Shown here: in pieces, positions 1 through 64,000 of the stretch
Layout: each line of letters opens with the position of its first letter
Numbering within the stretch: the stretch's first letter is position 1
NCBI GenBank assembly: GCA_026770705.1
Contig: JANJGN010000210.1
Coordinates: 248,001-312,000, forward strand
Source: Isurus oxyrinchus
Lineage: Eukaryota
Direction: 5' to 3'
DNA length: 64,000 nucleotides
The notes under the pieces: model-generated
The model's input: the letters and a program-made list of their open reading frames with translations, nothing else
What the model was told of the DNA's origin: nothing
Database searches by the model: none
Position numbers and translations under genes: made by a program

Positions 1-190
1 ACACACTTCAGGAGAGGAGAATAAACAAACGCCGTCGAGGGGAGAATTTCTGCTTCTATCGAATCTGTCAAGAAAATCAGCCGGTTAAAGATCTCCAAAC
101 TACAATGGAGCAACTCCGCTGTGTCTTACTGTGCACTGAGTCGGCGTGCAGCACAGTGATACAGAGAATGGAGAGAGCTGTAGAAAAGCC
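1..190 (+). pseudogene. 3' part of a NAR-TCR supporting TCR-delta V with 23-RSS; 1-bp frameshift
   Basis: Near-identical to 40565-40755. Ends ...SNSAVSYCALSRRA; heptamer CACAGTG 152-158, 23-bp spacer, nonamer AGAAAAGCC 182-190. AATAAACAAACGCC here vs AATAAAGAAAACGCC in the paralog is a 1-nt deletion. Confidence 0.85.
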
Positions 191-932
191 TGAACATGGT
201 GGGATTACAGAAGGACCAACAGTAGCTGAATCTCCTTCAACACTCGTGCAATAGCCTACGGGATGGTACCAACTGCTATCAACACACAGCCCCCCTCCCT
301 CCTCCCCACCCCGTGATGTTAACCTGGGTCCACCCGACATCACCACCCCCACAGCCTCCCGGCCCGGGACCTTTACCCCCTTTCCCATTCTGTCAGTATC
401 GCCCTGTTTTCTCCTCCTGGATATTCAGGGATTTGTACCCTCCCCAATGCACCCAGCACCACATAATAAAGTCACGTCCTGTGTATTCACCGGCCTGATC
501 CATCTCCCAGACAAGGGAGCAGCTTTGCCCAGAGATGGGGAGGGGGTGGGTAACATGGATCTTGTGATCAGGTTTAACCGCGTGCAACATACGGAACAAC
601 GGGACAAGGTTGATTGTGGAAACCAGTAATTCGGTCATTGTGGATCACTCCACATCTTTTATTTATTTAATTTTCATTCTCTTTCCCTCCTCTGAACTGA
701 CTTAGATGTTAAGCCTCGGAGTTAATTCATGTGTCAGTGATGTAAACGGGATTTGGGGTGAGGAGCTGTCGTTGGGGGTCGGATGGGGGTGGGTGCGAGG
801 GAGGGGGTGCCGATTGATTGGATCTATCCCAGAAAGTAGATGCCAAACCTTGTGCATCGCGATTCCAATGGTCCCCCCCCACTCCCCCAAGGCTTTAACA
901 GGCCTTTAATCACCAAGTCAGGCATTATTGAA

Positions 933-1020
933 TGTGTGTCCATGTATGCGTGTGTGTCTGTGTGCGCGTGTGCGTGTGTGTGTGTGTGTGTGTCTGTCTG
1001 TCTGTCTGTCAGTGTGTGTA
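933..1020. repeat. (TG)n/(TCTG)n microsatellite (paralog 41680-41778)
   Basis: Directly visible. Confidence 0.9.
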
Positions 1021-2224
1021 TGCACTAGCGGGGGAAGTTTCACTTGAGCTGGGGGGTTGTGCACTGCACTGGTTAAGGGCTCCAGTCTCGAAATATTCGA
1101 AGCTTCAATGTCCCCAAAGTACAGGGTCGGTCAGGGTTCGGTGTTGGGGTCGTGGGATGGTACAGCCTGGACGGTGGGAACCATTAAGGACATAATAAAT
1201 AGGAGCAGCATTGAGCAGTTCAATAAGATCATGACTGAGATTTGACCTCAATGTCCTCTTGGCCTGTCCCAATATCATTGATCCCTTTAGCGCCACCTCC
1301 CAAAATATCTATCCATCACCAAATGAAAATCCATCAATCACCATTTTGAATATGGGCAACTGCTGAACATCCTGAACCCTCTGGGCTGGAGAATTGCAAA
1401 GGCCCGCAGCCCTCTGAGTGAAGGGATATCTCCTCAACTTAAGCCAAAATGGCCGACTTTTAACCCTGAGACGAGGACCAGAGTATTTAAAGTTCCACTT
1501 GAAGGTGTTAGTTGTTTTGTGTGTGTATGCGTGTGCCTGTGTCTGAATTCTAATGTTAAGGAGACTCCGGGAAATTAGAAGTCATGTTTATGTTGCATTG
1601 TGTAATGTGGCCCAAAACTCTTTGCTCCATTAACCCAGGCAGCCATATATTGCATCAAATATCGCAGTGTCGAGGAACAGTTGCCGATGGTGGGGTGGGT
1701 GATGTACATTGTCTTTGCTTCCAATTCTACTGAAACCCCACTTGCAGCATATTTGTAATGCGTTGAGAATTTCATTTGAAAGTAAAAAAGAGGATTCTCC
1801 CCACCCTCTGCCTCGCTTGGATTTGTCAATTGAGAAATCGCGGCCATGATTTCTTATGGTGCAAAATGGAAGGAGAGCTGCGAATCATCTCCAAGATTGC
1901 AGGGTTTGAGGACTAACTGTTTAACCCAAGCAAACTGCAGAAAATAGCATTATGTGGTGGGACTTAGTGATCTGGCCAGAAGAGTGCCGAATGCCATTTG
2001 AAGTTTATTGGCGTGTCATTGAGTTTTCAGATGGAGTTTTGTCATTGTGTATTCGAGTGTTTTTAGACCATTAATATTCGGAACAGGAACCAAACTGACT
2101 GAGGAACTTAGTGAGTATAACCTGTTGGTATCTATTTGAAAAGACTCATTTGGCAAACAGAAATTATTGCAAAAAGGGGGGCGGGGGGCAGTGAATTTCA
2201 AACTGCCGTCCAGAATGATGAACC

Positions 2225-3088
2225 TAGGGAATTTATTTGCAGGGGGGGGGGGGGGGGGGCGGTGGTAATTTGTGGAGGGGAGAATTTGGGCCTGGGGGGT
2301 AAATTTGCGGGGGGTAAATTTGCACGGTGTGGAATTTGTGGGGTGACAGAATCTGCAGGGGGAATTTACACAGGTGGAAAATTGCGGGGAGAGAGAATTT
2401 GCACGGGGGAAACTTGCACATGGGGGAAATTTACATGGGTTGAATTTGTGGGTGTGGAATTTGCACAGGAGGGAATTTGCCGGGCGGGAAGACATTTGTA
2501 CAAGGAGAAATTTAAGGTGGGGGAAATTTTCACAGCGGAAAATTTGTGAGGGGGGAGTTTGCACAGAGGGAAAATCGCACTAGGGAATTTGCAGCGGGGA
2601 GATAATCTGGAGGGGTAAATTTGCAGTGCAAACTTGCAAGTTGGGAGATTTGCAGGGGGAAATTTTTCAGGGGGAGTAAATTTGCATGGGGGAGAAATTT
2701 GCGGGAGGTGGAAATTTGCACAGGGCCAATTTGCGGGGAGAGAATTTTGCATGTGGGGAAACTGTGGGGCTGGAAAGGAGAATAGAACCTACAGGGGCTG
2801 AATTTGCGGAGGGGAATTTGTGGGGAAGTAAGTTTGCACAGTTTGTAATTTGCACAGAGGGGAATGTGCGGGGGGAGGTCGAATTTGTGGATGTGGTATT
2901 TGCACATGAGGGAATTTGCACAGGGTGGAAGTTGCAGGTGGGGGAAATTTGCACATGGAGGATTTTGCCGGGGGGGAGGGTGGATTTGTGGGGTAGAAAG
3001 AACCTGCAAAGGGGATTTTGCACTGGTGGAAAACTGCGGGGAGGGGGACTTTGCAAGGGCGAGAATTTGCAGGGGCGTAAATCTGTGG
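2225..3088 (+). repeat. Degenerate G-rich tandem repeat, unit about 15-20 bp (AATTTGCA + G-run)
   Basis: Reiterated (G/A)AATTTGC(A/G)-GGGG motifs; one perfect ATTTGCAT at 2680-2687. Confidence 0.85.
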
Positions 3089-3762
3089 GAGAGAAAGAAA
3101 AAATAGAGATAGAAGAAAGAGAAAAAGAGACATAGGAGAGACAGAGAAAGAAGAAAGAGAAAGAGAGAGACAGAGAGAAAGGGAGAGAGAGACAGAGAGA
3201 AAGAAAGAGAGAGACAGAGGAAAAGAGACAGAGAGAGAAGATGCTCAATTGAAAGAGAGAGAAAGAAGCAGAAAGGCAGAGAAAACTATAGACATGTCCT
3301 GAAATAGACGTGCATCTGACGAATGAGGGCTTGTGGTGTGACCAGCAAGAGGGTTAGGGTGTGACAAACAGAATAATAAATTAGGTGGGTTGTCGGATGC
3401 ATAAGTTGTTGGATGAACAGATGGGCAGAAGGATGGACAGAAGGATGGATGGATGGACGGGTGGATGGATGGATGGATGGATGGATGGATCGATGGACGA
3501 TGGATGGCCGGATGGATGCATGCACAGATGGACGTATGGGCGGATGGACTTATGGATGGGTGGGCGGGTGGACAGATGGACTGAAGGAAGGAGGGACAGG
3601 TGGATGGGCGGATGGATGGATGGACGGAGAGGAGGATGGATGGATGGATGGATGGATGAAAGGGGAGATGGATAGAAGGGCGGCCTGGTGCATTAATGGA
3701 TGGCTGGATGTGCGGGCAGATGCAAAGGGGTGAAAGTGAATGACGGCTGGATAGATGGATGG
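3088..3762. repeat. (GA)-rich tract (3088-3285) and (GGAT)n-type microsatellite (3395-3762); paralog 43836-44525
   Basis: Directly visible low-complexity sequence. Confidence 0.9.
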
Positions 3763-3959
3763 ACCTAATTAATTGTTCATTTTAATTTAGATGAAGCTTA
3801 CAACTGCTTTCCTTAAACTTCGGTACTTGGGCCAGTGATGTATGCATAATAATTATTTGTAAACCGTAATCCAATAAGCATATTAATGTAATAACTTATC
3901 CCTGGTATAGTTGGTTTAGGCTTTGCAGATGACGGGGATCTCGCTTTGTAATAAACAAT

Positions 3960-4760
3960 CGGGCAAATGTAACAAACTTCAGGAGGACATGGACATTTCA
4001 ATTTGCCTGGACTGTATCAGATGGTATTTGTGAAATGATGCATATTGGTGGGAATAATGAGGATATCCGATATAAACTAAATGATGCAATTTGATCAGCG
4101 CTGTAGGAACAGAGAGATGGATACGGTGCAATGTGCTCAAAACTTTGAAGTTGGCAGTGATGGCTGAGAATCCTGTAAAGAACATTTTAAGTTCTTGCTT
4201 TTATCAAGAGGAAAAAGCTGCTATGCTAAACATTTCTACAAAGCTGGTAAGGTCTCAGTTGGACTGTTATCTACGAATATCTGAACCACACACGATAAAT
4301 GATTTGAGGGTCTTGGAGAAGGTGCGGGAGAGATTTACTTGGAAGGCACAACTGATGAGGGTCTTTAGCTTTGTGGTGAGACTGGAGAATCTGTGGCTGT
4401 TCTCTGTACAACATAAAAGATTGGGAGGAGATTTGTTTGCGATATTGACAATTATTAACTGTTTTAGTTGAATAAATGAGGGAAGTTGCATCTAGTGGTG
4501 GAAAGCTCCAGAATCAGAGGACTTGGACTTAAGTTCATTTACAAAAGAATCAGAGGGAATCCGAGCAGCCATTTATTTGCACTCTGAGTTGTTGTGCTGC
4601 GGAATAAGCTGCTGGATATGTTGGTGGAAGCAGCTTCAATATCAAATGTCAAAAACATAATTGGGTAACTGCTTGAAATGGGAAACTTTGCAAGGCAAAG
4701 GGGAGCAAACAGTGTAGTGGGAACAATTTGGTGCCCCTACCAAAGAGGCTACATAGACAT
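3960..4760 (+). mobile_element. Degenerate CR1-type LINE 3' fragment (paralog about 44720-45520)
   Basis: Translates to CR1 C-terminal-like LVRSQLDCY, LEKVRERFT, LENLWLFS, RLGGDL. Confidence 0.7.
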
Positions 4761-4874
4761 GATGTGCTGTATGGCCTCATTCGATGATGGTGCGATGAAG
4801 GAAACGAACAAGCATTCATTGATGTCTCTCGGACCTAAACATCCATTTGTATTCTGTTCATTGAATATTCGAAG

Positions 4875-5218
4875 GTCTGTGATGCTCAAATATAATTAAG
4901 CAACCTGCATCATCAGTATTATGTATAGTGGAAGGACATATGGTGTTGTCCTGTTCATACTACACGGACAGCCGCCGATATGATCTGTTCTAGTACAGAC
5001 AAAGAACGGGGGAGGCGCCGGTGCTTTTAATCAAAATGAATTCTGAGGGAGGGCAGGAAGCAGGGCGTGTTGGAGGCCGAGTCTATTCAATACCCCGAGT
5101 ATCTGACCGTTTTTTCAGCTTACCCCTGACAGATGTTGAGCTGAGTGCCAGTGGGATTTACTACTGTGTGCTGAATATTCGCAGTGATACAAACTAATAC
5201 AGGCCCTGTACGGAAACT
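4875..5218 (+). pseudogene. TCR Valpha/delta pseudogene with 23-RSS
   Basis: Reads QPASSVLCIVEGHMVLSCSYYTDSRRYDLF*YRQRTGEAPVLLI...DVELSASGIYYCVLNI, with the conserved Trp as TAG. CGCAGTG 5180-5186, 23 bp, ACGGAAACT 5210-5218. Confidence 0.85.
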
Positions 5219-7690
5219 ATCGGTGGGTTGCCATACAACCTCAATGATGGTAGTTCAGTGTGTGAACTCTGAATCTTCGCCTCTGAAAGAACCAGTAACT
5301 TCCGATTGGAAACAGTGAAAGTAGAGCCTGTTATAGGGAAAGCGAAAGTCAAGGAAAGTAGAAAGAAAGAGAAAAAGTGAGAGAGAGAGAGAGAAAGAGA
5401 GGAAAATATGCCGAGACACTGAAAGATACAGAGGATGGAGACAAAGATTGACGCAGAGAGCAGAAAGTGTGTGAATGAGAGAGAGAAAGAGAGAGGGAGG
5501 GTGAGACTGCGAGAGACAACCGAGGGAGGCACAGGCAAAGCCAAACATTTAAATGGAGAAGGAGAAAGCGATTGACAAAGCGTGAGAGGGGCAGACAGAG
5601 AAAGGGACAGATATAGAAAGATATAGAGGCAGAAAGAAACAGACAGACAAGGAGAGAGAGAGTCCGCAGCTTATTCTATAAAACCCTCAGGTTCAGTTAT
5701 TGATTTCCAGCTAACTGTGCTTTAATTTTGTCCCATTGTGTGATTTCAATGTGACTAAATCCGGTTCTACTGATCAACGGACATCGAGCTGTCGGCAACC
5801 GCACTGCAGAAACCACTCGTTTTACTGTGATGTTTGAAATAAGGAAACTGAACAGTGAAAACGGTTAAAAGCTGCACGTTTCTCAGGCACTGGGGTTAGA
5901 AAGTTAGAAAAGTGTTTTATTGAGAGCGGCAGTTTCTAGCATTCCCCCTCACCTCCTTTTATTTATTAGTTGTTGTTATTGAACTATGAGAAAATGGGGA
6001 GATGTAACACAGAAATAGAAGGGGTTCATACACCAGCCCATTTTATGTCATTGCTTTGTTAAACACTACTGTATTTAATGTTTTTAATCAATTGCCTTCA
6101 ATTAAATCCCATTTGTCTTCAAACACCAATTTTCCAAGATTGCCTTCTAAACCCCTCAACTCATCCCTCATTGTCACACACTCTGCCAAAATGTCTTTGT
6201 TTACATAAATTGCTCGTTATTTCCCTGTCAGTCCAACATTCTCTCTTTCTGTGTATCTGAATCTCTCCCTCTCTGCATCTCTCTCCATCGGAAAAACCTA
6301 TCTCTGCATCTGAAGACATTATATTCCTGTATAGGAACAAGAGGAGGCCATTCAGCCCCTCCAGTCTGCTCGACATTTACTAAGAGAATCTTTGATCTGC
6401 CCAAGAACTTCAATACCTTACCTCCATTTTCCTTAATCAACAAAAGTGGGAGCAGCACTGGTAAAGAAACTCGTAGAAATGGAGTTCAAACGCACATGAG
6501 CATTCATGTATTCAATTTTATGTTAATTTTCTCAATCACTGGACCATCCTGCTTCACTGCTTTACCTGCCCAGCGTTCAATCAACTAGATGATTAGTTGG
6601 TTTCAAAACTTATTTTACCCCTAACCCCATCTCAAAGCATTACTACGTTATGGTCAGCAATGCCCAGATGTTCTTCTGGCTTTACTTCTCACCCTAATTT
6701 GTTTCACTCCCCGTTACCTTGCTGTTCTTCGTTTTTTGCATTTTGCTTTATAAAGACAACAGTGCACCCTGTGGGAACTCTATTCCCTTAGCCCCTTTAC
6801 ATACTTCTGGTGAAGTAATACTAGGTAGTGCACGCACTATTATTAATATTCTGTTTACTATATTCCTTAATTTGTCTGCATATTTCTTTCTTCAACTCCC
6901 TTCAAGACGCAAATCAATTCAGAGATAGAGATATGGAAATAAAGAGCTACAGAGTGACACAAAGACACTCAAAGAGAGCGAGAAAAATGGAAAAGGAGAG
7001 AGAGAGAGACACCGAGAGACAGAAGGTCCAAATACTGAGTTTTAATATAACAGTTAACACTGCGCTCAGGTTGCGAATTCAGTCCCATCTTCCGGCTCTG
7101 ATTTGCAATAGAGAAAGAAAAAAAGCATGCATTTATAAAGCGCCTTTCATGACATCAGAACTTTACAAAACACTTAACAGTCAAAAAAGGCTCTAGAGTG
7201 TCTTTATGTGGGAAAAATGACAGGCAATTTACACACGGAAAGCTTCCATAAACAACAAGGTGAGAATGACCTGGTGATTTACTTCTGTGATGTTGATTTG
7301 GGGGCGGGGGTGGTGTTGGTTGGGTAGGAGGGGGGGGGGATGAAAATTGATATACAACCTGTCAGTCAGTCATCGAAGCTACCATTTCCACTCATGCCTC
7401 GCAGAGATGTAAATTCCTACGCATGCTTCAGATGGTTCCCTCATGTAACTCGACTGTTCACGTGGAGGGTGTGTTGTGTCCCATACCATGTGGTCCAGGA
7501 TTTATGAAGTTACTGTTGTGGGCCTGAGACTCTGTTGTTACTGTGTTTCTTATTTTGATAACATGTTGCCTTACCTGTTTGACACCGATATTCATGACCA
7601 TTCAACCCACTGAGGAAATGGGGCCCTTGTTTCAGGATCCACCGGGCATCACGGTGAGTTATGGAGGCAGTGCAATCCCCACCATGTTCA

Positions 7691-8029
7691 TGTATTCGTA
7701 CAGATGTCTCCATGCTCTGTATCACCGCGCTATGCGTCGACTCAGTGCACAGTAATACATTGCGGAGTCACTCAGTTGTGGTTTGGAGATCATTAACTGG
7801 CTACTTTTCTCGGCCGAATTGATAGAAGCAGAAATTCTCCCCCTGGCAGCGTTTTCTTTCTTCTCCTCTCCTGAAGTGTGTCGCTCAAGCAGGTATTCCT
7901 GTCCTGGAGATTGACAGTACCAGTGTACTGTGTACTGACAGAACCCTGAGTATTCACAGTTTAAAGTAACGGGGTCACCGGCAGCAGAGGCTTGGAAATG
8001 CGGACTCTGGGATACCAGAGAACTGGAAT
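7691..8029 (-). pseudogene. Leaderless NAR-TCR supporting TCR-delta V (inverted cassette, copy A); ORF open, RSS degenerate
   Basis: Acceptor CCCTACAG. DSSSLVSQSP...LNCEYSGFCQYTVHWY...DSAMYYCALSRR with the extra CDR1 Cys. Heptamer CGCGGTG 7723-7729, 23 bp, ACGAATACA; 2-codon FR2 deletion. Confidence 0.85.
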
Positions 8030-10559
8030 CTGTAGGGTCAAAAATAAACATTATTTGTCGGCGTAACCACTGTTTTCCCGGGGGAATTTGTTAATAGCTC
8101 TTGATTTTGCGGTTTCCTTCACTTGGTGCCTGTTCGAACTGTATTCACGGTTATTAAATGTGGTCAAGATGATACATGAGGATGATAATTTATTTTGCAG
8201 AGCAAGTTATTCACATCTGGAATGCACGGTGAAAATGGGTGATAGGAGCAGATTCAACAGTAACTTTCAAAAGGATGATGGATCTGTGCTGGAACAGGGA
8301 TAAATGCATGTCTACGGGGAAAATGTCTGGTTAATGGGGACAATTGGATTGCACTTTTAAAGGGGCAGCCAATGCACAAGTGCCTGAATGTCATCCTTCC
8401 GTGTTGGATGTTTCTGTGATGTATATTAAATTTCTATTTGTATTTTCTTTGGTGAGAGACAAACCCGAAGGAATGTCTTATTATCAATGACGTAATCAAT
8501 TACCAAAAATAGTTAATCGGTAGCGACACAGCTGCGTTGCATCACTGCACACAGCAAGATCCAACAAAAAGCGATGAGCTTAATGATCCGATTGGGCCAA
8601 ACTGATAGTGAACATCAATGGTCAAAGGTCAATTATTTACTGCAGTTTAACACTGCTCTGGAGTTTCAATCTGCCGTTCCTTCCATTTCCCTATTTTCAT
8701 CCATCAACAGGGTCTAACTTATTCCATTTCCATTTAACTTGAAATCTTTACATTCAGTTCCCCTTCATTTTTACATTTCCTTTGTGCTGTTTGCGCTTCT
8801 TACAACCGTGGGAACTTGTCCCAAAGTCTCTCAGTTGTCGGTTTGTTTCAGTCTGTTCAGTTTCCACAGTGGTTTTACTGTTACTTACTGGGAACTGCTT
8901 CTTCCGGCTCTCTGACAATTTAAGTTCTTTCCGCCCATTGACTGATTCTGTCCCGGGTGCTCTGGGCGGAGATTTCACTAGGTTTTACATTGTACAGGAT
9001 CTGCAGAAGATGAAAACGCTATTCGGTCCAACTGAGTAATGGTGAAATGATGATTGCAGCAAGCAATGTTTGACTTCCAGGTCTGGATAATTCAGAGTTT
9101 CCAGTTCCAGTGATAAAACATGAAGCCACACTCAGAGGGACAATGAAATGGGTGTGGACACTGTGTTTGGGACATGGTTTAAAGCTCACATTCACTGCCT
9201 TGGTGAAATCTTGTCATTGTGTATAAACTGCCCTGGATCAAACAACACATTCTGTTGAAATAAGCCTTGCTGCTGGAAACTGAAGGGGAGAAGGACATGT
9301 GGCTGCTGAATAATCCAGGCAGCTAACCAAAGGGCAGAAAATGGCCAAGGAACGACTTCAGGAGCACAGGCCTCACACGGTTTCGGCCGAACGTACATCA
9401 CTCAAACGTGGTCGACCTTTGAGTAGCTCCCGATGAGCTGCCGCTGATCCCCGATGTGCAATCGGAGACATAAACCTCATCTGATTCATCGGAAAAGAAA
9501 AGAAAGATCTACAAAGACCTTTCTGCTTCATACACAAGTTTTGCACGTTAAATATTGTCCAAATTCTTTCCGATTTTGAATACTACTGCCCTGAAACAGC
9601 GCAGAACAGTGCATGACATAAACATGTTTTGCCTCAGATCTACCACAAATACAATTTGTATTTTAAAACACATTTAACCAAATGAGATGTCCCTTCAGCA
9701 GGTAGTGGCAGTGATCTGCGTGCAACATGAATTCTGAGAGGCCGATGTGGCCGATTACACGAGTCATCGTCTGCAATGTGGGAACACTGATACATATTGC
9801 TATCATTATTACTAATACTCAGATTGTGGTAGCTTAAATTTAGGAGACCAAGGTTCTGTAAAAGTAATCGTACGGTGAAGGATTAATTGAATGATTTTCA
9901 ATCAGTATTTGTTTGCAAAACAAGAACATAATTTCTTCTATCAATAGGTTTCATTTTTCTCCTTTACATGTATTTTTATATATTTACATTTAGTTTCATT
10001 TTATTTTTCCATTTCCTTTGTACTGTTTGCACATCTTGCATGGGAAGGTAGCAATCGTGGGAACTTGTCCTAAATTCTTTCAGTTGTCGGTTGGATTCAG
10101 TCTGTTCAGTTTCTGCAGTGGTTTTACAGTTACTTACTGGGAACTGCCTCGTCCGCCCTTCGGACAATTGCAAATTTCTTCCGCCCATTGACTGATTGAC
10201 GGGTTGTCTGATTGGTGTTTTCCCTAAGTTTTACTTTACACAGAATCTGCCTGAAGAGGAATAATCCATTCGGCTCAAATGATTTATCCCTGTGTATTTA
10301 CTGCAGACCAGCCCCCATCTGCCTGAAATCTAATTGTCAAATTCTAGTCAGCTCCCTGTGCCAGTCTGTTCCGTTCTCCCTTCTGTATTTTCAAGTATTC
10401 CCATAATTGTATCAATACTATTTGCTCCAACCACTCCCTGGGCAGCAAGTTCCACATTTTGACCTGCCTGTTTTTACACATCTTCTTCATCGTGTCTTTA
10501 TTTGTTTTGTTTTTGACTATCTTATGTTAATGGCACTAGCTTCACCCACAAATAAACGG

Positions 10560-11270
10560 CTATTCCACAAATACTCCAATGAACCCGTCCATTGCTTAAA
10601 CGATTTCTATGAATTCTCCTCCTATTTCTCTGTTCTCCAGATACAAGAGACCCGGCCTGTTCAACCTCTGCACAAAGAGGTGGATTGTTCCTGATTTCTT
10701 TTCTCAGAGGTGTAACAGATCAAAGCAGTTAATATAACAAACAGAAGCACGAGCGACCATGTTACCTTTCAAAACTTTTCCGCCATTCAGTAATAGCCTG
10801 ACTCATTCTCGATTTCAACATCGCTTTGGCGCAATGTCCCCATATCCGTTGATTCTTTTAGCATCCCAAAATTCATTGAACACTTCCTTTAATACACTCA
10901 ACTACAGGTCTCTGAGGTAGAGAATGTCACAGATTCACAACAATGATTTCACTGAATAACTTTCTCTTCTCATTTCTCATGGCCGTATCCTTACTCTGAA
11001 ACTGTAACCCGTAGTTATGGACTTAACACCCTGGGGAAACACCCACCGAGAATCTATACTGTCCTGGAAGTTAAATGTTCCAATGAAATTACATGTCATT
11101 CCTCTAAACTCTTGGGAACATAGGCCCAGGCTACTCAACCTCCTCTTACAGGACAATCCCTTTATCTCACGAATCAGGCTGATGAACCTTTGTTGCACTA
11201 GCTCCAAGACAAGCAGGTCCTTCCTTAAGTAAAGAGATCATAACTTTACACAACATTCTAAACTGGAGTC
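10560..11270 (-). mobile_element. CR1-type LINE 3' remnants in the J to supporting-V intron (homologous to about 38420-39150 and 51220-51930)
   Basis: ORF 10977-11207 reads ELVQQRFISLIREIKGLSCKRRLSSLGLCS, a CR1 C-terminal pattern. Confidence 0.7.
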
Positions 11271-12168
11271 CATTTCAGTCATTCCTCCATGCACCTCATC
11301 AACTAACATGGGCTCGGATTGTAATTTGAATGGGCCAGAGATCCTCCAATCCTTCTCTCCCTTTCGATTAATTATTTCTTGCTGCTTCTAAATGAACATT
11401 CCCCCAGATTGTAAATGTTTCCCAAGGTCCCTGTTCTCCTTTATAAGATTAATACACAATCCTCAGTCTCTCAGTGCGCTGTGCTGTTTTAATTAACAGT
11501 AATCAGGGACACAGATAAATTACAGCAATCCCATTTCTCAAACATTTACATTCAATATAGAGAAATGTCTGCAATTCCAAACCTGCACATCTGACAGCGG
11601 AAAAGGAGGAAAGTGATTGGTTATATGATGGCAATTGAGAGAAGTGGCGGGGCAATGTCACTAATTTTAGTCACTGGTTGCCCAATCATAAAATTCCATC
11701 TGGACCCACATCAGGGTCTTATATCTGAAGTCCCTTGTGTCACTCTCCCATTTGTCTCCTGGGTCAGGTATTGAACGAGCCGCTGCAGGTATCCGAACTG
11801 GCCATAGTTGTGTTGAGTTTATTCACTCGGTACCTCATTTACATTGCTCAGGTCGGACTGCAATCTGCTGCCCAGTAGAGAGATCTGTGACCTCGCTCCC
11901 GGGCTCTAAGGGACAGACAGAGTGCCCTTGGTCACAGTTAACACCAGGAGTGGAGTCCGGATTGTCGACAATCTGCTTTCATTAAAAACGATTCAGAGTG
12001 TGAGAGTCCGTGATGTTGATGTTGTCCCCGATGTGCCCATTAAACCAATAATGGTCCAGATTCTGTCAACTCCCACATCTCACCCAAACTCCACTGATAT
12101 CAATAATAAACTGTAGGTGAACATTACCCGAGACAGGCTAAAACCCGGCGGGGTTTGGAGTCACTTAC

Positions 12169-12260
12169 CGGCTGTGACAGTCACCACCGTCCCGGATCCA
12201 TCCACATAATCTTATTTTCAGCACAGTGATCCCGCTCTCAGTCTCTCCGGTACAACAATC
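12169..12260 (-). other. NAR-TCR J segment with 23-RSS (inverted cassette, copy A)
   Basis: J 12221-12169 encodes ..DYVDGSGTVVTVTA followed by GTAAGT. Heptamer CACAGTG 12222-12228, 23 bp, ACAACAATC 12252-12260. In-frame TGA/TAA lie in its first 10 nt. Confidence 0.9.
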
Positions 12261-12573
12261 ATTGACACCTCAAACTGCAGGGAAATCATCATCAGACAGT
12301 AGAAACTGCCCAGTTATTGAGCGGATTAAAATAAGTGTAAAATATTCAATGTTTCGAAGCTTCTGTCGGTTCAAACTGTTCTTTGTGAGGCCCTGAGCTC
12401 TGAGTAAATGGCCCCGGGAAGGAGATGTTTGCTTCATATAAACCGAGAAATTATCAAAGAAAGATAACTGAATGGTGGAAATTACAAGAAATATAACCAG
12501 ATAACAGTGATAATAACATCAACCCGACAATTTCCTATCCGGGCCCAGAGAATTTAAACAGTGATCGTACAGA

Positions 12574-13084
12574 GATATTTGCTCCGGTCTGCCCCACTCT
12601 GACTGTACCGCATGCTGTACATATACAGAGCTTTACAGTAATAGGTGGTGGTGTTTCCAACTCTCAGATCCCTAATTTCCAGCGAAAATGTATTTTCTGC
12701 TTTATTCACCGACACAACAAATCTCCCCTCGCTGGAGATCCGCTCCCGGTCTGGGTTTGTCTGAAGAAATCCCCACCCGTCAAAGGACGAGAGAAAAAGC
12801 CACCATAGAAAACGCAGGTGATGGTGAGAGACTGACACTCCTTCCTGGTCACCGCTGCCGGGGTCTGTACCACTGACTGACTGAAAGAGCCTGGAAATTA
12901 AACAGAGAGAGTTTAATGGACCATCAGAGCCGAACCACAGAGCGGGGTCAAAACTCCAGACATTGTCTGGATTTGGGATGGACTCGGGCAGCTTTATATC
13001 AAACAAACACAATGTCGGTTTGTTTGATCGGTACTCACGGGGTAAACGGACACACAGGGTGAAAAGAAAGAGAATTCCAATCGT
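12574..13084 (-). pseudogene. NAR-TCR (IgNAR-like) V pseudogene, germline-fused to the D 3' end and 12-RSS (copy A)
   Basis: Leader 13084-13039 (ATG mutated to ACG, donor GTGAGT). V exon from 12890: SQSVVQTPAAVTRKECQSLTITC...ERISSEGRFVVSVNKAENTFSLEIRDL..TYYCKA, with a 10-bp frameshifting deletion. Followed by CAGAGTG 12601-12595, 12 bp, GCAAATATC. Confidence 0.9.
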
Positions 13085-14423
13085 TCTGCTGCCTGGAGCT
13101 GAGGGTTTATATGACGGGGCGCTGGAGACTGTAGACCCGGACTGCACTGGGAGACCGGACCTCAGAGCTGGACCTAAATATTTAAGTGGGTGCTGAGTTG
13201 ATTTGCACAGGACAGTTCCGCTCTGATCATTGATGGGCCGCACGGTTCCCGGGTCGCTGGCTAAGTCTGTGACTAAGAGACAGGTTTATAAAAGGAGACT
13301 GCAATTTTTTGACTCTTCATTTGGATTGTGATCCGGATGTGAAAAGTCCTCCTGCAATTCTCTGGGGTACAGAGGTGGGGGAGGGGAGCTTTTCTTTCTG
13401 CCAGTTACGCTGCCGCCTTCAAATCCCCGCAATAATGAACTGGGAGGTCGGTGCGTGTGTTTGTATCGGGTGGTTTTTGAGAGATGGCGCTTCCCGTCAG
13501 TCCCTCAGCCTGACCAGTAAAGCCAATGAGTTCGAGGGACTGAACGGTGACCCGGCACTACACCAAGGAGGCAGGAACACCCGGGAGACCTTAATCCAAC
13601 GAACCTTCAGTTAATCCCACACAAATGGGTTTGCAAGCCAGCATTACGTGGCGCATTCATATGCAGCACTTTAGTGCGACATCTGTCACTTCATCAGCTG
13701 CAACAAGGGGCTTTGGACACAAATCTAAATATCCACTCAAACACAAATGACAGGTCTGTGAAACATACAAATGCAGCACAAAGGAGCCACCCTCAGTCAT
13801 AGAAATACATGTGGATTTTATTTTGATCCATCATCTGGTCCAACAAATTTGCCTCATATTTCCTTTCCATTCCCGTGCAGTTTTTCTCTACAGCGCTGTC
13901 CCCATGGCCTCTGATCACGATGGTCTTATTGAATGAGGCAAACAGAAACTACATTTATTGATTGACTTTAAGTCCGATATAAATGCGAAAACTCCAAAGC
14001 AACTTTCACGACGCCTGGAGGTGTTTAGGCGTCAGTGCTTGCTCACCGATTTGTCCTATTCTGTCTTCACTCCCAATTTAACGTATTTATTTCCACGTGT
14101 TTTACTGCGGTGGGAATGTTTACTTCGAGGAGAGATTTACCCAGCAGAGAGACATCAAGGCAAAGGGACAGACAAGCTAAGAAGGTCAGAGCGAGGGAGG
14201 GGGAACCAACCAGTGAATTAAACTATCCGCAGCTCACATTCATTGGTGCGTAGCTGTCATCAGCTCGGACAGACAAGTGAATCTTCTCCTTGGGAAACGC
14301 CCCTCTCTGCCTCAATAAGTGGAGCCCGATCCTGTTTTGGGTTTCACTTTAATATCAGACTAGAGGGACCAACATATTAAGAAGAACCTGTGATTTTTTT
14401 TGTCGAGCTCGAAACCAGATACC

Positions 14424-14892
14424 ATGAGCTCACCATATCCCTTACTGCCAATAATTGCCTTGCTGCCTGGTAAGTCTATGTCTACATAGTCACTGTGTTT
14501 ACGGGGGTTGTATTTCCTCGCCGGCTTTGAACCATTCTTTATATGTGTTACAGAGTCGAATGGCACAGGTTCAATGTCCCAGGATCCGTCTGCATTAATG
14601 ATAATGGAAGGACAATGCATAATACTGGGCTGCAGTTACTCGCCAGCCGGCCCTGTCACAACTCTGTTCTGGTATGTCCAGTATCCCGGGGAAGCTGCGA
14701 GGCATTTACTGAAGCTTGGGGAATGAAGAAAGGCTTCCAAGCTAACCAGACAGATTTTCTGGTTATTTCCACAAAGGAAATATAGCGTCTCCTTTAAATA
14801 TCGCCGGGGAACTTCTCTCCGAAAGCGCCGTGTATTTCTGTGCCCTGGAGCTCACAGTGCTGCGGAGATATTGCCGATCCCGTGCTGAAATC
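14424..14892 (+). pseudogene. TCR Valpha/delta pseudogene with leader and degenerate RSS
   Basis: Leader MSSPYPLLPIIALLP 14424-14469 + GTAAGT. V exon from 14554 SMSQDPS..LGCSY..LFWYVQYPGE, then a stop/frameshift, then SESAVYFCALE. CACAGTG 14853-14859 with a spacer of about 24 bp. Confidence 0.85.
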
Positions 14893-14915
14893 TCACTGAG
14901 AGGTACAGTTAGTGC

Positions 14916-14930
14916 CCACCAGAGGGCGCT
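14916..14930 (+). promoter_or_regulatory. CTCF consensus motif just downstream of a V RSS (paralog 55553-55567)
   Basis: CCACCAGAGGGCGCT matches the CCASYAGRKGGCRS core. Confidence 0.6.
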
Positions 14931-16794
14931 CTCACACCGATAAACATAAGCAATAAAGCAGCCGCCACATTGAGGGCCACAGAAAGATTCAAAACACATC
15001 AAACACGAAGAGCTGAGGAACACTTGCGCAATTATATTAATCAATTTCAACTCACGTCTGTACCATAATCGACATTCCTAAATCGATTTGATCGCTTTCA
15101 TATATTTATTGCCGTTTGACACAGTTTCAGTGCCTGTTTGAGATATTGCACAACGAGATGATCGGCTGAAGCCTCGTCCACACACAGGACACGTGTGCGG
15201 TTTCTCTCTGCTGTGAATGGTGCTTTCTCCTTCCATGTTCAAAATCCGATGATATTCAGGTTACGTTAATTGGGTAACTCTTGACAGATCCTGATGTGAT
15301 GCTTGGTTTGAGTTTCCGGACTCGAAATCCTACCCGTCTAAAAACCTGTCAAAATGTTTTAAAATAGAAAAAAGTGAGAGAGACCCCACAAAAACACAAA
15401 GACAGGTTGTGAAATTGAGCTGAATGAATCTGCTGATTTGTGGGGCCGACACTAGGAAAAAGTGACCATGAAAATTGCTGGACTGTCGTAAAACCCCAAC
15501 TGGTTCACTAATGCGCTTCAGGGAAGGAAACATGCCACCCAGTCTGGTCCTATACAAGACTCTGGAATATGGGGGGAATAAGAGTGAAAGAGAGCTGGGA
15601 GCAGAAGCAGAGAACGAGAGGAATATTATTTATATTTGTGCAAATCGACCAGAACTTTGACAGAATCTCATGAATCCTCAATCTCCACCACCTAGAAGGA
15701 CCAGGGTAGCAGGTGTATGTGAACACCATCACCTCCAGGTTCTCCTCCAAGTCACACACCATCCTGACCTGCCCAACACCCAGCACTGGATGAGGAGAAT
15801 TTTCCTCTATTTAAATATTGAGAAGGCTGAAGCCGTTGACTTCAGTCCCCACTACAAACTTCACTCCCTAGGCACCGACTCCAGCCCCCTCCCTGTCAAC
15901 TGCCTGAGGCTGAAAGAGATTGTTCAAAACAATGGTGTCATATTTGACCCCAAGGCAAGCTCCACCCACATACCTGCATCATCATGAAGACTGGATTCCA
16001 CCTTAGTAATATCGCCAGAATCTACCCCAGTCTCAGCTCATCTGCTGCTGAAACCATCATCCATTCCTTTGTTACCTCCGAGATATCTGCACTCTACTTC
16101 TGACTTCCTGACAATTCCTGATTTCTTTTGGTCCACATTTGGTACCTGTAGCTGCCAAGGCCATAAACTCTGGGTTTTCATTAGTAATCCTGTCCACCTC
16201 TATATCTTCCTTTCCTCCTTTAAGATACTCCTTAAAAGAGACCTCTGCTTCCGGTACCCCATGAGTTTATAGAAGCAATCACTATCAGTCCAGGATGGAA
16301 ATTCAGAGGAGACAAATATTTTTCTTGCTTTGAGTTTGTTGTGCATAAATCTTCCCCTTCTAACCCCCTTAAAAGGAGTTTCCAAAATCTATCCCAGCAT
16401 AGAAATTCACAACATTCTCTCCTCCTCCTCCCTGGTCCAGGATGACCTCACATGTGTCCTCTGCACATTGTCCCTCGTTGTCGTCAGCAGATCCTCGATG
16501 AGAGTGTGATGTTTACTCAGGATTCTGAGTTTCTGCCGTTGGTCTTCATGTGACTGAACAGACACACAGATCTTTGGACACATGGGGCAGGTCGTCTATG
16601 AGGTAGTGAGATCAGGAGAGCAGGATTTTCTTCCTTTTCTTGCCTTCTCTGCTGCTGCTTTGCCTCATCAATAAGACATTATTGATCAGCTCAAAGGTTA
16701 ATACACCTTGATGGACAAGTTGTCGTCATTTTAAACAATGGGTAACAAGCTCCTCCCAGTCATTAAAACATTGCCCCGTACATGTGCCCATTCT

Positions 16795-17110
16795 GGTGGC
16801 ATAGTGGCATTGTGATGTCCTCATATTCAAGAGACCCAGGGTAACGCTCTGGGGATGTGGGATCAATTCGCACCACTGCAGATGGTGAAATTTGAATTCA
16901 ATAAAAATCTGGAATTAAAAGTCTAAAGATGACCATGAAACCATTGTCGATTGTTATTAAAAACCCTTACCTGTTCTGGCCTATCTGTGACCCCAGACCC
17001 CACAGCAATGTGATGATTCTTAACTGCCCTCTGAACAAGGGCACTTAGGAATGGCCAGTAACTGCTGGCCCCAGCCACTGACACCCACATCCCAGGAATG
17101 AATAAAAAAT
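16795..17110 (+). mobile_element. tRNA-derived shark SINE (paralog about 57447-57748; related pieces 33850-34120, 35030-35250, 59060-59680)
   Basis: A/B-box-like head, GATGGTGAAATTTGAATTCAATAAAAATCTGG core, and tail CCCACATCCCAGGAATGAATAAAAAA shared with local LINE 3' ends. Confidence 0.75.
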
Positions 17111-17441
17111 CATGGGGCCTTTAGCCCGAGTCGAACATGGCTGCGGGTTTACACATGTCTTCGTCCATCGCTCCCTCCGCCCCGCCATCCCCCCTCTTTT
17201 CCCATTGTGGATCAGCCCCGCCTTCTCATTGGTTGCAGGGCCAGCCTCTTGCGCACGCATGCCCCCAGTCCCGCCCCCTTTTCCTATTGGTCTGGAGCAA
17301 CCGTCAATTGTGACGGTTTCAGACGCTGAGAGCGGCCACAGAGTCAGCCTGACTTGCTAATTATTGGCAGCATTTTCTGTTTGGGAATTAGAGCTAGAGA
17401 TGGATGGTCAGTTCCTCTCTGTCCGGGGGGGATTCACTCTC

Positions 17442-17512
17442 ATTTCCCCAGTGCAGTGATTATCACGGTTACTTTAGATGAGAGAGTGCCCGGTTCAAAC
17501 CCGGCCGAAACT
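17442..17512 (+). pseudogene. tRNA-Val-like pseudogene
   Basis: ATTTCCCCAGTGCAGTGATTATCAC...CCCGGTTCAAACCCGGCCGAAAC resembles vertebrate tRNA-Val; stems are mismatched. Confidence 0.6.
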
Positions 17513-17585
17513 TTGTGTTTAAAATTATTACCAATGAGGAATTAACAATTAGTTTAGTTTCATGTCGAACAGGGTGACAATTACT

Positions 17586-17681
17586 AAAACAAAAACAAAA
17601 ATACCTGGAAAAACTCAGCAGGTCTGGCAGCATCTGTGGAGAGGAACACAGTTGACGTTTCGAGTCCGAATGACCCTTCAA
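17586..17681 (-). mobile_element. Short Penelope-like element terminus with 10-bp TSD (paralog about 58264-58359)
   Basis: TSD GACAATTACT at 17576-17585 and 17682-17691. The minus strand reads GAAGGGTCATTCGGACTCGAAACGTCAAC...CCAGACCTGCTGAGTTTTTCCAGG. Confidence 0.7.
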
Positions 17682-18892
17682 GACAATTACTGCTGTCTCA
17701 TTCTGTCGAACTGTCGATGCTGAGCTGCATGTCAGTGAACGGAAACACCCCAAGCTCGGCTACTCTCAATGCCCTGAGCGGAGTAATGGCTTTGCTGTTC
17801 GAGATCCGGGTGGAAGTGGGAACGCCAGGCCCAGTACTGATCAACAGGAAAGCAAGTTTAATGGAGAAGAAAACTGTTCCAACGTTATGAAGACTTGCTT
17901 GGGTTTGTTTTAACGACCATAGTCACTAACTTGCAATATCTTCTGCCTGTGTAAAAAGTACTCTGATCCAGTGTCAGGAATATAAAATAATTTTCGTAAT
18001 GTTATTAGAAATTATTGTCAAGTGGAGTAACAGTGGGGTCTGGGGTCTGTGCGTGAATTAATTCAATTAAAGGTAGATGGTCTGAAGACTTTGATGTATT
18101 GGAAGATAAGCTCGATTTGAAAAGTGAACGTTTCAGTGGGTGTTTTCGAATGTGTGCGTTTGTGTGTGCGGTGTGCGGGAGCTGTGTGTATGTATCTGTG
18201 TGCGTCTATCTGTGTTTGCGAGTGTGTGTGTGATTCCGGCAGTGTCCAGCAGAGGGTAGATTTCTAAAGGTGTGTGTGTGTTTGTGCACGCGCGCTGTCG
18301 GCCGCTGAGACACACAAAGTGATAGGAAATCAAATTAACCTCGGATCAAACTGTCAGCCAACTGTTTCTCGCAGCGGCCGAGAATATCAAACAGACTGCA
18401 GAATCCGATTGGACAGATTGACATGGAAGTGAATCATACCTGAAGAAATCCTGTCCAATCCACATTGGTTGTTCACCTGTAAATCAGGGTTAATGGGGGA
18501 GGGAGACATTCTAGAGTGAGGGACACATCCTCAAACAGAATACACATTAGGGGCGCTCTTCCTTCACTGCCCCGTTCCTTCTTTGCCGCTGTCTCAGAAT
18601 ACTGGATCTTTCTCCCTAACAGCGCGGTGGGTGTACACCGCTGCAATAAAAACAACAAACTCATGAATGATTCTCTGGTGGCGATAGAGGTAAATTGCGC
18701 TCTCGCAGCTTTTGCAATCAAAGAAAAAAATTAGCAACATCTATTTCTGGCCACCGAGCGTGGCTATTTGAATATATATGCATGTGTGCCATTGTGTGTT
18801 CCGATGCTATCCAGTGGAGGGCGCTCGCTGATCACTTGACAGGGATATTTTTGCTCAACAGCAGAAAGAGTTTTTCTCATTGATCTGCCAGC

Positions 18893-19375
18893 TGCGGGCT
18901 GCACTGACTGGGCCAACATTTATTGCCCATCCCTAGTTGCCCTTGAGGAGATGTTGGTGAGCTGCCTTCTTAAACGCTGCAGCCCATGTGGTGTAAGTGC
19001 ATCCACAATGCTGTTAGCGAGGGAGTTCCAGGATTTTGACCCAGTGACAGTAATGCAATGATTATATATTTCCAAATCAGGATTGTGAGGTATTTGGAGG
19101 GGAACATCTAGGTGGTGGTGTTCGCATCTATCTGCTGCCCTTGTCCTTCTAGATGGTAGTGGTCGAGGTTTTGGATGGCCCTGTCGAAGTAGCCTTGCGA
19201 ATTCCTGCAGTGCATCTTATAGATGGTACTTCCTGCTATTGCTGTGCGTCGCTGGTGGAGGTAATGAATGTTTGTGGTGTGGTGCCAGTTAAGTGAGCTG
19301 CTTTGTCCTTGATGGTGTTGAGCTTCTTGAGTGTTGTGGGAGCTGTGGGAGCTGTAATCATCCAGGCAAATGGAG
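18893..19375 (-). mobile_element. LINE 3' fragment (family whose tail matches the local SINE)
   Basis: Reads APTTLKKLNTIKDKAAHL; same family as 22110-23260, 26900-27245, 27570-27750 and 59265-59585. Confidence 0.75.
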
Positions 19376-20147
19376 AAGGTTCCGTCACAATCAAGCGAAT
19401 ATTTGAAGAACGGGCCCATATTCCCAATCGGGATGTTACCAACATTGTCAAAGAATTGGCACCTGGGTACCACAAACAGACAAACTGTGTGTTTGAATTA
19501 TCATAATATCTTCCATTGTCGCAGGAGTATTTGACATAAGCGCAGAAGGAACGTTAAAAGAAACCACGGGCCACACTTACTCTGAAGAGCGGACATTATT
19601 CACTCTCTGCTCAATTTCCCCCCTTATTGGCGATGAGAAAGATTATTTCTTTGTAGCGTGGTACGTTCAAGCTAGATCAGAACGGTCTATGATAAATGCG
19701 CTGCTATGTGCAGTTAACTATAGAACTAAGAGAGATGGATAACTGCATCGTTCACTGGTTACAATGAATCCTCCAGTAAGATTTCCTCTCGCCCCCACTA
19801 AGCTGACATTAATGTGTTCTTTGTGATAAAATGTTCCAAGAAAGTAAGGATCTTATATTTTTCCAGGAATTAATGACCTGAAGAACCTTCATTAAACCAT
19901 TTCAGATGTTGCTACACAGACAGGAATTGGAGCAATCCCTCCTTTTACCTGATGCTCTGATATTGTCACAAACGGAGAGGCCATGTGCGGAGTCCCTCTC
20001 GGCTCTTTATATTTGATGTTCCGCAGGAAGTGACATCGGACCAATCCCGACTCTTTCCCATAGGAAGGTGACATTAGTGCTTTTTGATTGGATATTGTGC
20101 AGCTCCCTGAGACACAGAAAAGACCCTGGGATTCTGAAGCAGCAGCA

Positions 20148-21238
20148 ATGTGGCTCTCTCTTAACGCTGTGATCTGGGGGCCATTCATTGGCGGTAAGAG
20201 GATGAAACATTTTTAGAAAGTAACATTAATTTCAGGATGAATCAACGTGAAAAGCAGAGAGTTGGTGTTATCCTTTCAACAGCACGCTGTTCGACCACAT
20301 TTGCAGTTTCACCAAAAGCAAATAGAAGATCAGGAGAAATTTAGGGGAAAAATATTTACCAAGACGAGAACAGAATTGAGAGACAACATCGATGAGGAAT
20401 AATTGGAGATGGTAGGGTTCTTCTCCACAGTTAAGTCAGGACTGAGGGACTAGCTGACAGAGATCCGTAAATAGATGAAAGAGGTTGATAGGGTTGAAAT
20501 GGAAAACTTTCCACATGTCACGGATTATAGAGCTACGGGGCACAAACACAAGAGTGCGAAAAAATATCCAATGGAGTTTTCAGGAGAGGGTTTGCACCCA
20601 CGGAATGGTTAGAATGTTCACTTCACCTTCACAAAGAGGATTTCGGGTGAACAGTGTCCCTGATATAATTGGACAGGTGATGGGAGAATGAAGAGGAGGA
20701 TATGATAGTAGAGTTAATGAGGAGTAATGGAAGGTGATGCTGGCGATTGTAAACACCCGCAGGCACTACTTGCGCCCAATAACCTTTTCTATCGCCCCAA
20801 TGATATCTCCGTCTAAGTAAAACTCTCTGTGAATTATTGCCGTCAGTTCAGTTGAAGTTTTAATCGCTGATTTCCGCTTTCTTTAACCGTGTGTTCCAGA
20901 TCCGAGCAATTGGGATTCTGTTTCTCAGCGGGAATCCTCACTCACACAGACAGAGGGAGAAGGTGTCACTTTCACCTGCACCTATACTGGCACTGGATAT
21001 TACTTATTCTGATACCGTCAGTACCCCGGAAAACAGCCCGAGATTGGAGTCCAGATATACACGGAAGTACAGAATATAAGGTGAATTTCGCTCAGAGCCG
21101 GTTTTCTGATACAACCCAGCAGTCAGACAAGTTGTACCGATTCACCATCCCGGAGCTGTGGCTGTCTGACACCGCGGTCTATTACTGTGCACAGAGTCTC
21201 ACAGTGAAGGGAACGAGTGCAAACCTCGTACAATAAGT
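20148..21238 (+). pseudogene. TCR Valpha/delta pseudogene with leader and 23-RSS
   Basis: Leader MWLSLNAVIWGPFIG 20148-20193 + GTAAGA. V exon 20900-21199: DSVSQRESS..FTCTY..YYLF*YRQYPGKQPE, a frameshift, then LSDTAVYYCAQS. CACAGTG 21200-21206, 23 bp, ACAATAAGT. Confidence 0.9.
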
Positions 21239-21680
21239 GCTGCAGCTTTCTGGGTCAAAGCTGCTGTCTGCTGAGTGTTGTTTTTCACAGACATGACACG
21301 TGAAAGCAATCCTGTGGGCAAAAAGAACAAGCACAATCCACATATACAGCAGCTGAAATCTTTCCGTTTGAATGCTGACCCTCTTCCTGTTGATTGTTGT
21401 GGAGGCTGAATTGGCTGCTCGCCAGTTCCCATTTGCCAGAACAATCTCCAACCCCTTTCCTGAAACCAGTTCTACCAGTTTACCGCTGCTTCAGGGACAG
21501 CTCGTGGCAAGGGGACAAGGAATCATTGTGCTAAAAGATTAGTCTGCAGCGTAAACAGAAGTATGCCAAGGGGAGAAGGGCATGATAATTATATGAACCT
21601 CATTAAATGTTCCGAAATGTTAAAGACATTTGAACATATTAATACAAATCATGTACAATATAAGCCGCCCCTGTGGGTTT

Positions 21681-21695
21681 GCTGCCATCTGGCGG
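21681..21695 (-). promoter_or_regulatory. CTCF consensus motif
   Basis: Minus strand CCGCCAGATGGCAGC. Confidence 0.5.
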
Positions 21696-22109
21696 GAGAA
21701 ATCAGAATTGTTCCTGTCATTGTTTCCTTCAGTTCAGAGGGCCGGTGTTTCGGAATTATGCGCCGAAGACAATCGAAAGACCACACAGGCGCCGGGGGCG
21801 ATAAACATAACCACCATCCAATTACGTTCACGTTGAGCACTGGCTGTCTCTCTCTCTAATGATTGCATTAAGGCAATGACGGCAGAATTGGCGGCTCGTC
21901 ATTACCGTTAAAAAAACAAACTCCCACCAGCTTTACTGGAACGAGTTCTGTCGGTTTCCGGCTCCTTCAGACAAAGCTGTAATAATTGGTTTTATATACC
22001 AGCCTGCAGGGGAAGCAGGAGTCCGCTAGCTGGAAACGATCGTAATAATTATGAGCCTGATTAAATATTCCGCGATGTTAAAGACGTTTGACATCATTCA
22101 ATGATTGTA

Positions 22110-23260
22110 TTCTTTTTCGATACATGTACGGAATGTGGGCGTCGCTGGCTGGGCCAGCATTTATTGCGCATCCCTAATTTCCCTTGAGAAGATGGTGGTG
22201 AGCTGCCTTCTTGAACCGCTGCAGTTCATGTCGTGTAGGTACACCCACAATGCTGTTAGGAAGGGAGATCCAGGATTCTGACGCAGCGACAGTGAAGGAA
22301 CGACGATATATTTCCAAGTCAGGATGGTGTGTGGTTTGGAGGATACTTCCAGCCGTTGGTGTTCCCATCTATCTGCTGCCCTTTCACTTCTAGATGGTAC
22401 GGGTCGTAGGTTTGGAAAGTATTGTCAATAAGGGCCTTTGTGAATCCCTACAGTGAATTTTGCTGCTACTGTGCATCGGTGGTGGAGGGAGTGAATGTTT
22501 TTGGATAGGTTGCCAATCAAGCGGACTGCTTTGTCCTGGGCGGTTTTAAGCATTTTGAGCCTTGTTGGAGCTGTACATATCCAGGCCAGTGGAAAGTATT
22601 CCATCACACTCTTGACTTGTGCCTTGTACATGGTGCACAGGCTTTGCGGAGTTAAGAGGTGAGCCAGTCGTCACAGGATTCCTATCCTTTGACCTGCTTT
22701 CGTAGCTATGGTATTTATATGGCTAGTCCAGTTCAGTTTCTAGTCAATGGTGACACCCAGGATGTTGATAGTGGGAGATTCAGTGATGGTAACGCAATTG
22801 AACATCAAGGGTTGATGCTTCGATTCTCTCTTGTTGGACATGGTCATTGCCTGGCATTTGTTGGCCATGAATGGTAATTGCTATTTGTCAGTCCAATCTT
22901 AAGTATTGCCCAGGTCTTGCTGCATTTGTACATGGGCTGCCTCAGTATCTGCACAGTCACAAATGGTTCAGAACTTTGTGCAATCATCAACGAACATCCC
23001 TACTTCTGGCTTTACGGTAGAAGGGGGGTCATTGATGAAACAGGTTATTGATAAGCAAGTGTCACATGATAGCAATGTTGGTAACCTCTTTTATTACTTT
23101 ACTGATGATGGAGAGTAGGCTGATGAGGCGGTACTTGACCGGAGTCAACTTGTCTTGCTTTTCGTGTACAGGACATGCCTGGGCACTTTTCCATATTCCC
23201 GGGTAGGTGCCAGTTTTGTGGCTGTACTGGAACAGCTTGGCTAGGGGCGCAGCTAGGTCT
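22110..23260 (-). mobile_element. LINE 3' fragment with decayed RT C-terminus
   Basis: ORFs MYKAQVKSVMEYFPLAW..DKAVRLIG and ELQRFKKAAHHHLLKGN, plus a 3' tail. Confidence 0.8.
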
Positions 23261-26046
23261 GGACCACAAATGGCATCACGATGTGAGAAACTCTCAGGGG
23301 AGATCCAATCCAGCTGCCCTGGGAGCCAGCAGTGCCTTTTGCATTGACGGTGATCATGGTACTTTAACTCCTTGCAACAGGCTTATTCCAGGCAGCCTGT
23401 GGAGACCTCAGAGGGATAATGTCGCCTGCTCCATACCATTGCATCAAGGCGTTCACAGATGTAATGTTCTGAAGGGTTGGAAATTACATGGACAGCCATG
23501 CACCTTTATAAACAGGAAAGATTTACACTTGGTCAATGTGCAGCTGGTGTGCCACCATTAGGTGGCGTCCAGCGATCATGAAAGGCACTATATTCGTGCT
23601 TATATTTTTGTTATGAATTATAGGCGCAAAATAAAAAGTGTCGGATTGAGCCAATGAGCCATAGCTTTCCAGACTGACCCTAAATCCAAGCAGTGGGTGA
23701 AGCCGCTCAGCACCCTGGAATAAAAGAACTATCCATTCTTCAAAACCTCCCCTCCCACCCTCACTGCTGCTTCAACATAGCCCTGCATTTTATTTCCATT
23801 GGAGACCATGTCTCCATTGATAATAGATTAGACCCTGTCCAATTGTCCTACTTAGGTTACCCTGGAGCATGACGCCTGTTGCCATGGTTTTCACACCTCA
23901 ACACTGTTGTAATTGACGTGAACTGACAGAGCTTCTGGTCTACAAGGCAGGTGCAGTTTCATGTCAGGGATGTTGCTAAGACTCTCAATGAGTACTTTCG
24001 ATCAGCACTTTCGGTCAGCTGCACACTCGGGATGGGCGAAGTGAACAATTTCTGCAAGCTGTGGAACTCTGCAGAAAAACAAACTATCTTCTCTCAAAAT
24101 CTGTTTGCCTTCATAACCGCAGGTAATTCTAGCAGGGTAAAATTGGGATGAGTTGTGGCCGATACCAAGGGAAACAATACCTGCTGACGTGAGCATTACT
24201 ATGGGCGCAAGCTAAAGCCACTCCCGCTCCTTCCATCTTAATTTCTGAAGGCAGCGACTATGTGAGCGAATCACCATGACCCGGATCCCGAAATCAGGCT
24301 GAGAACGAGCAGATTAGATGCACACACGTTAAAACAAATAGATTCAAAAGACGTTGAGAAGGAGGGTGAATAGACCCACCAACATGAATGCAAACTGTAA
24401 TATCCACAGTAGTTCAGACAGTGGGAGAATAGAATTCTATTCGGCAGCAAAACATAGCGAGAAGTGAAATAATAATGAAGACCGGCGCTAGAGAGTTCCA
24501 CAGATTGATTCCTGACTCTGTAACTCTCCGGGATGCCCGCGGTCGGAGAAGTGATGTAATTACCCGTCCCACTGGATTTCTCATTCATGACAAACAGGGA
24601 ACGCCGACAGAAATATTCCTGATATCAGAGCGGGCAAGGCGGGACAGACAGAGAGAGCAAACAACGGAAGCTGTTGCTGGGCCGAGGCAAGACAGATGTA
24701 ATACATATACAATCTGAAAGGATTTCTCGCGTCATCCTTGGCTTATATCAAAGCGTTTGGATGCTAATTCAATTGAAAGAATCCAGTCCCAGGAGACAGA
24801 CTACAGTACTTGTGTCATGTAACAGTCGGCTGAACAAAAGACCAGGCGATAGAATAGTGGTAATGCTGCTGATGAGAGTAATACAGAGCATTAATACTCT
24901 GGAGATATGAGTTCAAAGCGAAACAAAGATCATGGAAGTGTCACATGGTTATAAAACCGCACCTGGTTCACTAACCTGCCTCGGATAAGGAAATCCGTCA
25001 CTTTTGCCCATGTGACGGCAAATTCACAGCAATGAGCTTGCTTCATTACTGCGCCCGGAAATTTCCTCGCAGGCCACTCATTTGAATCAAGCCACCACAG
25101 AAGAATAGGACTGTGTGTGCATCTACATCACAGACAAGACGGCTCACTATCACCTTCGCAATGACATGTCGCAATGCGCGCTTAATTTTGCCCATGCCGG
25201 CTGTGTTCAATTCTAAAGAACGAATTAAAAATTATTTCAATCACCACCCCATCCGAGTGCCCCAATGTAGCCGTATCAGGCAGTGGCTGTGTGGAAACGT
25301 ACCCTACAGCAATATCCTCAATGGAAGTGTTGAAATAAAACTGGAGAACATTGATAAAACATATAAGAGCTCAAAATGAAATATCGAGATATCTTTCGTA
25401 CACACAGGGAATAACGAATATGTTCTAATTACGTTCAGTGAGAGTTAGGGAGGAGTATCACCTGGACAAGTTTAAGGGAACTCTTGGGGAAGAAGAGAGA
25501 GAGGGAGCCCCGGAGAATTGAGTTAAAACATGAAAAACCGACATGAAATAGATTTCACCATTTCAAAACGAGAAGCAGTGCTTCATTTTCTACATTCTTG
25601 TTGTCAAGGAGAATAACCTTTTTCTTCGAAATGTGTTCAAGTTTACCATTTTCGTGCATTGACAAACAACCGCCCCTTTGCAGCCTCTCGATAGCTTAAT
25701 TTCCACCATAGCTCTGCATAATCGGAAAGCCTGGAAACATTATATCTGTTCCTTCTCCATCTTGATAACGTCCAGTTGGACTCCATCGGATCAGGAAGGA
25801 TTTCTTCCCCAATCCTGCACTGTAAATCCGAATCGATTCCCTCTGTAAGGATAGTGAGTGTAATCCAGGTCAAGGCGCTTCGAGTTACTCTCTGCTCTCT
25901 CAAAACCTGGTGTTCTCGGCTCACCACAGGGGACACAGGAAGTGAGGTGTGAACATCCTGAGACAGAGCAACAGATTATCGAGGGCGGGGATTAGAAAGG
26001 GTGTCTTCAAATATCGAGCAGCCGTTTGGCAGGGCGGACAGCGACA

Positions 26047-26514
26047 ATGCGGCTACTCAGCATCTGGGCTGTGTGGACAGCGATTCTGACAGGTAAACGT
26101 GAAGGGAATACACTTCATCTTTTCTCTCTTTTCTCAGGCATGTTTTCAATCAGATTTCAATAAGCTATCGGTCTTAACTTTACTGTTTTAATACATCTTT
26201 TCCAGGCGGGACTCATGGAGATTCTGTCACTCAGCCACTCTCATCAGATGTTAAGACCGAAGGCGAAGAGGTGACTTTGAAATGTAACTATGATACTACA
26301 AGTGACAGCTATGCGTTATACTGGTACCGGCAACACCCAGACACACAGCCCCAGTTTGTACTGTACAAGGATGATTATGGCAGTGAGAATAAAGCAGAAT
26401 TTGCGAAAAGTCGTTTCACTGTAAAGCTCCAGATCTCCACTAAATTCACCAGTTTAACCATCTCGAGTCTGCAGCTGGCTGACGCCGCCGTCTATTACTG
26501 CGCTTTCTGGGACG
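26047..26514 (+). CDS. Intact TCR Valpha/delta segment (leader 26047-26092, V exon 26206-26514)
   Basis: MRLLSIWAVWTAILT/GT..AG/GGTHGDSVTQPLSSDVKTEGEEVTLKCNYDTTSDSYALYWYRQHPDTQPQFVL...LTISSLQLADAAVYYCAFWD. C23, W41 and C104 are present and there are no stops. Confidence 0.95.
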
Positions 26515-26553
26515 CACAGTGATGAAAATCAGTCTCACCCCTGTACAAAAACT
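26515..26553 (+). other. 23-RSS of the intact V
   Basis: CACAGTG, 23 bp, ACAAAAACT. Confidence 0.95.
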
Positions 26554-26899
26554 GCCTATGCACTGTTAGTGGGAACTCCAGTCTGTTGGGGTCTGTGTCG
26601 AATCTCGGGTAGATGAAGTGACAATGCTCAGCGGCGCTGCCAGCCGCTCAGACACATAGCGACGCGAAACCACATTAACCTCGGATCAAACTGCCGCCCA
26701 ACTGTTCCCAGGAGCGGCCCAGAAAATCAAACAAACTGCAGAATCCGATCGGGCAGACAGACATGGAAGGGAATTTGACCTGACGTCCGATCCTCATTCG
26801 TTGTTCATTATCACCAGTAAATCAAGGTTAATGGAGGATGAGGGAGACATCTGCAAACAGAATGCAAACCGAGGGCGATCTATGCTTGGTTCAGTAATC

Positions 26900-27245
26900 A
26901 CAGGGCTGGACTGCACTAGCCATATAAATACTGTGGCTACAAGAGCAGGTCAGTGGCTAGGAATCCTGCGACCAGTAATTCACTCCCCTATTCACTAAAG
27001 TCTATCCACCTTCTGCAAGGTAAAAATCAGGAGTGTGATGGAATACTCCTCACTCGCCTGGATCAGTGCAGCTCCCAAAACACTCCAGAAGCTGGACACC
27101 GTTCAGGACAAAGCAGTCCGTTTAATTGGCACCACATTCACAAACATTCACTCCCTCCACCACCAAAGCACCGTCACAGCAATGTGTACCATATACAAGA
27201 TGCACGGCAGGAATTCACCGAGACTCATTCGACAGCACCTTCCGA
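26900..27245 (+). mobile_element. LINE fragment
   Basis: MEYSSLAWISAAPKTLQKLDTVQDKAVRLIG. Confidence 0.75.
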
Positions 27246-28426
27246 TAGCAGATGGATGGGAATACCAGCAAAAGTAGGACAGCAAAAGGTAAAAAAAAGA
27301 TATAGATGCATTTCTGAAATTCAACTTCGGTTTATATTGTGAGTTGAAATAAACTACTCTAAATCCGGTACTGATTGTCACCTGTATTGAAAGGGAAAAA
27401 TATAGATAAAGGAGTAGAGACTGGTTTCAAGGGAAGGCATCCCTGAAATTCATCGTGGAGCCTGAATTCTTCCTCCTCCTCATTGGTGTGAAGGAGCCCT
27501 CTTATGCGCACTGACTGGAATTCTCAGTGTGAGGCTTTCTACGGGCTCCTGGAAGACATGTTCAATTGTTATTCATTCATGGGATATGGGCTTCGCTGGC
27601 TGGGCCAGCATTTATGACCTATGTGTAATTGCATTAGAAGTTGGTGGTAAGCTATCTTCTTGAACCGCTGAAGTTCATGTGGTGCAGGTTCAGCCACAGT
27701 GCTGTTCGGGAGGGAGTTCCAAGATTTTAACCCAGCGACAGGGAAGGAATTTCATGCAGTGAATAATACATGTGTCACAATTGCATTGGAGCATCTCAGA
27801 TTGCAACCGTTGTGTAGATAGTTTAAGTACAGTTGCGCTGGCTCACTGTCTGTAAAGGCCACGTTGACATGTTTATATTTTCATTGATTGCATTGAAGCA
27901 CTTCATGATCTATTTGGAAAACTGTAATATGATTTCATTTTTTGTGATGACCACTTTGAAACGCTTTGAACTGTTCTTTCAGATATTTTATGAATAAAGT
28001 ATATTTTACCTAAAATAAACTGGATCACAGGAGGCAGACTCACTGATGGGAATGGAATAATTACTGATTGATTTAGTGACTTGGTTCATTTATTACTATC
28101 ATCTTAGCAAGATGCGTGGAAGACAATAAGTGATACCATAGGTAAAAGTTAGAAATGGTGGAAAATACTATCTGGAATGTGCAGGGACAAGAATTAAACG
28201 CTGCTCCCACTGGGGGCGAGTACTGTCACTGATACTGTATCTATTCTTTTAGCTGGGAGGTCTCATCTACATCTGACCTGTTCACTGCACTTTGTCTTGT
28301 GCTACATGCGACTGCCGAATTGTCACCACAGCCGTTTCGGGTCAGTGCCCATCTGAGAGGCTTTGAAGAGTAACTCTGGCCCGCGGAATGGAAGGAGAAA
28401 TTGCCCGGGTGAAAGTTTGATTTCCT

Positions 28427-28440
28427 CCACCAGGTGGCAG
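28427..28440 (+). promoter_or_regulatory. CTCF consensus motif
   Basis: CCACCAGGTGGCAG. Confidence 0.5.
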
Positions 28441-29234
28441 ACGAAGCCTAGATATCGCCCAGCTCTCTGCCTGGAGCAGCCCTCAGCCGCTGACCAGCCT
28501 TGGAATTGTCTATCAATCAATCTGTGCTTATAAATCCCATTTCGCTCCTGGAATCCACTCCAACTCAACGCATGGCATTCACCCGTCTGCTGGGTAACGG
28601 GAGTCGCTGTCCCACTCGCTGGTCCACGGGAAAAGCAGTGGAGAGTTCAGTTACTTTTACTGAATTCGCATCCATTCTGTCAATGTTTCCTCAGTCAATT
28701 CTAAGGGAGGTCAATGGCAGAGTGATTAATGCTGCTGAGTCCGCGCAATCACCACCACACATCTGATACAACAACAACCCTCAAACCCCCTCCGCCCCCA
28801 CATTCCCTTCTGAAGCAAATGTGGCTCTTTCTCATTTTGTGGCTCTATTTGAATGGAGACGAATGGCAGCCGGAAAGCATCTGATGTGTTCCTGCTCCAT
28901 CTCAGAAGATGGATCTCGCTTCTTTAGACTTCTGGGTCTCAAGCCAAACGCCACAGGGTGAAAGGTCAGCCTGTGCCCCAATGGCCAACTTAATGGCTTG
29001 TCATAGACAAGAGGCCCTCTGCGAACTCGGCTGAGGCCGAGCGGACTCCGGCTTCGTGAAGATCCTGGAACAAAGATCTGACTCACCCAAGTCACAGCTA
29101 TGTGCAAAGCAGCAGAAAGCATGAGAGCATTGGGTCCTGAAAAGCGATGAAATGCCACCAGAGTGCGTGTCAGCTTCAATTGGACTTCAGCATGGCAGTG
29201 TGACCTGAATATTCGGATAAGTATAAGAGAGACT

Positions 29235-29430
29235 TGCATTCAGACCCGGCAGAAATTGGCATCAGCGATTGCAATCGGAATTATCCCAACTGATTGAAAC
29301 TCAGTGCAGTGCAAACACCATCGGTATGGGGGCTACCACTGGTGCAGACAAGTACAAAATCGCGGCCCAGAATTCATAACATTAGTGACCGCAATACTGA
29401 CGGGGCCGTACAGGCTTTATTTGCACCGTA
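29235..29430 (+). pseudogene. Probable V-segment relic (FR1-FR2) truncated at a CR1 insertion
   Basis: IQT...VQCKHHRYGGYHWCRQVQNRGPEFI has V-like C..W-x-RQ..GPEF spacing. A leader-like MWLFLILWLYLN lies near 28819. No FR3 or RSS found. Confidence 0.5.
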
Positions 29431-29432
29431 GG

Positions 29433-31730
29433 AGAACAAAGAACAAACAACAAAGAAAGGTACAGCACAGAAACAGGCCCTTCGGCCTTCCAAGCCTGCG
29501 CCGATCATAGAGCTCGTAACTAAAACATTTTGCACTTCCCGGGTCCGTATCTTTCTATTCCCATCCTATTCATGTATTTGTCAAGCTGCCTCTTAAACAC
29601 CACTATTGTACATGCTTCCACCGCCTCCTCTGGCAGCCAATTCCAGACACTCACTACGCTCTGCTTAAAAAAACTTGCCCCGCACATATCCTCTACAGTT
29701 TTCTCCTCTCACCTTAAATCTATGTCCGCTATTAATTGAATCTTCCACCCTGGGGAAAAGCTTCTGACTATCTACTCTGCCCATGCCACTCATAATTTTG
29801 TAAACTTCTATCAAGTCGCCCCTCAACCTATGTTGCTCTAGTGAGAACAATCCGAGTTTCTCCAAACTCTCCTCATAGCTAATAACCTCCAGACCAGGCA
29901 GCATCCTGCTAAACCTCCTCTGTATCCTCTCCAATGCCTCTATATTCTTCTGTTAATGTGGCGACCAGAATTACACGCAATATTCCAAGTGTGGCCTAAC
30001 CAAGGTTCTATACAGCTGCAGCATGACTTCTCAGTTTTTATACTCAATACTCCTGCCAATGAAGGGAAACATGCCGTATACCTTCCTGACTACCTTATGC
30101 ACCTGCGTTGCCACTTTCAGTGATCCTTTGACCTTTAGACCCAGATCCGTCTGCCCGTCGATGCACTTAAGAGTTCTGCCATTTGCTGTATAATTCCTGC
30201 CTGTATTAGACCTTCCAAAATGTATTACCTCGCATTTGTCCGGAGTAAACTCCATCTGCCATTTCTTCGCCCAAGTCTCCAACCGATTTATATGCCGTTG
30301 TATCATTTGACAATCCTTCTTTACTATCTGCAACTCTCCAACCTTAGTGTCTTCTGTAAATTTACTAATTAGACCAGTTACATTTTCCTCCAAATCAGTT
30401 AAGTATACAACAAACAGCAAAGGTCCCAGCACTGATCCCTGCGGAACTCCACTAGTCACAGCTCTCCATTCTGAAAAGCATCCTGCCAATGCTACCCTCT
30501 GTCTTCTATGACCAAGCCAATTCTGTATCCACCTTGCCAGCTTACCTTTGATCCCGTGCAACTTTACCTTCTGTATACGTCGACCATGAGGGACCTTGTC
30601 AAAGGCCTTACTGAAATCCATGTAGATAACATCCACTGCCCTTCCATCATCGACCATCTTTGTCACTTCCTCGAAAAACTCGATCAATTTAGTGAGACAC
30701 GACCTCCCCTTCACAAAACCATGCTGCCTCTCACTAATATGCCCATTTGCTTCCAAATGGTAGTAAATCCCGTCACAAAGAATCTTCTCCAATAATTTCC
30801 CTACCACTGATGTAAGGCTCACCAGCCTGTAATTTCCTGGATTATCCCTGCTACCCTTCTTAAACAATGGAACAACATTGGCCATTCTGCAGTCCTCTAG
30901 GACCTCTTCCGTAGCCAGTGAGGATACAAAGATTTCTGTCAAGGCCCCAGAAATCTCCTCCCTTGCCTCCCTCAGTACTCTGGGGTAGATCCCATCTGGT
31001 CCTGGGGATTTATCCACCTTAATATACTTCAAGATGCCTAACACCTCCTCTTTTTTGATCTCCACATGATCCAGGCTATCTACACACTCTTCCCTAGGCA
31101 AATCGACCGCTATGTCCTTCTCTTTGGTGAATACTGATGAGAAGTATTCATTTAGTATCTCTCCCATTTCTTCTGGCTCCACACACAGATTCTCACCTCT
31201 GTCCCTGTGTGGGCCAACCCTTTCCCTGGTTACCTTCTTGCTTTTTACATATGTATTAAAGGCCTTGGGGATTTTCCTTAATCCTAGTTGCCAGTGACTT
31301 TTCATGACCCCTTTTAGCCCTCCTGACACCTTGCTTAAGTTTCTTAGTACTTTCTTTATATTCTCCGGGGTCTTCATCTGTTCCCAGCCTTTTAGCCCTT
31401 ACAAATGCTTCCCTTTTCTTTTTGACTAATTTCACAATATCCATCGTTATCCACGATTCCTGAAACTTGCCATGCTTATCCTTCATCCTATCAGGAACTT
31501 GCCGGTCCTGAACTCTTATCAACTGACGTTTGAAAGCCCCCGACATGTCCGTTGTTGATTTGCCCTCAAACATCCGCCTGCAGTCTAGATTCCTCAGCTC
31601 CTGCCTAACATTGCTCTAATTAGCCTTCCCCCAATTAAGCACCTTAACCCGATGACTCCTGTTATCCTTATCCACTTGTACCTTGAAACCTATTGAATTA
31701 TGGTCAGCTTTCCCGAAATGCTCCTCTAAT
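29433..31730 (-). mobile_element. 5'-truncated CR1-type LINE with reverse transcriptase (ORF 30031-31377), inactive
   Basis: KSPGPDG, NYRLVSLTSV, QHGF, YMDFSKAFDKV, SGVPQGSVLGP; catalytic FADD is changed to FTED. Short-repeat 3' tail at 29433-29455. Confidence 0.95.
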
Positions 31731-32479
31731 GTTATGTACTGACATAACTAGAAGTTATGACATTCTCAGTATTGAGGGCATCACGGCATCAGACGTTGGA
31801 GTGTTGGGTGTACAGTGAGACATGGAGGGGCCGAGACCAAGTGGGCCCATACAATACCCGCTGCGGGTTCCCATCAGCCAGCCCCTACACAGGTACTATT
31901 ATGTGGCCTACTTTCCACAGGCTTCACCCATCCTATAAGGAAAGGATAACTAGATTATCCTAAATGTGCTGACTCCCTTGGTAGGTAGAGTATCATCGAC
32001 CCCGCCCATTCCCCCGGGAAAGGGGTTTAGAAATCATGGTGAGTATTTTACTTGTTTTGTTACACACAAGTCCACAGGCTCCACACATTCTGTAAGGAAA
32101 TGGCTCCTTGTGTTGTCCTGATGGCGTTAAATGTTTACTGAGTTACAGCGCCTCGGGAGCTCACTCATTTTGTAAGGGATGGTTTCCACTGGATTTGCAC
32201 ATCCAGTGTCAGGCTGGTCGCTTGTGAGAATGATTCTCATAAAGAGATGTGCTTCCCCTCACTTCCTTCCTCGCGGAGCAGAAGCAGCTGCTGGTCTTCA
32301 GACAACTGATAGGTTCAGAGCTGAACCGCGGGGGAAATGAGCAGCGGGCTAACAAACCACCTCCTTATATCCGGTGAACAGTATCAATTTCAAGCCAATG
32401 AGGAGAGGGAAAAATAAACACGTGACCGAGACATTGAATATCCATCATTGACTTTAAACAGCCAACATTTTAATCTCTT

Positions 32480-32580
32480 TGAAGTTCTGTCGAAGGATCA
32501 TGAGGACTCGAAACGTCAACTCTTTTCTTCTCCGCCGATGCTGCCAGACCTGCTGAGTTTTTCCAGGTAATTCTGTTTTT
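32480..32580 (+). mobile_element. Penelope-like terminus with minimal hammerhead-like motif and 13-bp TSD
   Basis: TSD ATTTTAATCTCTT at 32467-32479 and 32581-32593. Motif AGTT-CTGTCGA-AGGATCATGAGGACTC-GAAA-CG-TC-AACT. Confidence 0.75.
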
Positions 32581-32659
32581 ATTTTAATCTCTTCACCCGA
32601 TTCACTTTCTTCTGTTATGAGCTGCCTCCTATTATTGTATTGACATTCTCATAGCCACC

Positions 32660-33135
32660 ATGTGTTGTGTCGCCCCGTTAAAGCTATTATCCGTCATCCT
32701 GGTGATGCGAACAGGGAGGTACAGGACAGGTACCCAATAACCCAGAGTGAGTTTTTCATTATTCATCTCGTTTTTCCAGTTTTTCATACCCTGAGTACTT
32801 CTGCAGGTCGATGTCTCTCGAACCGTGTCCTTCAATCTCCCGCTTCGAACACAGTCCAGAGCGGGGATTCGCTGCAGATGGACTGCAGCTACGAGGTGTC
32901 CGACTTTTAGGCGATGCGTTGGTATAGACAGCAATACGGCCAGGGACTGCAGTGGATTATAAAGCGAGCATAGATTGGCAAATAGACACGCGGGCGATAT
33001 GAACTGAAACTTTCCGAGTCGGAGAAACGCGGCAAACCGCTCATTGAAGGCACTGACGACGCCAATGTCACGGTTTATTAATGTGCGGCTGAGCCCCACA
33101 CTGAGACAAAACCGGGCAGTCACTGTCCAAAAACC
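32660..33135 (+). pseudogene. TCR Valpha/delta pseudogene (multiple stops) with 23-RSS
   Basis: V exon from 32807: RVLQSPASNTVQSGDSLQMDCSYEVSDF*AMRWYRQQYGQGLQWI...VY*CAAE. CACACTG 33097-33103, 23 bp, CCAAAAACC. Probable leader ATG at 32660. Confidence 0.85.
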
Positions 33136-34154
33136 TCGCTCCTGGTGACAGTTCCGGAAGAGAGGCAGCAATCTCTTTGATAAAACAAGGCGGGCCAGGC
33201 GGCTCAGAGCATGAGCGGCTAACGACAGAGACGGGCAGGAGTGCCACTGGTTGCCTAGTAAATCCAGGGCTGCCGCGGATTGTCTAGTAAATCCTACTGG
33301 AGAGGATCTTTCATCAGAGATACTGATGGTCACAGCAGAGAGTGTCGGACTGTGGATGCAGTTAGTCAGTGCGGTCTTTCCTACGTGGGGAGCTCCATTG
33401 TCTGATTGTGTCCCAGGGAACCGAGAGGGATCCTGAGTGTTTAATTTATGCCGTTGTGTGATGATTCTTAAAGAACATTAAGATAATCATACAGTAAAAT
33501 CCGTGCTTAAATTTGCCCCAAATTATGAGCAAACAGTTATTTGAAAGAATGTGCTTGCGATTGTCCTGCGGATGATATTTTACCGACCCCCAACCCCCTC
33601 TTCTATCTCGCAGGGAAATGTTAACCAAATTCGAAACAAAAACAGAAAATGCTGCAAACACAACCAGAAACAGTATGAAGGCTCCAGTCTGTGACCTTTC
33701 ACCAGAAATCAGCAACTCCTCAAACTGAGTTCAGGTGGAATGTCGCGGACGTGAAACCTTATATCTGATTCTCCCTGCAGCAATGTTTTCCGACTTGCCG
33801 AGTATGGCAAGAATTACCTGTTTTTGCCCCCAAATGTATTTGAATGGGAGCATAAAGCTGCTGATGACAGAGTCCTACCAAGTGAGAGGCAGCAGCCATC
33901 ATTAGTTGTAACTAGCTGTGGGTTAGAGTCCCATGCACGGCAAGACATTTGTAAGCCAGATGGGTTTTCGTGACAATTGTTTTTTTCCTGCAGATTATTA
34001 GACAAAGTTATTAAACTCAAGTTTTACCATTTGTCGTGGTGGGATTCGAACACTGGACATTGTACAATGGTGTTGGATTACTAGCTCATCGATAATTCCA
34101 CGACACCACTGTAGCACACTGCCTTAACGCAAAAGCAGAAAGGTTAAGGAGTAT

Positions 34155-34469
34155 GATTCCGCCAGTGTTCAGCAGAGGGTAGATTGCTAAAGTTGTCTGT
34201 GTGTGATTATGACACTGCGCAGCAAAGGGTAGATTGTTAAAGGTGTGTGTGTATGTGTTTGTGTATGTGTGTGATTTTGACATTGTCCAGCAGAGGGTAG
34301 ATTGCTTAAGATGTGTGGGTGGGTGTGCGTGTTTGTCATGATCACAGTGCCCAGCAGAGGGTAGATTGCTCAAGGGCTGTCTGTGTGTGCATGTGGTAAT
34401 GACAGTGTCCAGCAGAGGGTAGATTTCTAATGTTGTGTGTGTGTGTGTGTGATTCAGGCAGTGTCCAGC
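34155..34469 (+). repeat. About 60-bp minisatellite (CAGTGTCCAGCAGAGGGTAGATT + TG-rich) running into the gap; one related unit at about 18240
   Basis: Five full units and a sixth partial unit visible. Confidence 0.85.
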
Positions 34470-34642
34470 NNNNNNNNNNNNNNNNNNNNNNNNNNNNNNN
34501 NNNNNNNNNNNNNNNNNNNNNNNNNNNNNNNNNNNNNNNNNNNNNNNNNNNNNNNNNNNNNNNNNNNNNNNNNNNNNNNNNNNNNNNNNNNNNNNNNNNN
34601 NNNNNNNNNNNNNNNNNNNNNNNNNNNNNNNNNNNNNNNNNN
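34470..34642. other. Assembly gap
   Basis: Run of N. Confidence 1.
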
Positions 34643-36242
34643 AAACAGCAAAGACGAATTGAAGGGCCACATCAATACTAAGGGAACGGTTTCATTATCT
34701 TTGTGTCAAACAGCAGATGCCATGACTGGGACATGTGAAAACATAGGCCCTGTCACCGAGCTCCAATACTCAGTGAACATCTCAGAGCTTCCAAGCGATT
34801 TTGGAGGTGGTAAAACAGAATTGACGGAGTTGGCGAGTAACCACAGTTCAGAGATATCCAGGAAAATTCACAACCCCTTCATTCTGAAAGATGTTCAGAA
34901 CCTGAATCTTCGCCATTTCTTCCTGAAAGACATAGGTAGAATATTTCGAAAGAAAGGAAGTAACCCTGGAAAACACGCTGACTCACCAAACCTGGATTCA
35001 CTGTGCAATATCTATTCTCCTAATAATCTGGATTTGCAAGTCTAATGATGACCACGGAATCATTGCCAGTTGCAGTGAATAAACCCATATGTTTCACTAA
35101 TGTGCTTTAGGGAGGGAAATCTGCCGCCTTTACCTGGTCTGGCCTACATCTGACTCCAGGCCCACATTTATGTGGTTGGCTCTTAAATGCCCTTGAACAA
35201 GAGCAATTAGAGCAGGACAATAAATGCTGGCCAACGTCCTACTAAGGAATAAAACAAATGTTAAAAATATCAATTTTTCCCCAGTCTCTCGGTGCGAAGA
35301 GTTTCTGCCCGTGCAGTGGCCAACGAACACGAGGCAATGGAATTGATAAAAGCTAATCAGCACAGCTCAGAGCCAGGTTAAACATAGCAAGGGTTCAATT
35401 CCAATCCCACACGATGCAATAATCGAATGCCGAGAACCATAAATGCTGCAAATCTGAAATAAAAGAACAGAACATTCTGGAAAAGTAAAGGATAGCTGGT
35501 TAGGATGCCTCTCAGTGGAGAGCTAACGTTTCAGATTGATGAAATTTTATCCCAACTGGAAATGCTGGAAGTGACGTAAGTCTTCTTCAATGATTTGGTG
35601 GGATTTTGTGTGTTTCATTGTATGGGACCTGGTTAACTTTTTCAGCCAGTGTGGGGTCCATGGCGTAAGGTGTTGGCGGATGATAGTTCCCATGGATATT
35701 TAAAGCAAACCTTGTGATTTCGTTTTGCAAAACATCAGATAACTTGTCTGGGGTCACAAGAACCAGGTAACATTCTCTGGAATACTGGGGTAAAAGCGGG
35801 ACAGGGGGATTCTCTCGGTGTCCTGGGGCCACATTCCACCTTTAACAAACACCACCCAATGCAAACACATGCACCGACCTCCCAGTTTATCACTGTGGGG
35901 AAAGGAATGCAACAGCACAACTGGCAGAAAGAAAAGCTCCCCTCCCCCACCCCTGTACCCCAGAATATTGTGGGAGGGGCTTTCACATCCTGATCACAAT
36001 CCAAATGTAGAGTCAGAAAATTGCAGCCTCCTTTTATAAACCTGTCTCTTATTCACACAGCACTTAGCCACCTATCCGGGAACCATGCGGCCCATCAATG
36101 ATCTCAGCGAAACTGCCCTGTACAAATAAACTCGAATCCCCTAAAATATTTCAGTCCAGCTCTGAGGTCCGGTTTCCCAGTGCACTCCAGGGCTGCGGTC
36201 TCCAGCTCCCCGTCATATAAACCCTCAGTTCCAGGCAGCAGA

Positions 36243-36725
36243 ATGATGGGAATCTTTCTTGTTTTCACCCTGTGTGAATGTTTACCCCGTGAGTACCGAT
36301 CAAACAAACCGACATTGTCTGGATTTAATAGTAAGCTGCCCGAGCCCATCCCAATTACAGACAATGTCTGGGGTTTAACCCCGTTCTGTGAATCTGCTCT
36401 GATGCTCCATTAAACTCTCTCTGTTTAATTTCCAGGCTCTTTCAGTCAGTCAGTGACACAGACCCCGGCAGCGGTTACCAGGAAGGAGTGTCAGTCTCTC
36501 ACCATCACGTGTGTTTTCTATGGTGGTTTTTACGCTCGACATTTGACGGGCGGGGATTTCTTCAGAAAAACCCAGACCGGGACAGAGCGGGAGCGGATCT
36601 CCAGCGGAGGAAGATTTGTTGAGTCGTTGAATAAAGCACAAAATACATTTTCGCTGGAAATTCGGGATGTGAGAGTTGAAGACACCGCCACCTATTTCTG
36701 TAAAGCTCAGTACGAGTACGAAGAA
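36243..36725 (+). CDS. Intact NAR-TCR (IgNAR-like) V segment (leader 36243-36288, V exon 36436-36725)
   Basis: MMGIFLVFTLCECLP/GTGAGT..TTCCAG/SFSQSVTQTPAAVTRKECQSLTITCVFYGGFYARHLTGGDFFRKTQTGTERERISSGGRFVESLNKAQNTFSLEIRDVRVEDTATYFCKAQYEYEE. Shows the VNAR-type missing CDR2 and an extra FR1 Cys; CGTCATATAAA lies about 30 bp upstream. Confidence 0.92.
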
Positions 36726-36763
36726 CACGGCGACGGGTCTCGGTTTCCCGCGATATAAAAACT
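36726..36763 (+). other. Long-spacer RSS of the NAR-TCR V
   Basis: CACGGCG, 22 bp, ATAAAAACT. Confidence 0.75.
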
Positions 36764-37091
36764 CTCACTGCAGATTATTACAGAATCAAATAAAAAAACG
36801 GAGTTAATCTGCAGTGAAACCCCCCACGGCTCCGCCTCACACCGCCTGTCCCACAGTCTAGTGTATAATAAGATTGGATTATTGCCGTTAACATCTTGAG
36901 TTTTATAAATGTCGAGTGTGTGCGGATGGCGATGTCTTTGCCGGGATTGGTGTCAGTGAATGGGGATTGGGAATGACTAATCCCAGTTACAAACCTCTAA
37001 CACCAGATGTGATCCTGGTCTAACAGCTGGAACCGGGAACCGCAGTCCCAGCTGTTTACCTAGTATCCCCACAGCGCACCAAGTACCCAGG

Positions 37092-37164
37092 GGATTTCAT
37101 GCTGACTTGTAACACTGTGTGTTTGGTTGGGGAAGTCACAGTGGAAGAGACTTGAGCAAATATC
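37092..37164 (+). other. NAR-TCR D segment (37120-37136, 17 bp) flanked by two 12-RSSs
   Basis: GGATTTCAT-12-CACTGTG [TGTTTGGTTGGGGAAGT] CACAGTG-12-GCAAATATC. Confidence 0.9.
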
Positions 37165-37480
37165 TCTCCACAATCACAGTATAAATTCTCCAGTCCCGGA
37201 CAGTGAATTGTCGGGTTGATGTTATTGTTGCTATAATCTGGTTACATTTCATTGTAATTTCCACCATTCAGTTATCTTTCTTTAATCATTTTTCTCGGTT
37301 TATATGAAGAGAACATTTCGTTCCCGGGACCATTTACTCAGAGCTCAGGGCCTCACAAAGAACAGTTTGAACAGACAGAGACTTTAAAATATTGAATATT
37401 GTTTATTTATTTATATCCGCTGAATAATTGGGCAGTTTCTACTGTCTGATGATGATTCCCCAGTAGTTTGAGTTGTCGGT

Positions 37481-37563
37481 GGTTGTTGTACCGGGGAAAC
37501 TGAGAGTGGTGTCACTGTGGTGGGTTACTAAATATTATTCTGTGGATGGACCCAGGAAAGCTG
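37481..37563 (+). pseudogene. NAR-TCR J with intact 23-RSS but an internally deleted framework
   Basis: GGTTGTTGT-23-CACTGTG, then WVTKYYSVDGPRKA/GTAATA. It is 15 nt shorter after DG than the paralogous DGSGTVVTVTA J. Confidence 0.8.
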
Positions 37564-40410
37564 GTAATAACTCCAAACCTCGCCGGGTTACCGACTGTCC
37601 CTTGTAATGTTCACCGTCAGTTTATTTTTGATATCGGTTGGGTTTGGGGGGATGTGGGAGTTGACGGAATCTGGACCATTATTGGTTTAACGGGCACATT
37701 GGGGACAACATCAACATCTCGGACTCTCACACTTTGAATCGCTTTTAACGAGAGCAGATTGTCAGCAATCTGGACTCCACTCCCGGTGTTAATTGTGACC
37801 GAGGGAGCTCTGCCTGTCCCTTAGAGCTGGGGAGCGGGGTGACAGATCTCTCTCCTGGGCAGCAGTTTGCAGTCCGAGCTGCGCAATGTGAATGAGGAAC
37901 CAGGTGAATAAACTCAACATAACTGCGGCCAATTCGGATACCTGACTCGGGAGTAAAACAAGCAAGTGACACAATGGACTTCAGATATAAGAGGTGCTGA
38001 TGTGGGTCTACATGGAATTTTATTATTGGATAATCAGTGACTGAAATTAGTGACAATGCCCCCGCCATTTGTTTCAATTGTCTTCAGAAAACCAATTACT
38101 TTCCTGCCTTTCTGACCTCAGACCGAAATGTGAAAGTTTGGAACTGCAGACACTTTATTATCTTGAATGTAGATGTTTGAGAGATGGGATTGCTGTAATT
38201 TTTCTGTATCCCTGATTACTGTTAATGGAAACAACAAAATGCAGTGAGATAGTGAGGATAATGCATTAATCTTATAAAGGAGAGCAAGAACATAGGGAAC
38301 AATTATAAACTGGGGCCATGTTCATTTAGAACCAGCAAGAAATAGCTCAGCGAAAGGGGGAGAAGGATTGTATGACCTCTGGGCGCCTTCCAAAGTACAA
38401 TCCGACCACGTGGTGGGTGAGCTTTATGGAGGGAAGGACTGAAATAGACTGAAATGCTGTGTAAAGTTTTGGTCTCATTACTGAAGAGAGAACCATCTGC
38501 TTTGGAAGGAGTGCAACAAAGTCTCACCAGACTGATTCCTAAGATGAAGAGGTTATCCATTGTGAAATGATTTAGTAGTCTGGGCCTGTATTCCCTAGAG
38601 TTTAGGAGAATGAGAGGTGATCTAATGAAAACATATAATATTCTTCAGGGAACTTGACTGGGCAGATACTGGGTCGCAGTTTCTCCAGGCTGAGGAGTAT
38701 AGAACTCAGGGTCACAGCTTCAGAAGAAAGGGTCATCCATTAGAACTGAGAAACGGAAAATAATCTTGAGAAGAACTATTGTTGCGAACCTGTGGCATTC
38801 TGTAACTCAGAGAGCGATGGGTGTTCAGTATCACCGTGTATGCAAGGCAATATTCGACAGATTTTTGGATACTAACAGAATCAGGGGATATTGGGAGAAT
38901 GCGGGAATGTGATGTTGAGGTGGAAAATCAGCAACCATATTACTGAATGGCTGAGCAGGTTTGAAAGGTGATCAGGCGCCTCCTGCTTCTATTCGATTCT
39001 CTACTTTGATTTCCTATAGGCCTGAGAAAAGAAATCAGCAGCATTCCACATCTCTCTGGGAAGTTGAAGCCGGCAGGGCCTCTTTTTTCTGGACAAAAGG
39101 GAAACACTGGGAAAATTAATAGAAACCTTTCAAACAATGAGCGGTTTTAGTCTGGTGAAATTGTTTATTTGTGGCTGAGGCCAAAGCAATGGACCATCAA
39201 AATATTAACAGGACAAAGAAGAATATTAAGACAAATAAATTTTAACAAAGACAAGTCAGAGTATGGAACTTGCTGTCCCAGGGAGTGCTTGCAGATATTA
39301 CTGATATATTTACGGAACAGACCGACCCAGGGAGCTGGATGGAAATGGTCAGTTAAGTTTCGGTGGGGATTAGGTTGGAATTGAGTCTATGCACAGGTTG
39401 AATGGCCCATTCCTCTTTTGCGTTCTTTTTCCTCCATAATGTTAAAATTGAGGGAAAACTCCGCCCAGTGAACCCGGGAAAGAATCAGTTAACATACGGA
39501 AAGAATTGAAATTGTTAGAGAGCCGGAAGAGGCAGTTCCCAGTGAGTAACAGTAAAACCACTGCGGAAACTGAACAGACTGAACCCAACAGACAACTGAG
39601 AGAGTTTGGGAGAAGTTCCCACGATTGCAAAAAGCGCAAACAGCACAAAGTAAATGTGAAAAAAGGAAATGTGAAATAAAGTAAATAAAATTAAATTAAT
39701 TGTAAATATTTCAAATGAACTGAACTGCAGAAGATTGGACCCTATTGATAAAACTTAGAGAAATAGAGCACCAGGCCGAGAGAAATTCCTGAGCACTTAT
39801 AAGCCGCAGGAAATGATTGACCTTTGGCCACTGATGTTTGGCTTTGGCCCAATTGGTGCTGATGATTCCCATCAGTTTGTGTTGGGTCTTGTTGTGATGT
39901 CACACAGCTGTATTTCTCTCCAACAAACATTTTTTTTTTGGAAATCGGTTGCCTCATTGATCATAAAATATTCCCTCGGGTTTGTCTCTCACTAGGGATA
40001 ATACACACAGGGATGTAATTTTATTCATAGAATTATGCGGCCCATCATGTAGGCGCCGACGCTTTAGAAGTGCAAACCAATTGTTCCTACGGCCCATTAA
40101 CTTTCTCCATCGCTCTATATTTTTATTTACATTTCCAGTACAGATCCATTACCTGCTTCAAAGTTACAATGGAATCTGTTCCCACCACCAATTCAAACGG
40201 TGCATTCTTCATGAGGAGAATTCGCTATGGAAAAAAAAAATCACTTCATTCCCTACTTTATCATATTTTAATAACAGTGAATACGGTTCAAACAGGCTTC
40301 AAACGAATAAAATTAACACAAAAAGCAGAGCTATTCAAGCGATCGACAATTTCTCCTGGACAAACAGTGGATAAACAAAAAGATAATGTTCATTTTTTTT
40401 GATTCTCCAG

Positions 40411-40755
40411 ATTCCAGTTCCATGATTTCCCGGGATCCGCCAGTACAAACCTCTGCTGCCTGTGACACCATTACTTTAAACTGTGAATATTCAGGGTTCT
40501 GTCCGTACACAGTACACTGGTATCGTCTGTCGCCCGGACAGGCTCCGGAATATGTGCTTCAGAGACACACTTCAGGAGAGGAGAATAAAGAAAACGCCGT
40601 CGAGGGGAGAATTTCTGCTTCTATCGAATCCGTCGAGAAAATCAGCCGGTTAAAGATCTCCAAACTACAATGGAGCAACTCCGCTTTGTCTTACTGTGCA
40701 CAGAGTCGGCGTGCAGCACAGTGATACAGAGCATGGAGAGAGCTGTAGAAAAGCC
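40411..40755 (+). CDS. Leaderless NAR-TCR supporting TCR-delta V with 23-RSS (ORF open, functionality uncertain)
   Basis: Acceptor TTCTCCAG. DSSSMISRDPP..TLNCEYSGFCPYTVHWYRLSPGQAPEYVL...WSNSALSYCAQSRRAA with the CDR1 Cys; DxAxYYC is altered to NSALSYC. CACAGTG 40717-40723, 23 bp, AGAAAAGCC. Confidence 0.85.
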
Positions 40756-40795
40756 TGAACATGGTGGGATTACAGAAGGACCAACAGTAGCTGAA

Positions 40796-40954
40796 AAAAA
40801 AACAGAATTACCTGGAAAAACTCAGCAGGTCTGGCAGCATCGGCGGAGAAGAAAAGAGTTGACGTTTCGAGTCCTCATGACCCTTCAAGGGTTTTTCCAG
40901 GTAATTCTGTTTTTGTTTTGGATTTCCAGCATCCGCAGTTTTCTTTGTTTTTAT
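40796..40954. mobile_element. Copy-B-specific Penelope-like insertion with inverted ends and 13-bp TSD
   Basis: TSD AACAGTAGCTGAA 40783-40795 / AACAGTAACTGAA 40955-40967; the empty site is at 218-230. The insert contains AACAGAATTACCTGGAAAAAC and its reverse complement. Confidence 0.85.
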
Positions 40955-41704
40955 AACAGTAACTGAATCTCCTTCAACGCTCGTGCTATAGCCTACGGGA
41001 TGGTACCAACTGCTCTCAACACACAGCCCCTCTCCCTCCTCCCCACCCCGTGATGTTAACCTGGGTCCACCCGACATCACCACCCCCACAGCCTCCCGGC
41101 CCAGGACCCTTACCCCCTTTCCCATTCTGTCAGTATCGCGCTGTTTTCTCCTCCTGGATATTCAGGGATTTGTACCTTCCCCAATGCACCCAGGACCGCA
41201 TAATAAAGTCACGTCCCGTGTATTCACCGGCCTGATCCATCTCCCAGACAAGGGAGCAGCTTTGCCCAGAGATGTGGAGGGGGTGGGTAACATGGATCTT
41301 GTGATCGGGTTTAACCGCGTGCAACATACGGAACAACGGGACCAGGTTGATTGTGGAAACCAGTAATTCGGTCATTGTGGATCACTCCACATCTTTTATT
41401 TATTTAATTTTCATTCTCTTTCCCTCCTCTGAACTGAACTGACTTAGATGTTAAGCCACGGCGTTATTTCATGTGTCAGTGATGTAAACGGGATTTGGGG
41501 TGAGGAGCTGTCGTTGGGGGTCGGATGGGGATGGGTGCGAGGGAGGGGGTGCCGATTGACTGGATCCATCCCAGAAAGTAGATGCCAACCCTTGTGCATC
41601 GCGATTCCAATGGTCCCCCTCCACCACTCCCCCAAGGCTTTAACAGGCATTTAATCACCAAGGCAGGCATTATTGAATGAGTGTCTGTGTATGCGTGTGT
41701 GTGT

Positions 41705-41747
<43 letters not shown>

Positions 41748-42967
41748 TGTCTGTCTGTCTGTCTGTCAGTGTGTGTATGCACTGGCGGGGGAAGTTTCAC
41801 TTGCGCTGGGGGGTTGTGCACTGCACTGGTTAAGGGCTCCAGTCTCGAAATATTCGAAGCTTCAATGTCCCCAAAGTACAGGGTCAGTCAGGGTTCGGTG
41901 TGGGGGTCGTGGGATGGTACAGCCTGGACGGTGGGAACCATTAAGGATATAATAAATAGGAGCAGCATTGAGCAGTTCAATAAGATCATGACTGAGATTC
42001 GACCTCAATGTCCTCTTGGCCTGTCCCAATATCATTGATCCCTTTAGCGCCACCTCCCAAGAAATCTATCCATCACCAAATGAAAATCCATCAATCACCA
42101 TTTTGAATATGGGCATCTGCTGAACATCCTGAACCCTCTGGGCTGGAGAATTGCAAAGGCCCGCAGCCTTCTGAGTGAAGGGATATCTCCTCAACTTAAG
42201 CCAAAATGGCTGACTTATTACGCTGAGACGAGGACCAGAGTATTTAAGGTGTTAGTTGTTTTGTGTGTGTATGCATGTGCCTGTGTCTGAATTCTAATGT
42301 TAAGGAGACTCCGTGAAATTAGAAGTCATGTTTATGTTGCATTGTGTAATGTGGCCCAAAACCCTATGTTCCATTAACCCAGGCAGCCATATATTGCATC
42401 AAATATCGCAGTGTCGAGGAGCAGTTGGTGGGGTGGGGGATGTACATTGTCTTTGCTTCCAATTCTACTGAAACCCCACTTGCAGCATATTTGCAATGCG
42501 TTGAGAATTTCGTTTGAAAGTAAAAAAGAGGATTCTCCCCACCCTCTGCCTCGCTTGGATTTGTCAATTGGGATATCGCGGCCATGATTTCTTATGGTGC
42601 GAAATTGAAGGAGAGCTGCGAATCATCTCCAAGATTGCAGGGTTTGAGGATTAACTGTTTAACCCAAGCAAACTGCAGAAAATAGCATTATGTGGTGGGA
42701 CTTGGTGAACTGGCCAGAAGAGTGCCGAAAGCCATTTGAAGTTTATTGGCGTGTCATTGAGTTTTCAGATGGAGTTTTGTCATTGTGTATTCAAATGTTT
42801 TTAGACCATTAATATTCGGAACAGGAACCAAACTGACCGAGGAACTTAGTGAGTATAACCTGTTGGTATCTATTTGAGAAGACTCATTCGGCAAACAGAA
42901 ATTATTGCAAAAAGGGGGGGCGGGGGGTGGGAGGCGGTGAATTTCAAACTGCCGTCCAGAATGATGA

Positions 42968-43836
42968 GCCTGGGGAATTTATTTGCGGGGTGGGGTGGGG
43001 GGGGGGGGTGGTAATTTGTGGAGGGGAGAATTTGGGCCTGGGTGGTAAATTTGCGGGGGGTAAATTTGCACGGTGTGGAATTTGCAGGGTGACAGAATCT
43101 GCAGGGGGAATTTACACAGGTGGAAAATTGCGGGGAGAGAGAATTTGCACGGGGGGAAACTTGCACATGGGGGAAATGTGCATGGATTGAATTTGTGGGT
43201 GTGGAATTTACGCAGGAGGGAATTTGCCGGGCGGGAAGACATTTGTACAAGGAGAAATTTAAGGTGGGGGAAATTTTCACAGCGGAAAATTTGAGAGGGG
43301 GGAGTTTGCACAGAGGGAAAATCGCACGAGCGAATTTGCAGTGGGGAGATAATCTGGAGGGGTAAATTTGCAGGGGCAAACTTGCAAGTTGGGAAATTTG
43401 CAGGGGGAAATTTTTCAGGGGGAGTAAATTTGCATGGCGGAGAAATTTGCGGGAGGTGGAAATTTGCAAAGGGCCAATTTGTGGGGAGAGAACTTTGCAT
43501 GGGGGGAAACTGTGGGGCTGGAAAGGAGAATAGAACCTACAGGGGCTGAATATGCGGAGGGGAATTTGTGGGGAAGTAAGTTTGCACAGTTTGTAATTTG
43601 CACAGAGGGGAATGTGCGGGGGGAGGTCGAATTTGTGGATGTGGTATTTGCACATGAGGGAATTTGCACAGGGTGGAAGTTGCAGGTGGGGGAAATTTTC
43701 ACATGGAGGATTTTGCCGGGGGGGATGGTGGATTTATGGGGTGGAAAGAACCTGCAAGGGGGATTTTGCACTGGTGGAAAACTGCGGGGAGGGGGACTTT
43801 GCAAGGGCGAGAATTTGCAGGGGCGTAAATCTGTGG
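42968..43836 (+). repeat. G-rich AATTTGCA repeat, copy B
   Basis: Paralog of 2225-3088. Confidence 0.85.
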
Positions 43837-45635
43837 GAGAGAAAGAAAAAATAGAGATAGAAGAAAGAGAAAAAGAGACATAGAAGGAGAGACAGAGAAA
43901 GAAGAAAGAGAAAGAGAGAGACAGAGAGAAAGGGAGAGAGAGACAGAGAGAAAGAAAGAGAGAGACAGAGGAAAAGAGACAGAGAGAGAAGATGCTCAAT
44001 TGAAAGAGAGAGAAAGAAGCAGAAAGGCAGAGAAAACTATAGACTTGTCCTAAAATAGACGTGCATCTGACGAATGAGGGCTTGTGGTGTGACCAACAAG
44101 AGGGTTAGGGTGTGACAAACAGAATAATAAATTAGGTGGGTTGTCGGATGGATAAGTTGTTGGATGAACAGATGGGCAGAAGGATGGACAGAAGGATGGA
44201 TGGATGGACGGGTGGATGGACAGATGGATGGACGGACGGATGGATGGATGGATCGATGGACGATGGATGGCCGGATGGATGCATGCACAGATGGACGTAT
44301 GGGCGGATGGACTTATGGATGGGTGGGCGGGTGGACAGATGGACCTAAGGAAGGAGGGACAGGTGGATGGGCGGATGGATGGATGGACGGAGAGGAGGAT
44401 GGATGGATGGATGGATGGATGAAAGGGGAGATGGATAGAAGGGCGGCCTGATGCATTAATGGATGGCTGGATGTGCGGGCGGATGCAAAGGGGTGAAAGT
44501 GAATGACGGCTGGATAGATGGATGGTCCTCATCAATTGTTCATTTTAACTTAGATGAAGCTTACAACTGCTTTCCTTAAACTTCGGTACTTGGGCCAGTG
44601 AAGTATGCATAATAATTATTTGTAAACCGTAATCCAATAAGCATATTAATGTAATAACTTATCCCTGGTATAGTTGGTTCAGGCTTTGCAGATGACGGGG
44701 ATCTCGCTTTGTAATAAACAATGGGGCAAATGTAACAAACTTCAGGAGGACATGGACATTTCAATTTGCCTGGACCGTATCAGATGGTATTTGTGAAATG
44801 ATGCATTTTGGTGGGAATAATGAGGATATCCGATATAAACTAAATGATGCAATTTGATCAGCGCTGTAGGAACAGAGAGATGGATACGGTGCAATGTGCT
44901 CAAAACTTTGAAGTTGGCAGTGATGGTTGAGAATCCTGTAAAGAACATTTTAAGTTCTTGCTTTTATCAAGAGGAAAAAGATGCTATGCTAAACATTTCT
45001 ACAAAGCTGGTAAGGTCTCAGTTGGACTGTTATTTACGAATATCTGAACCACACAATAAATGATTTGAGGGTCTTGGAGAAGGTGCGGGAGTCATTTACT
45101 TGGAAGGCACAACTGATGAAGGGCTTTAGCTTTGTGGTGAGACTGGAGAATCTGTGGCTGTTCTCTGTACAACGTAAAAGATTGGGAGGAGATTTGTTTG
45201 CGATATTGACAATTATTAACTGTTTTAGTTGAATAAATGAGGGAAGTTGCATCTAGTGGCGGAAAGCTCCATAATCAGAGGACTTGGATTTAAATTCATT
45301 TACAAAAGAATCAGAGGGAATCCGAGCAGCCATTTATTTGCACTCTTGATTTGTTGTGCTGCGGAATAAGCTGCTGGATATGTTGGTGGAAGCAGCTTCA
45401 ATATCAAATGTCAAAAACATAATTGGGTAACTGCTTGAAATGGGAAATTTTGCAAGGCAAAGGGGAGCAAACCGTGGAGTGGGACAATTTGGTGCCCCTA
45501 CCAAAGAGGCTACATAGACATGATGTGCTGTATGGCCTCATTCGATGATGGTGCGATGAAGGAAAGGAACGAGCATTCATTGATGTCTCTAGGACCTAAA
45601 CATCCATTTGTATTCTGTTCATTGAATATTCGAAG

Positions 45636-45979
45636 GTCTGTGATGCTCAAATATAATGAAGCAGCCTGCATCATCAGTGTTATGTATAGTGGAAGGACAT
45701 ATGGTGTTGCCCTGTTCATACTCCACGGACAGCCGCTGATATGATCTGTTCTAGCACAGAAAAAGAACGGGGGAGGCGCCGGTGCTTTTAATCAAAATGA
45801 ATTCTGAGGGAGGGCAGGAAGCAGGGCGTGTTGAAGGCCCAGTCTATTCAATACCCCGAGTATCTGACCGTTTTTTCAGCTTACCCCTGACAGATGTTGA
45901 GCTGAGTGCCAGTGGGATTTACTATTGTGTGCTGAATATTCGCAGTGATACAAACTAATACAGGCCCTGCACGGAAACT
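45636..45979 (+). pseudogene. TCR V pseudogene, copy B of 4875-5218
   Basis: Same TAG at the Trp codon; CGCAGTG 45941-45947, 23 bp, ACGGAAACT. Confidence 0.85.
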
Positions 45980-48337
45980 ATCATTGGGTTGCCATATAAC
46001 CTCAATGATGGGAGTTCAGTGTGTGAACTCTGAATCTTCGCCTCTGAAAGAACCAGTAACTTCCGATTGGAAACAGTGAAAGTAGAGCCTGTTATAGGGA
46101 AAGCGAAAGCCAAGGAAAGTAGAAAGAAAGAGAAAAACTGAGAGACAGAGGGAGAGAAAGAGAGGAAAATATGCCGAGACACTGAAAGATACAGAGGATG
46201 GAGACAAAGATTGACGCAGAGAGCAGAAAGTGTGTGCATGAGAGAGAGAAAGAGAGAGGGAGGGTGAAACTGCGAGAGACAACGGAGGGAGGCAAAGCCA
46301 GACATTTAAATGGAGAAGGAGAAAACGATTGACAGGTTCAGTTATTGATTTCCAGCTAATTGTGCTTTAGTTTTGTCCCATTGTGTGATTTCAGTGTGAC
46401 TAAATCCGGTTCTACTGATCAACGGACATCGAGCTGTGGGCAACAGCACTGCAGAAACCTGTCGTTTTACTGTGATGTTTGAAATAAGGAAACTGAACAG
46501 TGAAAACGGTTAAAAGCTGCACGTTTCTCAGGCACTGGGATTAGAAGGTTAGAAAAGTGTGGTTATTGAGAACGGCAGTCTCTAGCATTCCCCCTCACCT
46601 CCTTTTATTTATTAGTTGTTCTTATTGAACTATGAGAAAATGGGGAGATGTAACACAGAAATAGAAGGGGTTCATACACCCGCCCTTTTTATGTCATTGC
46701 TTTGTTAAACATTACAGTATTTAATGTTTTTAATCAATTGCCTGCAATTAAATCCCAATTGTCTTCAAGCACCAATTTTCCAAGATTGCCTTTTAAACCC
46801 CTCAACTCATCCCTCATTGTCACACACTCTGCCAAAATGTCTTTGTTTACATAAATTGCTCGTTATTTCCCTGTCAGTCCAACATTCTCTCTTTCTGTGT
46901 ATCTGAATCTCCCCCTCTCTGCATCTCTCTCCATCGGAAAAACCTACCTCTGCATCTGAAGACATAATATTCCTGTATAGGAACAGGAGGAGGCCATTCA
47001 ACCCCTAGAGCCTGCTCGACATTTACTAAGAGAATCTTTGATCTGCCCAAGAACTTCAGTACCTTACCTCCATGTTCCTTAATCAACAAAAATGGGAGCA
47101 GCACTGGTAAAGAAACTCGCAGAAATGGAGTTCAAACGCACATGAGCATTCATGTATTCAATTTTCTGTTAATTTTCTCAATCACTGGACCATCCTGATT
47201 CACTGGAATTACCTGCCCAGCGTTCAATCAACTAGATGATTAGTTGGTTTCAAAACGTATTCTACCCCTAACCCCATCTCAAAGCATTACTACGTTATGG
47301 TCAGCAATGCCCAGATTTTCTTCTGGCTTTACTTCTCACCCTAATTTGTTTCACTCCCCGTTACCTTGCTGTTCTTCGTTTTTTTGCATTTTGCTTTATA
47401 AAGACAACAGTGCACCCTGTGGGAACTCTATTCCCTTAGCCCCTTTACATACTTCTGGTGAAGTAATACTAGGTAATGCAAGCACTATTATTAATATTCT
47501 GTTTACTATATTCCTTAATTTGTCTGCATATTTCTTTCTTCAACTCCCTTCAAGACGCAAATCAATTCAGAGATAGAGATATGGAAATAAAGAGCTACAG
47601 AGTGACACAAAGACACTCAAAGAGAGCGAGAAAAATGGAAAAGGAGAGAGAGGGAGACACCGAGAGAGAGAAGGTCCAAATACTGAGTTTTAATATAACA
47701 GTTAACACTGCGCTCAGGTTGCGAATTCAGTCCCATCTTCCGGCTCTGATTTGCAATAGAGAAAGAAAAAAAGCATGCATTTATAAAGCGCCTTTCATGA
47801 CATCAGAACTTTACAAAACACTTAACAGTCAAAAAAGGCTCTAGAGTGTCTTTATGTGGGAAACATGACAGGCAATTTACACACGGAAAGCTTCCATAAA
47901 CAACAAGGTGAGAATGACCTGGTGATCTACTTCTGTGATGTTGATTTGGGGGCGGGGGTGGTGTTGGTTGGGTAGGAGGGGGGGGGATGAAAATTGATAT
48001 ACAACCTGTCAGTCAGTCATCGAAGCCACCATTTCCACTCATGCCTCGCAGAGATGTAAATTCCTGCGCATGTTTCAGATGGTTCCCTCATGTAACTCGA
48101 CTGTTCACGCGGAGGGTGTGTTGTGTCCCATACTATGTGGTCCAGGATTTATGAAGTTACTGTTGTGGGCCTGAGACTCTGTTGTTATTGTGTTTCTTAT
48201 TTTGATAACATGTTGCCTTACCTGTTTGACACCGATATTCATGACCATTGAACCCACTGAGGAAATGGGGCCCTTGTTTCAGGATCCACCGGGCATCATG
48301 GTGAGTTATGGAGGCAGTGTAATCCCCACCATGTTCA

Positions 48338-48676
48338 TGTATTTGTACAGATGTCTCCATGCTCTGTATCACCACGCTATGCGTCGACTCAGTGCACAGT
48401 AATACACAGCGGAGTCGCTCAGTTGTGGTTTGGAGATCTTTAACTGGCTACTTTTCTCGGCCGAATTGATAGAAGCAGAAATTCTTCCCCTGGCAGCGTT
48501 TTCTTTCTTCTCCTCTCCTGAAGTGTGTCGCTCAAGCAGGTATTCCTGTCCTGGAGATTGACAGTACCAGTGTACTGTGTACTGACAGAACCCTGAGTAT
48601 TCACAGTTTAAAGTAACGGGGTCACCGGCAGCAGAGGCTTGGAAATGCGGACTCTGGGATACCAGAGAACTGGAAT
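48338..48676 (-). pseudogene. Supporting TCR-delta V, inverted cassette copy B
   Basis: ORF 48369-48698; the heptamer is further decayed to CGTGGTG. Confidence 0.85.
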
Positions 48677-51600
48677 CTGTAGGGTCAAAAATAAACATTA
48701 TTTGTCGGTGTAACCACTGTTTGCCCGGGGGAATTTGTTAATAGCTCTTGATTTTGCGGTTTTCTTCACTTGGCGCCTGTTCGAACTGTATTCACGATTA
48801 TTAAATGTGGTCAAGATGATACATGAGGATGATAATTTATTTTGCAGAGCAAGTTATTCACATCTGGAATGCACGGTGAAAATGTGTGATAGGAGCAGAT
48901 TCAACAGTAACTTTCAAAAGGATGATGGATCTGTGCTGGAACAGGGATAAATGCATGTCTACGGGGAAAATGTCTGGTTAACAGGGACAATTGGATTGCA
49001 CTTTTAAAGGGGCAGCCAATGCGCAAGTGCCTGAATGTCATCCTTCCGTGTTGGATGTTTCTGTGATGTATATTAAATTTCTGTTTGTATTTTCTTTGGT
49101 GAGAGACAAACCCGAAGGAATGTCTTATTATCAATGACGTAATCAATTACCAAAAATAGTTAATCGGTAGCGACACAGCTGCGTTGCATCACTGCACACA
49201 GCAAGTTCCAACAAAAAGCGATGAGCTTAATGATCCGTTTGGGCCAAACTGATAGTGAACATCAATGGTCAAAGGTCAATTATTTACTGCAGTTTAACAC
49301 TGCTCTGGAGTTTCAATCTGCCGTTCCTTCCATTTCCCTATTTTCATCCATCAACAGGGTCTAATTTATTCCATTTCCATTTAACTTGAAATCTTTACAT
49401 TCAGTTCCCCTTCATTTTTACATTTCCTTTGTGCTGTTCGCGCTTTTTACAATCGTGGGAACTTGTCCCAAAGTCTTTCAGTAGTCGGTTTGTTTCAGTC
49501 TGTTCAGTTTCCACACTGGTTTTACTGTTACTTACTGGGAACTGCTTCTTCCGGCTCTCTGACAATTTAAGTTCTTTCCGCCCATTGACTGATTCTGTCC
49601 CGGGTGCTCTGGGTGGAGATTTCACTAGGTTTTACATTGTACAGGATATGCAGAAGATGAAAACGCTATTCGGTCCAACTGAGTAATGGTGAAATGATGA
49701 TTCCAGCAAGCAATGTTTGATTTCCAGGTCTGGATAATTCAGAGTTTCCAGTTCCAGTGATAAAACATGAAGCCACACTCAGAGGGACAATGAAATGGGT
49801 GTGGACACTGTGTTTGGGACATGGTTTAAAGTTCACACTCACTGCCTTGGTGAAATCTTGTCATTGTGTATAAACTGCCCTGGATCAAACAACACGTTCT
49901 GTTGAAATAAGCCTTGGTCCTGGAAACTGAAGGGGAGTAGGACATGTGGCTGCTGAATAATCCAGGCAGCTAACCAAAGGGCAGAAAATGGCCAAAGAAT
50001 GACTTCAGGAGCACAGGCCTCACACGGTTTCGGCCGAACGTACATCACTCAAACGTGGTCGATTGTTGAATCGACCTTTGAGTAGCTCCTGATGAGCTGC
50101 CGCTGATCCCCAATGTGCAATCGGAGACAGAAACCTCATCTGATTCATCGGAAAAGAAAAGAAAGATCTACAAAGACCTTTCTGCTTCATACACAAGTTT
50201 TGCACGTTAAATATTGTCCAAATTCTTTCCGATTTTGAATACTACTGCCCTGAAACAGCGCAGAACAGCCCATGACATAAATATGTTTTGCCTCAGAGCT
50301 ACCACAAATACAATTTGTATTTTAAAACACATTTAACCTAATGAGATGTCCCTTCAGCAGGTAGTGGCAGTGATCTGCGTGCAACATGAATTCTGAGAGG
50401 CCGATGTGGCTAATCACACGCGTCATCGTCTGCAATGTGGGAACACTGATATAAATTGCTATCATTATTACTAATACTCAGATTGTAGTAGCTTAAATTT
50501 AGGAGACCAAGGTTCTGTAAAAGTAACCGTACGGTGAAGGATTAATTGAATGTTTTTCAATCAGTATTTGTTTGCAAAAAAAACCATAATTTCTTCTATC
50601 AATAGGTTTCATTTTTCTCCTTTACATGTATTTTTATATATTTACATTTAATTTCATTTTATTTTTCCATTTCCTTTGTACTGTTTGCACATCTTGCATG
50701 GGAAGGTAGCAATCGTGGGAACTTGTCCTAAATTCTTTCAGTTGTCGGTTGGTTTCAGTCTGTTCAGTTTCTGCAGTGGTTTTACAGTTACTTACTGGGA
50801 AATGCCTCGTCCGCCCTTCGGACAATTGCAAATTTCTTCCGCCCATTGACTGATTGACGGGGCTGATTGGAGTTTTCCCTAAGTTTTACTTTACACAGAA
50901 TCTGCCTGAAGAGGAATAATCCATTCTGCTCAAATGATTTATCCCTGTGTATTTACTGCAGACCAGCCCCCATCTGCCTGAAATCTAATTGTCAATTTCT
51001 AGTCAGCTCCCTGTGCCAGTCTGTTCCGTTCTCCCGTCTGTATTTTCAAGTATTCCCATAATTGTATCAATACTATCTGCTCCAACCACTCCCTGGGCAG
51101 CAAGTTCCACATTTTGACCTGCCTGTTTTTACACATCTTCTTCATCGTGTCTTTATTTGTTCTGTTTTTGACTATCTTCTGTTAATGGCACTAGCTTCAC
51201 CCACAAATAAACGGCTATTCCACAAATACTCCAATGAACCCGTCCATTGCTTAAACGATTTCTATGAATTCTCCTCCTATTTCTCTGTTCTCCAGATACA
51301 AGAGACCCGGCCTGTTCAACCTATGCACAAAGAGGTGGATTGTTCCTGATTTCTTTTCTCAGAGGTGTAACAGATCAAAGCAGTTAATATAACAAACAGA
51401 AGCAGGAGCGACCATGTTACCTTTCAAAACTTTTCCGCCATTCAGTAATAGCCTGACTCATTCTCGATCTCAACATCGCTTTGGCGCAATGTCCCCATAT
51501 CCGTTGATTCTTTTAGCATCCCAAAATCCATTGAACACTTCCTTTAATACACTCAACTACAGCTCTCTGAGGTAGAGAATGTCACAGATTCACAACAATG

Positions 51601-52829
51601 ATTTCACTGAATAAATTTCTCTTCTTCTCATTTCTCATGGCCGAATCCTTACTCTGAAACTGTGACCCGTAGTTATGGACTTAACACCCTGGGGAAACAC
51701 CCACCGAGAATCTATCCTGTCCTGGAAGTTAAATGTTCCAATTAAATTACATGTCATTCGTCTAAACTCTTGGGACCATAGGCCCAGGCTACTCAACCTC
51801 CTCTTACAGGACAATCCCTTTATCTCACGAATCAGGCTGATGAACCTTTGTTGCGCTAGCTCCAAGACAAGGAGGTCCTTCCTTAAGTAAAGAGATCATA
51901 ACTTTACACAACATTCCAAACTGGAGTCCATTTCAGTCATTCCTCCATGCACCTCACCGACTAACATGGGCTCGGATTGTAATTTGAATGGGCCAGAGAT
52001 CCTCCAATCTTTCTCTCCCTTTCGATTAATTATTTCTTGCTGCTTCGAAATGAACATTCCCCCAGATTGTCAATGTTTCCTAAGGTCCCTTTTCTCCTTT
52101 ATAAGATTAATACACAATCCTCAGTCTCTCAGTGCGCTGTGCTGTTTTAATTAACAGTAATCAGGAATACAGATAAATTACAGCAATCCCATTTCTCAAA
52201 CATTTACATTCAATATAGAGAAGTGTCTGCAATTCCAAACCTGCGCATCTGACAGCTGAAAAGGAGGAAAGTGATTGGTTATATGATGGCAATTGAGAGA
52301 AGTGGCGGGGTCAATGTCACTAATTTTAGTCACTGGTTGCCCAATCATAAAATTCCATCTGGACCCACATCAGGGTGTCTTATATCTGAAGTCCCTTGTG
52401 TCACTCTCCCGTTTCTCTCCCGGGTCAGGTATTGAACGAGCCGCTGCAGGTATCCGAACTGGCCATAGTTGTGTTGAGTTTATTCACTCGGTACCTCATT
52501 CACATTGCTCAGGTCGGACTGCAATCTGCTGCCCAGTAGAGAGATCTGTGACCTCGCTCCCAGGCTCTAAGGGACAGACAGAGCGCCCTCGGTCACGGTT
52601 AACACCAGGAGTGGATTCCGGATTGTCGACAATCTGCGCTCATCAAAAACGATTCAGAGTGTGAGAGTCTGTAATGTTGATGTTGTCCCCGATGTGCCCA
52701 TTAAACCAATAATGGTCCAGATTCCGTCAACTCCCACATCTCACCCAAACTCCACTGATATCAATAATAAAGTGACGGTGAACATTACCTGGGACAGGCT
52801 GCAACCTGGCGGTGTTTGGAGTCACTTAC

Positions 52830-52921
52830 CGGCTGTGGCAGTCACCACCGTCCCGGATCCATCCACATAATCTTATTTTCACCACATTGACCCCGCTCTC
52901 AGTCTCTCCGGTACAACAATC
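52830..52921 (-). other. NAR-TCR J with 23-RSS, copy B
   Basis: DYVDGSGTVVTATA/GTAAGT; heptamer CACATTG 52883-52889, 23 bp, ACAACAATC. Confidence 0.88.
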
Positions 52922-53234
52922 ATTGACACCTCAAACTGCAGGGAAATCATCATCAGACAGTAGAAACTGCCCAGTTATTGAGCGGATTAAAATAAGTGTA
53001 AAATATTCAATGTTTCAAAGCTTCTGTCGGTTCAAACTGTTCTTTGTGAGGCCCTGAGCTCTGAGTAAATGGCCCCGGGAAGGAGATGTTTGCTTCATAT
53101 AAACCGAGAAATTATCAAAGAAAGATAACTGAATGGTGGAAATTACAAGAAATATAACCAGATTACAGTGATAATAACATCAACCCGACAATTTCCTATC
53201 CGGGCCCAGAGAATTTAAACAGTGATCGTACAGA

Positions 53235-53745
53235 GATATTTGCTCCGGTCTGCCCCACTCTGACTGTACCGCATGCTGTACATATACAGAGCTTTACAGT
53301 AATAGGTGGTGGTGTTTCCAACTCTCAGATCCCTAATTTCCAGCGAAAATGTATTTTCTGCTTTATTCACCGACACAACAAATCTCCCCTCGCTGGAGAT
53401 CCGCTCCCGGTCTGGGTTTGTCTGAAGAAATCCCCGCCCGTCAAAGTACGAGAGAAAAAGCCACCATAGAAAACGCAGGTGATGGTGAGAGACTGACACT
53501 CCTTCCTGGTCACCGCTGCCGGGGTCTGTACCACTGACTGACTGAAAGAGCCTGGAAATTAAACAGAGAGCGTTTAATGGACCATCAGAGCCGAACCACA
53601 GAGCGGGGTCGAAACCCCGGACATTGTCTGGAATTGGGATGGACTCGGGCAGCTTTATATTAAACAAACACAGTGTCGGTTTGTTTGATCGGTACTTACG
53701 GGGTAAACGGACACACAGGGTGAAAAGAAAGAGAATTCCAATCGT
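53235..53745 (-). pseudogene. Germline V-D-fused NAR-TCR V pseudogene, copy B
   Basis: Same junction, 10-bp deletion and lost ATG as copy A. Leader 53745-53700, exon 53551-53263, 12-RSS 53262-53235. Confidence 0.9.
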
Positions 53746-55060
53746 TCTGCTGCCTGGAGCTGAGGGTTTATATGACGGGGCGCTGGAGACTGTAGGCCCG
53801 GACTGCACTGGGAGACCGGACCTCAGAGCTGGACCTAAATATTTAAGTGGGTGCTGAGTTGATTTGCACAGGACAGTTCCGCTCTGATCATTGATGGGCC
53901 GCACGGTTCCCGGGTCGCTGGCTAAGTCTGTGACTAAGAGACAGGTTTATAAAAGGAGACTGCAATTTTTTGACTCTTCATTTGGATTGTGATCCGGATG
54001 TGAAAGGTCCTCCTGCAATACTCTGGGGTACAGAGGTGGGGGAGGGGAGCTTTTCTTTCTGCCAGTTACGCTGCCGCCTTCAAATCCCCGCAATAATGAA
54101 CTGGGAGGTCGGTGCGTGTGTTTGTATCGGGTGGTTTTTGAGAGATGGCGCTTCCCGTCAGTCCCTCAGCCTGACCAGTAAAGCCAATGAGTTCGAGGGG
54201 CTGAACGGTGACCCGGCACTACACCAAGGAGGCAGGAACACCCGGGAGACTTTAATCCAACGAACCTTCAGTTAATCCCACACAAATGGGTTTGCAAGCC
54301 AGCATTACGTGGCGCATTCATATGCAGCACTTTAGTGCGACATCTGTCACTTCATCAGCTGCAACAAGGGGCTTTGGACACAAATCTAAATATCCACTCA
54401 AACACAAATGACAGGTCTGTGAAACATACAAATGCAGCACAAAGGAGCCACCCTCAGTCATAGAAATACATGTGGATTTTATTTTGATCCATCATCTGGT
54501 CCAACAAATTTGCCTCATATTTCCTTTCCATTCCCGTGCAGTTTTTCTCTACAGCGCTGTCCCCATGGCCTCTGACCACGATGAAACTACATTTATTGAT
54601 TGACTTTAAGTCCGATATAAATGCGAAAACTCCAAAGCAACTTTCACGACGCCTGGAGGTGTTTAGGCGTCAGTGCTTGCTCACCGATTTGTCCTATTCT
54701 GTCTTCACTCCCAATTTAACGTATTTATTTCCACGTGTTTTACTGCGGTGGGAGTGTTTACTTCGAGGAGAGATTTACCCAGCAGAGAGACATCAAGGCA
54801 AAGGGACAGACAAGCTAAGAAGGTCAGAGCGAGGGAGGGGGAACCATCCAGTGAATTAAATTATCCGCAGCTCACATTCATTGGTGCGTAGCTGTCATCA
54901 GCTCGGACAGACAAGTGAATCTTCTCCTTGGGAATCGCCCCTCTCTGCCTCAATAAGTGGAGCCCGATCCTGTTCTGGGTTTCACTTTAATATCAGACTA
55001 GAGGGACCAACATATTAAGATGAACCTGTGATTTTTTTGTCGAGCTCGAAACCAGATACC

Positions 55061-55529
55061 ATGAGCTCACCATGTCCCTTACTCCCAATAATTGCCTTGC
55101 TGCCTGGTAAGTCTATGTCGACATAGTCACTGTGTTTACGGGGGTTGTATTTCCTCGCCGGCTTTGAACCATTCTGTATATGTGTTACAGGGTCGAATGG
55201 CACAGATTCAATGTCCCAGGATCCGTCTGCATTAATGATAATGGAAGGACAGAGCATAATACTGGGCTGCAGTTACTCACCAGCCGGCCCTGTCACAACT
55301 CTGTTCTGGTATGTCCAGTATCCCGGGGAAGCTGCGAGACATTTACTGAAGCTTGGGGAATGAAGAAAGGCTTCCAAGCTAACCAGACAGATTTTCTGGT
55401 TATTTCCACAAAGGAAATATAGCGTCTCCTTTAAATATCGCCGGGGAACTTCTCTCCGAAAGCGCCGTGTATTTCTGTGCCCTGGAGCTCACAGTGCTGC
55501 GGAGATATTGCCGATCCCGTGCTGAAACC
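55061..55529 (+). pseudogene. TCR V pseudogene, copy B of 14424-14892
   Basis: Leader 55061-55106, exon from 55191, same stop; CACAGTG 55490-55496. Confidence 0.85.
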
Positions 55530-58120
55530 TCACTGAGAGGTACCGTTAGTGCCCACCAGAGGGCGCTCTCACACCGATACACATAAGCAATAAAGCAGCC
55601 GCCACAGTGAGGGCCACAGAAAGATTCAAAACACATCAAACACGAAGAGCTGAGGAACACTTGCGCAATTATATTAATCAATTTCAACTCACGTCTGTAC
55701 CATAATCGACATTCCTAAATCGATTTGATCGCTTTCATATATTTATTGCCGTTTGACACAGTTTCAGTGCCTGTTTGAGATATTGAACAACCAGATGATC
55801 GGCTGAAGCCTCGTCCACACACAGGACACGTGTGCGGTTTCTCTCTGCTGTGAATGGTGCTTTCTCCTTCCATGTTCAAAATCCGATGATATTCAGGTTA
55901 CGATAAATTGGGTAACTCTTGACAGATCCTGATGTGATGCTTGGTTTGAGTTTCCGGACTCGAAATCATACCCGTCTAAAAACCTGTCAAAATGTTTTAA
56001 AATAGGAAAAAGTGAGAGAGACCCCACAAAAACACAAAGACAGGTTGTGAAATTGAGCTGAAAGAATCTGGTGATTTGTGGGGCCGACACTAGGAAAAAG
56101 TGACCATGAAAACTGGTGGACTGTCGTAAAACCCCAACTGGTTCACTAATGTGCTTCAGGGAAGGAAACATGCCACCCAGTCTGGTCCTATACAAGACTC
56201 TGGAATATGGGGGGAGAAGAGTGAAAGAGGCCTGGGAGCAGAAGCAGAGAACGAGAGGAATATTATTTATATTTGTGCAAATCGAAAGAACTTTGACAGA
56301 ATCTCATGAATCCTCAATCTCCACCACCTAGAAGGACCAGGGTAGCAGGTGTATGTGAACACCATCACCCCCAGGTTCTCCTCCAAGTCACACACCATCC
56401 TGACCTGCCCAACACCCAGCACTGGATGAGGAGAATTTTCCTCCATTTAAATATTGAGAAGGCTGAAGCCGTTGACTTCAGTCCCCAGTACAAACTCCAC
56501 TCCCTAGGCACCGACTCCAGCCCCCTCCCTGTCAACTGCCTGAGGCTGAAGGAGATCCTTCAAAACATTGGTGTCATATTTGACCCCAAGACAAGCTCCA
56601 CCCACATACCTGCATCATCATGAAGACTGGATTCCACTTTAGTAACATCGCCAGACTCCACCCCAGTCTCAGCTCATCTGCTGCTGAAACCATCATCCAT
56701 TCCTTTGTTCCCTCTGAGATGTCTGGACTCTACTTCTGACTTCCTGACAATTCCTGATTTCATTTGCTCCACATTTGGTACCTGTAGCTGCCAAGGCCAT
56801 AAACTCTGGGAATTCATTACTAATCCTGTCCACCTCTCTATCTTCCTTTCCTCCTTTAAGATACTCCTTTAAAAAGACCTCTGCTTCCGGTACCCCATGA
56901 GTTCATAGAAGCAATCACTATCAGTCCAGGATGGAAATTCAGAGGAAACAAATATTTTCTTGCTTTGAGTTTGCTGTGCATAAATCCTCCCCTTCTAACC
57001 CCCTGTAAAAGGAGTTTCCAAAATCCATCCCAGCATAGAAATTCACAGCATTCTCTCCTCCTCCTTCCTGGTCCAGGATGACCTCACATGTGTCCTCTGC
57101 ACATTGTCCCTCGTTGTCATCAGCAATCCCTCGATTAGAAGGTGATGTCTACTCAGGGTTGTGAGTTTCTGCCATTGGTCTTCATGTGACTGAACAGACA
57201 CACAGATCTTTGGACACATGGGGCAGGTCATCTATGAGGTGGTGAGATCAGGAGAGCAGGATTTTCTTCCTTTTCTTGCCTTCTCTGCTGCTGCTTTGCC
57301 TCATCAATAAGACATTATTGATCAGCTCAAAGGTTAATACAGCTTGATGGACAAGTTGTCATCATTTTGAACAAGGGGTAACAAGCTCCTCCCAGTCATT
57401 ACAACATTGCCCCCTACAAAGATGCTGGTCATGCACGTGGCCATTGTGGTGGCATAGTGGCATTGTGATGTACTCGTATTCAAGAGACTCTGGGGACGTG
57501 GGTTCAATCCCCACCACAGTAGATGGTGAAATTTGAATTCAATAAAAATCTGGAATTAAAAATCTAAAGATGACCATGAAACCATTGTCGATTGTTATAA
57601 AAATCCTTACCTGGTCTGGCCTATCTGTGACCCCAGACCCTCAGCAATGTGATGATTCTTAACTGCCCTCTGAACAAGGACACTTAGGAATGGCCAGTAA
57701 CTGCTGGCCCAGCCACTGACACCCACATTCCAGGAATGAATAAAAAATGATGGGGCCTTTAGCCTGAGCCGAACACGGCTGCGGGTTTACACAACATGTC
57801 TCTGTCCATCGCTCGCTCCGCCCTGCCATTCCCCCCACCCCCCCGCCTTCACCAATTGTAGACCCCCCTTATCCGCACTGTACATGCTTCAGTCAGCCCC
57901 GCCTCCTCATTGGTTGCAGGGCCAGCCTCTCGGCGTGCACGTGTCCCCCAGTCCCGCCCCCTTTTCCTATTGGTCCGGAGCAACGGTCAATTGTGACGGT
58001 TTCAGACGCTGAAAGCGGCCACAGACTCAGCCTGACTTGCTGATTGGCAGCATTTTCTGTTTGGGAATTAGAGCTAGAGATGGATGGTCAGTTCCCCTCT
58101 GTCCGGGGGGATTCACACTC

Positions 58121-58190
58121 ATTTCCCAGTGCAGTGATTATCACATTTACTTTACATGAGAGAGTCCCCGGTTCAATCCCGGCGGAAACT
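58121..58190 (+). pseudogene. tRNA-Val(TAC)-like pseudogene, copy B
   Basis: ATTTCCCAGTGCAGTGATTATCACATTTACTTTACATGAGAGAGTCCCCGGTTCAATCCCGGCGGAAAC; TAC sits at the anticodon position. Confidence 0.62.
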
Positions 58191-59059
58191 TTGTGTTTAA
58201 AATTATTACCGATGAGGAATTAACAATTAGTTTAGTTTCATGTCGAACAGGGTGACAATTACTAAAACAAAAACAAAAATACCTGGAAAAACTCAGCAGG
58301 CCTGGCAGCATTTGTGGAGAGGAGCACAGTTAATGTTTCGAGTCCCAATGACCCTTCAAGACAATTACTGCTGTCTCGTTCTTTAAAAGCTCTTCTTCAC
58401 CTTTATACAGGTAACAATAAGTGAGAGAAAGCACAGTGACCCCAAAAAAAGATACTGCAGATGCTAGAAATCCAACCTCAAAACAGAAAATGTTGGAAAT
58501 ACTCAGCAGGTCAAGCAGTATCTATGGAGAGGTAAACAGAGTGAATGTTTCACATCGGTGACCCTTCATCCAAACAGGAAAGAGTGAAAGATTTAATACT
58601 TTTCCAGCAAATATAGGGTCAGGTAAAAGAGAGGGGGAGAGGAGGAAAGAACAAACGGTCTGCGATAGGATGGAAGACTGAGTAAATGATCAAGGGGATG
58701 ATGATTCAAAGCAAAATTGAAGACTGCGGTTGAGTACAATTCTGCTGCTGCTGATGGCTCACAGCACCTCATGGTTGCATGATCTGTTTGAGATCTAGGG
58801 TTGTAGTACCAGACAACACAATGGAGGGTATCCTCAATGTGAAGCGGAGATTTTGTCTCCACAAGATCTATGGTTCTGTGAATATGAGTATGTCAGGCTG
58901 TTGCTTAACTCCTCTGTGAGACAGCTCTCTCATTCTTGGCACCAGCCTGCAGATGACTTCATCGGGTTGACAGGGCTGAGTTTGCCTTTGTTGCTTCTGG
59001 TGCCTGGGCCGATGCCGGGTGGTCTGGTTTCATTCCTTAATCATTTTCCGGTCGTGGTT

Positions 59060-59680
59060 TGATACAACTGAGGGCATTTCAGAGTCAACCACATTCTTGT
59101 GGGTCGGGAGTCACATGTAGGCCAGACCAGGTAAGGATGGCAGATTTCCTCCCCTAAAGGACATTAGTGAACTAGATGGGCTTTTACGACTATCGACAAT
59201 GGTTTTGTTGCCAACATTAGACTTTTCATTGAAATTTAATTCCACCATCCGTCTTGTAAACATTTTTTTTCACTCCTGGGCTTCGCTGGCTGGGCCAGAA
59301 TTTATTCCCCATTCCTAGTTTCCCTTGAGAAGATGGGGCGAGCTGCCTTCTTGAACCGCTGCAGTCCATGTGGTGTAGGTACACCCACAGTGCTGTTACG
59401 AAGGGAGTTCCAGGATTTTGACCCAGTGACAGTGAAGAAATGGCAATATATTTCCAAGTCAGGATGGTGATTTACTTGGAGGGGAACCTCCAGGTGGTGG
59501 TGTTCCCATCTATCTGCTGCCCTTGTCCTCCTAGGTAGTTGTGGGTTTGGAAGGTGCTGTGTAAGGTGTCTTGGTGAAAGCCTGATGTTTTGGCGGGATT
59601 TGAACCTGGGTCCCTCAAGCATTACCCTGATCTCTGGATTACTTGTCCAGTGACAATACCACTATGCCAATGTCTCCCCG
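59060..59680 (-). mobile_element. SINE interrupted by a LINE 3' fragment (about 59265-59585)
   Basis: SINE core and tRNA head are separated by the LINE tail GCCAGAATTTATTCCCCATTCCTAG. Confidence 0.7.
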
Positions 59681-59834
59681 ATAACTGAAACCATTGTCTT
59701 CAGTCCCTTCTCCACTCCACAGCCACTGACTCCATCATCTCCCCAGCAACTGTCTGAGGCTGAATCAGACTTTTCACAACATCAGTGTCATGTTTCACCC
59801 CAAACTCATCTTCAAACCACATATCCGCATCATG

Positions 59835-61040
59835 CGAACATGCAAAATTGGAGAATAACTAGGTCATTCAGCCCCTTGAGCCCACTCCGCCATTCAATAT
59901 AATCGTGACTGATTACTTGCATTTCAAATTCCACATTCCCATCTACCCCCGATAAACTTTGATTCCTGTGCCTAACAAGAATTTATCTACCTCTGCCTTA
60001 AAAATATTTAATGACTCTACCACCACTGACTTCTGAGGCAGGGAGTTCCAGAGTCCTCAGGGGAAAAAAAATCTCCTCATCTCTGTCCTAAAAGGGTGCC
60101 TCCTAATTTCAAAACAATGCCCCTAGTTCTGGACTCACCCACAAGAGGAAACATCCTTTGCATATCCAACTTTTCAAGACCATTCAGGATCTTATATACT
60201 TCAATTAAGTCACCCCTCCCTTTTCTAAATTCCAGTGGAAACAAGCCCAGACTGTCCAACCTATCCTCAAAAGACAACCCGCTCATCCAGGTATCAATCT
60301 AGTAAATCTCCTTTGAACCATCTCCAATGCATTTACATCTTTCTTTAAATAAGGGGACCAAAAACTGCACACTGTATTCGATATGTGGTCTCACCAATGC
60401 CCTGTATAACTGAAGCATAACATCCTTGCTTTGATGTTCAATTCCTCTCGTAATATAGAAAATCATTCCCTTAGCCTTCTTAACTACTTGCTGTACCTGC
60501 ATATTAACTTTTTGTGCCTCATGCACTAGAACACCTAGATCCCTCTGCACCTTGGAATTCTGCAGTCATTCTCCATTTAAGTAACACTCTGCTTTTTTAT
60601 TCTTCCTGCCAAAGTGAACAACTTCACATTTTCCCACATTATACTCCATTTGCCAGATCTCTGCCCAATCACTCAGCCTATCTATATGCATCTGCAACCT
60701 CCTTATGTCCTCTTCACAACATACATTCCTACATATCTTCATGTCATCTGCAAATTTAGCCACAATGGCTTCTCTCCCCTCATCTAAGTCATTGATATCA
60801 ATTGTAAAAAGTTGAGGTGCCAGCTCAGGTCCTGTGGGACTCCACTCATCACATCCTGCCAATCAGACAAAGACCAATTTATGCATACTCTCTGTTTTCT
60901 GCCAGCCAGCCAATATTTTATCCATACTAACATGTTACATCCTACACCATGAGCTTTTATTTGTCGCGATAACCTTTGATGTGGCATTTTATCAAATGCC
61001 TTCTGGAAATCCAAGTACAGTATGTCTACAGGCTCCCCTT
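59835..61040 (-). mobile_element. Degenerate CR1-type LINE with RT remnants, apparently nested in an L2-like fragment
   Basis: YLDFQKAFDKMPH, SGVPQ, KFADD and LYRALVRPHIEY in broken ORFs. Confidence 0.85.
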
Positions 61041-61899
61041 TATCATCACCAAGACTGCCCATTTCCACATCAGTATCATCCAACTCCATCCTCGTTTCAG
61101 TTGCTCTGAGGCTGAAATTCTTATCTATTCATTTGTTAACTATAGACTTAACTATCCTAACGCAATCCCAGCCGGCCTCCCAGTTGAAACCTCCCTGTGA
61201 GCTTGTGGTCATTCAAAACTCTGCTGCCCATGTGCTTACTCCACCAAGTCTTGTTCACTCATCAGCATTGTGCTTGCTGAGGTACAAAGTTTCCAGGCTA
61301 AGAAGCACTTAAATTTTAAATTTATCATTTTTGTTTTCAAATCTCTTCATGATATTGCTCCTTCCTATCTCTGTGATCTTCTCCAGCCTCATACCCTCCA
61401 AGATAATTCTTAAGACCTATCTCTGACCAAACTTTTGGTCATCTGCCAAAACATTTCCTTCTGTGGGCTCAGTGGCAAAAGTTGCTTCATAAAACTCCTG
61501 TGAAACACTTTGGAGTTTTCTATTAAACGAAAGGCGCCATATAAACACACATTATTGTTGTTGATTTGGACATGTCACCTTTCCTTCATCATCACTGAGT
61601 GAAATTCCTGTAACTCCTTATCTCACAGAAATGTGGGAGCAGTTTCATCACACAGAATGCAAAAGTTCAAGGTCAAGCATCATCTTCACTGGTAACAGTA
61701 TTATACAATTCTATGACTCAATGATTCTTTACAGACATTCTCTGTTCATCAGCATGTTCTCTTGCTTTTTAAGCACTCCATACTCAGTCATTATTTCCTT
61801 CATTTGCAGACATTTCCTGACAATCACCATTTTTAGAGACGCTTCCTAACCTTTATCACTTTCTCTCCATTTACAGACGCTTCCTGAATGAGCTGACAT

Positions 61900-62255
61900 T
61901 GCACATGCGCTGGGGCCTCGCCCGACTCACTCCAAAGTCAGACCTGAGCGGGAGAAACCGGGAAGTCAGGGATAATGTTTACGGTTTCTAGTCGCGTCCT
62001 AAGTAGAAAATGTTGCTGGTTTTATTTTGGGCTTTGGATCCGCACTCGGTCTTTGTAAACCCTCCATTTTAAACCCACTCTCTCCAGCACTCTTACCGTC
62101 CGTCGCCATGTCCTGCGCATGCTCAGATCACAATGCCCGAGACTGATTGACGGCAACTCGGGACCAATAGGAAGAGGGGGCGGGACTGGATGACCAAGCG
62201 AAAGTGGCTAGTCTTCCAACCAGTTGGAGTGAATGAGGGGCGGGGCTGAATCCGG
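61900..62255 (-). promoter_or_regulatory. Housekeeping-type promoter-like module (GC boxes, CCAAT, NRF1-like, ETS-like)
   Basis: GGGGCGGG twice, CCAAT, TGCGCATGCTCA, CCGGGAAGT, local CpG enrichment; a minus-strand GTGAGT donor at 61925-61930. Confidence 0.4.
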
Positions 62256-63239
62256 ATCTTCCTCATTGCCAGAAACTGCATCATTTTGAAAGCTGATTTG
62301 TCTCAAACTCCAGGAGAAAACTGGACCTTTCTGTTTGTGGCTTTAAACAGATGAACCTGTCCACACCTGTGGGTGTGGAGCAAATATTTCAACATTTGTT
62401 GCTGAACTGGATTCAGTCAGGACAGGCAGCAGGAATTATTTCGGGAAATGACAGGGCGTAGTGATTGTTTCTCTTTGAATTTGGAGAAAAGTGTGAATTA
62501 GTGGAAGAATTCGCAGGCTGCTTAACTCCCCTTCTGGGTTTGGAGCCATTTAATTTCAGCCGATTTGTTGTTCCGGCATTAGCCGAGAGAGTTTGATCAG
62601 CTCACACAATGGGAGAGAACAGTCAGAACCGCCGGATACACCTATCCTGCCTGATGTCAACTCAGAATGAGCTGGAGAGCCGTCTTCACTCACCAGGTGT
62701 CTGCAGAGGAGTTTCTGGCTCAGAGGCGGGAATGTTTCATTTTTATTAATAACCCTAAATCCCTCAAGTTCCATTGAACTGGCAGGGCCTTTTCATTTCT
62801 ATATCCATTTCATTGCTTAAATAAAGCCTTGATTTTATGTTTGCAGCTTAATGGTGACACTTACATAATCTAAACACCTCCTTCCTTGTGGGAGTGCAGA
62901 ACTACAGTAGCTGCAGAAGCCACACCCTTTGTCTATTCTCTACCAAGCCTCTCCTCAACCCCTCAGAATCAAACTATTCCTATCTTTGTCCAGTATTTTC
63001 ATTATCCTACAATGAAAGGCCTCTGTTTATAATGCTTAGTTATTGTGAATCTAATAAAGCTGATCCAATAGTGATTCTAATTCAGTTTGCATTATGTTTA
63101 ATCTTGGGCTATTATGTCTGCCGCTATTTCTGTTTCATCTTCATGTTCAGTCTGGCTTCCCTGGAATGAACTTTCTGTGGTCGTCTGTGTGTATTCTCTC
63201 AGTGCCCAAGTGCCTGTGTTAGTTGATGTTTAATACTTC

Positions 63240-63560
63240 GTCTGCAGCCTCTCAATTCAAGGATGACATCTCCTCAGGGTGGTGAGTTTCTGCCATGGGT
63301 CTTCTTGTGAATGAACAGACTGATTCTTGACCTGCAGATATTTGGACTCATGGGGCAGGACATCCATGAAGTATTGGGATCTGGACCACAACATTTGATT
63401 CCACTTCTCTGCTGCTGCTGTGCCTCATCATGAAAACACTGTGACTAAGAGTGTGATGCAGCTTGATGGATAAGTTGTCGCCATTCTGACCAGTTGGTAG
63501 AAAGCTCCTCCAGGTCATTAAAGTCAATGCTGCTGCACTTCAAGGTGGACAGGCTGCAGA
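63240..63560 (-). mobile_element. RTE-like LINE 3' remnant (related pieces about 16430-16780 and 57060-57430)
   Basis: DLEELSTNWSEWRQLIHQAASH resembles an RTE C-terminus; shared nucleotide blocks between the three sites. Confidence 0.55.
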
Positions 63561-64000
63561 AAATTGGTTTGTATTTCATGAAATATTGAAATTTCAGGGG
63601 TGATATGATGCTGTTTTTTAAAATGACCAATGTGTTTGTGAGGGTAGATACAGGGAAAACATTTGCTCTGCAGGCAATTCGAGAACAAGGGGGCAGAATC
63701 AAAACAGTAGAACCTGGAGAGAAATCAGGAACAACGTGTTCAGACAAGCGTTGTGGGAATCAGGACCAACCTCCCCAAAAAGCTGTGAATGCTGGAGGTC
63801 AATTGAATTCTTCAAGACATGAATAGTTTGTATTTTGTTAAGCAAAGATATAAAAGTAATTTGATCAAAGATGGGAAAAGGGAGTTGTGTGAATAGAATG
63901 GTGGAGCAGGTTTGAGGGGCTGAATGGCCTGCTTCTGTTCCTATGTGCTGGTTGCTACGCCTCTAGCAATGAGTACCCAAGAAAGGTGGCAGTTTGTAAT

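What the first reader, a model, noticed from the sequence alone, without database searches (positions are those of the whole stretch)
12604..12621. 18-bp fold-back palindrome at the V-D junction: possible fossil P-nucleotides
Seen: the coding strand reads TGTACAGCA|TGCGGTACA (8 of 9 pairs complementary), then only GT before the D 3' heptamer; the split D ends in ...AGT. The symmetry centre is 16 nt after TGT AAA GCT, close to where the split V ends (18 nt). It is identical at 53265-53282. Known: P-nucleotides arise from off-centre opening of RAG-made hairpin coding ends, and unusually long P tracts are typical when Artemis/DNA-PKcs hairpin opening is impaired. Inference: a hairpin intermediate was opened about 9 nt off-centre with almost the whole D lost. 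This favours RAG over random deletion and hints at atypical end processing in germ cells.
Basis: partly seen in the sequence, partly recalled or inferred. Interest (0 to 1): 0.8.

Follow-up and report, generated by a model that had tools for sequence, protein, structure and literature searches.

The report
Palindrome at fossil shark V-D joint
An 18-base mirror-image sequence sits exactly where the V and D pieces of a now-dead shark T-cell-receptor gene were fused in inherited DNA; it may be a rare footprint of the hairpin step of antigen-receptor cut-and-paste, but one case cannot exclude coincidence.

Summary
On the minus strand, 12621-12604 reads TGTACAGCA|TGCGGTACA (8 of 9 pairs), followed by GT and the D 3' signal. 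The same letters occur at 53282-53265. That copy is not independent, because it lies in a 40.7-kb tandem duplication.

The setting is a germline V-D-joined NAR-type TCR cassette. It is dead in both copies: the start codon reads ACG, there is a 10-nt frameshift, and two heptamers lack CAC. A contig from another organism's run spans the joint, so it is neither an assembly artefact nor a somatic rearrangement.

Three of 7 unjoined relatives have 16-nt V tails, and two end Tyr-Ser plus one base before the heptamer. That places a full-length V end on the symmetry axis. None of the three D-type sequences I could see carries the right arm.

A hairpin-derived P tract of 8-9 nt is therefore my best reading, at about 0.5. 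Chance gives 1e-4 to 3e-3. Such long P tracts are equally rare. The parental V and D were not found, and the palindrome is partly built from self-complementary hexamers. "Atypical germ-cell processing" rests on one junction.

The scan has noted germline-joined NAR-TCR exons elsewhere in this genome. It has no note of a P-type palindrome.

The parts
12613..12621 (-). Left arm of the palindrome (TGTACAGCA); the last 9 bases of the presumed full-length V coding tail
   Evidence: GTAC and the final CA match V tails of relatives. The layout Cys-Lys-Ala-x-Tyr-x-Tyr-Ser plus 1 base matches unjoined P0005.
12604..12612 (-). Right arm (TGCGGTACA); a candidate P tract, 8 of 9 bases being the inverse complement of the left arm
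   Evidence: None of its 8-mers (TGCGGTAC, GCGGTACA) occurs anywhere else in the window; GGTACAGT, which spans the last six arm bases plus the GT remnant, occurs once more, at 14902.
12602..12603 (-). GT, the remnant of the D 3' end. With A at 12604 it reads AGT, as at the end of the split D.
   Evidence: A paralogous contig (X1 record 6) stays alignable only up to 12604.
12574..12601 (-). Retained D 3' recombination signal: heptamer CAGAGTG (no CAC), 12-nt spacer, nonamer GCAAATATC
   Evidence: 22 of 28 bases are identical to the split D 3' RSS at 37137-37164. See also the alignment.
12602..12890 (-). Fused V-D exon of the NAR-type V. It carries a 10-nt deletion near 12744-12749 that shifts the frame into a stop.
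   Evidence: It is 90.8% identical to the split V up to the GCT codon. Paralogous contigs carry the 10 extra bases (records 7, 13, 14).
13039..13084 (-). Leader exon whose start codon reads ACG in both copies (ATG in the split cassette)
12169..12260 (-). Unjoined J with its 23-spacer signal: nonamer 12260-12252, heptamer CACTGTG 12228-12222, J coding 12221-12169
7723..8030 (-). Downstream supporting V (V-set, open frame). Its heptamer reads CGCGGTG (7729-7723), so it has no CAC.
   Evidence: (V-set E 1.5e-13).
53265..53282 (-). The same palindrome in tandem copy B
   Evidence: The duplication is shown.
36436..36732 (+). Comparison: split NAR-type V exon with an 18-nt tail, plus its heptamer CACGGCG (22-nt spacer)
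   Evidence: Best solved-structure matches are shark VNAR domains, E 7e-19.
37113..37143 (+). Comparison: split D (37120-37136, 17 nt) between two 12-spacer signals

Best explanation
The palindrome marks a fossil coding joint. In a germ-line cell of an ancestor, the V and D of one NAR-type TCR-delta cassette were joined by a RAG-type deletion. That deletion removed the V signal, the intervening DNA and the D 5' signal.

My reading of the joint has three steps:
1. The V coding end was left full length, ending ...TGTACAGCA.
2. Its sealed hairpin was nicked about 8-9 bases from the tip. The flipped-out strand therefore added the inverse complement (TGCTGTACA, now TGCGGTACA after one change).
3. 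This end was ligated to a D cut back to its last 2-3 bases.

The cassette later died and was duplicated in tandem.

Shown: the joint itself, its germ-line status, the pseudogene state and the palindrome. Inferred: that the V end was untrimmed, that the right arm is a P tract rather than D sequence, and the order of events.
For: 1. RSS-bounded deletion. Both flanks align to the split cassette, and only the V RSS, the spacer DNA, the D 5' RSS and most of the D are absent. The signal spacers (V 22/23, D 12 and 12, J 23) allow V-to-D joining.
2. Germ-line status. The joint is identical in two tandem copies that differ by 2.8%. A 246-nt contig from another organism's run spans 12458-12703 with 4 other letters and no gaps (X6 record 21).
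3. The axis coincides with a full-length V end. Unjoined relatives have tails of 16 nt in 3 of 7 cases, 18 nt in 3 of 7 and 10 nt in 1 of 7. P0005 ends C-K-A-W-Y-E-Y-S and then reads T-Q-stop into the heptamer. P0002 ends Y-S then T-Q-stop. The joined V reads C-K-A-L-Y-M-Y-S.
4. A contig from a third organism follows the V as far as ...AGCAT. It then continues with D-core-like TGGTT and a heptamer-like CACAGAG (X7 loose end at 12612). The same V end can therefore be joined to plainly D-derived sequence without the palindrome arm.
5. The right arm fits the P model at 8 of 9 bases. It fits the split D at only 5 of 11 (p = 0.11).
6. Chance p is 1e-4 to 3e-3.
7. There is no spacer at the axis, as a hairpin origin requires.
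8. The pattern of a full-length flank, a long P tract and a deletion of more than 8 nt in the partner is what Rooney et al. 2003 report for Artemis-deficient cells. They found P in 35 of 60 joins, 1-7 nt long (passages).
9. Lee et al. 2000 found little sign of TdT additions in germline-joined shark genes (passages). That argues against 8 untemplated bases.
Against: - The parental V and D were not found.
- The V-tail support from other sharks is at protein level, so the Ser codon and the last base are inferred.
- Four of 7 relatives do not have 16-nt tails. The only split V in the window has an 18-nt tail and matches 0 of the last 6 bases.
- Normal P tracts are 1-2 nt, so the prior for 8-9 nt is about as small as the chance probability.
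- TGTACA and GCATGC are each self-complementary. The outer arms are therefore also a direct repeat of GTACAG, and part of the symmetry is cheap.
- Palindromes of this strength are common in the window: 11, against 7.3 expected.
- DNA around the D is very diverged between cassettes (spacer 7 of 12). The last 8 bases match the split D at 5 of 8, so a divergent D origin remains possible.
- I saw no contig across the palindrome in runs X1 and X2. In X1 the depth there equals that of one paralogous contig that ends at 12604. The tool warns that such a hole proves nothing.
- This is a single junction.
Confidence: 0.5

Rival explanations
1. Coincidence with an ordinary joint. The V-D joint is real and RAG-type. 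The right arm is mostly germline D sequence from an unseen, divergent or shorter D of the parental cassette, or filler, with at most an ordinary 0-3-nt P (TGC). The 18-nt symmetry arises because both sides happen to contain GTACA.
For: - Palindromes with at least 8 of 9 pairs occur 11 times in 64 kb.
- TGTACA and GCATGC are self-complementary, and GTACAG occurs twice as a direct repeat.
- The last 8 bases match the split D 3' part at 5 of 8. This is similar to the 7 of 12 identity of the neighbouring RSS spacer.
- The split D also starts with TG, so two central pairs come free if V ends in CA.
- V tails vary between 10, 16 and 18 nt.
- P tracts normally do not exceed 2 nt.
Against: - Even with the two central pairs given for free, at least 6 of the remaining 7 pairs needs p of about 1.3e-3 (my own calculation). 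The simulated range is 1e-4 to 3e-3.
- The 11-mer matches the split D no better than random: 5 of 11, p = 0.11.
- The two other D-type sequences seen lack GCGGTAC. These are organism C's junction and X1 record 6.
Confidence: 0.38
2. The inverted copy was templated by fold-back (snap-back) synthesis, or by another alternative end-joining process, at a break that was not a RAG hairpin. An example is a random deletion whose 3' end primed on itself.
For: Junctional inverted duplications are known products of alternative end joining (recalled, not checked here). The D-side end point lies 14-15 nt inside the D and not at a signal border.
Against: - Fold-back priming needs an unpaired loop. Here the six central bases pair without any spacer.
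- The V-side end point falls on a family-typical coding end.
- Both signals that a V-to-D join must remove are gone, and the two it must keep are kept.
- Contigs of paralogs with differently joined V-D and V-D-J forms exist in the same runs (joints 12542>12624 and 12202>12624). Repeated RAG-type joining is therefore the simpler account.
Confidence: 0.08
3. Artefact: an assembly error, or a somatic T-cell rearrangement captured in the assembly.
For: No contig of runs X1 or X2 was seen across the palindrome itself.
Against: - Two tandem copies that differ by 2.8% overall share the joint.
- A contig from another organism's run spans it with 4 differences in 246 bases.
- The gene carries several old lesions shared by both copies.
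Confidence: 0.02

Closest known systems
Germline-joined NS4 light-chain genes of the nurse shark (Lee, Fitch, Flajnik, Hsu 2000, PMC2193156; abstract and passages read)
   Same: Inherited fusion of V-type segments with complete loss of the signals. The coding ends show small losses. The authors read possible P bases at the V end as evidence for a hairpin intermediate and RAG activity in germ cells, and found little sign of TdT.
   Different: There the proposed P region is 2 bases, in V-J joints of expressed light-chain genes. Here the tract would be 8-9 bases, at a V-D joint of a NAR-type TCR-delta cassette that is only partly joined (J still split) and is dead.
Coding joints of Artemis- or DNA-PKcs-deficient cells (Rooney et al. 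2003, PMC2193825; passages read). The scid papers of Kienker 1991 and Schuler 1991 were seen only in its reference list.
   Same: Full-length coding flank, long P tract, and a deletion of more than 8 nt on the partner end.
   Different: Those are experimental or somatic joints in mutant cells, with typical P of 1-7 nt (mean 3.6). This is a single fossil joint in a wild genome. Nothing here shows that the cell lacked Artemis.
Doubly rearranging NAR-TCR of sharks (Criscitiello, Saltis, Flajnik 2006). The paper is not held and is known to me only from citing passages.
   Same: A NAR-type V with its own D and J, upstream of a second V of the delta type.
   Different: As described in the citing passages, both V domains are assembled by somatic rearrangement. 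Here V and D are already fused in the germ line and the cassette cannot rearrange or be translated.
Partially germline-joined VH in a marsupial (Wang and Miller 2012). Seen only as a title in reference lists.
   Same: A partly pre-joined V in inherited DNA.
   Different: I did not read it, so I make no comparison of junction structure.

Membership tests
P-nucleotide tract at a V(D)J coding joint | Lies at a joint between two signal-bounded coding segments, with the signals excised | tested here: met
   The V RSS, the intervening DNA and the D 5' RSS are absent. The flanks align to the split cassette on both sides.
P-nucleotide tract at a V(D)J coding joint | Symmetry axis falls on the last base of an untrimmed germline coding end | tested here: inconclusive
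   The axis is 16 nt after GCT. Three of 7 unjoined relatives have 16-nt tails, and P0005 and P0002 end Tyr-Ser plus 1 base before the heptamer. The parental V was not found, and 4 of 7 relatives have other tail lengths.
P-nucleotide tract at a V(D)J coding joint | Added bases are the inverse complement of that end, with no spacer | tested here: met
   8 of 9 bases fit, and the central 6 bases pair perfectly.
P-nucleotide tract at a V(D)J coding joint | Added bases are not encoded by the partner segment | tested here: inconclusive
   Zero of 3 D-type sequences seen carries them. The split D matches at 5 of 11, p = 0.11. The other two are organism C's junction and X1 record 6. The parental D is unknown.
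P-nucleotide tract at a V(D)J coding joint | Usual length of 1-2 bases | tested here: not met
   The tract is 8-9 bases. This length class is reported for cells defective in hairpin opening.
Germline-joined (partly joined) antigen-receptor gene of cartilaginous fish | Segments fused without signals between them, with the remaining signals kept | tested here: met
   V and D are fused. The D 3' 12-RSS and the J 23-RSS are present.
Germline-joined (partly joined) antigen-receptor gene of cartilaginous fish | Inherited, not somatic | tested here: met
   It is shared by two diverged tandem copies and by a contig of another organism's run.
NAR-TCR cassette | NAR-type V domain | tested here: met
   The split paralog's best solved-structure matches are shark VNAR domains, E 7e-19. 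The joined V is 90.8% identical to it. The joined V's C-terminal piece scores 25.8 bits for V-set, just under the 26-bit cut-off.
NAR-TCR cassette | Own D and J, followed on the same strand by a leaderless supporting V-delta | tested here: inconclusive
   D remnant and J are present. A V-set open frame lies 4.1 kb downstream, at 7725-8051, and is preceded by an AG acceptor. I did not test for the absence of a leader or for delta identity.
NAR-TCR cassette | Expressed as a three-domain delta chain | not tested
   No listed run is on record as RNA. This copy cannot be translated.

The most novel reading that the evidence does not exclude
RAG cut this locus in a shark germ-line or early embryonic cell where normal Artemis:DNA-PKcs hairpin opening was not available. 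The hairpin was therefore opened far from its tip. If so, the many germline-joined receptor genes of this genome would together carry a scid-like signature: full-length ends, long P tracts and large partner deletions. That signature would be a readable record of DNA-end processing in shark germ cells.
Probability: 0.12. Interest if true: 0.7.

Novelty: new member of a known kind. Interest (0 to 1): 0.4.

Why it matters
Germline-joined antigen-receptor genes of sharks are the main evidence that RAG has acted outside lymphocytes. The published junction evidence for a hairpin intermediate that I could read rests on possible 2-base P regions (Lee et al. 2000, passages). An 8-of-9 palindrome anchored on a full-length V end would be a much clearer single footprint of that intermediate, and it lies at a TCR locus.

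My searches for germline-joined NAR-TCR genes returned 7, 3 and 2 papers. I read passages of three of these papers (PMC5931798, PMC12227049 and PMC7615758) and saw the rest only as listings; none of what I saw describes such a gene.

If long P tracts recur at other germline joints, they would say something about end processing in germ cells. As it stands this is one junction in a dead gene, so its value is as a lead for a genome-wide survey.

Tried and rejected
**Functional DNA hairpin: rejected.** As single-stranded DNA, the 35 nt around the palindrome fold at -4.1 kcal/mol with z = -1.12. Twenty-six of 200 shuffles fold at least as well.

**Right arm copied from nearby sequence: no support.** Its 8-mers occur nowhere else in the window, except GGTACAGT (the last six arm bases plus the GT remnant) at 14902, in the flank of an unrelated V signal. 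One 7-mer is the reverse complement of bases at the J nonamer/spacer border. That 7-mer occurs six times in the window, which is about what chance gives.

**Assembly artefact or somatic rearrangement: rejected**.

**The split V of this window as the parent: rejected.** It is 9% diverged, and its tail matches 8 of the first 12 bases and 0 of the last 6.

**Attempts to obtain DNA of relatives failed.**
- Two metagenome scans found no relative.
- The three word searches returned only 5 relatives in all. These were 4 of 5 candidates, no candidate and 5 of 7 candidates.

**Not run.** I did not run the large representative protein search. Its 50% clustering would also collapse this V family.

**Papers and supplements.** Criscitiello 2006 and Ott 2021 are not held. 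Supplements are closed. The source data on N/P bases in PMC5931798, and any locus tables of PMC12227049, could bear on normal shark P lengths and on annotated NAR-TCR segments. I did not see them.

Full report
**What is there**

The finding lies on the minus strand. After the conserved Cys codon (12637-12635) the coding sequence reads AAA GCT CTG TAT ATG TAC AGC ATG CGG TAC AGT. It then runs into CAGAGTG (12601-12595), a 12-nt spacer and the nonamer GCAAATATC (12582-12574). The 18 bases 12621-12604 form TGTACAGCA|TGCGGTACA, with 8 of 9 positions complementary and the axis 16 nt after GCT. The same 18-mer occurs at 53282-53265 and nowhere else in the window.

**Setting**

The window holds a tandem duplication of about 40.7 kb with 489 mismatches in 17,687 aligned bases, or 2.8%. 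The two palindromes belong to the two copies and are therefore one event.

Each copy carries a minus-strand cassette made of these parts:
- a leader exon;
- a V exon fused to a D remnant;
- the D 3' signal;
- a split J with a 23-spacer signal;
- a second V-set open frame 4.1 kb further on.

A split cassette of the same family lies on the plus strand:
- V exon at 36436-36725, with heptamer CACGGCG and a 22-nt spacer;
- D at 37120-37136, between two 12-spacer signals;
- J signal with a 23-nt spacer.

The split V's best solved-structure matches are shark VNAR domains, E 7e-19. It hits Pfam V-set. Together with the downstream V, this is the architecture that papers describe as NAR-TCR. I know that architecture from citing passages only, because the original paper is not held.

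**The joint is a RAG-type germ-line joint**

I aligned both joined copies with the split cassette. The joined form lacks exactly four things:
- the V signal;
- the 387 bases between the V and D signals;
- the D 5' signal;
- most of the 17-nt D.

Homology resumes at AGT plus the D 3' signal, where 22 of 28 bases are identical. It continues through the D-J interval at 85.9% identity. The 22/23, 12, 12 and 23 spacer layout permits V-to-D joining.

The joint is inherited. It is identical in two copies that differ by 2.8% overall. A 246-nt contig from a run labelled as another organism spans 12458-12703 with 4 other letters and no gap (X6 record 21). I could not see which 4 letters differ.

In runs X1 and X2 I saw no contig across the palindrome. 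The X1 depth in bin 12593-12621 (28.6) equals what one paralogous contig ending at 12604 would give. The tool warns that such a hole proves nothing.

**The cassette is dead**

Both copies share these lesions:
- The leader start reads ACG where the split cassette has ATG.
- A 10-nt deletion near 12744-12749 shifts the frame into a stop. Paralogous contigs carry the 10 bases.
- The D 3' heptamer lacks the CAC.
- The heptamer of the downstream V reads CGCGGTG in copy A and CGTGGTG in copy B, although that V's frame is open.

"Fossil" is therefore the right word.

**Is the axis at the V end?**

Two metagenome scans found nothing. The indirect evidence is as follows.

I have seven unjoined relatives:
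- Tails of 18 nt: the split V of the window, P0001 and P0004.
- Tails of 16 nt: P0003, P0005 and a paralog seen as the X6 loose end at 12624, which reads ...TACTGGTAGTACA before CACAGTG.
- Tail of 10 nt: P0002.

For the five proteins, tail length is inferred from how the frame reads into the heptamer: T-Q-stop, A-Q-stop or H-G/H-S.

P0005 is a bamboo-shark model. It ends C-K-A-W-Y-E-Y-S and then T-Q-stop. The joined V reads C-K-A-L-Y-M-Y-S and then the right arm. P0002 also ends Y-S then T-Q-stop. A V tail ending Tyr-Ser plus one base, 16 nt after the Ala codon, is thus a natural coding end in this family, and it falls on the axis.

One contig of a third organism follows the V up to ...AGCAT. 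It then reads TGGTTAAT, CACAGAG and a 12-nt spacer that is 9 of 12 identical to the split D signal (X7 loose end at 12612). That is the same V end joined to plainly D-derived sequence. Only 30 letters of one contig were shown, and I do not know how far it covers the V side.

Against this: 4 of 7 tails are not 16 nt, the codons of P0005 and P0002 are unknown, and the window's own split V matches 8 of the first 12 tail bases but 0 of the last 6.

**Is the right arm D sequence?**

The 11 bases between the axis and the heptamer match the split D at 5 of 11 when anchored at the 3' end (p = 0.11). Other offsets do no better. Organism C's junction lacks GCGGTAC. The paralogous D-bearing contig X1 record 6 stops aligning at 12604, so it shares no more than the terminal AGT.

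So 0 of 3 D-type sequences supports a D origin, but the parental D is unknown. DNA around the D is very diverged between cassettes (spacer 7 of 12). The last 8 bases match the split D at 5 of 8. A divergent D therefore cannot be excluded.

**Chance**

Palindromes with at least 8 of 9 pairs are common. The window has 11 (9 independent), against 7.3 +/- 2.5 expected. Only the position counts. Simulation gives 1e-4 for an axis fixed at the V end, 4e-4 for +/-2 nt, and 2-3e-3 for any axis in the junction zone.

Part of the symmetry is cheap. TGTACA and GCATGC are each self-complementary, and the outer arms are equally a direct repeat of GTACAG.

On the other side, P tracts normally measure 1-2 nt. 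Even Artemis-deficient ES cells gave typically 1-7 nt (mean 3.6). In those cells 35 of 60 joins had P tracts, full-length flanks were enriched, and deletions of more than 8 nt occurred in 30% of joins against 2% in wild type (Rooney et al. 2003, passages).

The rate of true 8-9-nt P tracts and the rate of chance palindromes per junction are thus of similar small size. I put the hairpin reading at about 0.5, coincidence with an ordinary joint at about 0.38, other templated synthesis at about 0.08, and artefact at about 0.02.

Several points favour the hairpin:
- the axis has no spacer;
- the V end is full length;
- the D lost 14-15 nt;
- Lee et al. 2000 saw little TdT-type addition in germline-joined shark genes and had already read 2-base palindromes as hairpin evidence (passages).

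**Comparison with what is known**

Germline joining by a RAG-like process, with possible P bases, is published for shark light chains. This case is a further member of that kind, at a new locus and only partly joined. The tract would be unusually long.

My searches for germline-joined NAR-TCR genes returned 7, 3 and 2 papers. I read passages of three of these papers (PMC5931798, PMC12227049 and PMC7615758) and saw the rest only as listings; none of what I saw describes one.

Earlier notes of this scan report many germline-joined NAR-TCR V-D-J exons on other pieces of this genome. No note holds the words for a P-type palindrome. One search also shows contigs of paralogs with other joined forms:
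- a second V-D-joined form, with 79 other letters replacing 12543-12623, in X1 and X2;
- a form that skips 12203-12623, that is from V to J, in X1.

**Verdict**

The RAG-type germ-line joint is well supported. The long P tract is plausible and has passed the two tests that could be run indirectly, but it is unproven. The inference about germ-cell end processing rests on one junction.

Noticed in passing
window 37520-37565 (+), compared with 12221-12169 (-): The J of the only split cassette in the window lacks 15-16 nt of the FR4-coding part that the joined cassette's J has. Before the splice donor it reads D-G-P-R-K-A instead of D-G-S-G-T-V-V-T-V-T-A. The cassette with an intact V therefore has a doubtful J, and the cassette with a dead V has a good J.
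   Followed up: partly
window 12231-12785, compared with 52892-53446: The tandem copies differ by 2.8% overall. They differ at only 2 columns in 12267-12766 (mean 16 per 500 columns), while the J region 12111-12230 has 13 differences. A second patch of low divergence lies at 13367-13866. This suggests patchy gene conversion between the copies.
   Followed up: partly
window 7723-7729 and the matching place in copy B (about 48370-48376): The heptamer of the supporting V of the joined cassette has lost its CAC: CGCGGTG in copy A and CGTGGTG in copy B, against CACAGTG in the split cassettes at 152 and 40717. Its 109-codon frame is still open in both copies.
   Followed up: yes
window 7700-13100 (-), compared with 14600-14860, 20889-21206, 26050-26521 and 36243-40723 (+): The dead joined cassette lies in the opposite orientation to the split cassette and to three neighbouring V segments with 23-spacer signals.
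   Followed up: no
window 12100-12950, runs X1, X2, X6, X7: Summed contig word depth is in the hundreds to tens of thousands on the V exon and the D-J interval, but collapses over 12564-12621. Small runs (14 and 142 million letters) still hold 15-27% of the sampled words. Parts of this cassette therefore appear to be in very high copy number in these genomes.
   Followed up: no
   Followed up: no
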